In this document: positions 1 to 64,000 of the stretch, piece by piece | How the letters are laid out: every line of letters begins with the position of its first letter | Position numbering within the stretch: position 1 is the first letter of the stretch | Source of the DNA: an uncultured Methanomicrobiales archaeon | GTDB taxonomy: Archaea; Halobacteriota; Methanomicrobia; Methanomicrobiales; Methanospirillaceae | Length of the DNA: 64,000 nucleotides | Direction of reading: 5' to 3' | NCBI GenBank assembly: GCA_963697895.1 | Contig: OY969100.1 | Coordinates: 480,001-544,000 of the forward strand | The notes under the pieces: generated by a model | Told to the model about the DNA's origin: nothing | What the model saw: only the letters and a program-made list of their open reading frames with translations | Databases searched by the model: none | Program-made: the position numbers and the translations under genes

Positions 1-313
1 CGAAACGTTCCTTGACATTACACCGGCACAAGCCGTGATGGGATCTGCGGCGGATGTGGAGACGATCGACCATCGGCAGGTAAACCTGAAAATCCCTTCG
101 GGGATCCAGTATAACACCGCTCTGAAGATCCCTGGTGAGGGAGTTAAAAGGCGGGGAAAACCCGGTGACCTTCTTGTCCGGATCCGGATCAGCGTACCTA
201 AGCATACCTCATCAGAGGAGAAGGAATTATATGAGAAAATTCTTGAAATTGAGGGGAAAAAGGGGGCAGAATCGAAAAAAGGATTTTTTTCAGGAATCAT
301 GGGGAAGAAATAA
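1..313 (+). CDS. dnaJ: Chaperone DnaJ, C-terminal part (gene starts before the window)
   Basis: Frame open from base 2; DnaJ C-terminal motifs LKIPSGIQ...LKIPGEG...GDLLVRI and a KKGFF tail. Confidence 0.88.
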   Translation, partial: ETFLDITPAQAVMGSAADVETIDHRQVNLKIPSGIQYNTALKIPGEGVKRRGKPGDLLVRIRISVPKHTSSEEKELYEKILEIEGKKGAESKKGFFSGIMGKK

Positions 314-490
314 GCAGGGAATGGAAGGGACGGACTCTGTTACCGGTCGCCGATACGTCGGGGATATCTGGTACCGGGTTCTCCCGCTGCATCTCGTAAC
401 AGCGGCATTTTGATGTTTCAGGGTATTATTCACCGGTAAGTGAATGGAGAAAGCACAACGTTCAAGTAGGATAATAAAGGATATCTTTTT

Positions 491-1183
491 ATGTTTCGTG
501 CATTTCTCGTATCGGTTGCATTGATTGCGGCGCTTGCCTGTGGATGTACCTCTCTCACCGGTTCACCGGGTACTATCGCCGTTGTCACGACCCCTCCCGG
601 AGCAGGGATCTATCTCGATGGCGCGTACAAGGGGGTCTCCCCGATGGACGTCACGGGTGTGGTTTCCGGCACGCATACCGTAGAGCTCCGGTTTCCCGAC
701 GGCTATAACTGGTCGACGGAAATACTTGTCTCGAGCGGGGGGACTTCTCATATCGATGTTCAGGCGCCGGTCGGACTGACGACCCCCGAAGCTACTCGGA
801 CCTCTTTTCCTACCTCGACAACCGTGGTGGGATTACTTGTCACAAATATGAAGGGATATCAGGGAGGTGGGAATTATATTACCCGGCTCACCTTTGACCT
901 CGCCCTTGCACCTGGCGAACAGCCAGTCGATCTCTCAAAGGCCACCTTCGAACTGCGGACGGCAGATGAGACCAGCAATCCGTACTGGCAGATCCTCGAC
1001 CGTCGATACGTCTCGACGGATTCTGTTCTTCTCACTGCCGGAGATACCTTCACCATGTCACTGAATACCCCGCAGATACAAGCAGGTGAGACCTTCACCC
1101 TTGTGATTGCTCCGGAGAACCAGGAACCGACCGTATTGATGAAGCAGGTACCTGATCCCATCGGTGTAGTCACCCCTATCTGA
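491..1183 (+). CDS. Lipoprotein with PEGA domain and C-terminal archaellin-like globular domain
   Basis: Signal peptide with lipobox-like LACGC; PEGA motif VTTPPGAGIYLDGAYKGVSP...GTHTV; Thr-rich linker; C-terminus resembles the archaellin head (LAPGEQPVDLSK, W, LLTAGDTF, FTLVIAP, VPDPI). Confidence 0.8.
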   Translation: MFRAFLVSVALIAALACGCTSLTGSPGTIAVVTTPPGAGIYLDGAYKGVSPMDVTGVVSGTHTVELRFPDGYNWSTEILVSSGGTSHIDVQAPVGLTTPEATRTSFPTSTTVVGLLVTNMKGYQGGGNYITRLTFDLALAPGEQPVDLSKATFELRTADETSNPYWQILDRRYVSTDSVLLTAGDTFTMSLNTPQIQAGETFTLVIAPENQEPTVLMKQVPDPIGVVTPI

Positions 1184-1185
1184 AC

Positions 1186-1196
1186 TCTTTTTTTCC
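1186..1196 (+). terminator. Oligo-T archaeal terminator
   Basis: CTCTTTTTTT run right after the stop codon at 1183. Confidence 0.45.
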
Positions 1197-1300
1197 ACCC
1201 AAAGAAATGATTGAGAAGAAGGAGCTGCGGTGGGTGTATGAGACTCATTTTAATGATGATTCGCATCCAAACTCATTTGTTCGGATCATTGAGTGAACAG

Positions 1301-2257
1301 ATGAAACTTATTTTTGAACTGTCGGGGGAACACCCGGATCTCCCTGTTGCGGAACTGATGTGTATCGGTGATGTGAGAGATCGGTGCACTCAGGTGGCGA
1401 TCGTCCAATGCACAGATCCCGACCGGGTGCAGAGACTTGCGATGACCCATGTGGTTCTGGAGTATCTGGGGGAATGCGATGCGGAACTCGGCCGGATAGA
1501 CAATCTCATAAGGGAACTCTCAATTAAATCGGAACGGCCATTTGCAGGAAGGGCCAAGATAATCTCCGGATGTCACGTGGATGCTTCTCGGCAGGAACTC
1601 GAACGGATGATCGGTACCCTTGTCGGTGGCCCCGTTTCACTGGAGAGGCCGGAAGAGGAATTTCGCCTGATTCTCTCGGATGACCGCTGCTATTTCGGCC
1701 GGGTCATCACCCGGATCGACCGGGGGGGGTATGATCAAAGAAAACCCGGCAACAGGAAATTTTTTCATCCAGGTGTTATGATGCCGCGTATTGCCCGCGC
1801 TCTCGTCAATATCTCCTGCATACAGCCGGGAGAAATGCTGGCCGATCCGTTCTGCGGGACCGGGGGAATCCTCCTTGAAGGAGAGATCATGGGAATTTCT
1901 GTGATAGGGAGTGACATAGACCCCCGAATGGTCGAAGGAAGCAGATGTAACGTCCCGGATGCTGAACTTCTTGTTGCAGATTCCGCATACCTCCCCCTGA
2001 AAGATGCATCTGTGGATTCTGTAGTCACCGACCTTCCCTATGGACAATCGGTGAAGGTTGAGGCACACAGCCTCGAAGCGCTCTATTCAGATGCTCTGTC
2101 AGAGATCCGGCGTATCCTGAGACCCGGGAAAAGGGCGGTTGTTGTGACGCACCAGGACATACGGGAACTGGCCTCCGGAATTTTACCTCTCGAAGATTAT
2201 TTCGAGCAACGCGTCCACAAGAGCCTGACCAGACGGATCTGTGTTTTCAGGCGCTGA
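1301..2257 (+). CDS. tRNA (guanine-N2, G10) methyltransferase, THUMP + Rossmann MTase (Trm11/TrmG10 family)
   Basis: MKLIFELSGEHP start; FFHPGVMMPRIARALVN, DPFCGTGG, TDLPYG and RVHKSLTR motifs. Confidence 0.9.
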   Translation: MKLIFELSGEHPDLPVAELMCIGDVRDRCTQVAIVQCTDPDRVQRLAMTHVVLEYLGECDAELGRIDNLIRELSIKSERPFAGRAKIISGCHVDASRQELERMIGTLVGGPVSLERPEEEFRLILSDDRCYFGRVITRIDRGGYDQRKPGNRKFFHPGVMMPRIARALVNISCIQPGEMLADPFCGTGGILLEGEIMGISVIGSDIDPRMVEGSRCNVPDAELLVADSAYLPLKDASVDSVVTDLPYGQSVKVEAHSLEALYSDALSEIRRILRPGKRAVVVTHQDIRELASGILPLEDYFEQRVHKSLTRRICVFRR

Positions 2258-2402
2258 TCGGTTATAGGGAGTATCGCCAGCCAGGATACGAGGAACTCGC
2301 AAAGAACCCAGAAATAGAATACCATATTCTGATTCATTTGTTGAAGAATTTTCCGGGCACCCGTTTTTAGAAAAAAAAGAGTAGGATGATCGGAAAGATT
2401 AA

Positions 2403-3116
2403 CTACTTTGAACCGGGGGCGCCGGTCACGATCGGCAGACCTTGTATAAACTCGGGTATCAACTCGCCGGGAAGGCCCATTACCATCTCGCCATCATCGA
2501 TCCCGGAGAATCGCCGCGAACCGTCGCACCCGAGCGAAAAGTTCGGTCTTCCCGTGAGGTAGGTCTGTGCAGTCGCATCAGAACAGACCGACTGTATCCC
2601 GGAAAACTCGGCAGTAATCCGTCCTCCTGTCCGGAATAAAACCGTCTGTCCGAGTTTCAGCATAGCACGGGGTGAAGCGATGATCAGGACCACGTGCGGA
2701 GCGAAGGGGGTCTTTTCAAGGGGGGCGTATAGGGTGGCGTACGTTGTCTTCGATTCCACGTGAGGTATCCGATCGATTGTCCGCTTACAGGAAGCCCAGC
2801 TTTCGAATTTTCCGAGCCGGAAATAAAACTGTCCCGTTTTCAGGCTTTCTGTAATCTCCCTGAGCCCAAGAGCCCATGATCCGCCCATGCACTCATGATT
2901 TTCCGCGGTTGCATAGAAGATTTTTCCTTCCTTCCGGGCCAGATTCACCATCTGGCAGTGCCGTACCGTCCCCTCCATCTTTGGCATTCCCTCTGGAATC
3001 TCGGCTGCGCCTGTCACCAGTTTGAGAGCCACCGGGGAACCTGCGAGACCCAGTGTCTTCTTGAAAAGGTCAGACGCTGCAGCATAATCGATCTGTGACT
3101 TCGTCATCTCTTCCAT
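2403..3116 (-). CDS. DUF169 family protein
   Basis: SPVALKL, RHCQMV, HECMGG, QSVCSD and SLGCDGSR motifs typical of DUF169; start (3116 or 3107) uncertain. Confidence 0.8.
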   Translation of the reverse strand: MEEMTKSQIDYAAASDLFKKTLGLAGSPVALKLVTGAAEIPEGMPKMEGTVRHCQMVNLARKEGKIFYATAENHECMGGSWALGLREITESLKTGQFYFRLGKFESWASCKRTIDRIPHVESKTTYATLYAPLEKTPFAPHVVLIIASPRAMLKLGQTVLFRTGGRITAEFSGIQSVCSDATAQTYLTGRPNFSLGCDGSRRFSGIDDGEMVMGLPGELIPEFIQGLPIVTGAPGSK

Positions 3117-3187
3117 GTTCAGCACGTCCGTATATGAACACTCCTTACGCTCAATCCTTTTAAGCATGACCCCTAAAAAAAGCTGGT

Positions 3188-3979
3188 TCAAAGCTGCCGC
3201 AGCTTACGGTTCACCTTTTCAAAAAAGTTCTTCCCGGCATCGACAAAGAGTGCGGGCTCCACAGCCCGTCTGACCTGAAGTGTGGCATCGGATCCGAGAT
3301 CTATCGTTTTCTGACCATCGATAACCAACGTTGCCGGTTTCGCACTCTCGAGACGGATCTCGACCGGACGATCGCTGCTGATCAGATGTGGTCTCGAAGA
3401 GAGGAGGAAGGGAGCAAGAGGCACCAGGAGAAATCCCTCGATCCGGGGGTCGACTATCGGCCCACCAGCACTCATGGCATACGCGGTGGATCCGGTCGGG
3501 GTGCTGATAAGTAGGCCGTCGGAACGGAAGCGCTCAGCCGGAACGCCATCAACGATGACGAGAAACCGGAGCATTTTTGCCGGGCGTCCAGTGACTATCA
3601 GCGCCTCATTAAGCGCTTCCCCACAGGATACGCCGTCACGGTAAAGAGCGATCCTCATCCGCTTTTCGGTTGCAAATTCAGAGGAAAGATTCAGGAGAAA
3701 ATCCAGGGATTCCCGGGGCTCCAAATCGGCAAGGAAACCGACTTCGCCCCAGTTGATCCCAATGATCGGTATCTGTTTTTTCATGCGTTGGACAGAGAGA
3801 AGGATAGTCCCGTCACCCCCGACCGCTACTGCGAGATCGCAAACTGATTCCATGCCTGGCAGTCCGTCTGGTCCGGCAATCGTCACGGAATTTCCCGCCC
3901 GCTCGAGGGACCGGCCCAAAGATTCTGTGAATTCAATCGCCCTGTCATCATCTATTCGCGAAATAAGAAGTATTCTCAT
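3188..3979 (-). CDS. nadK: NAD(+) kinase
   Basis: GGDGTIL, GEVGFL, ALNE and [21 protein letters not shown] motifs; GGTGA SD-like element upstream of ATG 3979. Confidence 0.93.
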
Positions 3980-3986
3980 AAACCGA

Positions 3987-4763
3987 TCACCGGAGATATT
4001 CCACAACCTTGTGATGTATGACCCCGTTTGTTGCAATCATACATCTGCCGATGGTCACCTCATCCGGAAAATGAATCACCCGGCCATCCAGATCGGTTAC
4101 TTTTCCCCCTGCCTCGGTACAGATCAGCATCCCCGCTGCGGCATCGGTCACCCGGAGCGTCCCCCGAAGATCGATAAACCCATCAATCCTCCCGCATCCG
4201 ATATAGGATAGTTCAAGGGCGGAGGCGCCGAGAAGGCGCCAGCGACGGATCTTCTGTCCGAGCTGCATCACGCGGCCGGGATTGAATTTCCTGCCATAGA
4301 TGCTCATGGCACTCTCATCCAGACGGGTTATCGAGGAGACCTGTGTACTTCTGCCATTCAGATAAGATCCCTCGTTTTTCAAGGCCGAAAACGTCTCCTG
4401 GTTTGCCAGGTTCCGGACGTAGGCCTTTTTTACGTCTCCTTCTTCGGCATATGCGATTGACAGTGCATAAAATGGGATTCCGACCACTGCATTGTACGTC
4501 CCGTCGATGGGATCCAGGAATATGGTGCCGGTCTCCCCCTCAAACTCCCGCTTTCCCAGTTCCTCACTGATCAGGGTCCGGCAAAGGGGATGATCGGTAA
4601 GATATGCCACGATGCAATCCTCGGCCACCTGGTCCAGCAGACGCGTTGGTGTCTGGTCTGCACCCATCCTAATGATCTGCCCGCCCTCTGGTTCTCCGAC
4701 GAGGTCCCGGATCGCATCCTCAACCGCATGCGCCATTTCATCACAGGACCGGAGGAATTCCAT
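3987..4763 (-). CDS. suhB: Inositol monophosphatase / fructose-1,6-bisphosphatase family phosphatase
   Basis: [20 protein letters not shown] and DAAAG FIG-superfamily motifs. Confidence 0.9.
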
Positions 4764-4853
4764 AACATTCCCTGCCTGACTTTACGAGTGTATTTATGTA
4801 ACCGTATACTGATAAATGAGTATTGCATTGAGAAACGCGAGTGTGCACATTCC

Positions 4854-5231
4854 ATGAAAGAACAGACAGAAGTGGGTAAACTGAAAGAAGGCCGATACAT
4901 GGTGATCGAAGATGAACCATGTAAGATAATGGGGATATCCATATCGAAACCGGGAAAACACGGTGCCGCAAAATCGCGTATCGATGCAGTCGGCATTTTT
5001 GACGGCGTGAAGCGATCTGTCGTGTTTCCTGTCTCGACGAAAGTGTATGTTCCGATCGTGGAACGGAAGAGCGGCCAGGTAATTACGATTACCGGGACGA
5101 CAGCCAGCGTTATGGATATGAAGGACTACACGAATTTCGAGATAGAAATTCCCGCTGATAAGATCGGAACGGTAGAGGTTGGAAAAGAGATCACGTACAT
5201 AGAATCTATGGGAAAACGCAAGATCGACTGA
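4854..5231 (+). CDS. eif5a: Translation factor aIF5A
   Basis: SKPGKHGAAK modification-site motif; start at MKEQTEVGKLKEG. Confidence 0.95.
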   Translation: MKEQTEVGKLKEGRYMVIEDEPCKIMGISISKPGKHGAAKSRIDAVGIFDGVKRSVVFPVSTKVYVPIVERKSGQVITITGTTASVMDMKDYTNFEIEIPADKIGTVEVGKEITYIESMGKRKID

Positions 5232-6103
5232 TGTCTCCGACCGGCATCACCCCCATCCGTTCTCAAGCATTCGCGGACTTCGATACACCTTATGATTCGT
5301 CCCGATACGTGCTGGTAGGAGTTCCATTCGATGGCACAACGTCCTTCCGGCCGGGCACACGGGATGGTCCCGGAGCCATCCGAAGGATTTCATACAATTT
5401 CGAATCCTATGTCCCGGAGTATGGCCTTGACCTAGGGGAAGTACCGGTCCATGATATCGGTGATCTCGAGATACCGGTCAGCGCCGAAGAAGTCGTTGCA
5501 ATAGTCGATCGGACGGTTAGTTCGCTCGTATCCGACGGAAAGATCCCTATCATCCTCGGCGGGGAACATACCATCACCGCTGGCGCGGTACGGGCAGTAC
5601 ACCCCGAAGTCTGTGTTATCTGCGACGCCCACCTCGATTTGAGGAGCGAGTATCGGGGAACCCGTTACAACCACGCCTGTACGACAAGACTCATATATGA
5701 TGAAGGGGTGAAGGAGATCTTCATCATCGGAGCCCGGAGCGGGACCCGTGAGCAGTACGCGTTTGCAGAAGGACTTCATCTGTACCCAGCAGATCAGATC
5801 CGCGAAAATGGAATTGCGGGGGTGATCGATGAGATAATGGACTACACAGGTAGGAGGCGAATGTACCTTTCGGTAGATGCTGATGTCATCGATTGCTGTT
5901 TCACCCCCGGGCTCGGAACCCCTGAACCGTTCGGGCTTACCCCTGGCGACATCAGGGATCTGATTATGTCCATCGGGCCCCTGGCAGCGGGATTTGATTA
6001 CACGGAGGTATGTCCCTGCGACCACGGAGAGACGGCCGCTGTGGCAGCTGAGCTCATTAGAATCTTTATCGCAGCGCACTGGTCTGCAGAAAATCGATCA
6101 TAA
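5231..6103 (+). CDS. speB: Agmatinase
   Basis: GVPFDGTTSFRPG, GGEHTIT, DAHLD, DADVID and PGLGTPEPFG ureohydrolase motifs; start overlaps the aIF5A stop. Confidence 0.92.
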   Translation: MSPTGITPIRSQAFADFDTPYDSSRYVLVGVPFDGTTSFRPGTRDGPGAIRRISYNFESYVPEYGLDLGEVPVHDIGDLEIPVSAEEVVAIVDRTVSSLVSDGKIPIILGGEHTITAGAVRAVHPEVCVICDAHLDLRSEYRGTRYNHACTTRLIYDEGVKEIFIIGARSGTREQYAFAEGLHLYPADQIRENGIAGVIDEIMDYTGRRRMYLSVDADVIDCCFTPGLGTPEPFGLTPGDIRDLIMSIGPLAAGFDYTEVCPCDHGETAAVAAELIRIFIAAHWSAENRS

Positions 6104-6184
6104 AATTTTGGACACCAAAACAACGAAACGAAACCGAGGACATTTTCCCGTTAAATCGGATTCAGTTATCCTTTTTTCCTTTTT

Positions 6185-6637
6185 CTATCTCCGGTATAAT
6201 GCCGCGGTATCCCCGTATTGCAGTACATGCCCTCGCATTGCTGCGACCAGTTGATGCTTTGTCGATCCCTGTTCGAGATTGAGTATGGTATCGAGACCCC
6301 ATACTTTGAAGGTATAGCGGTGTGTGTCGCCGGGTGGAGGACAGGGACCGGAATACCCGATACGCCCAAGATCATTCATTCCCTGCACCGCCCTGACCGG
6401 ATCCGCGACAATCCCGGTCTTTGGAATACCCGGTGGTATGACCGGACCGGGAGGCAGATTCCAGATGATCCATGGCGAAAAAGAGCAACAAGATGGCTGG
6501 AATGGATTTACAGCCATTACGGCGACCGAAACGGCTGAAAGACCTTTCAGGGTGATTCGGGGGGAGGTATCCTCACCGTCACAGGTGTGGGAAGGAGGAA
6601 ACTCGAGGAAATCAAGGCTGACGCGGATAAATTCCAT
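6185..6637 (-). CDS. YbhB/YbcL (PEBP / Raf kinase inhibitor-like) protein
   Basis: TCDGEDTSP, WIIWNLP, QGMND and GYSGPCPP...HRYTFKVWGLD motifs. Confidence 0.88.
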   Translation of the reverse strand: MEFIRVSLDFLEFPPSHTCDGEDTSPRITLKGLSAVSVAVMAVNPFQPSCCSFSPWIIWNLPPGPVIPPGIPKTGIVADPVRAVQGMNDLGRIGYSGPCPPPGDTHRYTFKVWGLDTILNLEQGSTKHQLVAAMRGHVLQYGDTAALYRR

Positions 6638-6783
6638 GACAATACCCGGGCAATGCATCGGTTGGATCAATATTCAATCTTCCGGGACGCTATCTATCGG
6701 AATGGTATGCAGTCAGCAATATGCGTCGATTACATCCCTTTTCTCACGACATTTTATGGCCGAAACCGTGAAACTAACGTACG

Positions 6784-7219
6784 ATGACCGGAGTTGACAT
6801 TATCAGATGTTATACTGACGGCGCATCCCGGGGCAATCCCGGGCCCTCGGCATATGCAGTCATTCTGGTGCGGAATAATACCGTGATCGCTGAAAATTCA
6901 GGATATCTGGGTGAAGGAACGAACAACAGTGCAGAATATCAGGCACTGATCCATGCGCTCACCCTCGCGGCCACATATACAACGGGGCCCGTTACCTGTT
7001 ATTCCGACAGCGAACTGGTTGTCAGGCAGTCTGACGGGCAGATATGCGATTCGGAAACCCCATCTGCAGATATTTGCCGAACAGATAGACGCGCTCCGCG
7101 ATCGGTTTTCCCGGGTTGAATTTCATACCGTATCTCGGGAACACCGGTATATCCAGCGAGCCGACCGTTTATGTAACCGGATCCTCGACGAAATGGCTGC
7201 TGGTAAAACCCGGGGATAA
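6784..7219 (+). CDS. rnhA: Ribonuclease HI (apparent 1-nt insertion frameshift at ~7030)
   Basis: YTDGASRGNPG, TNNSAEY and DSELVVRQ in one frame; GRYAIRK...SRE...ADRLCN in the next; removing T7030 joins them. Confidence 0.88.
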
Positions 7220-7409
7220 TATGGCCCGGAAACTGCAAAACATGGTCACGAATGTGGACGGAGAGGAAAATATTTCTCATATTTCCGCTGCACCGGGTAA
7301 ATTCGCCTGCTCAACTCAAGGAAAAGAAGCCATGCCTCCACCTGCAGTTTTTAAGTCATCCGGGGAATACATTAAAAGCACGAAAATAGTCTGCTATCTG
7401 GTATGAGGT

Positions 7410-8288
7410 ATGTACATGGCTGAAAAAACCGACGAATGCCCGTCTGAATGTTCCGAGGACTGCGCCAGCTGTCAAAGTGCGCCCAAAGGACCCCAGGGGC
7501 ATGGATTGCCTCCAAAGGCGGATATCGATGTTAAACACGTAATTTTGGTCTTAAGCGGCAAAGGCGGGGTAGGAAAATCGACAGTCTCGGTTAATCTTGC
7601 CTATGCTCTCTCCAGTCACGGGTATCGTGTCGGGCTCATGGACCTCGACATTCACGGTCCGAATATCCCCAAGATGCTCGGGATCGAGGGACACCGGCTT
7701 ACCACCCTCGGGAATAAGATAGAACCGGTCCGTGTTACCGGAACCCTCAGTGTCATCTCCATGGGTTTTCTCCTTTCGGATCCAAGCACCCCGGTTATCT
7801 GGCGCGGGCCGATGAAGATGAGCGCGATCAGTCAGTTCCTGAGCGAAGTCGACTGGGGCCAGCTGGATTACCTGGTGGTTGATCTCCCCCCCGGCACGGG
7901 GGACGAAGCGCTTTCGATCATACAGCTTGCGCCGAACGTCCGAGGCGCGGTCATCGTTACCACACCGCAGGATGTTGCGACAATGGATGCGCGGAAGGCA
8001 ATCAAGTTCGTCGAACAGCTCGGTATTCCAACCATCGGTGTCATAGAGAACATGAGCGGTCTTGTCTGCCCGCATTGCAAAGAAGAGATTGATCTCTTCG
8101 GGAAAGGCGGAGGGAAAAAAGTTGCCGATGAGATGCATGTCCCGTTCCTCGGTGCAATCCCGATCGACCCGGAGATGAGAAAAGCCGGGGACGAAGGACG
8201 TCCCTATATTCTTCTCCATAAGGACAATGTCACGTGGAAAAGTGTTCAGCAGGTGATGGAGGAACTGGTGAAGGTGGTTGAACAGTAG
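7410..8288 (+). CDS. Mrp/NBP35 family Fe-S cluster carrier ATPase
   Basis: N-terminal Cys cluster; SGKGGVGKST, DLDIHGP, WRGP, DLPPGTGD and ENMS..CPHC motifs. Confidence 0.93.
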   Translation: MYMAEKTDECPSECSEDCASCQSAPKGPQGHGLPPKADIDVKHVILVLSGKGGVGKSTVSVNLAYALSSHGYRVGLMDLDIHGPNIPKMLGIEGHRLTTLGNKIEPVRVTGTLSVISMGFLLSDPSTPVIWRGPMKMSAISQFLSEVDWGQLDYLVVDLPPGTGDEALSIIQLAPNVRGAVIVTTPQDVATMDARKAIKFVEQLGIPTIGVIENMSGLVCPHCKEEIDLFGKGGGKKVADEMHVPFLGAIPIDPEMRKAGDEGRPYILLHKDNVTWKSVQQVMEELVKVVEQ

Positions 8289-8597
8289 ATGGACTATATA
8301 CTCATGCTGCAGGGTAAGGAAGAGCCGCTCAATATCTTTTCAACTATCGCCCCTGCCCTGGAAAATGTTCACCTGCTCCCGGAGATCCTCGAACCGGTCT
8401 ACCGTGAGGCAATCTCATATGACGAAGCCGGACTCGACCGGCTTCGTTTTGCCCTCTTAAGGGTGCAGATCTACGCGGATATTCACCGGAATGAAGACAT
8501 GGAACGGTCGCAGAAGTTGAAGTACGTCGGGCAGGTGCTGGAAAAAGTTATTTTCGGGTCCCTGCTGATGGAACATGAGGAACTCGTAGAAGGATAA
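8289..8597 (+). CDS. Hypothetical protein, translationally coupled to the Mrp gene
   Basis: ATG directly follows the Mrp TAG; 102-aa helical, acidic, protein-like sequence; T-tract downstream. Confidence 0.7.
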   Translation: MDYILMLQGKEEPLNIFSTIAPALENVHLLPEILEPVYREAISYDEAGLDRLRFALLRVQIYADIHRNEDMERSQKLKYVGQVLEKVIFGSLLMEHEELVEG

Positions 8598-8807
8598 ATT
8601 CTCCAGCGCATTTGAGCAGGGTTCTCTTTTTTTAGGGAGGGAAATGTTATTGATTTCCTATTTCAGAGGCGGAATTGCCGGATTAATTCATATAAGCTGA
8701 ACTCGTAGTGTTCACTTTCTCAAATTACCGGGCGGAGAAAGAATCCCCCTGCAGGTGAAAAACGCAAGGTTATATCGAAGAACAAGGGTAACGGGTATAG
8801 TCACCGT

Positions 8808-10328
8808 ATGAATACTGATAAAAAAATAAAGAGATATGCCTTCATCGCCCGTGTTCCGGATGAACCGGGTGCTCTTCATAAAGCCGCCGAGATCATGAAG
8901 CGGTACGGGGCAAATATCAACCGGGTTCAGTTTGACCGGAGGATCGATCTCGGCACAGTATTCTTTGAAGCCACCTCCACCGGAACAGCATACCGGAGGA
9001 TTTGTGAAGAACTTGAAGCCATTGGGTATCTCCAGTCGTCCCTCAAGGCTTTGAGCCTGCTTCGGTTCTCTGTATTTCTTCCCCACCAGCCGGGGGCATT
9101 GTTTGATTTCCTGAGTTATACGACTTCATCGGGAGCAAATATTGCATTTATCGATTTCGATGATAAAGGAAAGCATCCTGAACGGGTGACCATGAGCCTG
9201 AACGTTTCCGACAGTGCCACTGCTGATATGCTTCTTCAGCAGCTGACGTCAAAGTACCGGATCGAGATCCTTGAATATGACACCACCGGAAAACATCTTG
9301 ATGATACGGTATTTTATCTTCGGTTTGCACAAAATATCCGGTCCCTGATCGGGGATTCTGAAGATGAATTCCTGATGCAGCTGCTCTCCGATATCAACCA
9401 TATCGTTCAGGAACTAATGAATCTGGGGAAGGATCCCCACGAGGTCTTCGACCGGGTGATCCGGATCGGGACGACCCTCCGCAGTACCACCGGAAGAGGA
9501 TTTTATGCCGATATTCAGCGGGTTCCGCTGAACAAGACTTCCCAGCTCATCTGCATCCAACTTCCCTGTGGAGGGAATGTCTTCCTCATCGAGACGCCCG
9601 GGGAGACGGTTATGATCGACACCGGTTACGGTGTCTACTATCCGGATCTCCATGCGCTTCTCACCGGGGCATACTCAGGTGCAGCACGGAAACTCACCCG
9701 GATCGTGATCACTCACGCAGATGCAGATCATTGCGGCGCTTCAGGGTTTTATCCGGTTCCTGCTGTCATGCATCGTGGAACACAGGAGATCATCAGGGAA
9801 GCAAACCGGGCGTACCGATCCCGGAACGAAGCCTCGATCCTCGAAGAAGTCTATACCACCCTGATCAACCGGTTTTCGCGATTCAACCCCCCTCCGCAGA
9901 TAGATCTCTTTCCGGACGGGTACCTCGGCAGGGAAGGGATATTTCCGGTTATTTCCCGCCTGAAGGTCGGGCCGCTTGATTTTACCGTGCTGGAGGGATT
10001 GGGTGGTCATATGTACGGTCAGGTATATCTTCTGTGCCGGGAAGCCGGTCTTCTTTTTGCTGCCGATACGATACTCAATTTTAAGCATTTGACGCCCGAA
10101 CGCTCCGCGTATAATTCAATCGCGGTCTTTCTCGTTACTTCGGTCAATGTCGACAGCGATGTCGCACGGAAGGAGCGCCAGGCACTCCTCGAGATCGTGT
10201 CGGGGATTGACGAGGAATGGAAAGACCGGGAAAGACAATGCCTTATCTGCGGGGGACATGGCCCGATCTCGGTGCGATCGGAGGATGAACTTGTTCCTTT
10301 TGGTCAGATCGAGCACTATAAGGGATAA
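8808..10328 (+). CDS. Tandem ACT domains fused to a metallo-beta-lactamase-fold hydrolase
   Basis: Two ACT repeats (VPDEPGALH...GANI; LPHQPGALF...GANI); MBL motifs IDTG, THADADH, GGH, FAAD and GGHG. Confidence 0.85.
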   Translation: MNTDKKIKRYAFIARVPDEPGALHKAAEIMKRYGANINRVQFDRRIDLGTVFFEATSTGTAYRRICEELEAIGYLQSSLKALSLLRFSVFLPHQPGALFDFLSYTTSSGANIAFIDFDDKGKHPERVTMSLNVSDSATADMLLQQLTSKYRIEILEYDTTGKHLDDTVFYLRFAQNIRSLIGDSEDEFLMQLLSDINHIVQELMNLGKDPHEVFDRVIRIGTTLRSTTGRGFYADIQRVPLNKTSQLICIQLPCGGNVFLIETPGETVMIDTGYGVYYPDLHALLTGAYSGAARKLTRIVITHADADHCGASGFYPVPAVMHRGTQEIIREANRAYRSRNEASILEEVYTTLINRFSRFNPPPQIDLFPDGYLGREGIFPVISRLKVGPLDFTVLEGLGGHMYGQVYLLCREAGLLFAADTILNFKHLTPERSAYNSIAVFLVTSVNVDSDVARKERQALLEIVSGIDEEWKDRERQCLICGGHGPISVRSEDELVPFGQIEHYKG

Positions 10329-10431
10329 ATAACAAGATCCCAAATAGGCCTATGAGATAATGCGCGGCAATTTCTCCTCAATCTCCCGATGATTCGGCCA
10401 AGGGGATCCCTGGTTTTTTTCTCCTCATTTT

Positions 10432-11235
10432 TTACCCTTCAATATCTCGTTTCCGGCGATCAAGAAACCGCTTTATTGAGAGATCGATAAACGCCTGCTC
10501 ACTTTCGATTCCGATATATGTTCTTCCGAGATGGTAAGCGGCGAGCCCGGTGGTCGAACTACCTGCGAACGGGTCGAGGACGAGGTCTCCAATCTGCGAA
10601 CTTGCAGAGACAATCCGCCTGAGTAGGGCACATGGTTTTTGTGTGGGGTGTTTTCCATGTTTCTTTTCACCCCGCTTCGGGGACGGAATGCTCCACACGG
10701 AACGCATCTGTCGTCCGGTTTTTTTCAATATATCGTCTTCCCAGTCTCCATTTTTCAGGGTTTCATAATTGAAGCAGTGCTTCGACCCGGTATGCTTTCG
10801 TGCCCAGATCAGGGTTTCATGGCTGGCGGTAAAGTACCTGCCGCTCAGATTGGGAGGTGCGTTTGGTTTAAACCAGCAGATGTCATTCAGAATGTGATAT
10901 CCAAGGCTGGTGAGTGCATACCCGCAGGCATAGATCGAGTGGTAGGTTCCACTGATCCATATACTTCCGTCATCCTTGAGAACTCTTCTGCATGCACCGA
11001 TCCATTCCCGGTGAAACCGGAAATCCTCATCGATACCGCTGCTCCGGTCCCACGTTCCCTTGAGAACCGGCGCTCTTCGCCCGTTCTGGCAGGTAAATCC
11101 TCCATTGGAGAGATTGTAGGGGGGGTCCGCAAAGATAAGGTCGACCGATCCTTCCGGCAGCTCACGCAGAACCTCAATGCACTCCCCGTGATAGAGCGTG
11201 AACCCGTCTTCTGAAAAGTCCGGTTCTTTTGTCAT
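10432..11235 (-). CDS. Orphan beta-class N6-adenine/N4-cytosine DNA methyltransferase (DpnA-like)
   Basis: IFADPPY (motif IV) precedes HPTQKP and DPFAGS (motif I); LSNGG...KGTWD and SHETLIWA resemble DpnA/CcrM-type enzymes. Confidence 0.9.
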   Translation of the reverse strand: MTKEPDFSEDGFTLYHGECIEVLRELPEGSVDLIFADPPYNLSNGGFTCQNGRRAPVLKGTWDRSSGIDEDFRFHREWIGACRRVLKDDGSIWISGTYHSIYACGYALTSLGYHILNDICWFKPNAPPNLSGRYFTASHETLIWARKHTGSKHCFNYETLKNGDWEDDILKKTGRQMRSVWSIPSPKRGEKKHGKHPTQKPCALLRRIVSASSQIGDLVLDPFAGSSTTGLAAYHLGRTYIGIESEQAFIDLSIKRFLDRRKRDIEG

Positions 11236-11424
11236 CGTGAAGAACTCCGCATCTCACCTGCTCTCCGTTCGATGGGAATGATCCCGTGCGCTCAGATTTC
11301 GTTCCGTGATCAAATCCCGTTATTTAACAGGTATGTGCATCCCGCATTAATGATTTACCCTGATGTCCGGGAAGTTATCACGAAATTCTCTTCTGCTATG
11401 CGATCAAACCTGATCAAAGGTACC

Positions 11425-12021
11425 ATGCAGCAGCGAGTCCAGGACATGATGCGCCTCATGTCGTCAAAGGTCCGGTCAATAGCCGACACACTCTCGGATG
11501 ACGAGATACACCGGTTTCTCGACGAGATTCTCCGGGCAAAACGGATATATGTAATGGGTGCAGGCCGTTCCGGCCTGGTAGCGAAGGCATTTGCCATGCG
11601 CCTCATGCACCTCGGTCTCTCGTCATTTGTTGTCGGTGAGACTATCACACCTGCAATGAGCCCCGGAGATGTGATGGTCATCTTCTCGGGTTCCGGGAGG
11701 ACCAAGACAGTCGCTGATATTGCAGAGACCGCGAAGGAGATCGGAGCACGCATCTGTCTGATTACGTCGAATGCAGACTCCCGGATAGGAAAGATCGCCG
11801 ATGTAATCGTTATCATTGAACATCAACGCGATGAAGTTGCGGATGATGCGGCCGAATTCGAGATACGACAGATGATGGGTGAGCATAAGTCTTTTGCACC
11901 GCTCGGCACTATCTTTGAAACCGCCGCAATGGTATTTGCAGATGCTATTATATCCCGGCTGATGGAGATCAAGGAGATTGATGAACGGGATCTCCGTTCT
12001 CATCATGCAAATGTCGAATGA
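11425..12021 (+). CDS. hxlB: 6-phospho-3-hexuloisomerase (SIS domain)
   Basis: GAGRSGLVAKAFAMRLMHLG, GETITP, SGSGRT, APLGTIFE and C-terminal HANVE. Confidence 0.93.
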   Translation: MQQRVQDMMRLMSSKVRSIADTLSDDEIHRFLDEILRAKRIYVMGAGRSGLVAKAFAMRLMHLGLSSFVVGETITPAMSPGDVMVIFSGSGRTKTVADIAETAKEIGARICLITSNADSRIGKIADVIVIIEHQRDEVADDAAEFEIRQMMGEHKSFAPLGTIFETAAMVFADAIISRLMEIKEIDERDLRSHHANVE

Positions 12022-13141
12022 GGGAGTCAGTTATGCAGTTGGGACGATGTGCGGGTCGGGTAAAGGGGATCGAGATTTCGGGCATACGAAAACTCTTTGA
12101 GTCGGCCGGCCCAGGATCGATCAATCTCGGGCTTGGGCAACCTGACTTTGATACGCCGGAGCATATTAAGAATGCCGCGATACGGGCGATCGCGGAAGGG
12201 AGAACCGGATATACGAGCAACCTCGGGATACCCGAACTCAGAACGGCAATCTGCGAGAAATTCGAACGTGAGAACGGTCTGTCCTATAATCCGGATCAGG
12301 TGATTGTGACCGCTGGTGCAAGCGAGGCATTACATATCATCATGCATGCGCTGTGTGACGAGGGCGATCGGGTGCTCTTTGCTGACCCTGGTTTTGTATC
12401 CTATGCAGCCCTCGCCACCCTTGCCGGCGGCTGTCCCGAGGGCGTGCGGCTCGATAAAAGCTTCATATCGATCTTAATGCTGCACAGGAACAGTTGGATG
12501 GGGCACGGATCTTCGTCCTTAATTCCCCGGGAAATCCAACCGGCGCAGTGGAGACGCGGGATTCGATCCGGAGTCTCGTTGAGTATGCAACCGATGCCGG
12601 TGTCACGGTGGTCAGCGATGAAGTCTATGAGCACTTCGTCTACGGGGTACAACACGCGAGTGCCGCGCTCTTCGGGGATGATGTGATCACGGTAAATGCC
12701 TGCAGCAAGACGTACGCAATGACCGGATGGCGGCTTGGATATCTTGCCGGTCCGAAGGAGTATGTGGAAGAGTGCCTGAAGGTGCACCAGTATGCGCAGG
12801 CGTGTGCTGGTTCCATATCCCAGTATGCAGCGGTCGCCGCATATACCGGGGATCAGACACCTGTCGAGGAGATGCGGAGGGAGTATGAAGTGCGGCGGAA
12901 TTACCTCTTCACTGAACTCAGAGAACTCGGGTTTGTCTTTCCGCTTCCTGAGGGGGCATTTTACCTGTTTGTCCCGATGAAACCTGAGTTAATCGACAGG
13001 ATTCTCCGGCAGGGTGTTGTCATTGTCCCTGGTAGCGCTTTCGGGGTGAATGCGCCGGAATATGCCCGCATGAGTTATGCTACATCGCGTGAGAACCTGA
13101 GCCGTGCTGTCGAGCGTATAACAGATGCAATACGTGAGTGA
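12018..13141 (+). CDS. Class I/II PLP-dependent (aspartate-type) aminotransferase (apparent 1-nt deletion at ~12460)
   Basis: INLGLGQPDF and YTSNLGIPELR in frame 1; NSPGNPTG, SDEVY and SKTYAMTGWRLG in frame 2. Confidence 0.88.
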
Positions 13142-13145
13142 TTCT

Positions 13146-14183
13146 ATGGAAAAAGATCTCCTGAAGAAACTATCCAATGCCCACGGAATTTCGGGCAGTG
13201 AAGGAAATGTATTCGATATTGTCCGAAAAGAGCTGAAGAACTGCGTGGATGAGATCCATGAGGATGCGATGGGCAATCTGATCGCGGTAAAGCGCGGCAA
13301 TAAGTTTAAGATCATGCTTGCTGCCCATATGGACGAGATCGGCCTCATGGTGAAGTTCATTGATGAAAAAGGATTCATCCGTTTCATCACGATTGGAGGA
13401 TGGTATCCCCCGACCCTGTATAACCAGCGGGTTATCCTTCATGGTACACGGGGAAAAGTTCCCGGTGTGATCGGGGGGAAACCTCCACATAAAATGGACG
13501 AGGAGGAGCGGAAGAAAGGGATCAAGACAGATGACCTGTTTATTGATGTTGGTGCGACCAGTGCGGAAGATGTATCGGGGCTTGGGATCGAGATCGGCTC
13601 CCCGATCACCATCGACCGCGAGCTTATGGAACTTGCAAACGGGCGTCTGACCGGGAAAGCGTTTGATAACCGGGCCGGTGTTGTTCTCCTAATAAGAACC
13701 CTGCAGGAGGTTAAATCTCCGTTTACGATCCTTGGCGTTTTTACCGTTCAGGAAGAGGTCGGTCTGAAAGGCGCAAAGACCAGCGCATTTTCCCTGTCTC
13801 CGGACTGCGCAATTGCAATTGATGTGACCATCCCCGGAGACCATCCCGGAATAGAAAAGAAAGATGCTGCACTGGAAATGGGAAAAGGGCCGTCTATCAC
13901 CATTGCTGATGCATCCGGGCGGGGTCTCATTGCACATCCCGCGATGATCCGCTGGCTGAAGGATGCGGCCGCGGTTAGTGATATTCACGTGCAGATGGAG
14001 GTCGGGAGTGGAGGAACGACCGATGGGACCGCGATTCACCTGGAAAGGGGAGGCATCCCCACGACCACCCTGAGCGTACCGGCGCGGTACATCCATTCCC
14101 CCGTCGAGGTGCTGGATACCGCAGATCTTGAAGCCGGCGTACGTCTTCTTGTGGAAGCCCTGAAGACGAAACCAAAATTATAA
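13146..14183 (+). CDS. M42 family (TET-like) metallo-aminopeptidase
   Basis: AAHMDEIG, KAFDNR, QEEVGLKGA, GGTTD and RYIHSPVE motifs. Confidence 0.93.
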   Translation: MEKDLLKKLSNAHGISGSEGNVFDIVRKELKNCVDEIHEDAMGNLIAVKRGNKFKIMLAAHMDEIGLMVKFIDEKGFIRFITIGGWYPPTLYNQRVILHGTRGKVPGVIGGKPPHKMDEEERKKGIKTDDLFIDVGATSAEDVSGLGIEIGSPITIDRELMELANGRLTGKAFDNRAGVVLLIRTLQEVKSPFTILGVFTVQEEVGLKGAKTSAFSLSPDCAIAIDVTIPGDHPGIEKKDAALEMGKGPSITIADASGRGLIAHPAMIRWLKDAAAVSDIHVQMEVGSGGTTDGTAIHLERGGIPTTTLSVPARYIHSPVEVLDTADLEAGVRLLVEALKTKPKL

Positions 14184-14990
14184 TAAAAAATTCGCATCAT
14201 TATTTTCTGCCCGCATTCCTCATCAGTTCTCAGTTTTTTTATATTGCTGCCATATAACCCATCATGTTTATCCAAAAACGGATGATTTCGATCACCAGAT
14301 ATTTATATAAAAATGATAATTCCGATTATTTCCTCGGGGTTCCCGTTCACTCGATAAGGAAAATTAAATCAAAGGTTGATTCGCGCAGGGAATATGAGAT
14401 GCTGAAATCATATTAAGCGTAAGTTAAGCTATTTATTGATCCCAAAATCGACACGCAAATGGAGCCTTGTCTTAGCCTTACCAACGGATATCAGTACAAT
14501 TATCATATACGACAATTATATCAGAAAATTCTGCTGCTTCACTGGAGGTGATGGAATCCGGAAATCTTACATGATGGATGAGGATATCCAAATTTAACTA
14601 CGATGCCCCACTTCACTGATTAACTTATCCTGTAACAATGGTATTCGCCAAGAGGAGACTCCTGTTTTCCGATTTTTTACCTGTCTGCCCTTGTCTGACA
14701 ATATACAGGGCATATGAATTGACATTAAAACCGCGCCAGATTTGGGTCGGAGGAGTTTCCGAGAGCGACTATATCGGTTCGAAACCAGCTCACTCTGTTT
14801 GTAGGGGTACATCTGGTTAAGCTATTATTTACTATGAATAAAGTCAATGAAAAATACTCTATTCTGTCTTCAGGTCACCTCCAACTTCGCATGCCAGATA
14901 AGGAAGTGAAAGAACTGGTGAAGTAAAATTTTACCCGCGTGACTGTCTCTATATATCATTTTAATCGTGGATTGGGACCATTTTTGAGGA

Positions 14991-15004
14991 CAAAGTTTAT
15001 ATAT
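14991..15004 (+). promoter_or_regulatory. Putative BRE/TATA promoter of the PKD-repeat gene
   Basis: CAAAG-TTTATATA about 110 nt upstream of ATG 15114; GAGGTG SD at 15104-15109; hairpin AGGGTG-cgtat-CACCCT at 15047-15063. Confidence 0.5.
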
Positions 15005-15113
15005 CTTAAGGGAGAGCATATTCTGAATATATTTATAGGAGAAATCAGGGTGCGTATCACCCTTCGTTTCGCCAAATGAGGTTGATCTTAACATATCACA
15101 ATAGAGGTGTCGT

Positions 15114-18100
15114 ATGAAACAAGTGTTTGGAGCCAGAATTGCCCTTATATTGGCAATCTGCATGCTTATCGTGCTGCCTGTCACGGCAGCGCCGAATTAC
15201 GTAGAGGTGAACAAAGCGTGGGATCCGATCCTTAATGGTTCAACCATCTACGATAGTATCGTAAAGGGACAGAACGGTTTTGCCACGATCCAGGAAGGTA
15301 TTAACGCCGTGGATCCGGGTGGAGAGGTTTTCGTCTATGCGGGGACGTATAACGAAGATGTCATCGTGAACAAATCGCTATCGCTCTTCGGCGAAGAAAA
15401 CGCGGTGGATCCGACCGTTCCGGGTTGGAATGGAAATACGATCATCGTCGCATCATCGTCAGGCGGTTTCCTGAACGCCGGCTACTCTCCTTATATCATT
15501 GCGAGTGATGTTACATTCTCCGGTTTCAAAGTAACCGGCGCTGCACCCGCATTATACATCGGCGGAGACGGGGTTACCCTGGATAACATCAAAGTACAGA
15601 ACTGTGAACTGACCGGAAGGACAGAGGCTGGAATCCTCGTATCCAACCGAAGTGACTCACAGATCACGAATATCCAGGTGGATCAGATCTGGTCCCATGA
15701 CAACCCGACCGGGAATGGGGTCATGTTATATAACATAAACGGTGTTGTGGTCTCCAATTCTCTCATCCAGAAGAATGGTTTGTCAACCGGTACAGCGGAG
15801 AAGCAGTTCGGCATCTGGGTAACCGGAAATACGGGCGGTATTGAGATCGGAAATACGATCACGGGAAATACCTTCACCGGGAACCAGGGCGGATCCATCC
15901 TTATCTCACCCAATATCGGCCAGACGGTCGGGGCAATGGCAATCCACCAGAACAAATTCCTCGATTCCGGGCCAGGAGTGAAGAACGACGGGTTTCCTGC
16001 CTTCATCGACAGCACTGAGAACTGGTGGGATGCGGTCTGTGTCCCCAATGTGGCCTTGAAAACGCTCGGCCTTGTCGATTATGATCCCTGGTACCTTGAT
16101 TCCGATATGACCACCTTGTCCGATTCACCGGGTGCCAGACCCACCGCGCAGTTCGCAGCGACTCCCAAACAGGGTTCTCTACCCCTCGAGGTCAGTTTTA
16201 CCGACGCATCGACGAGCTTTGCCCCCATTAATACCTGGAACTGGAGTTTCGGAGATGATTCCTACCAGAATTTCACGGGATCCGCACCGGTGATGGTAAA
16301 TCATACGTATACTACCCCAGGGGTCTATACCGTAAAATTGACTGTTCTTAACTGTCTGAATAACCCCAATAACAAAGATAGTGTCACTAAAAAGGACCTC
16401 ATTAAGGCCGGGGTGGAACCGACTGCCAAATTCTCGGCCACTCCGAATTCCGGAGACGCTCCACTCTTCGTTACGTTTACCGACGAGTCGACCACGCCGG
16501 CCGGCAATATCACCTCATGGAATTGGGATTTCGGTGATGGTAACTTCAGCACATCCCAGAATGTGACACATACCTATTCTGTATCAGGAACATTTGAGTC
16601 CAGGTTGACCGTACAGAATAGTTTCAACCAGACCGACAGCAAAAAGAAAAATATTACGGTCTCGATCCCCTTACCCATCGCAAACTTCTCTGCTGATATG
16701 CAATCGGGTTCAGCACCCTTGCCGGTAAACTTCATAGATCTCTCGACGAGCTATGCCCCGTATCCGATCAACTCCTGGAACTGGAACTTCGGTGACGGCG
16801 GTTCAAACAACATGCAAAACCCCTCGTACGTCTACCTGACACCCGGTACCTACCCGGTCTCGCTCACGGTAACGAATGCGGGCGGGAGCAATTCCACAAT
16901 AAAGAACGGATATATCACGGTGTATCCCGTTGTTGATCCTGACTTTACCAGTAATGTGACTTCCGGCGCTTCGCCCCTCTCTGTACAGTTCAACGATACA
17001 TCGACCGGAAATCCCACTATCTGGCAGTGGGACTTCGGCGATGGAGACACCTCAAATCTCCAGAACCCCACGCATGTCTATCTGGCGGAGGGCTCTTACG
17101 ACGTAACTCTCCGTGCCGGGAACCCGGGCGGAAGCAACCAGATCATAAAGAACGGGTATATCTCCGTGATTGTCGGGCCGGTCGCGAACTTCAAGAGAAG
17201 CCCGACCGTTGGCGGGCTTCCGCTCCTGGTGAACTTCACAGACAATTCAACCGGGGACCCGACATCCTGGCATTGGGATTTCGGCGACGGGAACACATCG
17301 AACCAGGAGAACGCATCGCACACATACAACGCACTCGGTAATTTCAGTGTGACGCTCCAGGTGTCCAATGCGGCCGGCTCCAATGAGACGACAAAAGTGA
17401 TCAGGGTCATCCCGGCGCCTGTTGCAGACTTTACGGGTACCCCGGTACTCGGCACGGTGCCTCTTGAAGTCCAGTTCAATGATACATCCGATGTCAGTGA
17501 TCCAACGTTCTGGCAGTGGGACTTCGGTGACGGTCAGATAGCCGGCGGTGGAAGTCTGTTACCGGTTAATTACAACCCGCTCCACACATACAACGCACCG
17601 GGGACGTATACCGTGAGTCTCCTGATAACGAATCCCGCGGGACAGGACATGATCACGAAGACAAGCTACATCACAGTAGTGACCACTCCTGTCGCGAGCT
17701 TTTCGACCGATCCTGACCCTGCGGAAGGCAATGCGCCGCTGGTGGTCAGATTTACGGATACTTCATCCGGCACGCCGAGACTCGTAACCTGGAACTTTGG
17801 AGATGGCAGTCTTCCATCGAATGATAAGAATCCTCTCCACGTGTATACCCGTGCAGGTGTCTACAACGTTACGCTAACCGCCCAGAACATGGCCGGATAC
17901 AATTCCACCACAAAGCAGGTCAAGGTCAAGGTTCTCCCGGTCGCCAGTTTCGGTGCAAACCAGACAACCGGAATCGCACCGCTTAACGTCCAGTTCACGG
18001 ATACCTCTACCGGGGTGCCAACCAGCTGGGAGTGGAACTTCGGTGATGGCAATACGTCCACCCTGAAGCATCCCCAACATGAATATACAACCCCGGGCAG

Positions 18101-18698
18101 CTACACGGTTCGACTGAACGTGTCTAATGATGCGGGTTCGGACGAGGTCACCAGGGCCAATTTCATCACGGTGAAGACGCCCCTCCGCGCATCATTCAGC
18201 TTCACAACGAGCAACCCGGATAACACCTCTCCCCTGATGGTCTCCTTCATGGACACCTCACCGGATCACCCGACCACCTGGGAGTGGAGCTTCGGTGACG
18301 GGTCCACTTCATCCCTGGCGAACCCGGTCCATGTCTACCTGAATCCGGGGAACTACACCGTTATCCAGAAAGTGACAAACTACATCGAATATGGCATGAC
18401 ATCCCAGGTTATCGCGGTTAACGAACCGCTGATAGCGGATTTCAAGGCCGAACCGGTCACCGGGTCCATACCCCTGACGGTGGCCTTCAAGGACACGTCA
18501 ACCGGAAGCAATATCACCCAGTGGGACTGGACGTTCGGAGACCTCCAGGAGTTCAGCACCACGAATCCGGCTGAAAAGAACCCGGTGCATACCTATCATG
18601 TGATCGGCCCGAAGACCGTGAGCCTGACCGTGCACCGGGGATCGGCAATGAATTCTACGGTGAAGACGAGCCTGATTCAGGTTCTTCCCTTCCCATAA
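15114..18698 (+). CDS. Secreted/surface protein: parallel beta-helix domain plus 10 PKD domains
   Basis: Signal peptide; TIQEGIN...GTYNE.V.VNKSL and NWW...VDYDPW beta-helix features; ten W.FGD PKD repeats; many N-x-S/T sequons. Confidence 0.9.
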   Translation: MKQVFGARIALILAICMLIVLPVTAAPNYVEVNKAWDPILNGSTIYDSIVKGQNGFATIQEGINAVDPGGEVFVYAGTYNEDVIVNKSLSLFGEENAVDPTVPGWNGNTIIVASSSGGFLNAGYSPYIIASDVTFSGFKVTGAAPALYIGGDGVTLDNIKVQNCELTGRTEAGILVSNRSDSQITNIQVDQIWSHDNPTGNGVMLYNINGVVVSNSLIQKNGLSTGTAEKQFGIWVTGNTGGIEIGNTITGNTFTGNQGGSILISPNIGQTVGAMAIHQNKFLDSGPGVKNDGFPAFIDSTENWWDAVCVPNVALKTLGLVDYDPWYLDSDMTTLSDSPGARPTAQFAATPKQGSLPLEVSFTDASTSFAPINTWNWSFGDDSYQNFTGSAPVMVNHTYTTPGVYTVKLTVLNCLNNPNNKDSVTKKDLIKAGVEPTAKFSATPNSGDAPLFVTFTDESTTPAGNITSWNWDFGDGNFSTSQNVTHTYSVSGTFESRLTVQNSFNQTDSKKKNITVSIPLPIANFSADMQSGSAPLPVNFIDLSTSYAPYPINSWNWNFGDGGSNNMQNPSYVYLTPGTYPVSLTVTNAGGSNSTIKNGYITVYPVVDPDFTSNVTSGASPLSVQFNDTSTGNPTIWQWDFGDGDTSNLQNPTHVYLAEGSYDVTLRAGNPGGSNQIIKNGYISVIVGPVANFKRSPTVGGLPLLVNFTDNSTGDPTSWHWDFGDGNTSNQENASHTYNALGNFSVTLQVSNAAGSNETTKVIRVIPAPVADFTGTPVLGTVPLEVQFNDTSDVSDPTFWQWDFGDGQIAGGGSLLPVNYNPLHTYNAPGTYTVSLLITNPAGQDMITKTSYITVVTTPVASFSTDPDPAEGNAPLVVRFTDTSSGTPRLVTWNFGDGSLPSNDKNPLHVYTRAGVYNVTLTAQNMAGYNSTTKQVKVKVLPVASFGANQTTGIAPLNVQFTDTSTGVPTSWEWNFGDGNTSTLKHPQHEYTTPGSYTVRLNVSNDAGSDEVTRANFITVKTPLRASFSFTTSNPDNTSPLMVSFMDTSPDHPTTWEWSFGDGSTSSLANPVHVYLNPGNYTVIQKVTNYIEYGMTSQVIAVNEPLIADFKAEPVTGSIPLTVAFKDTSTGSNITQWDWTFGDLQEFSTTNPAEKNPVHTYHVIGPKTVSLTVHRGSAMNSTVKTSLIQVLPFP

Positions 18699-19011
18699 CA
18701 TATCTTTTTTCCCCTGCCCTGAAGCGGGTCATTTTTGTATATAGAATTGTTTCCCGGTATGGGCCAGCTGAACAACCGATGTGATCATCCGTTAACCCCT
18801 CTTTCAGTGCCTTCCCTTATCAGAAAAAATGTTATCAAACTGGCAATCCCGAACGGTACGCCATCACCCGGCTCTGTATTGAAAATTGGGTTTGCGTTTT
18901 ATGTTTTTTCCCATCAAACTGATTAAAGTGCAAGATTTCCGAAATGGTCTGACTGGTTATCCTGAAAAATGAGCTGCAGGCAAGGGAAGGAGAACGGGAA
19001 TCTCTTTTCAC

Positions 19012-20963
<1,952 letters not shown>

Positions 20964-21066
20964 ATGATCACTTTTTTTCCGGGGATCGGATCGCAGAAGA
21001 CTGCTGATGGGGTCGCGTATCCACCCGCCATAGAGGATATCGCTGTCCGGAGGACCAGGCTCTGGT

Positions 21067-22620
21067 TCATGCGACCACCCGCTTCTTCCGGAGCAGGCGG
21101 TGATATGTGACTGCGAACCGGTGAGCTTCATCCCGGATCTCCTGAAGGAACAGAGATGCCTTCTCCTTCTTCCCCAATGGCAGTGGATGAGCGTGCCCCT
21201 GCATGTAGACCTGCTCCTCCCGCTTGGCAAGGGCGATCACCGGTATCCGGATCTCTTCCGCCCGGAGCGCGGCTGCAGCCGCATTTAGTTGTCCCCGACC
21301 GCCATCGATAACGATCAGGTCCGGGAAATCAGATCCCTCCTTCTTCAGCCGGGCATACCGTCTCCGGACCACCTCCCGTGATCGCACTCACGTCATCGAC
21401 ACCCTGAACGGTCTTGATCCTGAACCGCCGGTAGTTACGTTTGTCCGGCTTTTCCGTTCCGGAACTGAACCATCGACCCGACGACCGAGGTGCCGCCGAG
21501 ATGAGAGATATCAAAGCACTCGATCACGACCGGGAGATCGCCGAGCCCGAGTTCGTCACGGAGATCTTCAAGCTCGAGCTGGTCGCCGAAGAAGACGAGT
21601 TCTATATTCTTTGCGACGAGGTCCAGAAGCCTTTTCTTGGCCCCGATCTTCGGGACGGTGATCGTGACCTTCCGTCCCTTCCGTGCCGGAGAGGTACTCA
21701 CGCAGGGAATCACTCACCTGCTCGGGCAGGACGAGTTCGAGCGGCGGCTCTTCTTCTGCATAATACTGGAGGAGGAACTCCTCCAGGAACTCCTCGCCCG
21801 CCTCAAAGACAAACTCCTTCTTCGTGCCGAGCGTGCCCTTATATACGGCGAAGAGCATCAGATACACAGCTTCACCTGAATGGTAGTAGTTGATGATGTC
21901 CTCGTCGGTCTCGGGACGCCGGGCGATATCCTGGCGGTATCCAAGTCGTTCTATTGCCTGAATCTGGTCCCGGAGAAGCATCGCCTGTTCGAACTCTTCC
22001 TCTCGGGACTTCTCTTCCATCTCCTGCTTCAACGCCCGGACGAGTTCGTTGTCCTTCCCCTTCAGGAGGAGCGAAGCCTTCTTCACCAGTTCTTCGTACT
22101 CCTCCGCACTGACCAGGCCTTTGCAGGGAGCACTGCAGGATTGAATATGGTGTCGCAGGCAGGCACGTCGGGTGAGTTTTTTGCAGGTCCGAAGCCGGAA
22201 CGTCTTCTTCACCATCGAGAAGACATGATCCCGTGCCGCGGCTGAGACGAAAGGGCCGAAAAACTTCCCTTCCCCCTCGGCTCTCCGGGCGATCCGTATA
22301 CAGGGGAAGGGCTCGTCGGTGATCTGGATATACGCAAACTGTTTTGCGTCTTTTAAGTCGATGTTATAGTGGGGCTGGTGTCGCTTGATCAGGCTGTTCT
22401 CGAGGATCAGTGCCTCGACCTCGTTCCCGGTCACGATATAATCGACCGTTGCGATATGACTGACCATCCGGGTCGTCTTCTGGTCCAGGTCCTTCTTCTG
22501 GAAGTAACTGGCGACCCGTTTTTGCAGGTTCTTTGCCTTGCCGATATAGATTACCGATCCCTGATCGTCGGAGAAAAGATAGCAGCCGGGTGCAGACGGA
22601 AGCCTGGTCTGCTGGATCAT
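21067..22620 (-). CDS. uvrC: Excinuclease ABC subunit C (apparent 1-nt insertions at ~21686, ~21451, ~21379)
   Basis: GIY-YIG domain PGCYLF...IYIGKAKNL; ECFDISH; DGGRGQL; RDEAHRFA; no C-terminal HhH2 domain visible. Confidence 0.92.
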
Positions 22621-25426
22621 GATTTTGCCAGCGTCCTCCGGAGAAACTCGCCGGTATAGCTCCCGGGGTGGAATGCCACTTCTTCCGGAGTACCCGTCGC
22701 GACAACATAGCCGCCCTGGTCGCCACCTTCCGGGCCAAGGTCAATGATGTGGTCTGCCGATTTGATCACGTCCAGGTTGTGCTCGATCACGACGACCGTG
22801 TTGCCTTTGTTGACCAGTTCATTCAACACCGCAATCAGCTTCTTGACATCATGAAAATGGAGGCCGGTGGTAGGCTCGTCGAGGAGGTAGATCGTCTTCC
22901 CGGTCCCTCGTTTTGACAGCTCCCGGGTCAGCTTGATCCGCTGTGCTTCGCCACCGGAGAGGGTAGTCGAACTCTGACCAAGCTTGATATAATCCAGGCC
23001 GACAGCGGAAAGCGTCTCAAGTTTGGTCCGGATGGCCGGGATATGGGCGAAGAGATCCAGTCGCCTCTTCCACACTCATATCCAGGACATCCGCGATGGA
23101 CCTGCCCTTATACTTCACCTCGAGGGTCTCCCGGTTGTAGCGCTTTCCCTTGCACTCCTCGCACTCTACATAGACATCGGGCAGGAAGTTCATCTCGATC
23201 TTGATCAGGCCGTCTCCTTCGCAGGCCTCGCAGCGGCCTCCTTTCAGGTTAAACGAGAACCTGCCCTGGTTTGTAGCCACGAGTCTTCGCCTCCTTTGAT
23301 TCGGCAAAGATCTTCCGGATCTCGTCAAAGACCTTGGTATATGTAGCCGGGTTGCTCCGCGGGGTCTTCCCGATCGGGCTCTGGTCGATCACGATTACCT
23401 TGTCTATCTCTTCGTCGAACGTAAGATTAGTGTATTTCCCAGGCTGGACCCGGGTATTGTACAATTTCTTCTGGAGCGCCCGATACAAGGTTTCGTAGAC
23501 CAGCGTAGACTTCCCGCTCCCCGAGACCCCGGAAATCACCGAGAGGACCCCTATCGGAATTGCGACATCGATCCCCTTTAAGTTGTTCTCGGTGCAGCCT
23601 TCTATCCGGATGAAGCTACCGTTCCTTCGTCTCGCTTCCGGGAGAGGGATAGTCAGGGTCCGGGCGAGATACTGGCCGGTGAGGGAGTCCTTGTTCCGCT
23701 CGATCTGGAGCGGGGTGCCTTTTGCAACGACGTTCCCACCATGGAGGCCTGCCCCTGGTCCCATGTCCACCACATAATCCGCACTCCGGATCGTGTCCTC
23801 GTCATGTTCCACGACGACAAGGGTGTTCCCCAGATCACGGAGACGGCGAAGCGTGTCGATCAGTTTCTGGTTGTCCTTCTGGTGAAGCCCGATCGAGGGT
23901 TCATCCAGCACATAGAGGACTCCCATCAGGTTAGAGCCGATCTGTGTCGCCAGTCGGATCCGTTGGGCCTCGCCGCCGGAGAGGGTGCCGGCACTCCGGG
24001 AGAGGGTGAGATATCCGAGCCCGACTTTACCGAGGAAGTCGAGCCGGTCATGGATCTCCTTTAATACCTGCCTTGCGATCTCCTGCTGCTTTTCGGTGAG
24101 CGTGAGACCGGAGAAGAACTCGATGCAGCGGGTGACGGGCAGGTCGGTGATGTCGATAATTGATCTGTCCCCGATCTTTACGGCAAGCACTTTATCTTTC
24201 AGCCGTTTCCCATGGCACTTCGGGCAGTCCGATATCCGCATAAACTTCTCGAGCTCGCGTTTCCGGTATTCGGACTGAGTCTGGTGATAGAGGCGGGACG
24301 CCTGCGGCAGGAGCCCTTCCCAGGTCCCGGTATGGGCCCAATGGGCATCCCCGTTCTTCATGCTCATCGAGAACTTGATCCGTTCATCGGAACCGAACAT
24401 CAGGGCATCGTACTGCTTTTTGTTCAGATCTTTGACCGGGGTGAAAATGGAGAACCCGAAGTGCCTGGCAACGGCGCCGAGGTATTGGCTCCGGTACCCG
24501 TCCAGGAAGTTCCGGTACAGGGCGACCGCCCCGTCGGCGATCGACTTGTCCTGGTCGGGAATGATCAGTTCCGGGTCGAACTCCATCCGTATTCCGAGCC
24601 CGTTACACTCCTCGCATGCCCCGAACGGGCTATTGAACGAGAACATCCGGGGCTGGAGTTCCTCGAAGGTGATCCCGCAGAGCGGGCAGGCCATGGTCGA
24701 GGAGAATATCTCCTCGCGTCCATCCCCGACGAGGGCGATGATCAGGCCGCTGGACTTCTTCAGGGCGTCCTCGCAGGCCTCTACCAGCCGCGACCGGTCG
24801 GTCGTCTCGAGGCGGTCGATGACAACATCGATATCATGCTTTTTATACCGCTCGAGGGGGACGTCCTCGTCGGTCCGGCGGATCTCCCCATTGACCCGTA
24901 CCCGTGCATATCCCTCCTTGTTCAGGTCTTTTAAGAACTTCTGGTACGTCCCCTTTTTCTGACGGATGACCGGTGCAAGAATGGTGACCCGACCCGACAT
25001 CTCTTCGGTGATCCGGTCGGCGATACGTTCAGGGGACTGCGCCTCGATCCGGATATGGTGGACCGGACAGAACGGGATCCCGATCCGGGCAAAAAGGAGC
25101 CGGAGATAGTCATAGATCTCGGTCACGGTTCCGACGGTACTGCGAGGGTTCTTGCTCGTCGTCTTCTGTTCGATGGAGATTGCGGGGGAGAGCCCTTCGA
25201 TCGCGTCCACATCGGGTTTATGCATGAGACCGAGGAACTGTCGCGCATAGGCTGAAAGTGATTCGACATATCGGCGCTGCCCCTCCGCATATATGGTATC
25301 GAAGGCCAGTGTCGACTTGCCGGAGCCGGAAAGGCCGGTGATGACGATGAATTTGTCGCGAGGAAGCTCCACGGTAATATTTTTCAGGTTATGCTGACGG
25401 GCACCCCGGATGATGATTTTCTTCAT
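22617..25426 (-). CDS. uvrA: Excinuclease ABC subunit A (apparent 1-nt insertions at ~23265 and ~23061)
   Basis: [27 protein letters not shown], two LSGGEAQRI signatures and zinc fingers. Confidence 0.95.
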
Positions 25427-25723
25427 CTGCTGCCTGATCAGTTCTGACAGATTACCTTATAGAGACACCTTTTGAGGTAAGCACACGCGAAATCACGAGG
25501 TATCCGGATAATTCGGACGATTACCAGATGAACTTCACCTTAATAGAGATGATTGCATCCATTCAACCCGTAAATGGCCCCGGGATTAATGTAAGTTCGA
25601 TCCGCGGGATTCCTTAAGGGGAAGACTTTACCCTTGGAAGATGTATTGATATGGATAACAAGGCACAATGATGACCAATAGCAGGAAAATCCGGAGCCGC
25701 GGCTCCGGGAAGGAAGGGATGTG

Positions 25724-27343
25724 ATGGGCCGGAAGGTGTACGTAATCGGTCATTGCCAGCCCGATACGGACAGTATCGCCAGCGTAATCGGTTATGCCGA
25801 ATTCCTGAACCGCCAAGAACCGGACAGGTACATTGCAGCCCGCTGCGGGGATTTAAACTCCGAAACCCGCTTTGCCCTGGCGAAGTTCGGGCGGGAGCCT
25901 CCGATCGTCGTCGATAGCGTTGAACCCCTTGTCGCAGATATCCCCTCACTCTATATGCGGAGTGCTCCCGCCGATATGCCGACCATCGACGTGGCCGGCA
26001 TGATGGACGAACAGGATGTCAGAAATATCCCGGTCATCGATACCATGGGACGGTTTATCGGGATAGTGGGTGAGTACGGACTTGCAAAAGCGTATGTTAC
26101 CCCGGAACGGAGAGAAGATCTGCAGATCGGACCGATCCCTCTGCATACGCTTGCCAGAATTCTGGATGCCCGGATCCATCACGCTGCCTCCGATATTCTC
26201 CACGGGAAGGTGACAATCGTGATCGATGCCCTCCATGTCGCCCTTTCCCGACTCATGTCCCGGGACATCGCTGTGGTCGGCGACGATGAACCGGTCCAGC
26301 TTGCACTCATATCGGCTGGAATCGCAGCCCTTGTCCTTGCGGAAGGTGCTCCTGTCGGGGAACGGGTACTGGCCGCCGCATCCTCCGGCAGGGTCTCCAT
26401 CCTTGCTACGGATCTCAATGCCTTCAGTGTCGGACGGATGGTCCACCTGTCCCTCCCTGCCCGCGAGGTGGTCGCTACCGATGTGCCGACGGTCCGGCCC
26501 GAGGATCCCCTTGCATATGCAAAACAACTCGTAACGAACTCCCGGTACCGGACGGCCTGTGTTGTCGACCGGGAAGGAAAGTATCTCGGTATGATATCGC
26601 GGAACACCTTCCTTGACGAGATCCAGAAATCGGTGATCCTCCTCGATCATAATGAGTTCGCACAGGCAGTGGACGGTATTGAAACGGCGGAGATCCTTGA
26701 GGTGATCGATCATCACCGGCTCGGGGTAATATCAACGTTAAAGCCGGTCAAATTCCTGAACGACCCGGTCGGATCCACGTCGACGATCATTGCACTGAAA
26801 TTTTCGGAAGAGGGCTTTCCACCGGAGAATTCCACGGCAGGAATGCTTCTTGCAGGTATTCTCTCGGACACGCTTGTCCTGCGGATGTCGACGACCACCG
26901 ATACTGATCGGAGAGCTGTTGCTTACCTCGCCGGAATCACCGGAGTTGACCCGATAGCTTTTGGGGCTACCCTCCTCCGGCAGAGCACGGACCTCGGAGA
27001 AACACCGCTTGGCGATGTATTGACCCGAGACACAAAACAGTACACCTTGTTTGGAAGGCAGGTGATCATCGCCCAGGTGATGGTCGCTTCCCGGGATTAT
27101 TACCAGGACCGGGCATCCGAGATTCGAAAGGAACTTGAGTTTTTACGGAGGAAGAAAGGCGTTGATCTCTACTTGGTCCTCTTTACCCACGTCATTGAAA
27201 ACGCGAGCGATCTCTTTATATCCGGTGATAGTGCCGTAATCGCCTCACTCGGGTACGCTGACCAGCCGATCCGGCTCGCAGGGGTAATGTCCCGCAAGAA
27301 GGATTTTCTTCCCGGATTCGGTAAACATCTCCGCGAACTTTGA
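25724..27343 (+). CDS. ppaC: Family II Mn-dependent inorganic pyrophosphatase with CBS-DRTGG-CBS insert
   Basis: GHCQPDTDS, LDHNE..Q, IDHH, GSTST, ILSDT and SRKKD motifs. Confidence 0.92.
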   Translation: MGRKVYVIGHCQPDTDSIASVIGYAEFLNRQEPDRYIAARCGDLNSETRFALAKFGREPPIVVDSVEPLVADIPSLYMRSAPADMPTIDVAGMMDEQDVRNIPVIDTMGRFIGIVGEYGLAKAYVTPERREDLQIGPIPLHTLARILDARIHHAASDILHGKVTIVIDALHVALSRLMSRDIAVVGDDEPVQLALISAGIAALVLAEGAPVGERVLAAASSGRVSILATDLNAFSVGRMVHLSLPAREVVATDVPTVRPEDPLAYAKQLVTNSRYRTACVVDREGKYLGMISRNTFLDEIQKSVILLDHNEFAQAVDGIETAEILEVIDHHRLGVISTLKPVKFLNDPVGSTSTIIALKFSEEGFPPENSTAGMLLAGILSDTLVLRMSTTTDTDRRAVAYLAGITGVDPIAFGATLLRQSTDLGETPLGDVLTRDTKQYTLFGRQVIIAQVMVASRDYYQDRASEIRKELEFLRRKKGVDLYLVLFTHVIENASDLFISGDSAVIASLGYADQPIRLAGVMSRKKDFLPGFGKHLREL

Positions 27344-27604
27344 AATCAAACGACATATTCGAAAACAGCTGAAGTACGTCCACCGCGAGGGATTAACAAG
27401 AAGGCTTATGGGAGGTGATATTCGGTTCATCTCGAGAATAGAGGAATCTTTCGAATAGTCATCGAAAGATGCCAGGAGATCATTAAGGGTGAGAATCCTC
27501 TCCTCCCGATCTATGAGTACCCAGTGCCCGCAAAAAACCCGATTATCGGGCGAGGGGTCAATCCGATTTATTCCTTTGTTGAGAATTGTGCCATTCGATT
27601 ATTC

Positions 27605-27877
27605 TTAGCCCGCGATCTCTTCTTCGTCGATGATCTGGAGCTCCCATTCATCCTCGTCAAAAGAGAGGGTCCCGGCTCCGTCACAATCCGGGCATTCGAT
27701 CGTCTCGGAGATCCGGCTGCAACCGTCCTGCTGTTCCTCGCCTCCCTTCACCTTGTCCTCCGTCGGGATGTGGAAATATCTCTGGATATCATGGGATTGC
27801 AAACCCTGACAGATCTTGTACTGCTCATTCTCGACAAATCCCGTTCCCTGACACCGACGACACTTCAGGATAATCAT
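27605..27877 (-). CDS. Small acidic protein with two CxxCxGxG zinc-binding motifs
   Basis: CRRCQGTG and CPDCDGAG; start uncertain. Confidence 0.65.
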   Translation of the reverse strand: MIILKCRRCQGTGFVENEQYKICQGLQSHDIQRYFHIPTEDKVKGGEEQQDGCSRISETIECPDCDGAGTLSFDEDEWELQIIDEEEIAG

Positions 27878-28056
27878 GCTGCCCTTCTCCCGATAATACG
27901 GGTATGGTTTCATGAACCTTTCAATGTTTATATTTCGTTCATTCCTGAATTCTCTCATACATAATAGGAAACCAAGATCCTTCGTCGTGCCGGGACCGAA
28001 CGCAGTGTTCCGTAATGAACAGGTTTTAATCAATGGATCGATATTTATTCCTGAGC

Positions 28057-28974
28057 ATGAAAAGCAGCCTTTATCCTCTTTCTCCCCATGACTTTCCCCT
28101 GAGTGCATCAATATTTTCGGATGGTGATCCGGCGATCCGGATATATGTTGACGGAATATTCAGTCAGGCGGTACACCTTCGCGGAAGACCCGTTCTTATA
28201 GAGGTCAGTTCAGCCGGCACCACTGAAAAACCCGAACTTCAGTTGTCCGTCCGCGCAGAGGAGGATGGAGATCTCTCCGGAGCAGATCAACAAGCGGCGG
28301 ACCAGATCGTCACGTCGGTGTTTAATATCAATGACGACCTCATTCCGTTCTACCGGAACGTCCGGGACGACCTGGTGATGTCGGTACTCACTTCCGCCCT
28401 TCGTGGGTTGAAGAGCCCTACGACCCCCACAATTTTCGAGGCATTGGTCGACTCTATCGTCGAACAGCAGATATCGCTTTCTGTGGCACACGTGATGCAG
28501 CGAAGGCTGATCATGAGGTTCGGCGACAGCCTGGATATACAGGGATCCCGGTATTATTGCTATCCGGGACCAGATGTTCTGTCTGATGTGACGGATGAGC
28601 AATTCCGGGAATGTGGACTGAGTTTACGGAAAGGGGAATATATCCGGGATATTTCTCGTTCTCTGGTGAAGGGCGACCTTGATCTCGACTTGTTCAGAAG
28701 TTATTCTGATACCGGCGATATTGTCACCGAGTTATCCCGGATCAGGGGGATTGGAAGGTGGACAGCAGAGCTGACACTCCTCCGGGGAATGCACCGGCTC
28801 GACTCGTTTCCTGCCGATGACCTTGGAGTGCGGAGACTTATTTCATTGTATTACCGGGGTGGAAACCCGATCACGGCGATAGAAGCGCGGGATATTGCCG
28901 CGGGTTGGGGTAAATGGAAAGGACTTGCCGCCTTTTACCTCGTCATGGCTGAACTGCACGGGGTTTTGGTGTGA
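28057..28974 (+). CDS. alkA: DNA-3-methyladenine glycosylase II (HhH-GPD)
   Basis: FEAL..SIVEQQIS, HhH motif LSRIRGIGRWTAE and FPADDLG. Confidence 0.9.
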   Translation: MKSSLYPLSPHDFPLSASIFSDGDPAIRIYVDGIFSQAVHLRGRPVLIEVSSAGTTEKPELQLSVRAEEDGDLSGADQQAADQIVTSVFNINDDLIPFYRNVRDDLVMSVLTSALRGLKSPTTPTIFEALVDSIVEQQISLSVAHVMQRRLIMRFGDSLDIQGSRYYCYPGPDVLSDVTDEQFRECGLSLRKGEYIRDISRSLVKGDLDLDLFRSYSDTGDIVTELSRIRGIGRWTAELTLLRGMHRLDSFPADDLGVRRLISLYYRGGNPITAIEARDIAAGWGKWKGLAAFYLVMAELHGVLV

Positions 28975-29432
28975 TACTCTTCAGGAACGGGAAATCCTTT
29001 TGTGAATATGACTTTTGGGAAATAGAAGAAGGGTTTATCCCGGCGAAGGCGGTCTCAAAGCTCAAAGGGTTCGGAATTCTTTTGGATATCCAGGATGTCG
29101 AAAGACCGCCATTACAGAATGTTTCAGCGGTTCTATTAATTCGGTCACAATTTTAAGTCTCTATCAATCCTGATCATCACGGTATGCAACCAATCCCCGG
29201 GACATCCCCCGGGATCTTATCTGCCGTGCCACAGGGAGCCGGCGTTCTCTCATGACTCGATGCCAGCTCATTCATGCCAAGAATGTAACGGGACAGTTCT
29301 GACGGGAGGCAGTTATCGGAAGGATTACAACGGATCTCCCATCGCAGCGGAATAAAATTCAAAACAGCAAAACCGCTCTATATGATATTACCTGCGTGTA
29401 GGTAGTTATCTTCAAAAAATGGGGGAACTGTC

Positions 29433-29922
29433 TTAATCAAAGGGGAATGAAACATTAAACCCCGGAGGTATGACCGGATCCCGCGATATCCTCCGGAATT
29501 TGGGTCCCGGTGCATCGGTTACATACATCGAATCGGACAGAGGATTGTAGACCAGGGTTGCATTGATCTTCTGGCTTGAATGCGCATCGGTATCGAAGTA
29601 ATGGTATATTGCAACCCCAACAAGGGAATAGTGATTCCGGTAGGTACGATTCCAGGTTCCCGTCGCATATAATTCATATGTAAGGTTTTCCCCCGGAATA
29701 ATCGGCAGATCAGTCGCATCAAACCGGCCGGAATCCTTAAAGATATAGAGTTGAACGAAATTTTCGTCTGGGGGGTAGTACAACCAGCTTCCCACGATTG
29801 GGTCCGAGTACCTGTTCGGGGACCGTGGGGACCCTCCCCCCTTCCGTGAACATGCATCCGCTGAACATGGTCACTAACATGAGGATCGTGATCAGGGCTA
29901 AGAATGGCATGTACCTGTTCAT
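29433..29922 (-). CDS. Hypothetical lipoprotein (apparent 1-nt insertion at ~29804)
   Basis: Signal peptide ending FSGC; removing one base restores ...EQVLDPIVGSWLYY... continuing into the 29433-29795 frame. Confidence 0.65.
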
Positions 29923-29985
29923 TAAAATCGAATGCTTCTCACTGACGTATAATATTTTGTCCTGCCGGACCGGAACCCGGTTTTT

Positions 29986-30600
29986 TTAGTCTGTTCCTCG
30001 CTCAGGGAAATGCTTCAGCTGCCATTGAATAAGCCTGAAATCCTCTTCCAGATCCTCCCGGTACCGGGGGGAGTACAGTGCAGCGGCGGGATGCAGCGTG
30101 GGAATGATAGTCACTGTCATCCCATACAGATTGGTGGAAATATTCATCCCGCGAATATCAGTTATCTTCCCGAATTCAATTCCTGCCTTCCCCAGGATAT
30201 ATCGTGCGGAATGGCGACCGAGGGGCACGATGATGCGCGGACGGATAACCCGGAGCTGTCGGTCAAGATATGGGGAGCAGATCGCGATCTCCTCCCCGTG
30301 GGGATCCCTGTTCCCCGGTGGCCGGTGTTTGACTACATTTCCGATGAAGACCTCCTCCCGTGAGAGGCCGATATCCTTGAGCAGTGCGGTCAGGAGGACC
30401 CCCGCCCTCCCGACAAAGGGCCGCCCGGTGAGGTCTTCCTGTTCACCTGGTGCCTCCCCAATAAAGAAAAGAGCCGTATCGAGGTTGCCTTCACCGGGGA
30501 CAGCTTGGTGAGCATTCTGCCAGAGCGGGCACTTCCGGCAGATCGCGATATCGGCAGCAATCTGATCCATTACCCGTCGTTTTTCATCCCTTTGTGTCAT
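29986..30600 (-). CDS. udg: Uracil-DNA glycosylase, family 4
   Basis: CRKCPL, GEAPG..ED..GRPFVG.AG, RPPGNRDP and HPAA motifs. Confidence 0.92.
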   Translation of the reverse strand: MTQRDEKRRVMDQIAADIAICRKCPLWQNAHQAVPGEGNLDTALFFIGEAPGEQEDLTGRPFVGRAGVLLTALLKDIGLSREEVFIGNVVKHRPPGNRDPHGEEIAICSPYLDRQLRVIRPRIIVPLGRHSARYILGKAGIEFGKITDIRGMNISTNLYGMTVTIIPTLHPAAALYSPRYREDLEEDFRLIQWQLKHFPERGTD

Positions 30601-30838
30601 GAATCCGCTGATTCCATTCTGTAACCCTACGATCAGACGGGTATTATTCCTATGGATTTATCCTTTGACCTATCTCATAGTTTCCGCTATTTTCGACCCA
30701 TGTGATCGAGGTGAAATGTATAGTGCGGACCTGGTTCAAACGTTGCACTCATAGGAATTTTTGGAAGACATGCCCAAAATACTCAATGATCAGGATTGAT
30801 TGGAATGGGCAGTAAGAAAAGCCTTGACGAAGACCTAA

Positions 30839-31978
30839 CTAATCAATCTGCCGCCGGGTTCTCACTGCAAGGGCCGCCATAAATCTCTGACGAATCGTAT
30901 CAGGGCTGAATGGGATTTCCTGCACCCTCGCATTGCCCGGGCGGATGAGCACATGGGCGAAACTCGGCCCTTTCCTGCTCCCCTCCAGGAATTCTATCAG
31001 TTCCTCCTCAGTCTGGACTTTGGCCGTGTCCCGGAACCCATGAGCCTGTGCCAGAAGTTCGAGATCGACCTGCACACATGCGGGAGTAGGCTGATCCCCG
31101 GTGCTCCCGAACGTACCGTTGTCCATGCAGAAGATGGTGAGATTTTTCACTTTTTTCTGGACAACAACCGGAAGGATGCCCGTACCGAGGAGGCTTCCAT
31201 CTCCGTCAAGTACCATAATTCTCCTCTCCGGAACAGCAAGCGAAATACCAAGACCGATCGGGGTCGCCTGGGTGTAACTTCCGAGCATGTAAAAGTTCAG
31301 GGGCCGGTCGCGAAGGGAAAATAGCTCCTTTCCCGGCACCCCGATGTTTGAGACAAGGGCTTCATCATCCAGGTGGCGGGTAATCACCCGAATCGCATCG
31401 TACCGGGTCATCACCGGATCCCGTATGGTCCGGTCATACCAGAGTTTCGAATGCCTGAACCGGGGAGGAAGGGAGGGTACGGCGCATCCGCCTTCTCCCT
31501 CCCAGCACCGGGGGGAGATCAGAGCGACATGGGGGCGGTGCAGGGTAAATGCATCTTCAATGACATCTCCGATACGATTCAACTCACCGCACCCGCCGAT
31601 ATACGTCGACGCGATGCCCGCATCCCGTAACAGTGCCGGTAACACCCGGTTGAACGGAATCTGTGCTTCGATCTTTTCCCGGTACACTCCCCGCCAGCTC
31701 GCCAGAATTGGGAGCGGGAGGTGATACGTGCTGGTCAGCGACATCAATGCGTTGAACATGTTCCCGATTCCCGAACTTTGAATCACCATCGCCGGCCGCT
31801 CCCCCCCAAGCCATGCCCCGGCGCATACACCGACCCCGTCCTCTTCGCGGGTCAACCCGACCTCATTGAAACGGTCTGGGATGAGGTAGCAGAGGTCTTT
31901 CGTCCGGTCGCAGGGGAGGGTGGCAAGAAGATGTATACCGTGTTGTTCCAGTATATCAAGCACGGCGTGTTCATGCAT
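30839..31978 (-). CDS. comDE: Sulfopyruvate decarboxylase, fused alpha/beta subunits
   Basis: TLPCD, REEDGVGVCAG, QSSGIGN, then NFYMLGS and TPP motif DGDGS...N; lies downstream of cysteate synthase. Confidence 0.92.
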   Translation of the reverse strand: MHEHAVLDILEQHGIHLLATLPCDRTKDLCYLIPDRFNEVGLTREEDGVGVCAGAWLGGERPAMVIQSSGIGNMFNALMSLTSTYHLPLPILASWRGVYREKIEAQIPFNRVLPALLRDAGIASTYIGGCGELNRIGDVIEDAFTLHRPHVALISPRCWEGEGGCAVPSLPPRFRHSKLWYDRTIRDPVMTRYDAIRVITRHLDDEALVSNIGVPGKELFSLRDRPLNFYMLGSYTQATPIGLGISLAVPERRIMVLDGDGSLLGTGILPVVVQKKVKNLTIFCMDNGTFGSTGDQPTPACVQVDLELLAQAHGFRDTAKVQTEEELIEFLEGSRKGPSFAHVLIRPGNARVQEIPFSPDTIRQRFMAALAVRTRRQID

Positions 31979-33245
31979 GATTGCGCACCCAGCTTACGAT
32001 ATCCCTCTTTACTGGTTCTATACCCTCATCCATACCTACTACTAGGCCGACCGGAACCGGATAAAGGGATAGATCCTCCCTCGCACGAAGGTAACCTCCG
32101 CCAGTGATATTCAGGAGAATCATCTCATCAGGATCGAGCTGCCCCTCTCTGACCGCCTGGATAAGAGAAGCAGTGCAGACTGCTGCAGCAGGATCGAGGT
32201 CGATCCCCTCAAGTTCCATAAACAATTTTCCGGCCTGCATCGCATCATCATTGGAGATGGAGTACATCTTTCCCTTCGTATTCATGAGCGCATCATATAC
32301 CCCTCCCCGGACCGCGTAGGGAGGGTTTCGGTTCGTCAATACATCTGCGTATACCTGTGCGATTGCCCTGCGTGCATCCGGCATATCAAGAGCTGGATCA
32401 ATCTCTTCACGGCCAGCGTTCCATGCACTTACCATCGGGACAAAGGGGAAATTTTGGCAAAGATGGAGGCAGGGAAGATGTGACCCGAACCTTCCGTCAC
32501 CCCGGAGACGAATCGATGCTTCCCATGCTGCAATCGCGCCTGCCCCGCTCCCGATTGCCTGGAAATAATGCGCAGGAATCCGGCCGGATGCGATAGTAGC
32601 GTCGAGCATAACCGTCCCCATGCCATCCCTTCGGGCCACATTTCCGGTCCCACCCTCGGGCACCAGATGTTCCATCCGGACAATCTCCTGTGAAAACGTA
32701 ATTGCATCGCTGTAGTCCCCTTTCACCGCAATGAGCAGGACATCATGGGTCTTTTCCGTGGTCCAGATGCGGGGCACCGACTTTTCCGGAACAACCACGA
32801 CCACCGGGATGCCGGTCTGGGCAGAGACCTGGGAGAAAGCTCTTCCCGTGTTGCCCGCGGACGCGACCACCAGCACCCCCGTTCCTTTCTCCTTCATGCG
32901 AAGCATGGTCGGAGCCGCTTCCAGTTCTTTGAAAGAGCATGTCCTGCAAAACGCGGACCTTTCGGGCCAGTATCCCGAGAACCCTACAAACAGATTCCGG
33001 AGCCCGATCTCTCCGGCCAGGGCCTCGCTTTGAAAGGTGACCGGACCCCCGTCGGTCCGGAGCACCCCTTCAACCGGAAGCCAGTCATGAAAACGGAAGA
33101 GCCCCGGATTCTGACGAAGGGTGAGCCGGGCATTCCGGTATTCTGTTCGGAGAAGAGCCTGGTGACCTGATGGACAGGCGATCGTGTATCTGTCCTCAAC
33201 GACCTCCCCACCACCCAGGCAGCGGAGACGATACTTCTTATCCAT
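31971..33245 (-). CDS. Cysteate synthase (threonine-synthase-like PLP enzyme)
   Basis: TCSFKELEA, ASAGNTGRAF, NVARRDGMG, YFQAIGSG, VLTNR.PPY and LNITGGG; overlaps the comDE start. Confidence 0.9.
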   Translation of the reverse strand: MDKKYRLRCLGGGEVVEDRYTIACPSGHQALLRTEYRNARLTLRQNPGLFRFHDWLPVEGVLRTDGGPVTFQSEALAGEIGLRNLFVGFSGYWPERSAFCRTCSFKELEAAPTMLRMKEKGTGVLVVASAGNTGRAFSQVSAQTGIPVVVVVPEKSVPRIWTTEKTHDVLLIAVKGDYSDAITFSQEIVRMEHLVPEGGTGNVARRDGMGTVMLDATIASGRIPAHYFQAIGSGAGAIAAWEASIRLRGDGRFGSHLPCLHLCQNFPFVPMVSAWNAGREEIDPALDMPDARRAIAQVYADVLTNRNPPYAVRGGVYDALMNTKGKMYSISNDDAMQAGKLFMELEGIDLDPAAAVCTASLIQAVREGQLDPDEMILLNITGGGYLRAREDLSLYPVPVGLVVGMDEGIEPVKRDIVSWVRNHA

Positions 33246-33250
33246 TTCTT

Positions 33251-34489
33251 TCATCCTTCCCTGGTTGTGAACTGATATTTTCCGGCCTGAATATCCTTCT
33301 TCAACCGAATGCAGAGATCCTCGGCCCTGTTCCGGTCGGACTGGCGGAGTGTTATCGGCACCCGCAGATCCCCGACGGTGATCGATCCCAAACGACCCTG
33401 ATAATTCCCTCCAGGGCAGACTTTGACACAGGTTCCGCAATTTACACAACGGCTTCGATCGATCCCGATACCAGGAGTAATCGCTCCCGTCGGGCAATCC
33501 CTTGAAGCTGTGCAGATCTCACAGTTCCGGCAACCGGTCGGTGAATATTGTATGACCCAATCGGTGTCGTTCCAGACATTTCCATAATCGCTCCTTGCGA
33601 TGGGCACCCGGTCCTCGATATCGGCAAGGGGCAGTACAATATCGGCATCCCGAATGCGGAGCGCATCGAGTATACTCTCATCGAGAACAGGGATGGGAAT
33701 AGCGAGAGATGTGAGGCATTCGGGTCCGTTCGAGGTGCAAAACCCGCCCATCGTAACAGGATCCATCTCCTTAAGATCGCCAAAAACGGAGAGGTTCGGT
33801 CTTTCGGGGCTGCTCCGTGTTCCTTCACCGATCACCCATCCCGGGGCTCCGTTCAGCATACCCTGCATACCTGCCGTGATCACCCTGCGTTTCGGGTCAT
33901 TTTCCAGGGGGTTGATCTCTCCGCACCCGCTCACCGAGCACTCCCTGCATCTTCCCTTCATCTTCGTGACCGAAAAGATCGATCTTGTATATCGCTTCCC
34001 CCGGTTCAGATATCCGGTATAATTCCGGTACGCGGATCGGGTTGTAATAAGTCGGGCCATATTACAGTCATCAAGAGTTATCCGGGTTGAATATTTCCTG
34101 CTTTCGACCGTTACCTCTACATCGACACCCTTTCTCTCCACAAGATCGCGAAACAGGTGTCCGCCGCCATACGTGGCATTTGTATGAGCGGTTCCATATA
34201 CTATCACATCTACGATTCCTAACCATTCGTTGGGACAAGGTCCGGGATATGCAGGAACATCGTTCAGCCAGACTTCCCCTGCCCGGTCGAAGGATCCCGG
34301 TCGAGCGACCGGGAAAGAAAGAAGTGCAAAAGTTCCCGACATCACTCCGAAGGTCCCGGTCGTGACCACGTCCACCTCATCAATCCCGATATGCTCACCA
34401 TCGGCGGTCCGCTCCTTGAATTCACGGGCAGTCAGTACGGTGGCTTCTCCGCGCAAGATCCGTTCATTGATCATTGCCAGTGACTTCAT
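33251..34489 (-). CDS. Methanogenesis marker 16 metalloprotein (DUF39 family plus C-terminal 2x[4Fe-4S]); putative coenzyme M synthase (ComF-like)
   Basis: VDVVTTGTFGVMSGT, GPCPNE.LG..D, YGGGHLF, SVSGCGEINPLEND; CxxCxxCxxxxxCP and CxxCxxCxxxCP; CoM operon context. Confidence 0.85.
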   Translation of the reverse strand: MKSLAMINERILRGEATVLTAREFKERTADGEHIGIDEVDVVTTGTFGVMSGTFALLSFPVARPGSFDRAGEVWLNDVPAYPGPCPNEWLGIVDVIVYGTAHTNATYGGGHLFRDLVERKGVDVEVTVESRKYSTRITLDDCNMARLITTRSAYRNYTGYLNRGKRYTRSIFSVTKMKGRCRECSVSGCGEINPLENDPKRRVITAGMQGMLNGAPGWVIGEGTRSSPERPNLSVFGDLKEMDPVTMGGFCTSNGPECLTSLAIPIPVLDESILDALRIRDADIVLPLADIEDRVPIARSDYGNVWNDTDWVIQYSPTGCRNCEICTASRDCPTGAITPGIGIDRSRCVNCGTCVKVCPGGNYQGRLGSITVGDLRVPITLRQSDRNRAEDLCIRLKKDIQAGKYQFTTREG

Positions 34490-35112
34490 ATCCGGATATC
34501 CTCGATTCTGATATGCAAACCCCATGATTTATGGAGTATCATGTTAACCACGCCGGTATGGCAGAGGTTCATCATGCAAGCGGACGGCATGAACGGTTGG
34601 CGGAGGCCGAAGACCGGTTCCCGGCTGGTGACAGCGGCCCTTCCCTCGAATCCGATAACATGGTACGCCTCCACATCATGATGTTTCCGGCCCCGGAGGG
34701 CGAGTGGCCCGACCGTGTGACAGATCAATACCCCGGTGACGGGATTGGCTTCGAGAACTTCGAGGACGTGCTGGACCGGGCAGCCCGACCCCGCCGGTCG
34801 TCCGACAACCAGGTCGCCCCTGCTCATCTTCCATGCCGAAACAAGGTCAGGGCGGAACGGGAGAATACTCTTCCGGGGGGACGGCTCACCGGGTATCGGT
34901 TCGAGGATGAAGTCCGCCATTCTTCCCACGATGTCCAGGGCGGGTTGTGAGATAAACCCTGTGGAACTGGCCTCGGTATTCGGTGTCGATTCGCCTGAGA
35001 ACGGGCAGTCGTCCCGTGTCTTTGCCTTCTCCATTACCAGACGAGTAAAATCTTCGCATGTCCGGCTGCCGCAGGCACCACAATCCTTTCCGGGGGGGAT
35101 CCACGAATCCAT
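34486..35112 (-). CDS. Fe-S-binding protein of unknown function
   Basis: N-terminal PGKDCGACGSRTC...CP (RnfB/CdhE-type FeS domain); additional GCPVQH, CHTVGP and CMMNLCHTG motifs. Confidence 0.8.
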   Translation of the reverse strand: MDSWIPPGKDCGACGSRTCEDFTRLVMEKAKTRDDCPFSGESTPNTEASSTGFISQPALDIVGRMADFILEPIPGEPSPRKSILPFRPDLVSAWKMSRGDLVVGRPAGSGCPVQHVLEVLEANPVTGVLICHTVGPLALRGRKHHDVEAYHVIGFEGRAAVTSREPVFGLRQPFMPSACMMNLCHTGVVNMILHKSWGLHIRIEDIRI

Positions 35113-35113
35113 T

Positions 35114-35833
35114 TCAATCGCCCCGGTACAGACTATCGGCACCGTCCAGTTTCCGCACCACTCCCGAATGGTGTTGCCAGCCAATCTCTTTTTTACCAAC
35201 ACAGATGGTACAGACGCCGAGCGGTGGGGTACCCCGGAGAGTTATCGTATCGGGGTCCTGAATATCCGGTGTTGTATCGATGGACCTGATCAGGTACCGA
35301 AGCCCTGTTCCCTGGATGGCATTTGTCTCGATGATGTCTATGTCAGGGGCGACCTCCCGCACCCGCTCCCGGAAGACTTCTTTTTCCGCCTGTGAAACGA
35401 GATCTGTTTTAGTCACGACCGCCGCATCGGCGAGCGCGATCATCGGGGCCATCTTAAGCGGGCTGTTTGTCCCCCCGGCGGCTGAAAGGACCACGATTCC
35501 GAGGGACTGGGTAGTGTATGGCGTGCACCGGAGGCAGAGTCCGGCACTCTCGAGGATCAGGATATCAGCATCGCATTTCCCGGCCCATGCGATCGCATCC
35601 CGGAGGACCATGACTCCGGCGTGGTCCGGGCATAAATCCCCTGAATACACCTTTCGTGCTGGAATGCCGAATTCATCTGCAAGCTCCTCGTCCTCGAATG
35701 CCCGGACGACATCGATCTTCAGGTACGCGATCTGTTTTTCGTCTGCCAGGAGTTCACGGATCACCTGGCGCGCCACCGCTGTCTTTCCGGCGCTCGGCGG
35801 TCCGGCAAAGATGACCAGTTTCACCCCGGACAC
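35114..35833 (-). CDS. G3E-family (HypB/UreG/CobW-like) GTPase
   Basis: GPPSAGKT, SGDLCPDH, ESAGLCLRC, TKTD and C-terminal CTIC. Confidence 0.85.
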   Translation of the reverse strand: MSGVKLVIFAGPPSAGKTAVARQVIRELLADEKQIAYLKIDVVRAFEDEELADEFGIPARKVYSGDLCPDHAGVMVLRDAIAWAGKCDADILILESAGLCLRCTPYTTQSLGIVVLSAAGGTNSPLKMAPMIALADAAVVTKTDLVSQAEKEVFRERVREVAPDIDIIETNAIQGTGLRYLIRSIDTTPDIQDPDTITLRGTPPLGVCTICVGKKEIGWQHHSGVVRKLDGADSLYRGD

Positions 35834-36603
35834 TCCTCCCCGATCAGGAGATCCCCCGACCGGATCCTCTCCCGGTAGGAGGAGAGGAGCCGGTCCATCA
35901 TCGCCACCTGCTCGATAATCCCCTTCTCTATGCCGTCCGGGACCAAAATCTTCTCAACAGCCCCGTTCCGCATCACGATCCGCCGGTCACCGAGGAGGGC
36001 GAGGAGTGGATCGTGCGTCACAAAGAGGACCGCCTTCCGGTGGTGCTTAAGGAGGGGTATTACCTTCTCTTTGCAGATCCCTCCACTCTCCACCTCGTCG
36101 AGGAGAATGATGGGGGTGCTGCAGATGGTGATTGCATCCGCGATGAAGAGCGATCGGGTCTGTCCCCCCGAGAGCGAGGTCATGCGCATCGGCCCGGCGA
36201 TCTTTTCGCCGGTGAACTCGTTTGCGAGTCCGATTGTCCTCACGATGATGCCGGGGTCTTCGATTCGCCGTGCTCTCACATGCATACCGAGGAATTCGTT
36301 CACCGTCAGATCGGCGAGACATTTCGTGTTCTGGGTAATGAGGGCGATCGGTTTACAGGCCGGGTCGCGGATGAGGTGTTCCGGGGGTTCCTGGCCGTTC
36401 ACGAGTACCGTCCTCCCGGTCGCTGTGTCGTTCCGCGCAAAAACTTCGATATCATTGATGAGCGCCGACTTCCCCGAACCTGTGGGACCGACAATGGAGA
36501 TAATATCACCGGGGCGGATGATGATCTCCGTAAAATTTTCTCCTTCCCCTTGCCGGTTCTTCCCGGGGAGGATAGTAATTGATCCTATCGGGTAATCGGG
36601 CAT
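35821..36603 (-). CDS. ABC-family ATPase with no adjacent permease
   Basis: GPTGSGKS, Q-loop ITQ, LSGGQ, LLDE and VTHD motifs. Confidence 0.88.
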   Translation of the reverse strand: MPDYPIGSITILPGKNRQGEGENFTEIIIRPGDIISIVGPTGSGKSALINDIEVFARNDTATGRTVLVNGQEPPEHLIRDPACKPIALITQNTKCLADLTVNEFLGMHVRARRIEDPGIIVRTIGLANEFTGEKIAGPMRMTSLSGGQTRSLFIADAITICSTPIILLDEVESGGICKEKVIPLLKHHRKAVLFVTHDPLLALLGDRRIVMRNGAVEKILVPDGIEKGIIEQVAMMDRLLSSYRERIRSGDLLIGEECPG

Positions 36604-36708
36604 ATAACAATCATCAGGAACGGAACGTAATATAATTATCTTTAATACCTATAATAATAATACTTTAAGGTATAAATAATTGGTATATTGATACAAATGG
36701 GGTAACAA

Positions 36709-37200
36709 ATGCTCTCTAAAAGAATGTTTCAGCTGGGGTTTCGTGAAGCGCTCGCCGAGGAACTTCACCGGAAGGATATGACCGTCCGGGATCTCGCGAC
36801 GAGAACCGGGATTCCGCCTGCCACTTTGTACAAAATAACGGCGGGTGAACGGGATCCCCGGTTCTCTACGGTTAAACGTATTCTGGAAGTTCTTGAGCCA
36901 CAGGACAGGGGTTTCATCGCCGTGATCGCCGCAAAGTTCATCCTGGACAGGGTGGAGGGAAGGGAGATACCTGGAGACGGACACCAGTACCGGGTACGCG
37001 GGTACGCGGCAAACTCCATGGACGAATGTATTGTTGCAGCAGTTGCTGCGGAACGGGAGGGAGCGGTCGGCATCATATGTGCCCCGATTCTGGCCCCGCT
37101 CGTGGAGAAGATAGTCGATGTACCGGTCGCGATCATTAAACCGAGCACGGACACGGTGGAAGACGCAATGAAGACTCTGGCCCTGATTCTTCGTCGTTGA
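36709..37200 (+). CDS. XRE/Cro-type HTH transcriptional regulator with a C-terminal putative ligand-binding domain
   Basis: TVRDLATRTGIPPATLYKITAGERDPRFST HTH; divergent from the CoM operon. Confidence 0.85.
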   Translation: MLSKRMFQLGFREALAEELHRKDMTVRDLATRTGIPPATLYKITAGERDPRFSTVKRILEVLEPQDRGFIAVIAAKFILDRVEGREIPGDGHQYRVRGYAANSMDECIVAAVAAEREGAVGIICAPILAPLVEKIVDVPVAIIKPSTDTVEDAMKTLALILRR

Positions 37201-37308
37201 GCAGCTGGCTGACTGAAGGGGAAAAACACGCCCCCTCTATCGTGCATTATTTATCATCCCTTTACCGGAAGTATTTGGTAATATGATCCTGGGAGAGAGC
37301 ATTACCGG

Positions 37309-38016
37309 TTATTTTATCCCGGCACGGTGGTTTCCGTCGCAGAATGGCTTATTATGGGATTTACCGCAACGACAGAGCGTAAGACGATTGCGAATTTCAT
37401 ACCGTGTCCCTTCTGCGGATTCTACCGGAATGCCACCCCGTACCCATATCGGACCGTTTACCCCTTCCTGAATATCCTTGACCAATCCGATGGAGGGGCT
37501 AAATTTCGGCTCAATTGCAGTTTCAGAAGTTTTATCCCAGATTACCAGGCGTCCGGAAGGACAATTTCCCCCTTCTTCTATGGCAAGTGTTGCCGCTTCC
37601 GGAATATCTGATTGCCGGGTCAGATTCCAGATTCTTCCCATTCGAAGACAAAAACGGGCATGTGAACATAAGTCCTCTGCATCGGTGAGTTTCAAGACAG
37701 GCCCCTCAAGCTCTTTTGCCTGATCTTTGTACATATCCCTGCTGGCCGTCTCAGTGCCATCGAAATTCGCCATTATATGCGTTCGATCACAGAATGGTTT
37801 ATTTTGAGATCGCCCGCAGCGGCACAATTCATATTCTTCCGTCACCACATATGAGTCTCCCTGCAACCATTTGTAGGAATATCCTTCGGCATCCGTTTCA
37901 ATTATCTGGTCACTCACCGGAATCCCCCCGGAGACCTGATACGGTCCATCTTTCTGCACCATTATCTTCCGACCTTCATATGCAGGATTATGTCCTTTCC
38001 CCTTGTTCTTCGACAT
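37309..38016 (-). CDS. Double CDGSH iron-sulfur domain protein with central ferredoxin-like motif
   Basis: LCRCGRSQNKPFCDRTH and LCRCGKSHNKPFCDGNH; central CSHARFC...CPSG. Confidence 0.88.
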   Translation of the reverse strand: MSKNKGKGHNPAYEGRKIMVQKDGPYQVSGGIPVSDQIIETDAEGYSYKWLQGDSYVVTEEYELCRCGRSQNKPFCDRTHIMANFDGTETASRDMYKDQAKELEGPVLKLTDAEDLCSHARFCLRMGRIWNLTRQSDIPEAATLAIEEGGNCPSGRLVIWDKTSETAIEPKFSPSIGLVKDIQEGVNGPIWVRGGIPVESAEGTRYEIRNRLTLCRCGKSHNKPFCDGNHRAGIK

Positions 38017-38550
38017 GATTCATCCCTTCCTGATGATAATCTACACCGTCAATATTTACATACATATGGACAGGCATTTTACTCAGAAAATTAATGGTTT
38101 TTCGTTATTCCCGCGAATCAAATCATTCATTGAAGGGCCTCCCTGAAATAAAAGGATACTGAAGAAGTCTTGATCGTAGCACCGGTATGGAGTAGGTTTT
38201 TTTGCATGGGCAGGCCTCTCGGATTCGTCATTCCTGCCGGAACCGAAATTGATCATGACTTACTTACCGAACAAGCACAAAATTGCGCTACATAAACAGG
38301 GGAAGAATGACATTATTGGTTCACCCGGAAGATGTGAATCTGTCAGGATATCTTGCGCCCGGCGATTGAACTTGGGATTGGGTCGGATCATCAGGCGGGA
38401 TCCGGCCCGTTTTGAGCAGTTCATCCAAATATTTATCCGGGTAGAGCGTTCTGTTTATATGGAACACTTGACCGTTATCCTGGCATAGATCTTGCTTATA
38501 CAGGGAAATCCCCAGCAAAGAATTATTCGGGACATGGCTTGTGTAGAAAG

Positions 38551-38622
38551 GTCCCGGTAGGGTAGTGGATATCCTAGAAGCCTGCGGAGCTTTTGACCCG
38601 GGTTCGAATCCCGGCCGGGGCG
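38551..38622 (+). tRNA. tRNA-Arg (anticodon GCG)
   Basis: Acceptor GTCCCGG/CCGGGGC, D-arm, anticodon stem GAAGC-CTGCGGA-GCTTT, T-arm CCGGG-TTCGAAT-CCCGG; no intron, CCA not encoded. Confidence 0.95.
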
Positions 38623-38824
38623 TATTATTTGGGTTTCCTATTCGCACAAAGAGAATATCGACCGCTTTCTACAGTAATATATGCAATTCACGTGAGATCT
38701 CATATTCGGGTTACAGGTAAGATCTGTCCACTTACCGTTATTCTCAGGTCTAACCTCTACGACGGTCCGTTGAGGTGCGAGTGAATACCGAACAGGAAGA
38801 AAGGTTATATAAGTTACTGCTGAT

Positions 38825-39379
38825 ATGCGAGGTATGAAAAGAATTGCCATCGGCCTGTTTATCTGTGCATTCCTCGCGATCCTCGTTGCCGGATGCACTA
38901 CTACTCCGGTCACCCCACCGGCGACGACCATACCTCCGACCACTACCGTTAGTACACCTGTTCCCACCACCTCACCGATCACCGATCCGGCTTTGGTGGG
39001 GACGTGGTATCTATTGGCATGGACCGGGCCAGGCGGAGCAAACCCTATCCAGACAATAGGGACGCAAATAACCGCGATCTTCACCAGTGATGGAGGGTTG
39101 TCCGGCTTCGGAGGATGCAACAATTACAACGGTCAGTACACGCTGACGGGCCAGGTCCTCCCGGATGGGAAGGGTATTACGATCGGACCGATCATCACCA
39201 CATTGATGTTCTGCGCAGATTCAAGCACCACAGAAGGGACGTACCTTTCGATCCTGCAGAATGCGACGAGTTACACGGTGAACACGAACCAGCAGTTAAC
39301 CCTCACGGACCGTGACGGAAGTATGCTCGTATTTGGGCCGGCGCCATATGGAACTACGGCGGTGCCAATAGGATCATAA
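38825..39379 (+). CDS. META (HslJ-like) domain lipoprotein
   Basis: Lipobox LVAGC, Pro/Thr linker, LVGTWYL, SGFGGCNNYNGQY and TLMFC...E.TYL. Confidence 0.85.
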   Translation: MRGMKRIAIGLFICAFLAILVAGCTTTPVTPPATTIPPTTTVSTPVPTTSPITDPALVGTWYLLAWTGPGGANPIQTIGTQITAIFTSDGGLSGFGGCNNYNGQYTLTGQVLPDGKGITIGPIITTLMFCADSSTTEGTYLSILQNATSYTVNTNQQLTLTDRDGSMLVFGPAPYGTTAVPIGS

Positions 39380-39813
39380 ACTTATTTTTCTTATTTTAGG
39401 ATTGGGACATTCGATGTTAATTTGTGCGGATTTTTCTTCGCACCGTTTTATGAGGATGTTCAGACATCAGAAAGCGGCTCATGGGCATTTTCTAAAATAG
39501 ACAGTTATCACGGTGGCGAAAATTATATCATCTCCTCGATAATGATGCCTGATGATAACGAGGGGACGATTTGGTCCCTAATTCACGGCGATATCTGATG
39601 TGAAATGCGGCATTGCCAACCAGCCGGGATTGTTATCTCTCCTGAAAGAAAAGATAAATTCTTTTGATCCGATTTAAAACCGATTGGATTATATCCGGGT
39701 ATATTTAAAAATCAGAACGATCATCCTTTCTCCGGGCGAAAGATATCCTGATTGGCTGGTCAACCTGCCATAATCGCATGAATAGTATTTTTACCGTTTA
39801 ATGGAGGGAAAAA

Positions 39814-42405
39814 ATGCGGATCACATTGTTAAACGTCCTTCAAATTGCCTGTTTTTTGTTTATATTGATCGTGTTACCGGTATCTGCAGCGAACACGGGG
39901 GTAAACACGATCGCGCAGGGCGGGGAGGTGTTTATCGGCGAACAAGGCCTCGACATCACTGCCTGTGTGGGGAACGTAACGAATCTTGCATGGTTTGCCG
40001 GTGGGAGCAGACCCTCAACGGATGTACCCAGTTATGTTCTGACTATCGGTAACCCGGCAAACTTCTATGTCTCACCTTCGGTATTCGTCGAAAGGACCGG
40101 CAACTGGTACCAATGGACCGGGTCATCTCCTGCAGGGGGGGTGGCATTCAACGCGCTTGATCCATCCCTGGAGATGGCGATCATCTCGCAGCTGAACATG
40201 AATACCGTCTCGTATGGATCGATACCTCAGGGAGACTTCCTCAACTTCTGGGTTTCGACCAATATGTGGACCATCGCAACCCGCCCCGGCTATAACGCAT
40301 CTGTCGATGGCCCGTTCACGTTCAAAGTTAAATCACCCGACGGCACCATATTTACGGCGTTGTTCCAAAATGCCACGTATACGATCCCATTGACACGCGT
40401 CACGATAGACTCGTCGTATGCGACCTGGGTCCCCCTACCGCCTCCCTATAACGCGAACGGGTGGAACACCGGTGTAACCGACTCCTCAGGAACGAAGATA
40501 TACAAGACAGGGCTGTATGAGGCAACCCTCGAGTGTAACATCAATGGCATGAAGGACAATTACAAGGATCCGGATGGTTTGGACTATGTTGGGAAAACCA
40601 TTACCTATCCTCATGAAGTGAGTATCATATCCAACACCATCAGCATCACCACGAGCAACGATTCGGTTGTGAAGGGTAACCCGTTCTCGGTCACGATCGT
40701 TGGCCTGCCAAGCGCCCCCTACATCCTGTGGGTCAAGGGTACTGGCCAGATGACCGGTCTCCCCCAGGACCAGCCACCCTATATCCTATCATTCCAGAGC
40801 GGTCTGAAACGGGATCCCGTCAATGGACCCTATAACATCGGTGGCTACCAGTTCCAGGGCGGCGCAGGCCGGACGGTCAAGCAGGACGTTCCCGCTGTGC
40901 CAAGCAACGGTACTATCTACTATGGACTGGTGACCCTGAAGGACACAGGCGTCCGCACGATCGGCTGGCAGTCCACCCAGGATACCAAGGACCAGAAGTA
41001 CACCATCCGTGTCGAACGCGGCCCGCCGGGACCGAATGGTCTACCTGAGATCTTCACAGACGTCACGGAGTACAAGTCCGATGAAGTGGATGTCACAATA
41101 GAGAAGGGGACGGTCATGGTCGTTGCGTCCGGAGACCAGAGTTACTACCTCGGTGCGGAAGTCCAGTTGTCCGGTACGAACTCGGAGACCGACACGGTCT
41201 ACCTGTTCATCACGGGACCGAACCTCCCGGTTGCCGGGGGCCAGCTGACCGACCCGAGAGCACCGGTCGTAGATGGGGATCCCACAACATTCACCACCAC
41301 GTCCGTGCTCGATGACAACACCTGGAGTTACAAGTGGCAGACGGCAAACCTCAACGTCGATGCAGGTACATACACGATCTGGGCGGTATCAACCCCGAAT
41401 AACCGGGACAACCTCGGTAACACCCAGTACTCGACTGTATCGGTCATCATCAAGAAGCCGTTCGTGTCTGCAACCACCTCCGCATCGACCGTCGCCGCCG
41501 GTGACAAGTTGTATGTCCGCGGTGTTGCAGCCGGTCAGCCCTCTCCGGGAGTCGCCATCTGGGTTCTCGGAAAGAACTATGCAAGCTACAAGACAACGAC
41601 CGTGAACTCTGACGGCACCTTCTCGCAGGAGTACACCTCGGGAGAGACGTCACAGCTGGCAAGCGGCCAGTATTTCGTCGTCGTCCAGCACCCGATGTAC
41701 AATGACGTATTCGATGTGTACCCGTCCGGGCAAATATTCCCAGGCGGACCGTCGGTATTTGTCCAGAGCACCTACCCGACCCCCGGAAGCAACGTCTTCC
41801 AGTTGACCGGTCCGGGCAGTCTCCAGGGATCTGACGCGGCAGAGGCACTCGTTACCGCACTGAACAACCCCAGTGTTGACGATACCTATACCAAGCTCCA
41901 GTTCCTGATCGACACCCCGACGATCAACATCTTACCGATCCCGCAGCAGACGGTAGGCGACCAGTTTACCATCAAGGGAACAACGAACCTCGCGGTTGAT
42001 GACGAGATCAGCGTTCAGGTAACCTCCTCGTCCTTCCAGCCCACCCAGAAGACCCAGAGCGGGGAATTCAGCGGTGCCAGTGGCACGGTAAAGGTCGTGC
42101 AGGGAACGGGCGGATTGAACACCTGGTCATTCCCGGTCGATTCCAAGAACTTCCAGCCCGATGAGTACATCGTGGATGTCGAAGGCATCACCGTGACCGC
42201 ATCCGCAACCGCACTGTTTAATGTCGTTGCATATGTGCCGACCACGGTTCCGACCACGGTTGTAACGACCGTCCCGGTTACCAACGTAACCACCATTCCG
42301 ACCACCATACCCACCACGGTACCAACCACTACCCCCGGATTTGGTGCATTGATTGCCCTGGTCGGTCTTGGAGCAGTTGCATTCCTCGTCGTGAGGAAGC
42401 ACTAA
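39814..42405 (+). CDS. Methanomicrobiales S-layer-type glycoprotein (DUF3821-like N-terminus) with PGF-CTERM sorting signal
   Basis: Signal peptide; QGGEVFIGEQGLDIT; VVVQHPMYN; SDAAEALV..L....VDDTY; Thr-rich linker; TPGFG-TM-RKH archaeosortase signal. Confidence 0.88.
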   Translation: MRITLLNVLQIACFLFILIVLPVSAANTGVNTIAQGGEVFIGEQGLDITACVGNVTNLAWFAGGSRPSTDVPSYVLTIGNPANFYVSPSVFVERTGNWYQWTGSSPAGGVAFNALDPSLEMAIISQLNMNTVSYGSIPQGDFLNFWVSTNMWTIATRPGYNASVDGPFTFKVKSPDGTIFTALFQNATYTIPLTRVTIDSSYATWVPLPPPYNANGWNTGVTDSSGTKIYKTGLYEATLECNINGMKDNYKDPDGLDYVGKTITYPHEVSIISNTISITTSNDSVVKGNPFSVTIVGLPSAPYILWVKGTGQMTGLPQDQPPYILSFQSGLKRDPVNGPYNIGGYQFQGGAGRTVKQDVPAVPSNGTIYYGLVTLKDTGVRTIGWQSTQDTKDQKYTIRVERGPPGPNGLPEIFTDVTEYKSDEVDVTIEKGTVMVVASGDQSYYLGAEVQLSGTNSETDTVYLFITGPNLPVAGGQLTDPRAPVVDGDPTTFTTTSVLDDNTWSYKWQTANLNVDAGTYTIWAVSTPNNRDNLGNTQYSTVSVIIKKPFVSATTSASTVAAGDKLYVRGVAAGQPSPGVAIWVLGKNYASYKTTTVNSDGTFSQEYTSGETSQLASGQYFVVVQHPMYNDVFDVYPSGQIFPGGPSVFVQSTYPTPGSNVFQLTGPGSLQGSDAAEALVTALNNPSVDDTYTKLQFLIDTPTINILPIPQQTVGDQFTIKGTTNLAVDDEISVQVTSSSFQPTQKTQSGEFSGASGTVKVVQGTGGLNTWSFPVDSKNFQPDEYIVDVEGITVTASATALFNVVAYVPTTVPTTVVTTVPVTNVTTIPTTIPTTVPTTTPGFGALIALVGLGAVAFLVVRKH
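42238..42333 (+). repeat. Imperfect 12-bp coding repeats (PTTV/PTTI) in the Thr-rich linker
   Basis: CCGACCACGGTT x2 followed by degenerate copies. Confidence 0.6.
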
Positions 42406-42410
42406 ATCTA

Positions 42411-42440
42411 CATTTTTCCTCTTTTTCGTGTTTTTTTTCA
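42411..42440 (+). terminator. T-rich terminator of the S-layer-type gene
   Basis: Three consecutive oligo-T tracts after the stop codon. Confidence 0.55.
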
Positions 42441-42793
42441 AAATAAAAAGGGATACGGCAATCACTTTCAGGAACCATATTTATGATTAATAGGAGAATG
42501 CATTCACGTAGGGATGCGATGGATCCGATGAAGAATTGAGTAAGAAAGAATAATGGGAGTCTCTGTCTCGGTCCTATTTTTATCGTTTTGCCCGTCTAAT
42601 GATATAAGTGATCCCTCCCTGACCATAGTCTGATGTGATGTCGGGATTCACGATAATGATGGGGCAAGATTCCCGCTCTGATTTTAAAGGATTGCTGGTG
42701 ATGAAACGGTTTTAAAACATGAAAATCGTTTTATGTGGGGTATTTTTCGTTCCGTCACCCGGATATTTTATAATTACACCACGATGGTCGGTC

Positions 42794-43420
42794 TCATCCG
42801 GCAGGGGGTTCCGGAGCATAACCCTTCACAAAGATCGGAATCCGGGTTATTTTTTTGTAGATCCGAATTTTCCGCCGAAGGTCACGATAATCATATATGA
42901 ACAGTTCGATGGTAGCCCAGAAGGTCACCCAGTTGGAGATCAGCAGGATAAATGCGATGAAAATAATGAAATATGTTACCGGAGGGATTGAACCGGTCTC
43001 TGCGAAGATATCCTGGAGTGCGAAGAATGTACTCAGACCCAGGATGACGAACAGGATTCCGGCAGTCATGGTCAGGATCATAAGGATGAGGCTGTATATG
43101 CCCTCCCTTCTGGTCAGTTTCAGGTTATGCTCGAGATCCGGTATCCTTCGGGCGAAGTGGCGCTGGATGGCCTGTGGGATCAGTGTTACCATATCGGATG
43201 GGAGTCCGGCCTTCGGGAGATCGATGCAAATCTCCAGAGGCTTTTTCGGTACGAATTCATCTGCATAACCAAATATCGTCTCTTCGGCCTCCTCCGTCAA
43301 CTCGGTATTAGGGAGCGGGCGGGGATCGGTTTCATCGAAGAGCTGGTTTTTTGCGTTAAAACCAAAACTGATTGTGACCATTCCGTTCCGCTCTAATTTT
43401 TCCACATCGATGATTCTCAC
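42794..43420 (-). CDS. Hypothetical two-TM membrane protein
   Basis: Soluble N-terminus with QLF..DP.P...EL..EAEE; two hydrophobic helices; WV.FW..IE.F.YD motif. Confidence 0.7.
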   Translation of the reverse strand: MRIIDVEKLERNGMVTISFGFNAKNQLFDETDPRPLPNTELTEEAEETIFGYADEFVPKKPLEICIDLPKAGLPSDMVTLIPQAIQRHFARRIPDLEHNLKLTRREGIYSLILMILTMTAGILFVILGLSTFFALQDIFAETGSIPPVTYFIIFIAFILLISNWVTFWATIELFIYDYRDLRRKIRIYKKITRIPIFVKGYAPEPPAG

Positions 43421-43604
43421 TAAAAATTGCCCGGATGAGCGGTATAGCAGTGTACCTATATGATTCTTTCACTTTGTGTCCGCCGGTATTTTGGATCCTT
43501 TCCGGGATGAAAAAGCGGCACAGGTATTATCCGGTTATGAAAAACGAAAATATATTCCGTACCTGCCCTAGGGCAGAGTCCGGATTGTTGTCTGATTTCG
43601 GAAC

Positions 43605-44442
43605 CTACGCGGGCACAAAATAGAGCATGTTCCCGTTTGTATCGGTAATTTTCATCTGATTGATGGTCTTTTCGTACGTCGACGCATTAGCGAGGATGCT
43701 CAGGTAGAGACTTTCCTGTGCACTGGTATCCTGACAGTATATGAGAGTAGAACCGATCGGCCCGATCGTGAGGGAATTCCCTGATGTAGTATACCCTCCA
43801 AAGTACCCGTTACACCCGCCATTCCCGGTCAGGTTCCCGTACGCAGCGAATACTGCGGTTATCTTCGATCCGGGAACCAGCGCCGACACGCTCGAGTTGC
43901 TCCCTATATCCGTAAGGGAATAACTGCCTATAATGGATAACGGAACCTCATGCTCATAGAGGAGCGATGTGTTTCCACCGGTATTGATGACCAGCGTGGT
44001 GTCATTGACCTGGAACGTAAAGGCATTCTGGAGCATTGCAATGTATGTTGTCTCCTGGATCATGATACCCGGCGGAGAGCCGCACGCCATCTTTGTCTGC
44101 CCTACCGCTCCGACCGTTATCATGTTCCCGGAGACCTGGTAGGATGAGAAGTAGTCTGTTGCACCCGGAAGACCCGGTAATCTCCCCATCGGTTCCGAAT
44201 ATGGCGGTGATGGTGGTACCGTTAAGGATGGGGATGCTGCCGGATTCACCCTGGATACCGGTCAGTGTCCATGTGCCATTCTGGAGAGGATTTCCTGGTA
44301 CCGGGGTTGCAGGAAGCGTTGCGGGAAACGCCGTCGGGGGCGGGGTGGTCAGAGGGGTTGTTGGGGGTTGCGGCTGTACACAACCCGCCGTCAGAACCGC
44401 GAATGATATGCAGAGGATACAGAGAACCATGTATAATTTCAT
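43605..44442 (-). CDS. Double META-domain lipoprotein (apparent 1-nt insertion at ~44157)
   Basis: Lipobox LTAGC; GSSGCN(D)YF...TKMAC and GNGGCNGYF...TLIYC; removing one base joins the two ORFs. Confidence 0.8.
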
Positions 44443-44511
44443 ATACTACCATACCTCTCTGAAACGATAAAAAATTGTACTACCGGAATAAAAGATTGAT
44501 AAAAGGCAAAA

Positions 44512-44961
44512 TTATCCGGAATACTGTTGTTTCCGGAGTTCTGTCACCAGACGATTCAGGTTGCCGACCTGGTCTGGGGCGACGAATATCACCTGCTGAC
44601 CCTTCACGACGAGAAACCCTCCCGGTTTTCCTCTTCCGATCGTTTGGGCATAATATGTTTGTATCGCCACGTCCCGAGACTGAACGCTGTCAAATGTCTG
44701 TGTCTGCACTGCCAGGGTATTCCCGGAATAATCCTCCAACACGTAGATCTTCCCCCCGGTTGCGCCGGATAGCGGCCAAAGGACATCGGTGGAGTTTACC
44801 ACCGTAAGCCCGGCGGCCTGAGCCGCTTCACGCAGGGGTTCGCCGTTGACGGGATGGAACGACTCCGCAGGATATGCGAGGAAAATCCACCCGATGGGAA
44901 GGAGGAAGAAAATAATCAGGATGATAACGAGAGCGATTCCCGAATTGTCTCTCTCCTTCAT
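44512..44961 (-). CDS. Hypothetical membrane-anchored protein, third gene of the decarboxylase operon
   Basis: MKERDNSG followed by one long hydrophobic helix and a soluble domain; about 50 bp downstream of the permease. Confidence 0.65.
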   Translation of the reverse strand: MKERDNSGIALVIILIIFFLLPIGWIFLAYPAESFHPVNGEPLREAAQAAGLTVVNSTDVLWPLSGATGGKIYVLEDYSGNTLAVQTQTFDSVQSRDVAIQTYYAQTIGRGKPGGFLVVKGQQVIFVAPDQVGNLNRLVTELRKQQYSG

Positions 44962-45014
44962 GCCCGGCCTCGGTTTCGTGCAGTATAATCTGTTGATCTC
45001 ATTTGATTCACTCC

Positions 45015-46457
45015 TTATTGTTCCCGGGTCTCCACCCAGCTGGGCTTTTTCATCTTCAGGAAGATGATCGGCGGAACGGCAAGAACAAACGTACCAAACA
45101 GGACAGCGAGCACATACCCGATTGTGCTCCCGTACCCGAGTGCCGGCGGTATGAGTCCGACGACAAAGGCGAATATCACGCCAAAAGCCCCGAGACCTCC
45201 TACCACCCATACACCCACTTTCCCCCCGGGAATTTTAAACGGCCGTGGTGCATCAGGCTTACTGTACCGGAGCTTGATCAGCGAGAAGAAGATCAGGGTG
45301 TACACGATGCAGAGCAGCTCGACAGTCATCGCTGACAGAATCCAGTATGCCTGGTTCACCGAAGGCATAAAGACGTAGAGCAGGGAGAGGAAGCTGCCGA
45401 TGACTGCCTGGATGACCAGCACTGCCACCGGGGACCCGTGCTTGTTGGTACGGTTGAAGATCGGGGGCATGTTTCCCTCCTGTGCGACGATGCCGAGGCC
45501 CAGAGCCGGACCGATAAGCCATGCAGCCAGGTTTACGGTACCGCCGATGGTGATCAGAATCGCAAGTGGGGCGACCATCCAGGAAATATTAAACGCAGTG
45601 AAGAAATACTGGATCGCCTGCATTACTCCTGAAGCAAGATTGAGTTCATCAGCCGGTATCACAAAGGCGATTGCCAGGGTAGCGAGCACGGTCAGGAGAA
45701 AGATGATCAACGCCGAGATCATCATCGCCCGGGGAAAGTCCTTCTGAGGATTCCTGACTTCCAGCGCGTGGAACCCGGCCATCTCCATACCGGCGAAGAG
45801 CAGGATCACGGTTGCGAAGAAAGGGAGGGTTGCAAGGTTAATCGTTGGAACCAGCTCTCCCCATGAAAATGGGGGCAGGACCGTTGCCGAGCCAGACACC
45901 AGCCAGATGAACCCGAAGATCACGATCACAATACAGGGGATGATCCCGCCGAGGATTACTCCAATGTTGGTGAACCTTGAGGATACATTTTCTCCGAAAT
46001 AGGCGATTGCCGTGGTCCCCCAGAAGGCGATCATCATCACCGTGAACATGTAGAGCCCGCTGTTTGCAAGGACCGGCGTCAATGCGAATGCGAGAGTGGA
46101 TGCAATAAATGCCAGAACGGTAGGGAACCAGACGAGGTTGTTTGACCATTCGCAGAAGACAGCGATGAACCCATTTCTCTCGCCGAGCCCCTGTTTCACC
46201 CAGGCATACACACCCCCGCCGACATCCGGCATCATCGTGGCCAGCTCGGCCCCGGCGAGCGAGATAGGAATGAGAAAGAGGACAGTTCCGATCACGTACC
46301 AGCCGACGGACGACCACCCGTACTCGGCCATTGAGGGAAAATTCCTGATACTGAGGACCGCAGCGACGTTGATCATGGCGAGAGCAAAGATACCCAGCAC
46401 TTTCACTTTCTGTGACGCAATGCCCGGTTTCAGCGGCGCAGTGGTATCTTCACTCAT
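45015..46457 (-). CDS. APC-family amino acid permease (GadC-like antiporter)
   Basis: VLSIRNFP, FLIP.SL..AELAT, GGVYAWV, FAGME, NPQKDFP and RPFKIPGG; about 12 TM segments. Confidence 0.9.
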   Translation of the reverse strand: MSEDTTAPLKPGIASQKVKVLGIFALAMINVAAVLSIRNFPSMAEYGWSSVGWYVIGTVLFLIPISLAGAELATMMPDVGGGVYAWVKQGLGERNGFIAVFCEWSNNLVWFPTVLAFIASTLAFALTPVLANSGLYMFTVMMIAFWGTTAIAYFGENVSSRFTNIGVILGGIIPCIVIVIFGFIWLVSGSATVLPPFSWGELVPTINLATLPFFATVILLFAGMEMAGFHALEVRNPQKDFPRAMMISALIIFLLTVLATLAIAFVIPADELNLASGVMQAIQYFFTAFNISWMVAPLAILITIGGTVNLAAWLIGPALGLGIVAQEGNMPPIFNRTNKHGSPVAVLVIQAVIGSFLSLLYVFMPSVNQAYWILSAMTVELLCIVYTLIFFSLIKLRYSKPDAPRPFKIPGGKVGVWVVGGLGAFGVIFAFVVGLIPPALGYGSTIGYVLAVLFGTFVLAVPPIIFLKMKKPSWVETREQ

Positions 46458-46458
46458 T

Positions 46459-48760
46459 TCAGCCCTCCCTGATACAATACATCATGTAATCGCCTTTGAT
46501 ATTTTCAACACCGTGGGTGTCGTGTTCGAATCCCGGGAACTGGTTGTCAAAGTCCTGCATGGATTTAAGGTATTGGAGGAGGGGTTCGCTGAGGTTTCCC
46601 GTCATCTCACCGGGGGCCAGGAGCGGGATCCCGGGAGGATACGGTACGATCCCGGTTGCCACAACCCGGTTGCCTGCCTGTGAGATCGGGATACGTTCCA
46701 CCTCACCCCGAACAAGTTTCCTGAACGCTTCAGAATAGGGAATAACCGGATCCGGGAGGATCGAGAACGCCTCCTGGAGCAGTTCACACATCCGGTGTTT
46801 TTTCTTGAAGCGGTGCATCTCATCGGTAAGGCTCTTTAAGGTCATGCCGCCGTACCGGTCCGGGTAAGCACCCTTGAGATCGGGAAAAATCTCTTCAAGC
46901 GGGGTTTCCTCGTCATAATGGCGTTTGAATTCGAAGAGCTCGGTAATCAGGGTACCCCATTTGCCTTTTGTATTGCCCATTGAGAAGAGGAACAGGATAA
47001 TATAATCCCCGGATTTCTCGTTCACGATCCCCCGCGTGTCAAGGAACTTGACGACGACTGCTGCCGGAATCCCCCACATATCCAGGGAACCATCGTCATT
47101 CACCCCCGGCATAACCACGGTGACCTTGATCGGGTCCAGCATGCAGTACCCGTCAGGGAGCCCGGAGAACCCGTGCCATGTATCATGGGGATGCAAAATC
47201 CATGCGGACGGGTTGTCCCGGAGCAGTTCTATAGAGGCATCAGCGAACATTACCTTTTTTTTCGACTGGGGATCGGTAATCATATCAGGCTGCCACATCC
47301 CGAACCACCAGTCTTTCGACTTCTTACCGCATATTTCCCGGTAAATTCGGGCCATCGTGCGCCGGAACCGGATCGCTTCCTCGATCGATTCTGTGGTAAG
47401 GACCCGTCCTGCTGCCCCGTCCATCATTTTTGAGGAGACATCCAGGGATGCAATGATGGTATAAAGGGGAGAAGTGGAGCTGATGCATCATGAACCCTTC
47501 ATTGAACCGGGAGTGCTCTATGGGAATTCTCCCATTCCTGATATGAACCATGGAAGCCTGGGAGAGGGCTGCAAGCAGTTTATGCGTGGACTGTGTCGCA
47601 AAAACCGTCGGGCCGTCCGGGTCCCGTGCCCCTTCCCGCATGGCAAACCGTTCATGGTACAGCAGATTGAACCGGGCATACCCGTACCATGCTTCATCGT
47701 AGTGGATACTGTCGACACTCTTTCCAAGGACCTCCTCGACCTGTGTGGCGTGGTAGCATAGCCCGTCGTATGTCGAGTTCGTGATGATCGCGTGCATGGG
47801 TTTTTTACTTTTCATGCTCTTCGTCAACGGACATGCGGCAATCTTAGCCTCTATCTTCTGGGGTTCCATCTCATCCGGGGGAATCGGCCCGATAATCCCG
47901 TACCGGTTCCGGGTGGGGTTCATGAACACAGCGACCGAATGTGTCATCGTCAGGGCATGTTCGGCCGATTTATGGCAGTTCCGGTCAACCAGTACGATAT
48001 CGTCTTTTGTCACCCTGCCGAAGAACACGATCTTGTTTGCAGTGGAAGTGCCGTTTGTGACAAAATAGGTCATGTCTGCACCGAATACCTTCGCCGCATA
48101 CCGTTCGGCCTCACCGATCGGCCCCGAATGATCGAGCAGCGATCCCAGCTCCCCGACCGATATGGAGAGATCGGACCTGAACAGCTGCTCTCCAAAGAAT
48201 TTGAAGAACAATCGTCCTGCCGGGGACTTCCGGAATGCCGTGCCACCGGCGTGGCCAGGAGTGTGCCACGAGTACTCGAAATCCTTCGAGAACCTGACCA
48301 GAGCACCAAAGAACGGGGGCAGAAGGCTCTCCTTGTACCGGTTTGCCGCCGCTGTTATGCGCCCGGCGATGAACTCGGGGGTATCGTCCATGATATAGAT
48401 ATATTCACTGATCTCCCGAATCGTGTCGACGGTGAGTTCGTTCGGGGTCTCGAACGTCGGGTCCGCCATAAGGAAGAGGGGGATGTCTTCGTTGCGCTGG
48501 CGGATCTCGCGGATAAGTAATGCCGCATCGTTATGGGCCTTGGTCGTAATTCCCCCCAGATTCCAGTTGATCAGAATGCAATCGGCCTCCGGCAGGTTTG
48601 CATATGCGGACCGGGCGCCTTCGAGCGATCCGATGGTAAAGACCTGGATGTCAAACCCGGTGAGCCCGTCCACGATCCGCTGAATCGTCCGGCCGTGGGG
48701 GGTCTCGGTATGGATGGTATCATCGACGATAACCACCGTCAGTTTCTCTTCCGCGTTCAT
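46459..48760 (-). CDS. Bacterial-type Lys/Arg/Orn decarboxylase with N-terminal wing domain (apparent 1-nt insertion at ~47482)
   Basis: WHTPGH.GG, LGSLLDH, TNGTSTANK, DRNCHKS, DEAW, TQSTHK (PLP lysine), MMH(S)STSP, LDPIK, PYPPGIP and FPGFEHD.HG. Confidence 0.9.
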
Positions 48761-49449
48761 CGGAAATGCCCTCCCGGTTCTTTGATCACGGGTTTGCGCG
48801 TTCCCCAGTACCATCCGTCATATGAATCTCGAACCCGTTCCTTCATTCCTGTTCCTCCTCAAATATCGCAATATGCAGAGCAAGAGCACGTTATTTATCT
48901 GTATAGAACGCATTTTTTTGGCGATCTGAGAAATAATCCCGGTCCCTCCTCTAAGGAGTGCCCTTTTCATCGGTGTTATTTAAAGTTTATTATTTTATCT
49001 GGGGTATTTTCGAACAAAACTCCTTCCAGGACATTTTTCTCTGACCGGTTCGTTCTCCAGTTCAGCGTTCGGAAATCTTTTCATGTGTGAACCTGGTAAC
49101 AAATCAACCGCTTTTCGCGACCTCCTCGAAGGGGATAATGATGCAAGGTTTCGATAAGAGTTTCATCCCGCCACGTGAGATGACCTGATCACAGAACGGA
49201 CGCCAGCCATAATGAATGAAAGATCCCGGTTATCCATTTCCATCTTTTCATAGCTCGGCGAATCAGACCTGTTCGCAGTGGGATCTCCGAGAAGTGAATA
49301 AAAAAATGATAATGGGGGTCTCTTCCGCGGGAAGGAGCGTTTCCGGGTGGTCGATGATTATGAATAAAGATACTCTCTCCATCTCTTATGATCCCCCTTC
49401 TCAACTATCACCGATACTCATTGATACGAGAAACACCTTTATTTCAGTT

Positions 49450-49953
49450 ATGGACTTGAATGATCCGGATTTCATCAGGCAGGAGCTGGTCAATGCCGCG
49501 AAAAACTGGCTTGCGATAGACGGCCTTTGGTTTCTTGCCGTGGAAGAACGGTACGGTCTCGATGCAGCGATTGCATGTGACCTGGATGCCTGGCAGCAGT
49601 TTTCCGTGATCGAGGCACGCCGCATCAAGTATCTGCTGGGCCTTCCGGAGAACGGGGGGCTGGATGCCCTGGAACGTGCCCTGCCACACCGGTTGTTTGC
49701 CTATGTCAATGAGCAGGAAATCCGGCGTCCGGACGATCACACGCTGCTTTTCTTCATGAATACATGCCGGACTCAGACAGCCCGTGATAAGAAGGAATTG
49801 CCATTATTTCCCTGCAAAGAGATCGGGATAATGGATCACACCCAATTTGCGCGGACCATCGATACCAGAATAGAAACCACCTGCATCACCTGTCCGCCAG
49901 ATCCACCTGAGAAAGGCATTTGTTGCGGATGGAGATTTCTGCTTCGCCGGTAG
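49450..49953 (+). CDS. DUF6125-like hypothetical protein
   Basis: KNWLAIDGLWF..VE, CRTQ.AR, FPC and CITCPPD...C.W.F motifs. Confidence 0.7.
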   Translation: MDLNDPDFIRQELVNAAKNWLAIDGLWFLAVEERYGLDAAIACDLDAWQQFSVIEARRIKYLLGLPENGGLDALERALPHRLFAYVNEQEIRRPDDHTLLFFMNTCRTQTARDKKELPLFPCKEIGIMDHTQFARTIDTRIETTCITCPPDPPEKGICCGWRFLLRR

Positions 49954-49972
49954 GCAAAGGTCCCTTCGATGC

Positions 49973-50548
49973 TCATAATGGAATAAACAGACGGTGAAAA
50001 CCCAGAGAGACCAGAATGACGAGGACAGAGGCGATCAGCCATCCGATCAGCATACAGATAATGGATAATAACCGGTTCCACTGGAAGATCCAGGCAATAA
50101 GCGGGCTGCCATAGAGAGCGATTCCCGGGATCCAGATGATGGGAATGAGCATGAACGCACCGTACTTCTTCAGAACCGTGTAGTTCTCCATTTTTCTTTC
50201 GATCTTACTGAGCCATCCCGCAACCCGTGCTGAACTCTGTGCGAAGAGGTCGCAGATCTCCAGAATCCCAATAATTACTGCGAGGGCCACTGACGTGGTG
50301 ATGGCGAGTAACACCAGCGGATCAACCGAAAGGCCGATACCGACAATGTCAGCCGCTGCCTGCAGGACAAATGTCGCGCTGATCAATGCAAAGACCGTGG
50401 ATAAGGGCACCGCGAAGATGTAGCCAATCAGAAGAGGAATAACGAGTGCGAACAGGATAATGAGGGCGATGGCTCGGAGTATCCGGTAATAACAACCGAT
50501 TCTCGTAATCCCGATGACGCATCGTTCGATTGCGCTCAGCTCTGCCAT
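49973..50548 (-). CDS. Putative small multidrug export-type membrane protein
   Basis: Multiple TM helices; KYG..L.....PG..LYG....AW pattern; start uncertain. Confidence 0.6.
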   Translation of the reverse strand: MAELSAIERCVIGITRIGCYYRILRAIALIILFALVIPLLIGYIFAVPLSTVFALISATFVLQAAADIVGIGLSVDPLVLLAITTSVALAVIIGILEICDLFAQSSARVAGWLSKIERKMENYTVLKKYGAFMLIPIIWIPGIALYGSPLIAWIFQWNRLLSIICMLIGWLIASVLVILVSLGFHRLFIPL

Positions 50549-51013
50549 GTACATACGTTCCTTTCCGTAAAGTTCATCAGAAACCTTTCCCTCCATCCGA
50601 TCCGGGGGAGGCCAAACCATCTGTCCTGAACGCCGGCGAGCTGACCAGAACCATCATCATCCTGTATACATCCTCTTAATTATTTTCAGGAATGCCGGTG
50701 AAGCCATACACCTATTCGGTATGGTACATTTTTCCTATGTACATATAATGCTGCGGAGCTCGGGACGTCTCATCAGATAGACAAACATCCGGTCTATAGG
50801 GGGATATCACCTTGTGAAGTGAAGGACCGGTCATCCTGACCATTGCTGGATAGACGGTTATCAACAGAGGCAAGGGGAAAAAAGAACCTTATAATCTTTC
50901 CGCACCGGGAATTGTGCTGTCTCACCCAAAAGGCATAAAAATACAGAACGGCTATTCCTCTCGTACGACCCGGTACCCGGGTATACCGGTCGGTATTTTA
51001 TGGGTGATAAACG

Positions 51014-51418
51014 ATGGTAATGTTGAATGCCGAGATGAAAGAGACCTTTTCAAAGGTCAAATTGTTCCCCGTCGCGACTGCTTCGAAGGCGGGGATCCCG
51101 AACGTTGCACCGATCGCGTATGTTCAGTTGATGGGGGAAGATACCATCTGGCTCGCCGATAACTTCATGCACAAGACGCTGGAGAACGTGAAGGAGAACC
51201 CGCACCTTGCGATCTATATCTATGATCCGGAGAGCAAAAACTGCTTCCAAGTAAAGGGAACCGTAACAGCGCATACCTCGGGAGCGGATTATGAAAAAAT
51301 GAAAAAAATGGTGCATGAAAAGAAACCCGAGCTCCCTGCAAAGTCCCTGATCGTCATGAAGGTGACCGATGTGTTTCAGTGTGCACCGGGTCCAAATGCA
51401 GGAAAGAAAATTTTATAG
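51014..51418 (+). CDS. Pyridoxamine 5'-phosphate oxidase-like FMN-binding protein
   Basis: VATASKAGIPNVAP, DNFMHKTLENVKENP, FQVKG and PGPNAGK motifs. Confidence 0.85.
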   Translation: MVMLNAEMKETFSKVKLFPVATASKAGIPNVAPIAYVQLMGEDTIWLADNFMHKTLENVKENPHLAIYIYDPESKNCFQVKGTVTAHTSGADYEKMKKMVHEKKPELPAKSLIVMKVTDVFQCAPGPNAGKKIL

Positions 51419-51701
51419 AAGACAATGAGGGAAGGAGTCAATCGCCTGAATATTTTTTTCCGGGCGACCGGAAACCTCCTGGCAGACTTTCCCGGAGTTG
51501 AATTGCAAACAAAAACCGAGGGATATTCTTCCGATTTGATGGCAACCAGAACCCCCCGGTCCATTCAAGTTCCCTAAAGGTCGATTGAATCTCCTGTTCC
51601 CGTTTTGGGGGATGAGAAATATCAGAAACCCGGGTTTCCGGAGTGCTGAAACTTATCGGTAGGCGGGTATTTCCTGGTGCTGCAGGAGGTTGCTTTTTTG
51701 T

Positions 51702-52896
51702 CTATGGATTATTCTGCTGTTTTTGTTGTACCATCCGGGCCTGTAGCCCATAATACGCGGATATCCCGATCGCCTGGCACTGATCAAGCGTTGTGCTATC
51801 GAACGAGACGAGATCGTCTGAATAGATGCCATATTCCGAACGACGACCGAGCACCTGCATCCCTCCTTTATAAAGTAGCAGGTCGACCGAACCGGTCACC
51901 CGTTCCTGTGTTTTTGCGATAAATGCATTAAGGGCAGCAAAGAGCGGCTCGTGAACGAGACCCCTATAGGCAAGCTCCGACCATTTGTCATCCACCATCC
52001 GTTTAAAGGCAAGCTCTTCACGGGTGAGCGTCAACCGCTCCAGATCATAGTGTGCCGCAAGGAGAACGGTTGCTGCCGGATGTTCATAAATTTCGCGTGC
52101 TTTGAGACCCAGGATCCGATCCTCGATCATATCATTCCTGCCGATTCCATGGCTTCCAGCGATCTTGTTAAGCACCTGGATCAGTTCATACCCCCCCATA
52201 TCCTTGCCATTCAGTTTAACGGGAACGCCCTTCAGAAATTCAATGGTACATTCTGCCGGTACATCAGGGGCCAATTTGGGGGATACCGTCCATCGATAGA
52301 TCTCCTCTGGGGGGTGGAACGAAGGATCTTCTAGCCTGCCCTCCCTCGATGCTCGTGCTCCAGCAGTTTTCATCGATGCTCCAGGGTTTTTCTTTCACGG
52401 CAGCAACCGGAATATGGTGCTCCCTTGCATAGGTGATCTCCCATTCCCGCGTAAGGTTAAGCTCCCGGATCGGCGCAACCACCTCAAGGCCGGCCCCCCG
52501 GATGATGAAATCGAACCGGAACTGATCATTTCCCTTACCCGTGCAGCCATGGGCGATCGCCCCTGCTCCTTCACGCTTCGCGACCCGTACCACCTCTTCT
52601 GCGATGAGCGGTCTGGCCAGGGATGTGCCCATCGGGTATCCTTCATAAGAGCCATTTGCCCTGATTGCTGCGAAGAGGTATTCATTTACAAATTTTTCAC
52701 GGGCATCGATCGTATAATGGGTGTCCGCAATCTTTTCTCCTTTTTCTGTCGCCTGACGGATTTCTTCATCCCGCTGGCCTACATGAACTGCTACGGTGAT
52801 CACCCGATCATATTCATACCGCTCTTTCAGCAGCGGTATGCAGATCGAGGTATCAAGCCCGCCCGAATAGGCGATTACGATGGTTCCTTTTCCCAT
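51702..52896 (-). CDS. argG: Argininosuccinate synthase (apparent 1-nt insertion at ~52340)
   Basis: [28 protein letters not shown]...EGG.LED and [11 protein letters not shown] motifs. Confidence 0.93.
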
Positions 52897-53110
52897 GGTC
52901 TGGTTTCTCCCGGTTTCTTCTCAAAATGCGCCCGGTAACAGTGATCCTGGACATGGTCAGGAATCCAGGGCTGCGACGCTTTCCAAACATAATTCAGTAG
53001 TTTTCCGCAATAAAGGATGAGTATCAGAAGAAATAGCCTTGATAAGCATCCATCCACCTTTTGCTTATTTCACTTATTCGAAGAATAGCGGAACAGGCTC
53101 ATTTGAACAA

Positions 53111-56100
53111 TCAGTGGGGGCAAATTCCTCCAATATAGTGGCTAATCGGTTCTGTGGTGATCTTCTCCCTTTTGATTGCATCGATCGCTTGTGCAGCAGC
53201 GCGTGCCGCCTGAACAGTCGTGATATAGGGGATGCTATAGTCAACCGCAGCGCGCATAATCTGATAATGGTCCTGCCGGGACTGTTTATCGGTTGGGGTG
53301 TTGATGATCAGCCGGATCTCTCCCTGGCGCATCAGGTCGATCACATTCGGTGATCCTTCCTGCAGTTTCCGTATCAGATGGGCATTTACACCTGCCTCAG
53401 TGAGATATTCGACTGTCCCGGATGTGCCATAGAGGGTAAGCCCAAGCGTCTGCAATTTCCGGGCTATGGGAATCACCTCGTCCTTCTGTTCATTGTTGAC
53501 GGATATGAAGATATTTCCACGAACCGGCAATTCATTGTCCGCCGAGATCGAGGCTTTATAGTAGGCGCGACCAAAATCATAATCGATTCCCATCACTTCA
53601 CCGGTGCTCTTCATCTCAGGTCCAAGGACCGTATCCACACCCGGGAGCTTATTGAATGGCAAGAGCACCTCCTTAACCGCTACATGACAGATCGGTCGCT
53701 CCTCGTAGCCAAGTTCTTTCAGTTTCCTGCCCACCATCACCCGGGCCGCGATCTTGGCAAGCGGGAGGCCGACCGCCTTGCTCACAAAAGGGACCGTCCT
53801 GCTTGCACGGGGATTGGCCTCGAGCACGTACACAATATCGTCCTTTACTGCGAGTTGAATGTTCACGAGTCCGACCACACCCAGGCCAAGGGCGATTCGA
53901 CGGGTATGATCCCGGACACGGTCGAGAACCGACGGAGAAAGGGATTGTGTCGGGATAACGCAGGCTGAGTCTCCGCTATGGACACCGGCTTCTTCGATAT
54001 GCTCCATGATTCCCCCGATGAGGACTTCTTCCCCGTCACATACTGCATCGACGTCCAGTTCGATCGCATTCTGCAGAAAAGAGTCGATCAACACCGGATG
54101 TTTCCTGCTTACCCGTACCGCCTCTTTCATGTATCCCTCGAGTTCGATATCGTCGTGCACAATCTCCATCGCTCTGCCTCCCAGAACGTATGAAGGGCGT
54201 ACGAGAACAGGATATCCAATCTTCCGGGCCTTTTCCCGCGCCTCCTCCAGGGAATATGCCGAACTGTTTGGCGGGCTGGGGATATCCAGTTCATCCAGAA
54301 GAACGCTGAAACGGTCTCGGTCCTCCGCTATATCCATTGCATCGGGACTTGTTCCGAGGATCCGTGTGGTGAGGCCGAGCCGCTTTAACTCTTCATCGAT
54401 CGGTACCGCCAGATTGACGGCATTCTGCCCCCCGAACTGAACCATAACACCGAAGTATGTGTCTTTTTTCAGGATATTGACAATGTCCTCAAGTTGCATC
54501 GGTTCAAAGAAGAGCCGATCCGAGGTATCGAAATCAGTCGATACCGTCTCCGGATTGTTATTCACGATATGGACCTGAATGCCTTCCTCGCGAAGGGCCT
54601 TCACGGCATGCACCGTGCAATAGTCAAATTCGATCCCCTGCCCGATTCGAATCGGGCCGGAACCGAGAATCAGGACCTTCTGGCGATCATCCCGCGTGAT
54701 CTCGTCCGTATCATCCCAGGTAGAATAGAAATACGGTGTAACCGCGGGGAACTCAGCCGCACAGGTATCCACCATCTTGTAGCTGGGAGCTCCCACGATT
54801 CTCTCGATCTCCTCCCAGCTCCTCCCGGTATATTTTTGGAGTTCGGAATTGGAAAATCCGAACCTTTTCGCCATACTGAGATCTTCGACAGAGGGGGCAT
54901 CCCTAAGCCGTTTTTCCATGTCCACAATGTTCTTCATCTTCTCCAGGAAGAACGAACTGATCCTGGTCAGTTCAGCCACTTCTCCAGGGGAAAAGCCATT
55001 TCGGAGGGCATCGAAAAGGCACCCGAACCGTTCATCGGTTGGCCGGGTGAGGATCATCCGGATCTCATTCGGGTTTGTATGATGTTGTATATCTGTATCG
55101 AGTGACCTGAGCGCTTTTTTGAAGGCCTCTTCCAGGCACCGGCCGATGGCCATCACCTCTCCCGTGCTCTTCATCGCGGTGGTCAGTGTCCGGTCCGCCC
55201 CCTTGAATTTGTCGAAAGGCCACCGCGGCACCTTCACGACCACATAATCGATCGCTGGCTCAAATGACGCCGGGGTACATCCGGTTACGCTGTTTGTGAT
55301 CTCATCCAGCCGTAACCCGATAGCAATCTTTGCGGCGACCCGGGCAATCGGATACCCGGTTGCCTTGGATGCGAGTGCTGAAGATCGGGATACCCGCGGA
55401 TTGACTTCGATCACCCGGTACTCACCATCCTTATAGGCAAACTGAATGTTACAGCCACCCTGAACGTCCAGTGCACGGATAATCTTTATTGCCGCACTCC
55501 GGAGAAGCTGAAATTCATCGTCGCGGAGTGTCAGGATGGGAGCAACGACCACGCTTTCTCCGGTATGGATTCCCATCGGGTCGACGTTCTCCATCCCGCA
55601 GACCGTAATGCAGGTGTCATCGGCATCCCGCATCACCTCGAACTCGATCTCCTTCCAGCCGACAACACTCTCCTCAATCAGTACCTGGTGGATACGAGAG
55701 CGGTTAAGGCCGATTTCGACTATTCTGACCATCTCATCCCGGGTGTGAGCAATCCCTCCCCCAGCGCCCCCGAGTGTATATGCGGGACGGATGATTGCGG
55801 GAAGCCCGACCTCCGCAATCGCCCGGTCGATATCCTCCATACGGTTCAAGATCATGCTGGTCGGGACCGGCTCCTCTATCCGTTTCATCAGGTCGCGGAA
55901 CTTCTCGCGGTCCTCGCCCTGATAGATCGCCTCGAGAGGCGTGCCAAGTATCTCGACACCCTGGAGTGCTCCCTTTTCGGCAAGTTCCGCAGTAAGATTC
56001 AGGCCGGTCTGGCCCCCCATCCCGGAGAGAATTCCATCGGGCTTCTCCTTCTCGATGATGCGGGCAATCGTCTCTGCCCGCAGGGGCTCGATATAGATCT

Positions 56101-56287
56101 CGTCGGCCATCTCGGGATCTGTCTGGATGGTTGCGGGATTGGAGTTCACCAGGACGACCCTCACCCCTTCTTCCCGGAGAGCACGGCATGCCTGAGAGCC
56201 GGAGAAATCGAACTCTGCGGCTTGTCCAATCTGGATCGGTCCTGATCCGATCAAAAGGACGGTTTTGATGTGCGGTTTCTTGGGCAT
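53111..56287 (-). CDS. carB: Carbamoyl-phosphate synthase large subunit
   Basis: GSGPIQIGQAAEFDFSG; duplicated ATP-grasp domains; MKSTGEVM twice; MGS domain. Confidence 0.97.
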   Translation of the reverse strand: MPKKPHIKTVLLIGSGPIQIGQAAEFDFSGSQACRALREEGVRVVLVNSNPATIQTDPEMADEIYIEPLRAETIARIIEKEKPDGILSGMGGQTGLNLTAELAEKGALQGVEILGTPLEAIYQGEDREKFRDLMKRIEEPVPTSMILNRMEDIDRAIAEVGLPAIIRPAYTLGGAGGGIAHTRDEMVRIVEIGLNRSRIHQVLIEESVVGWKEIEFEVMRDADDTCITVCGMENVDPMGIHTGESVVVAPILTLRDDEFQLLRSAAIKIIRALDVQGGCNIQFAYKDGEYRVIEVNPRVSRSSALASKATGYPIARVAAKIAIGLRLDEITNSVTGCTPASFEPAIDYVVVKVPRWPFDKFKGADRTLTTAMKSTGEVMAIGRCLEEAFKKALRSLDTDIQHHTNPNEIRMILTRPTDERFGCLFDALRNGFSPGEVAELTRISSFFLEKMKNIVDMEKRLRDAPSVEDLSMAKRFGFSNSELQKYTGRSWEEIERIVGAPSYKMVDTCAAEFPAVTPYFYSTWDDTDEITRDDRQKVLILGSGPIRIGQGIEFDYCTVHAVKALREEGIQVHIVNNNPETVSTDFDTSDRLFFEPMQLEDIVNILKKDTYFGVMVQFGGQNAVNLAVPIDEELKRLGLTTRILGTSPDAMDIAEDRDRFSVLLDELDIPSPPNSSAYSLEEAREKARKIGYPVLVRPSYVLGGRAMEIVHDDIELEGYMKEAVRVSRKHPVLIDSFLQNAIELDVDAVCDGEEVLIGGIMEHIEEAGVHSGDSACVIPTQSLSPSVLDRVRDHTRRIALGLGVVGLVNIQLAVKDDIVYVLEANPRASRTVPFVSKAVGLPLAKIAARVMVGRKLKELGYEERPICHVAVKEVLLPFNKLPGVDTVLGPEMKSTGEVMGIDYDFGRAYYKASISADNELPVRGNIFISVNNEQKDEVIPIARKLQTLGLTLYGTSGTVEYLTEAGVNAHLIRKLQEGSPNVIDLMRQGEIRLIINTPTDKQSRQDHYQIMRAAVDYSIPYITTVQAARAAAQAIDAIKREKITTEPISHYIGGICPH

Positions 56288-57342
56288 CAGCCTATCCTCC
56301 GGAACATGGCATCGAAGAAGTGGCTTTCTGTATCGCGTGGGCCTCCGTGCGCTTCCGGGTGGAACTGCACGCAGGTCACATTGAGATACGGATCCACGAA
56401 ACCTTCGAGGGTACCATCATTTACATTTGCATGGGAGATCCTGCACCCTTCCGGTAACGTATCCGCGGCAACCGCGAACCCGTGATTCTGCGTGGTGATG
56501 TAAATGCTGCCGTCTGTGAAACGGACCGGCTGGTTCGTTCCCCTATGACCAAATTTCATCTTATAGGTCTCTCCTCCGAGTGCGAGACCGCATACCTGAA
56601 TGCCCATGCAGATTCCAAAGATCGGGAGTGTTCCCACCATATTCCGAACACACTTCACCGCATGGGTTGCGTGAACAGGGTCACCAGGTCCGTTGCTGAT
56701 AAAAAGGGCATCGGGCTGGCAGGCTTCAACGTCGCCCACGGAGGCGTTATAGGGGAATACATACACGTCAGCATCCCGTTTCCTGAGACTTACAACCATA
56801 TTCTTCTTTATTCCCAGATCGAGGATCGCAATCCGCTTTCCCCGGCCGGCGACGTGATACGGGGCACTACAGGATACGGCAGGAATCAGGTCTTCTTCTG
56901 AGATCGGGGGTACTTTTGTTGCCTGTTCAACTGCATATGTACCATCATCGCTCCCAACGACCAGTGCTGCGCGGAGCGTCCCCTGCACTCTTGTTTTGAT
57001 CGTGAGCATCCGGGTATCCACCCTCTGGATCCCGAGGAGTCCCTGTTCTTCAAAAAATGAGGAAAGAGATGGTTGATGCTCGGGATTCCGGCAAATTTCA
57101 CGTGCAACGCATCCCAGGGACCAGACGCGGGGATGTTGAAAATTGTTGCTGTCTACCCCGTAATTGCCGATCATCGGGTAGGTAAACATCAGGATCTGGC
57201 CATGGTAACTGGGATCGGTCATCGCTTCCATGTACCCTGTCATCTGGGTAGAAAAGACCAGTTCACCTGAACATTCTCCTTCCCCGCCAAACCCTTCCCC
57301 GAACACATAGGTCCCGTCCTCAAGACCCAGAACCGCCCTCAT
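56287..57342 (-). CDS. carA: Carbamoyl-phosphate synthase small subunit
   Basis: TDPSYHGQ, SNGPGDP, GICMG, QNHGF and QFHPE motifs. Confidence 0.96.
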   Translation of the reverse strand: MRAVLGLEDGTYVFGEGFGGEGECSGELVFSTQMTGYMEAMTDPSYHGQILMFTYPMIGNYGVDSNNFQHPRVWSLGCVAREICRNPEHQPSLSSFFEEQGLLGIQRVDTRMLTIKTRVQGTLRAALVVGSDDGTYAVEQATKVPPISEEDLIPAVSCSAPYHVAGRGKRIAILDLGIKKNMVVSLRKRDADVYVFPYNASVGDVEACQPDALFISNGPGDPVHATHAVKCVRNMVGTLPIFGICMGIQVCGLALGGETYKMKFGHRGTNQPVRFTDGSIYITTQNHGFAVAADTLPEGCRISHANVNDGTLEGFVDPYLNVTCVQFHPEAHGGPRDTESHFFDAMFRRIG

Positions 57343-57659
57343 AATTTCCATATTTATTTTGTTTAACAACTATAATAATGCGAGGATTAGGAAAAAATAA
57401 ACAAAATGCTGTCGAATAGAATCCAGTACGAAATGCCGGATGGGATCATCGGGACATTCAATGAATAGCACTGTTATTCGCACATACTTCGGAATAAAGG
57501 TTGTATGTTCAGTAATAGGGCATGAATCTGTCATCGAACCGATCCGGCCGTACGATGCATCTTTGAAAGCCCATCGCACTCGATCTCCGGGAAAAGGCCA
57601 TTTTCCCCGATTATCGGGAAAAGTAAAGATTAAAGATAAAAAAATGTTAATAAACACGC

Positions 57660-58205
57660 ATGGCTGTTCCAACAAAGTGTTTCTTCACAAAGGGGGTGGG
57701 AGTTCACAAAGATCGTCTGGCTTCATTCGAGCTGGCATTGAGACGGGCAGGGATCGAGCGGTATAATCTGGTGTATGTCTCGAGTATATTTCCCCCGAAT
57801 TGCAGGATCATTGCGATGGAGGAGGGAATGGAACTCCTTGAGCCGGGAGAGATCACATTTGTTGTAATGGCGAAGAATGACACAAATGAACCTAATCGAC
57901 TCATATCAGCAGCAATAGGTCTTGCACTCCCAAAGGATACCCATGAGTATGGATATCTCTCAGAACACCACGCATACGGCGAAACGGCAGAAATAACTGG
58001 GGAATATGCCGAGGATCTTGCCGCAACCATGCTTGCGTCCACGTTTGGTATAGAATTCGATATCAACCAGGCCTGGCAGGAACGGGAACAGATCTATAAA
58101 GCAAGCGGGAAGATAATTCGCACGACTCATTCCTGTCAGTCAGCAACCGGTGATGAAACGGGGAGATGGACGACGGTGATCTCCGCGGCGGTGTTTGTCG
58201 ATTAA
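57660..58205 (+). CDS. pdaD: Pyruvoyl-dependent arginine decarboxylase
   Basis: [22 protein letters not shown] (Ser-Ser self-cleavage site), YGYLSEHH and AEDLAATML. Confidence 0.92.
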
Positions 58206-58330
58206 ACAGGTAAATCCCGCCCTTTCGGCCACTATTTCTGATCCTGATCTTCCCGACCTGCAATGTCCGATTTCTATATGTATATAAAAACCACACACCT
58301 TAAATCCCAATATCTGGAAGGAGCATGCAA

Positions 58331-58522
58331 ATGAGCAGTGATCGCTGTGTATTGCGATATAAATGCCTGGAATGTGCGTATATCTATGATCCTGCCAAGG
58401 GAGATCCCCGGCACGGAATTCCCCCTGGCACACCATTTGAAGAGCTTCCAGCGAAATGGAAATGTCCGGAATGCTGTATTAGTATCCAAAAAAAAGGAGT
58501 CTTCAAGAAGATGGACGAATAA
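58331..58522 (+). CDS. Rubredoxin
   Basis: [14 protein letters not shown]...GIPPGT.FEELP..WKCPEC. Confidence 0.9.
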
Positions 58523-58682
58523 TCTTTCAGATCCAGAAAGATATTTATACCCCTGACTTGCAGCTAAAAACAGGAGGATATCCCCTTCACCATGGGAGAT
58601 TCGTATAACACCGTGTTGATCACTCGGGATTTCTCACTTGCCGATCGGGCAGGAGACCGGAGTTCTGCCCTTCTGATATATA

Positions 58683-59279
58683 TCACCGGTCTTCCCTTCC
58701 ATTCATCTGCTTCAGATCGGCCAGCCTGTTAATGTTGGTAAAGGTCTCAAGAGTTGGGTCAAGATCGCGAATCTCCCGGACATCGATATACCGGGCATGG
58801 AGGCCTTTTACCAGAGACCGGAGGGAGAGACCTTCGTGGTAGTCGAGATATGCCAGAAGCGGCGCACGCCTATACACCGCGTGGAGAGGTTCGAGCATCT
58901 CCTCGTTCCAAGAGGGAATAACGGCATCATATCCGTCAATCATACGAAAGAGCAATTCGATAACCTCCCCGTTGATGCAGGGCATATCACAGGCGGATAC
59001 GAAAAGAAGATCTCCCTTCGCCGCAAGCGCACCCGCCTGGAGACCCCCGACCGGACCGATACCCCGGCGGATATCGGTTACACACCTGATGCCGGGGATA
59101 TCCCGGAATCGCTCGCACTGTTCAGGATCCTTTGCCACTAGGATGATCTCCTCAACAACCCCGGAGAGCGTTCTGATCATCCGATCAATAAACCGTTCAC
59201 CGCGGTAGCGGAAGAAGTATTTCTCCTTCCCTTCCGCACGACGGGCCTCACCCCCCACCAGTACGATCCCGGATCTCAC
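58683..59279 (-). CDS. mobA: Molybdenum cofactor guanylyltransferase
   Basis: IVLVGGEARR, GPVGG, ACDMP, EPLHAVY and FTNIN motifs. Confidence 0.9.
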   Translation of the reverse strand: MRSGIVLVGGEARRAEGKEKYFFRYRGERFIDRMIRTLSGVVEEIILVAKDPEQCERFRDIPGIRCVTDIRRGIGPVGGLQAGALAAKGDLLFVSACDMPCINGEVIELLFRMIDGYDAVIPSWNEEMLEPLHAVYRRAPLLAYLDYHEGLSLRSLVKGLHARYIDVREIRDLDPTLETFTNINRLADLKQMNGREDR

Positions 59280-59480
59280 TTATTCACCCCTTAAATTCAG
59301 ATTTAGCCAAGAGAACACCAAAAATCACATTCATATAAATCCTCTTCATGGCAATCCGGTAGCAATTTCCTGATGTCTTCCCGACCCTGCTCGAGTTGGT
59401 GATATCAGGTATCGGGCCTGAAACCTTGATCGGAAGGATTCGCATCCTCCGGCGTATACGTAAGATACTGGAAAAGGCGT

Positions 59481-59918
59481 TCATGGGGTCCCTTTTCTTT
59501 CGAGGGCCTTGAGGGCAATTTTTATCTCGATCGCGGGAGTAAAACCCCCCGGGCCGGATTTCGCAACCACCCGGTGACAGGGGATGAGGAGCGGGGTGGG
59601 ATTGCGTTTCATTGCCTGCCCTACCGCCCGGGGTGTGCTACCGCACTCCCGGGCGATTTCTCCATACGTGACCGAAGCCCCGTAGGGAATTCCCTGTACA
59701 ATACGATAGATGAGTGCATACGGGGAACCATCCATAATTGCAATGCTGACCAGCGGATTGAGGTCTCTTGCCCTGCCGGAAAGGAACTTCCGGAGGGGAA
59801 CCGGTACGGGACCGGGAAGTGGTACCTGGGAAAAACGCACCTGATACACCAGATTGCCGGACCATCGGATATGGACAAACCAGAGGCCGAACCGGCACGA
59901 CCCCTCCATTACCTCCAT
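59481..59918 (-). CDS. ogt: Methylated-DNA-protein-cysteine methyltransferase
   Basis: IPYG...TYGEIA, RAVGQA..RNP and PCHRV active site. Confidence 0.9.
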   Translation of the reverse strand: MEVMEGSCRFGLWFVHIRWSGNLVYQVRFSQVPLPGPVPVPLRKFLSGRARDLNPLVSIAIMDGSPYALIYRIVQGIPYGASVTYGEIARECGSTPRAVGQAMKRNPTPLLIPCHRVVAKSGPGGFTPAIEIKIALKALERKGTP

Positions 59919-61921
59919 GATGCAAGCACCCTGCCGAATGTATCAACCTGTACATCGACCAATTCAGAACGTATCCATTCCGGCAAAGCAGCCCTGATCC
60001 GCGGCTCAAGGAACCGGCGGTCGCCGAAGACAAGAACACCCCGATCCTCCGGAGTGCGTAATACCCGTCCGAGCGCCTGGAGTGCGCGATTCAGTGCAGG
60101 AAGGGTATAACTGATGAATTCTCCTTCGTCGCCGAACTTATGCCGGAAGTATTCGATGATCATCTGTCTTACCCGGTTGAATGGTGCGAGAGGGAGACCA
60201 ATCACCATCGCACCGGAGAGCATCTCTCCCCGATAATCCAGCCCCTCGCTCCACTTGCCCCCGCAGACAGCAAGTAGAATCCCGGAATCACCCCGGGAAG
60301 GAAGGGAGAGGAATGTCTTGAGCGCGATATCCGCTTCGCGGGCATCTTTCGATTCAATAAAGAACTGTTTTTTCCGTATCATCGGGGCCACCTTCGTGGC
60401 AAATGCATCCAGGATCTGGTATGAAGGAAAATAGATCGCGAGATTGCCGGGAAGTGTAGAGAACGCGACGATGGATGAGATAATTCGTGCATTATTTTCT
60501 TTGTCCTGGCGGAGAGAATATGCAGTTGTAATATCGGTCATGCAGACGATCAGCCTCCGTTCGCGGGGAAACGCATTTGGGAGCGAACAGCAGGTGACCG
60601 GGAGATCATCAAAATAATACCGTTTGTAACTCGCAACGGGAGAAAGTGTCCCGGAGATAAGGATACTGCAATGGTGTGCACCGGTTAGTTCTCGGAGCCG
60701 GGTCCCGGGATCGATATTCCGGACCTCCAGCCTGATCTCCCCCTCTTCTTTCCTATAGAGGGTGAGGTATGCAGGATCGGCGGCTGACTGGGAGAGACGG
60801 AAGAAAAACTCAGTCAGGAGTTCGATCGCGGTCTCCCGGTACTCTCCTGCCCTTATGGCATTCTCCCGTACCTTCTCACTCATTCGCATCAGATCCTCGA
60901 CAATTGCCTCCATTGAAGGGTATAATGATCCCCTGACGACCATACGATCGAAGATGGCGGCATCGAACCAGTCTTCCTGTTCATCCGAATTCTTCAATCC
61001 GTCCATAAATCGTGAAATTCCCGGGAGGAGGTGGAGAACAGCATCTACCCCCTTGAAGCTCTTTTTGAGCTGTGAAAGGTCACGAGTTACCTGTTGGAGC
61101 ATGGATTCGGAAAGAGTCACACTCTGTATGCTTTGCATAACCTCCCCACAGTTATGTGCCTCATCGAGAAGGAGGAGAACATCCTGGGGTTCGATCATGA
61201 GGGAGGTATAGAGTTGACCGCGAATATCATCGGCAAAGAGGTGATGATAATTGACCACGACCACGTCGGCCCGCTGGGCGGCATACACCATCATCTCATA
61301 CGGGCATATGCCGGACGAGAGATCGTTCAACTGATGCGGGAGGATCTGTTCCGAATTCACCCGTTCCGCCCGGGTCCTAACCGCGGCCGAGGGAACCAGT
61401 TTCAACCCCGCACCATCGGCCTGGATAAATACCCTGCTCTGGATGAAATAAGGGCATAGCAAGGGATGTGAACGGTCCATCCTTCGGATCTGTTGTTGCA
61501 CGACCGGATCCTTTGCAGGGATCAGGGAGCCTGCTTCAGCCCTTTGCCGGATCAGGTTCATAGTATAGGCTTTTACCCCTTCACAGCGACGGTAGACGTC
61601 GCCCTCTCCACTAAGGGGACACAAATGGGATTTCCCTATCAGATATGCTGATTTAAGGCTTGGCTGTTTCTTCCGGATCATCGCAATTTCGCGGATAAAA
61701 GTATTCAACTGGCTGATGGTGCGCACGGCCACGATCACTTTCTTACCGTTCCGTTCCGAGAGCAACGCAGACAAACTGCTAGATTTTCCGCTCCCGGTCG
61801 GGGCATCGATCATCACAATTCCCCCCTCACGCGCATTTTTTGCCACAACCTCCAGCATCGCTCGCTGATGAGGGCGGTAGTTCGGGTACGGAAACCAGTC
61901 GTCCAGCTTGTCCATCATCAT
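59909..61921 (-). CDS. XPD/Rad3/DinG-family Fe-S DNA helicase
   Basis: R.HQ Q-motif, APTGSGKS, Cys residues incl. CPY, DEAHN, SGTL, SEGLDY and QALGRVLR motifs. Confidence 0.9.
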   Translation of the reverse strand: MMMDKLDDWFPYPNYRPHQRAMLEVVAKNAREGGIVMIDAPTGSGKSSSLSALLSERNGKKVIVAVRTISQLNTFIREIAMIRKKQPSLKSAYLIGKSHLCPLSGEGDVYRRCEGVKAYTMNLIRQRAEAGSLIPAKDPVVQQQIRRMDRSHPLLCPYFIQSRVFIQADGAGLKLVPSAAVRTRAERVNSEQILPHQLNDLSSGICPYEMMVYAAQRADVVVVNYHHLFADDIRGQLYTSLMIEPQDVLLLLDEAHNCGEVMQSIQSVTLSESMLQQVTRDLSQLKKSFKGVDAVLHLLPGISRFMDGLKNSDEQEDWFDAAIFDRMVVRGSLYPSMEAIVEDLMRMSEKVRENAIRAGEYRETAIELLTEFFFRLSQSAADPAYLTLYRKEEGEIRLEVRNIDPGTRLRELTGAHHCSILISGTLSPVASYKRYYFDDLPVTCCSLPNAFPRERRLIVCMTDITTAYSLRQDKENNARIISSIVAFSTLPGNLAIYFPSYQILDAFATKVAPMIRKKQFFIESKDAREADIALKTFLSLPSRGDSGILLAVCGGKWSEGLDYRGEMLSGAMVIGLPLAPFNRVRQMIIEYFRHKFGDEGEFISYTLPALNRALQALGRVLRTPEDRGVLVFGDRRFLEPRIRAALPEWIRSELVDVQVDTFGRVLASWR

Positions 61922-61972
61922 ATGATTCGTGTGTTAACTGATTTTATTATTGGAGAACGCGAAATATGTCTC

Positions 61973-63319
61973 ATGGCCGTCCACCCCATCGAATACCGGT
62001 ATGGGACCCCCGAAATGCGGGAAGTCTGGAGCGAAGAGTACCGTTTTCATCGTATCATAGACGCGGAGGTCGCCCTAGCAGCGGCGCTTGCCGCGCATGG
62101 CATAATACCGGCTGAAGCGGCGGCTGAGATCCGGAATCATGCCCATGCCACACAGATTTCCCGCGCAAAAGAGATTGAAGATGAGATCCATCACGATATG
62201 ATGGCGATCGTGAAGGCAATTGCCGAAGAGTGCGGGGAGGCAGGTCGCTGGGTCCACTTCGGTGCAACCTCCAATGACATCCTCGACACCGCCACCGGGC
62301 TCCAGATCGGGGCATCCCTGGACATCATCGAGGCAAAACTCTGCAGGTTACTTGCCGTGTTGCTCCTGCGGTCTGAGGAGACGAGGACACTCGTCTGTGC
62401 GGCAAGGACACATGGCCAGATCGGCGTTCCAACAACATATGGCCTCCGTTTTGCGATATGGGCAAGCGAGGTCGCCCGCCACATCGATCGCCTCCGGCAG
62501 CTCCGCAGCAGGGTTGTTGTGGGACAGCTGACGGGAGCGGTCGGAACGCAGGCCTCTCTCGGACCGAAGGGGATAGCCATCCAGATCTCCATGATGGAAG
62601 AGCTCGGCCTCGTACCGGTGGACGTATCGAATCAGGTAATATCACGTGACCGGTATGCCGAATATTTCTTCCTGCTTGCCAATTCGGCTACCACCCTCGA
62701 CAAGATCGGGATCGAGCTCCGGACTCTTCAGCGTACGGAGATCGGGGAGGTCGAAGAGGCATTCGGTAACCGCCAGGTCGGGTCGAGCACGATGCCGCAT
62801 AAACGGAATCCCATTCGGAGCGAGCAGGTCTGTGGTCTCGCACGCGTCATCCGTTCGGCCGTGGAGCCCGCCCTCCTGAACAACACTCTCTGGGACGAAC
62901 GCGACCTGACCAACTCCTCGTGCGAACGGGTGATCTTTCCCGAAGCGACCATCCTGGCCGACCATATTATTCTTCTCATGGTGCAGGTCCTCGGTGAGCT
63001 GGAGATTAATGTCCCCAATATCCGGAAAAATCTGGCACATCTCCAGGGTATCAATATGGCGGAATCGGTCATGATCGAACTCACGCGCCGGGGTATGGAT
63101 CGTCAGTCAGCCCATGAGGAGGTCCGAATTGCCAGCATGAGAGCGCTTACCGAAAACCGCCCGCTCGCGTCTGTTTTATCTGAAATGAATGAAAGCAGGT
63201 TATATCTCACACCGCAGGAGATTACGGCATTGCTTGACCCTGATCATTATATCGGCACTGCAGTCGAACAGGTCGACAGGCTCATTGCAAAACTAGAACC
63301 GCTCTGCACAGGTAAATAA
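61973..63319 (+). CDS. purB: Adenylosuccinate lyase
   Basis: HPIEYRY, HDMMA, HFGATSND, RTHGQ and GSSTMPHKRNP motifs. Confidence 0.95.
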   Translation: MAVHPIEYRYGTPEMREVWSEEYRFHRIIDAEVALAAALAAHGIIPAEAAAEIRNHAHATQISRAKEIEDEIHHDMMAIVKAIAEECGEAGRWVHFGATSNDILDTATGLQIGASLDIIEAKLCRLLAVLLLRSEETRTLVCAARTHGQIGVPTTYGLRFAIWASEVARHIDRLRQLRSRVVVGQLTGAVGTQASLGPKGIAIQISMMEELGLVPVDVSNQVISRDRYAEYFFLLANSATTLDKIGIELRTLQRTEIGEVEEAFGNRQVGSSTMPHKRNPIRSEQVCGLARVIRSAVEPALLNNTLWDERDLTNSSCERVIFPEATILADHIILLMVQVLGELEINVPNIRKNLAHLQGINMAESVMIELTRRGMDRQSAHEEVRIASMRALTENRPLASVLSEMNESRLYLTPQEITALLDPDHYIGTAVEQVDRLIAKLEPLCTGK

Positions 63320-63461
63320 ACCGTTTGTGAATGATCAACACTACCCCCGATTGGGGCAATCCGGCATACGCCGCCGTTAATATCCGGGTGTAAAATCCTC
63401 TCAGAGAAATGGTAGGGGGGGTCCCCGCTGAAAGGCAAATCCTGGATCTCCTGAGAACCGG

Positions 63462-64000
63462 TTATTCTTCACTTTTTTCTTCCGCAGTCGGACGCAGAAA
63501 CTTCTCCATCAGCACGATCTCCTGGATATCAGGTATTGCCTCGAAGGCTTCATGAACGATCCGGCTTCGCCAGAGCACCCATCTCCGGTCATACGCGATC
63601 CCCGGAGGGAGGGTGATCGTCATCTTTCCTGCTTTCATGGTAAGGTCGAGGTCACGCCCAGAATAGAGCTGGATGAGGCCTTTCATCTGTTCCTTGGCGC
63701 TTTCGACGCTCGCCTCGATGGTATAGGTATAATGGAGGCTTTTTCCTGAAAGAGGATGATTAAAATCAACAATAACCCTGCTCCCAATCGTGTCGATTAC
63801 CACGCCTTCGCCTTTCTCCTCGATCTTGACATGCATTCCTTTCGAAGGCTTCTCCTTGAACACATTTTTCGGAAAAGACTCTATTCGCTCGGGATCGTGT
63901 GGTCCGAATGCTTTTTCAGGTGGGATCTCGATCTCCCCCGTGTATCCGACCTCTTTTCCAGGGAGGTCATCGTCGAGCCCCAGAATGACATGGCGGCTTC
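63462..64000 (-). CDS. Long-type archaeal FKBP peptidyl-prolyl isomerase (5' end outside the window)
   Basis: HVILGLD..L, IPPEKAFG and VIVDFNHPLSGKSL motifs plus the archaeal C-terminal extension. Confidence 0.88.
   Translation of the reverse strand, partial: SRHVILGLDDDLPGKEVGYTGEIEIPPEKAFGPHDPERIESFPKNVFKEKPSKGMHVKIEEKGEGVVIDTIGSRVIVDFNHPLSGKSLHYTYTIEASVESAKEQMKGLIQLYSGRDLDLTMKAGKMTITLPPGIAYDRRWVLWRSRIVHEAFEAIPDIQEIVLMEKFLRPTAEEKSEE

What the first reader, a model, noticed from the sequence alone, without database searches (positions are those of the whole stretch)
30839..37200. Coenzyme M operon headed by an unexplained ABC ATPase + G3E GTPase + Fe-S protein trio: candidate CoM-synthase maturation/activation system
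Seen: six tightly packed or overlapping minus-strand genes: ABC ATPase (no permease or binding protein), G3E GTPase with Cys motifs (CPDH, CLRC, CTIC), Fe-S protein, marker-16 metalloprotein, cysteate synthase and comDE, with a divergent HTH regulator. Known: cysteate synthase, a transaminase and ComDE yield sulfoacetaldehyde; the marker-16/DUF39 protein (MJ1681/ComF type) has been implicated in the final thiolation to CoM; G3E GTPases (HypB, UreG, CobW, MeaB) are metallo-cofactor chaperones; soluble ABC ATPases (SufC, AtwA/component A2) act in cluster assembly or enzyme activation. Inference: the first three genes form a dedicated, uncharacterised module that inserts metal/Fe-S or delivers sulfur or electrons to the CoM-forming enzyme.
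Basis: partly seen in the sequence, partly recalled or inferred. Interest (0 to 1): 0.78.

Follow-up and report, generated by a model that had tools for sequence, protein, structure and literature searches.

The report
Conserved ATPase–GTPase–FeS trio beside sulfonate synthases
A coenzyme M operon in a methanogen starts with three uncharacterised genes that, across archaea and some bacteria, travel as a unit and sit beside the enzyme that uses sulfite rather than beside the final coenzyme M synthase, so they may bear on how anaerobes obtain sulfite.

Summary
Six tightly packed minus-strand genes encode an ABC ATPase, a HypB-like G3E GTPase, a COG2000 Fe-S protein, MMP16/ComF, cysteate synthase (CS) and fused ComDE. 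A divergent HTH regulator lies upstream.

The co-location of this trio with CoM genes is already in print, with the role stated as unknown (Chadwick 2025, PMC12068725, Fig 2B legend).

- The trio stays intact and in the same gene order in 20 of 20, 29 of 29 and 73 of 76 loci.
- Of 107 trio-bearing Halobacteriota genomes, 106 have CS but only 92 have MMP16.
- In Methanobacteriaceae the gene directly upstream is ComA in 37 of 38 loci.
- One spirochaete has trio–CS–a serine-palmitoyltransferase-like acyltransferase.
- All 9 Bacteroidales genomes with a COG2000 homolog have ComA or CS.
- A four-gene variant inserts a NifS-type cysteine desulfurase.

Best reading (confidence 0.4): a self-contained redox module serving the sulfite-dependent sulfonate-forming step, perhaps by supplying sulfite. 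The chemistry is inferred, two complementarity tests failed, and one genome has the trio with neither CS nor ComA.

The parts
35821..36603 (-). Soluble ABC-type ATPase with a single nucleotide-binding domain, 260 aa; first gene of the operon
   Evidence: PF00005, 49.9 bits. Walker A GPTGSGKS, signature LSGGQ, Walker B ILLDE and H-loop THD are visible in the translation. It has only generic similarity to transporter NBDs (best NCBIfam 55 bits; best PDB 48 bits alone and 77 bits as a profile). It is single-copy in the genome at E<=1e-10.
35114..35833 (-). G3E-family P-loop GTPase, a HypB/UreG-like paralog, 239 aa
   Evidence: PF02492. TIGR00073 HypB scores 66 bits, under its cut-off of 121. The genome's true HypB lies elsewhere (244 bits). 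Invariant in 22 of 22 orthologs: GxxGxGKT, CPDH, E-x-AGLC-x-RC-x-P, K-x-D, C-x-x-C-x-G and a later His. CPDH aligns with the Cys-His metal site of HypB 4lps and UreG 5xkt.
34486..35112 (-). COG2000 Fe-S protein, 208 aa: an N-terminal 4-Cys cluster domain, a flexible linker, and an all-beta C-terminal domain with invariant Arg, Cys, His, Cys and His
   Evidence: PF04060. The N-terminal domain matches CFeSP large subunit and RnfB N-termini. The AF2 model has pLDDT 88.9, with the linker at residues 43-54 under 50. Invariant residues are C11, C14, C19, C36, R105, C111, P112, H115, C179 and H185 in 37 sequences. The C-terminal domain has no Pfam family, no Foldseek match with E<=0.001, and a best VIA Z of 4.8.
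33251..34525 (-). MMP16 / ComF (COG1900d with a C-terminal ferredoxin domain), the CoM synthase
   Evidence: TIGR03287 516 bits, PF01837 323 bits, Fer4 domains. The function is taken from PMC12068725 (abstract; sections 6, 11, 12).
31971..33254 (-). Cysteate synthase (O-phosphoserine + sulfite -> cysteate)
   Evidence: TIGR03844 626 bits. Start codons checked.
30839..31978 (-). Fused sulfopyruvate decarboxylase ComDE
   Evidence: TIGR03845 199 bits and TIGR03846 224 bits.
36604..36708 (.). 105-nt AT-rich divergent intergenic region between the operon and the regulator gene; presumed promoters, not tested
   Evidence: Sequence printed. Promoter function is inferred only.
36709..37200 (+). Divergent XRE-type HTH regulator with a C-terminal domain of about 90 aa and no known family
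   Evidence: HTH_3. An ortholog sits divergently beside the trio or CS in 5 of the 20 Halobacteriota loci (L033, L034, L036, L050, L052) and in 4 of 4 named Methanotrichaceae loci.

Best explanation
The six genes form one coenzyme M biosynthesis operon.

The first three genes (ABC ATPase, HypB-like G3E GTPase, COG2000 Fe-S protein) are a self-contained module that is inherited, duplicated and transferred as a unit. Its conserved genomic partner is not the CoM synthase MMP16. It is the sulfite-consuming enzyme that makes the C-SO3 bond: cysteate synthase in one pathway and phosphosulfolactate synthase ComA in the other.

The working model is as follows.
- COG2000 is the working part. It would be a small redox protein whose tethered [4Fe-4S] domain passes electrons to or from a Cys/His site in its beta-rich domain.
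- The G3E GTPase loads or gates that site, as HypB and UreG do for nickel.
- The ABC ATPase drives a conformational or uphill electron-transfer step.
- The module provides the inorganic sulfur substrate for CS or ComA, either sulfite or a protein-bound equivalent. The source would be sulfide in methanogens, or cysteine persulfide where a NifS-type desulfurase is built into the operon.

Shown here: the gene content, the conserved residues, the synteny and the co-occurrence. Inferred: complex formation, the metal site, the direction of electron flow and the product.

Odds: about 0.4 that the module serves the sulfite-dependent step in some way, and about 0.2 that it actually makes sulfite.
For: 1. 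The trio is a unit.
- ABC-G3E-COG2000 occur in that order in 20 of 20 Halobacteriota loci and in 29 of 29 loci of the closest relatives.
- They are complete in 73 of the 76 genome-contig loci with room for all three.
- They occur alone as second copies (L035, L037, L038, L039).

2. Co-occurrence.
- Among 401 Halobacteriota genomes, 106 of 107 with a COG2000 homolog have CS, against 92 of 107 with MMP16.
- In the window's own order (79 genomes), trio and CS coincide in 52 of 53 each, against 42 of 53 for MMP16.

3. Adjacency to two unrelated sulfite-using enzymes.
- ComA sits directly upstream on the same strand, 0-42 nt between the matches, in 37 of 38 Methanobacteriaceae-labelled loci with room, and in 41 loci in all.
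- CS sits directly upstream in 4 of 4 named Methanotrichaceae loci and in Methanomassiliicoccus, and in loci of families f23 and f7.
- CS follows the trio directly in genus g4, which has no MMP16.

4. Links outside coenzyme M.
- Spirochaete locus L123 reads trio, CS, then an alpha-oxoamine synthase that scores 310 bits to serine palmitoyltransferase. CS plus a cysteate fatty acyltransferase are the first two enzymes of the sulfonolipid pathway (PMC11211663, passages).
- The G3E of L123 groups with the ComA-linked clade, so this CS adjacency arose separately.
- 9 of 9 Bacteroidales genomes with a COG2000 homolog have ComA (7) or CS (2), against 80 of 142 without one. The hypergeometric P is 0.007 and is not corrected for kinship.
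- 5 of 5 bacterial genomes with the trio have ComA or CS, and only 2 of 5 have any COG1900 protein.

5. A sulfur input.
- The variant ABC-G3E-NifS-COG2000 occurs in an archaeon of family f14 and in 5 Bacteroidales loci. The inserted gene was scanned in three of these (L042, L135, L137) and scores 456-485 bits to NifS.
- In the f14 locus the neighbours are SufB-like, MoeB/UbaA-like and SsuA-family genes.

6. The origin of sulfite for CoM is treated as open. Yu et al. 2018 offer reverse alSir only as a possibility (PMC6286981, passage).
Against: - One 99%-complete genome (G227) has a trio but no CS, no ComA and no MMP16. Stand-alone second copies also exist. At least some copies therefore work outside sulfonate synthesis.
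- Two complementarity tests gave nothing. All 5 trio-bearing archaeal genomes tested also have small siroheme NIR_SIR proteins. CysH is present over its cut-off in 5 of 9 trio-bearing Bacteroidales against 85 of 142 others.
- The trio is dispensable for many sulfonate makers. 79 of 185 CS-bearing Halobacteriota genomes and 80 of 89 ComA- or CS-bearing Bacteroidales lack it.
- In Methanomicrobiales and in family f7 the trio is just as close to MMP16 or ComDE, so synteny there does not discriminate.
- In Methanocaldococcus, in the Methanopyri MAG and in Bacteroidales, ComA or CS is not adjacent.
- The independent adjacency arrangements number only about four, because related genomes are not independent.
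- No known sulfite-forming chemistry uses such proteins, and the C-terminal domain has no structural relative to lean on.
Confidence: 0.4

Rival explanations
1. A dedicated metallocluster assembly machine. On this reading it is a minimal SUF/NIF-like system. COG2000 would be the scaffold or carrier, the ABC ATPase would play the part of SufC, the G3E GTPase would supply the metal, and sulfur would come from sulfide or from NifS. The cluster would be built or inserted for a client not yet identified. That client could be in the sulfonate pathway or elsewhere.
For: - A NifS-type desulfurase is inserted in the operon in one archaeal and five bacterial loci (scanned in L042, L135, L137), next to a SufB/SmsB-like gene in L042.
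- The G3E protein has 7 invariant Cys/His.
- COG2000 has 6 invariant Cys and 2 invariant His.
- Stand-alone copies and genome G227 fit a more general role.
Against: - The distribution is narrow and tied to CS or ComA (106 of 107; 9 of 9). The family has only 133 representative clusters at E<=0.001 among 1.84 billion.
- From general knowledge, no enzyme of the CS, ComA or sulfonolipid routes is known to need an Fe-S cluster. MMP16 is the exception, and it is often absent where the trio is present.
- The ABC protein shows no specific likeness to SufC among its 25 best NCBIfam rows or its best PDB rows.
Confidence: 0.2
2. The trio matures, metallates or reductively activates the CoM synthase MMP16/ComF.
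For: - In the window and in 23 of 29 loci of the closest relatives, MMP16 directly follows COG2000.
- 92 of 107 trio-bearing Halobacteriota genomes have MMP16.
- MMP16 carries a ferredoxin domain.
- Four genomes of genus g46, and G312, carry a second MMP16 next to a trio of the window's type.
Against: - 15 of 107 trio-bearing genomes lack MMP16, and 78 of 170 MMP16-bearing genomes lack the trio.
- Only 1 of the 80 genome-contig loci has MMP16 within 8 kb. The Methanobacteriaceae loci have ComA instead.
- Bacteria with the trio mostly lack COG1900 proteins (2 of 5 have one).
- In family f23 the trio and MMP16 lie about 1 Mb apart in G096.
- MMP16 alone gave CoM in E. coli according to work cited in PMC12068725 (section 12).
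Confidence: 0.1
3. A sulfide/persulfide relay for the thiol of CoM. It would hand reduced sulfur to MMP16 or to L-ASST, in the way MA1715 serves L-ASST. It would sit beside ComA or CS only because those genes head the pathway.
For: - The NifS variant shows that a persulfide enters the system.
- Genus g4 has trio-CS-ComDE without MMP16 but keeps an L-ASST-level COG1900 hit. Chadwick et al. propose L-ASST as a backup CoM synthase (PMC12068725, abstract and section 12).
Against: - 3 of 5 bacterial genomes with the trio have no COG1900 protein.
- The spirochaete cluster looks like a sulfonolipid pathway, which has no thiolation step.
- A plain relay would not obviously need an ATPase, a GTPase and a tethered [4Fe-4S] domain. 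This last point is inference.
Confidence: 0.1
4. A sensor, buffer or detoxifier for sulfite or for pathway intermediates. It would protect the cell, for example methyl-CoM reductase, while sulfonates are made. It would not be a supplier.
For: - The association with sulfite-using enzymes is the same as for the best explanation.
- Siroheme sulfite reductases and CysH are present in trio-bearing genomes, so other sulfite sources may exist.
- In bacteria the trio has its own regulators: a HisKA_3/LuxR pair or a divergent Crp/Fnr protein.
Against: - There is no DNA-binding or signalling domain in the three proteins.
- A NifS input fits a biosynthetic flow better than sensing does. This point is inference.
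Confidence: 0.07
5. The ATPase of an ordinary ABC transporter whose membrane parts are encoded elsewhere. The other two genes would be unrelated passengers.
For: The best family and PDB matches of the ABC protein are transporter NBDs.
Against: - The matches are weak for a transporter NBD (55 bits or less to any NCBIfam model, whose cut-offs are 240 bits or more).
- No permease is conserved beside the trio in 129 related loci.
- The only transporter seen nearby, the PstS type in L123, has its own ATPase.
- The fixed three-gene order holds across two domains of life.
Confidence: 0.03

Closest known systems
HypB and UreG, the G3E GTPases that deliver nickel to [NiFe]-hydrogenase and urease
   Same: Same P-loop family (PF02492). 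The Cys-His motif (CPDH) aligns with the metal site of HypB 4lps and UreG 5xkt. A K-x-D base-specificity motif is present. The gene lies in an operon with its presumed client.
   Different: It scores 66 bits to the HypB model, under the cut-off of 121. The genome has a true HypB elsewhere. It has extra invariant Cys residues (C-x-R-C after Walker B and a C-terminal C-x-x-C). No HypA- or UreE-type partner is present. The partners are an ABC ATPase and an Fe-S protein, and the client and the metal are unknown.
SufS-SufBC2D and NifS-NifU Fe-S cluster assembly
   Same: A soluble ABC ATPase works with a Cys-rich protein. In the four-gene variant there is a dedicated NifS-type desulfurase. The desulfurase-free form occurs in methanogens, which from general knowledge live in sulfide-rich habitats.
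   Different: The ABC protein shows no specific SufC likeness in the rows shown. COG2000 is unrelated to SufB, SufD or NifU. A G3E GTPase is always present. The distribution follows sulfonate synthases and not Fe-S proteins in general.
The published note on this trio: Chadwick et al. 2025, PLoS Genet (PMC12068725)
   Same: The same three genes are named (an ATPase, a Ni2+-binding GTPase and a COG2000 Fe-S protein). They are said to be often co-located with CoM biosynthesis genes in methanogens of several orders, with their role unknown (Fig 2B legend).
   Different: In the parts read (abstract; sections 6, 11, 12; passages) no function is proposed. There is no statement that the trio follows CS or ComA rather than MMP16, and nothing on bacterial copies or the NifS variant. 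Its supplements (S1 Fig, S1 Table) could not be read and may show some of the neighbourhoods found here.
The N-terminal [4Fe-4S] domain of the corrinoid iron-sulfur protein large subunit, and of RnfB
   Same: The first roughly 45 residues of COG2000 match these domains (profile E 4e-8 to 2e-5; Foldseek probability 0.91 over 34 columns to 4djd_C). As in CFeSP, the domain is joined to the rest by a flexible linker.
   Different: The rest of the protein is neither a TIM barrel nor a corrinoid binder. It is a beta-rich domain of unknown family.
ATP-driven electron-transfer activators: component A2 (AtwA) of methyl-CoM reductase activation, and RACo for CFeSP. This comparison is recalled from general knowledge and was not searched here.
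   Same: An ATPase is coupled to Fe-S proteins to move electrons against the potential gradient. This is a possible model for why two NTPases accompany a small redox protein.
   Different: A2 has two NBDs and RACo is an ASKHA ATPase. No sequence link to either was found here. The analogy is functional only and is untested.
The L-ASST system for homocysteine (MA1821/MA1822, with MA1715 as sulfur carrier)
   Same: It is an accessory sulfur-handling system beside a COG1900 enzyme in methanogens (PMC12068725, section 12).
   Different: The protein families are different. The trio occurs without any COG1900 protein in 3 of 5 bacterial genomes tested.

Membership tests
G3E P-loop GTPases (CobW/HypB/UreG, PF02492) | Pfam model over its gathering score; Walker A GxxGxGKT; Walker B-like ExxG; NKxD-type base-specificity motif | tested here: met
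   48.9 bits against a cut-off of 20.7. GPPSAGKT, ESAGL and TKTD are present in the translation. G..GKT, E-x-AG and K-x-D are invariant in 22 of 22 sequences.
HypB proper (TIGR00073 equivalog) | Score over the curated cut-off of 121.2 bits | tested here: not met
   66.3 bits. A separate gene elsewhere in the same genome scores 244 bits.
HypB/UreG-type metal site | A Cys-(Pro)-His motif in the switch region plus a Cys after Walker B | tested here: met
   CPDH aligns with the CH of 4lps and the CPH of 5xkt. CPDH and C-x-R-C are invariant. Metal binding itself cannot be tested with these tools.
ABC ATPase superfamily (PF00005) | Walker A, LSGGQ signature, Walker B, H-loop; Pfam score over the cut-off | tested here: met
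   49.9 bits against a cut-off of 25. All four motifs are in the translation and are invariant in 22 of 22 sequences.
ABC transporter (importer or exporter) | A permease, with or without a binding protein, encoded with the ATPase | tested here: not met
   None is beside the trio in the window, and none is conserved in 129 related loci. An unlinked permease cannot be excluded.
SufC-type cluster-assembly ATPase | Specific match to SufC models or structures; SufB/SufD partner | tested here: inconclusive
   SufC is not among the 25 NCBIfam rows shown of 123 matched, nor among the PDB rows shown. A SufB-like gene lies near the trio in only one locus, L042.
PF04060 FeS domain (as in the CFeSP large subunit and RnfB N-termini) | Four conserved Cys (C-x2-C-x4-C ... 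C) and a Pfam score over the cut-off | tested here: met
   36.4 bits against a cut-off of 23. 37 of 37 aligned members match. C11, C14, C19 and C36 are invariant. Cluster binding itself cannot be tested here.
Methanogenesis marker 16 / ComF (TIGR03287) | Score over the cut-off of 363.95 bits; COG1900 domain plus ferredoxin domain | tested here: met
   516.2 bits, with PF01837 and Fer4 domains.
Cysteate synthase (TIGR03844) | Score over the cut-off of 324.9 bits | tested here: met
   626.1 bits.
Sulfopyruvate decarboxylase ComDE (TIGR03845 and TIGR03846) | Both halves over their cut-offs (147.95 and 221.5 bits) | tested here: met
   199.3 and 223.8 bits in one 379-aa protein.
   15 of 107 trio-bearing genomes lack MMP16, and 78 of 170 MMP16-bearing genomes lack the trio. 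3 of 5 bacterial genomes with the trio have no COG1900 protein.
Module linked to sulfite-dependent sulfonate synthases (proposed here) | The trio occurs in genomes that have CS or ComA, and lies next to one of them | tested here: met
   CS is present in 106 of 107 trio-bearing Halobacteriota genomes. ComA or CS is present in 9 of 9 and 5 of 5 bacterial genomes and in 4 of 5 further archaeal genomes. ComA is adjacent in 37 of 38 Methanobacteriaceae loci. The exception is G227.
Sulfite-forming enzyme (proposed here) | Formation of sulfite from sulfide or persulfide | not testable with these tools
   Inference only. Two indirect predictions, complementarity with NIR_SIR and with CysH, were not met.

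The most novel reading that the evidence does not exclude
The trio is a new kind of enzyme system that makes sulfite anaerobically. COG2000 would be a metalloenzyme with a tethered [4Fe-4S] domain, loaded by its own G3E GTPase. It would oxidise sulfide or cysteine-derived persulfide to sulfite. The ABC ATPase would pay for pushing the electrons uphill onto low-potential carriers. The sulfite would be handed to cysteate synthase or ComA. This would answer where methanogens and some anaerobic bacteria get the sulfite for coenzyme M and sulfonolipids.
Probability: 0.2. Interest if true: 0.9.

Novelty: new variant of a known kind. Interest (0 to 1): 0.62.

Why it matters
Coenzyme M is required by every methane-forming and methane-oxidising archaeon. 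Both known archaeal routes to it begin by adding sulfite to a three-carbon compound.

Most of these organisms live on sulfide, and sulfite is harmful to them. The origin of the sulfite is not settled. One paper read here offers only a sulfite reductase running in reverse, as a possibility (PMC6286981, passage).

The trio follows the two unrelated sulfite-using enzymes across archaea and turns up in bacteria beside what looks like a sulfonolipid pathway. It sometimes carries its own cysteine desulfurase. That makes it a concrete, testable candidate for the missing step.

Even if that guess is wrong, the work redirects the published "role unknown" genes away from the CoM synthase. It also gives clear rescue experiments that separate the rival readings.

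The C-terminal domain of COG2000 has no Pfam family and no clear structural relative. Its chemistry is therefore likely to be new whichever reading holds.

Tried and rejected
**Structure and sequence searches for COG2000**
- Foldseek against the PDB found no match with E<=0.001. Only the 34-column N-terminal Fe-S domain resembled CFeSP.
- VIA-align against 48,161 chains gave a best Z of 4.8 (RsmE N-terminal barrel) and nothing at Z>=5. The rows are generic small beta-barrels and no family can be named from them.
- A Pfam scan of all 37 aligned members at E<=1 found nothing consistent beyond PF04060.
- A profile search of PDB sequences matched only the N-terminal domain.
- The ESM Atlas returned only Fe-S-binding-protein clusters carrying PF04060.
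- A search for longer, fused forms of the C-terminal domain found none. The tool itself says this is weak evidence.

**Complex prediction**
- The three proteins were sent with alignments, with COG2000 as the partner. The result was no answer (scores 0.00 and 0.02 against a mark of 0.32).
- This is not used as evidence either way.

**Expression**
- No RNA holder was listed for the operon.

**Complementarity tests of the sulfite-supply idea**
- Small NIR_SIR proteins are present in 5 of 5 trio-bearing archaeal genomes tested.
- CysH is no rarer in trio-bearing Bacteroidales than in the others (Fisher P = 1).
- Both results fail to support the idea.

**Neighbours of the stand-alone second copies**
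- The neighbours were PKD-domain proteins, a dockerin-like protein, a RACo-like ASKHA protein and small ORFs with no family.
- They gave no lead.

**Literature**
- 'COG2000' found only the Chadwick paper and its preprint, plus one unrelated hit.
- 'source of sulfite' with 'coenzyme M' found nothing.
- Six guessed locus tags (recalled, and possibly wrong) found nothing.
- PMC12713407 says nothing on these genes in the passages found.
- On these searches alone, no proposed function for the trio is in the held library. Subscription papers and supplementary files were not covered.

**Rejected idea**
- The operon GTPase is not the cell's HypB. A true HypB exists elsewhere in the genome.

**Limits of the cross-tabulations**
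- The cross-tabulations were made by hand from the printed genome tables.
- MMP16 was called present where the best E-value was 1e-100 or lower. That count agrees with the tool's own count of 170 genomes over the cut-off.
- Two of the 107 COG2000 matches (G086, G093) are only fragments.
- The 20 regions were chosen by me to cover unusual cases.
- The 80 loci were seeded with an alignment of the bacterial, Methanobacteriaceae and Methanotrichaceae type. Neither set is a random sample.

Full report
**What is in the window**

Between 30839 and 36603 six ORFs lie head to tail on the minus strand. One ORF diverges on the plus strand at 36709-37200. Pfam and NCBIfam name them as follows.
- 35821-36603: an ABC-type ATPase.
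- 35114-35833: a G3E GTPase. It scores 66 bits to the HypB model, under its cut-off.
- 34486-35202: a protein with the PF04060 Fe-S domain.
- 33251-34525: methanogenesis marker 16 (MMP16, 516 bits).
- 31971-33497: cysteate synthase (CS, 626 bits).
- 30839-31978: a fused ComDE (199 and 224 bits).
- 36709-37200 (+): an XRE-type HTH protein.

The likely true starts make every junction an overlap or a short gap. These starts are 35112 for the Fe-S protein, 33254 or 33245 for CS, and possibly 34489 for MMP16. The genes therefore look like one operon.

The genome is a single 2.09-Mb contig. The nearest named homologs of the Fe-S protein, at about 60% identity, come from Methanoregula, Methanoculleus and other Methanomicrobiales.

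**What is already known**

Chadwick et al. 2025 (PMC12068725) show that MMP16 is the main CoM synthase of Methanosarcina acetivorans. I read the abstract, sections 6, 11 and 12, and search passages.

Their Fig 2B legend names the same three gene types. [quoted passage not shown] The co-location is therefore in print and the function is not.

Their supplements could not be read.

**The trio is a unit**

- In 20 regions fetched from genomes of the same phylum, the three genes are always together and in the same order.
- The same holds in the 29 best-scoring loci. There, 23 have MMP16 next and 6 have CS next.
- A scan of one genome per species, seeded with an alignment of a more distant subgroup, returned 80 loci. 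Of the 76 with room for all three genes, 73 have them. The exceptions are L092 and L121, which lack the ABC gene, and L127, where COG2000 stands alone.
- Several genomes have a second, stand-alone copy (L035, L037, L038, L039).
- The family is small: 133 representative clusters at E<=0.001 among 1.84 billion.

**The trio follows cysteate synthase, not MMP16**

I searched the same 401 Halobacteriota genomes for the Fe-S protein, for MMP16 and for CS. Two of the 107 Fe-S-protein matches are only fragments.

| Search | Genomes with a match, of 401 |
|---|---|
| COG2000 Fe-S protein (trio marker) | 107 |
| MMP16 over its cut-off | 170 |
| CS | 185 |

- Of the 107 trio-bearing genomes, 106 have CS and 92 have MMP16.
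- In the window's own order (79 genomes), trio and CS are each in 53 genomes and coincide in 52. MMP16 is in 44 genomes, 42 of them with the trio.
- Genus g4 of the window's own family shows this best. Three loci read HTH|trio-CS-ComDE. Their genomes have only weak, L-ASST-level hits to the MMP16 model.
- Conversely, 78 MMP16-bearing genomes have no trio.

Related genomes are not independent, so the very small Fisher P values overstate the case. The direction of the result is still clear.

**The second sulfite-using enzyme**

- In Methanobacterium ferruginis the gene directly upstream of the ABC gene is ComA, the enzyme that adds sulfite to phosphoenolpyruvate.
- Using that ComA as a query, 41 loci have it on the same strand, 0-42 nt from the ABC match.
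- This covers 37 of the 38 Methanobacteriaceae-labelled loci with room upstream.
- None of these loci has MMP16, CS or ComDE within 8 kb.

In the other lineages the arrangement is as follows.
- Named Methanotrichaceae loci (4 of 4), a Methanomassiliicoccus locus, and loci of families f23 and f7 read CS-trio, often followed by ComD and ComE.
- In family f7, MMP16 is nearby on the other strand or about 300 kb away.
- In G096 of family f23, the trio and MMP16 lie about 1 Mb apart.

ComA and CS are unrelated proteins. From established biochemistry, and as restated in PMC3087415 and PMC12713407 (passages), what they share is sulfite as substrate and a sulfonate as product.

**Bacteria**

The scan also found the trio in Bacteroidales and in two Spirochaetota MAGs. 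The named Bacteroidales include Mangrovibacterium, Sunxiuqinia, Anaerophaga and MAGs labelled Muribaculaceae, Rikenellaceae and Prolixibacteraceae.

- Spirochaete locus L123 reads trio, CS, then an alpha-oxoamine synthase that scores 310 bits to serine palmitoyltransferase, then a PstS-type phosphate transporter.
- CS and a cysteate fatty acyltransferase are the first two enzymes of sulfonolipid synthesis (PMC11211663, passages). This cluster therefore looks like a sulfonolipid pathway, which has no thiolation step.
- In a G3E tree this spirochaete groups with the ComA-linked Methanobacteriaceae and not with the CS-linked archaea. Its CS adjacency is therefore a separate event.
- Five of five bacterial genomes with the trio have ComA or CS somewhere. 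Only two have any COG1900 protein.

I also searched a sample of 151 Bacteroidales genomes.

| Feature | Genomes, of 151 |
|---|---|
| COG2000 homolog | 9 |
| ComA | 56 |
| CS | 34 |
| Both ComA and CS | 1 |

- All 9 genomes with the homolog have ComA (7) or CS (2).
- Among the genomes without the homolog, 80 of 142 have ComA or CS.
- The hypergeometric P is 0.007 and is not corrected for kinship.

**A variant with its own sulfur donor**

- In an archaeon of family f14 (L042) and in five Bacteroidales loci (L135, L136, L137, L139, L140) a gene of about 387 aa sits between the GTPase and the Fe-S protein.
- It was scanned in L042, L135 and L137 and scores 456-485 bits to the NifS cysteine desulfurase model.
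- In L042 the neighbours are a SufB/SmsB-like gene, a MoeB/UbaA-like gene and an SsuA-family gene.
- A Crp/Fnr-type regulator diverges from this form in the two loci scanned, L135 and L137.
- The three-gene bacterial form has a HisKA_3 kinase and a LuxR-type response regulator upstream in L063.
- In the tree, the NifS form is sister to the Methanomicrobiales form (support 88/71).

So reduced sulfur, as persulfide, enters this system at least in some organisms.

**The proteins**

G3E GTPase:
- It keeps the P-loop, the K-x-D motif and a CPDH motif that aligns with the metal-binding Cys-His of HypB and UreG.
- These motifs, plus C-x-R-C after Walker B, a C-terminal C-x-x-C and a later His, are invariant in 22 of 22 orthologs.
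- The genome has a separate true HypB.

ABC protein:
- It has all the NBD motifs.
- It has only weak, generic likeness to transporter NBDs.

COG2000 protein:
- It folds with high confidence (pLDDT 88.9).
- It has a 4-Cys domain like the [4Fe-4S] domain of the corrinoid iron-sulfur protein and RnfB.
- A disordered linker follows, then a beta-rich domain.
- The invariant residues of that domain are R105, C111, P112, H115, C179 and H185.
- That domain has no Pfam family and no convincing structural relative.

**How it most likely works**

The only partners that are always present are the three proteins themselves. The simplest reading is that the two NTPases serve COG2000 and not a neighbouring enzyme.

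A cluster domain on a tether suggests that COG2000 does redox chemistry at its Cys/His site. The G3E protein suggests that the site holds a metal. The NifS variant suggests that the substrate is reduced sulfur. The conserved link to ComA and CS suggests that the output feeds the sulfite-dependent step.

I therefore favour a module that supplies sulfite, or a bound equivalent, for sulfonate synthesis.

From general thermodynamics, oxidising sulfide to sulfite onto the low-potential carriers of a methanogen is uphill. That would give the ATPase a purpose. This is inference only.

**What speaks against this**

- Genome G227 (99% complete) has a trio but no CS, ComA or MMP16.
- Stand-alone second copies exist.
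- Small siroheme sulfite reductases are present in all five trio-bearing archaeal genomes tested.
- CysH is as common in trio-bearing Bacteroidales as in the others. The trio therefore does not replace known sulfite sources in any simple way.
- Many CS or ComA owners lack the trio: 79 of 185 in Halobacteriota and 80 of 89 in Bacteroidales.
- In Methanocaldococcus sp. 16A and in a Methanopyri MAG the trio is not next to ComA, although ComA is present in both genomes.
- There is no chemical precedent for sulfite formation by proteins of this kind.

**Verdict**

The proposed client (MMP16) is not supported. The better-supported partner is the sulfite-using synthase.

I give 0.4 to the reading that the module serves that step, and about 0.2 to actual sulfite production. 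The rivals get 0.2 for a dedicated cluster-assembly machine with an unknown client, 0.1 each for MMP16 maturation and a thiol-sulfur relay, 0.07 for a sulfite sensor or buffer, and 0.03 for a transporter ATPase.

The rescue experiments listed under next steps would separate these readings.

Noticed in passing
window 36709-37200 (+); also L033, L034, L036, L050, L052, L109, L122, L128, L130: The divergent XRE-type HTH protein (HTH_3 plus a C-terminal part of about 90 aa with no family) is conserved next to the trio or CS. It is 54-62% identical in relatives of the window's family and order, and 38-39% identical in named Methanotrichaceae. It is a candidate regulator of CoM synthesis. Its ligand is unknown.
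   Followed up: partly
window 37309-38016 (-): Just beyond the regulator lies a protein with two CDGSH iron-binding zinc-finger stretches (127 bits) and a Fer4_19 mono-cluster domain. No NCBIfam model matches it. Whether it belongs with the operon was not tested.
   Followed up: no
L035 (G227), L037 (G317), L038 (G247), L039 (G252): Second, stand-alone copies of the whole trio exist in several genomes of the window's order. Their neighbours are PKD-domain proteins and other unrelated genes. G227 keeps only such a copy and has no CS, ComA or MMP16. This hints at a function beyond CoM synthesis.
   Followed up: partly
Bacteroidales sample G401-G555: ComA (56 genomes) and cysteate synthase (34 genomes) are almost mutually exclusive among 151 Bacteroidales genomes. 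Only one genome, G415, has both. This looks like two alternative entries to one sulfonate pathway, probably sulfonolipids.
   Followed up: no
L080 8827-9693, L092 5736-6677 (and an unscanned ORF at L072 8683-9558): In Methanobacteriaceae a gene of the F420-0:gamma-glutamyl ligase family (PF01996) follows the COG2000 gene on the same strand. It may be part of the ComA-trio operon. Its role there is unexplained.
   Followed up: no
L045 (G392); G271, G292, G336, G312: Four genomes of genus g46 in family f7, and G312, carry a second MMP16 copy next to a trio of the window's own type (51-56% identity). This is in addition to their native MMP16. It suggests that the trio plus MMP16 was transferred as a block.
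   Followed up: partly
G3E tree: Bacterial trios fall in two places. The three-gene forms (Bacteroidales, Spirochaetota) lie inside a starred clade with Methanocaldococcus and Methanobacteriaceae. The NifS-containing forms group with an archaeon of family f14. So there were at least two transfers between the domains. The direction was not tested.
   Followed up: partly
L063 8937-11317: In Mangrovibacterium marinum the trio and its two-component regulators are followed by MobC-like, relaxase and RhuM/Fic genes. This copy may therefore sit on a mobilisable element.
   Followed up: no
L080 11546-12187: A TfuA-like gene lies about 3 kb downstream of the trio in Methanobacterium ferruginis. From general knowledge TfuA is linked to thioamide formation. 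Proximity only; not examined.
   Followed up: no
G321 contig C11 and G281: G321 has MMP16 and CS side by side but no COG2000 match. G281 has MMP16 but neither CS nor the trio. Both are draft or partial cases and were not checked for contig ends.
   Followed up: no
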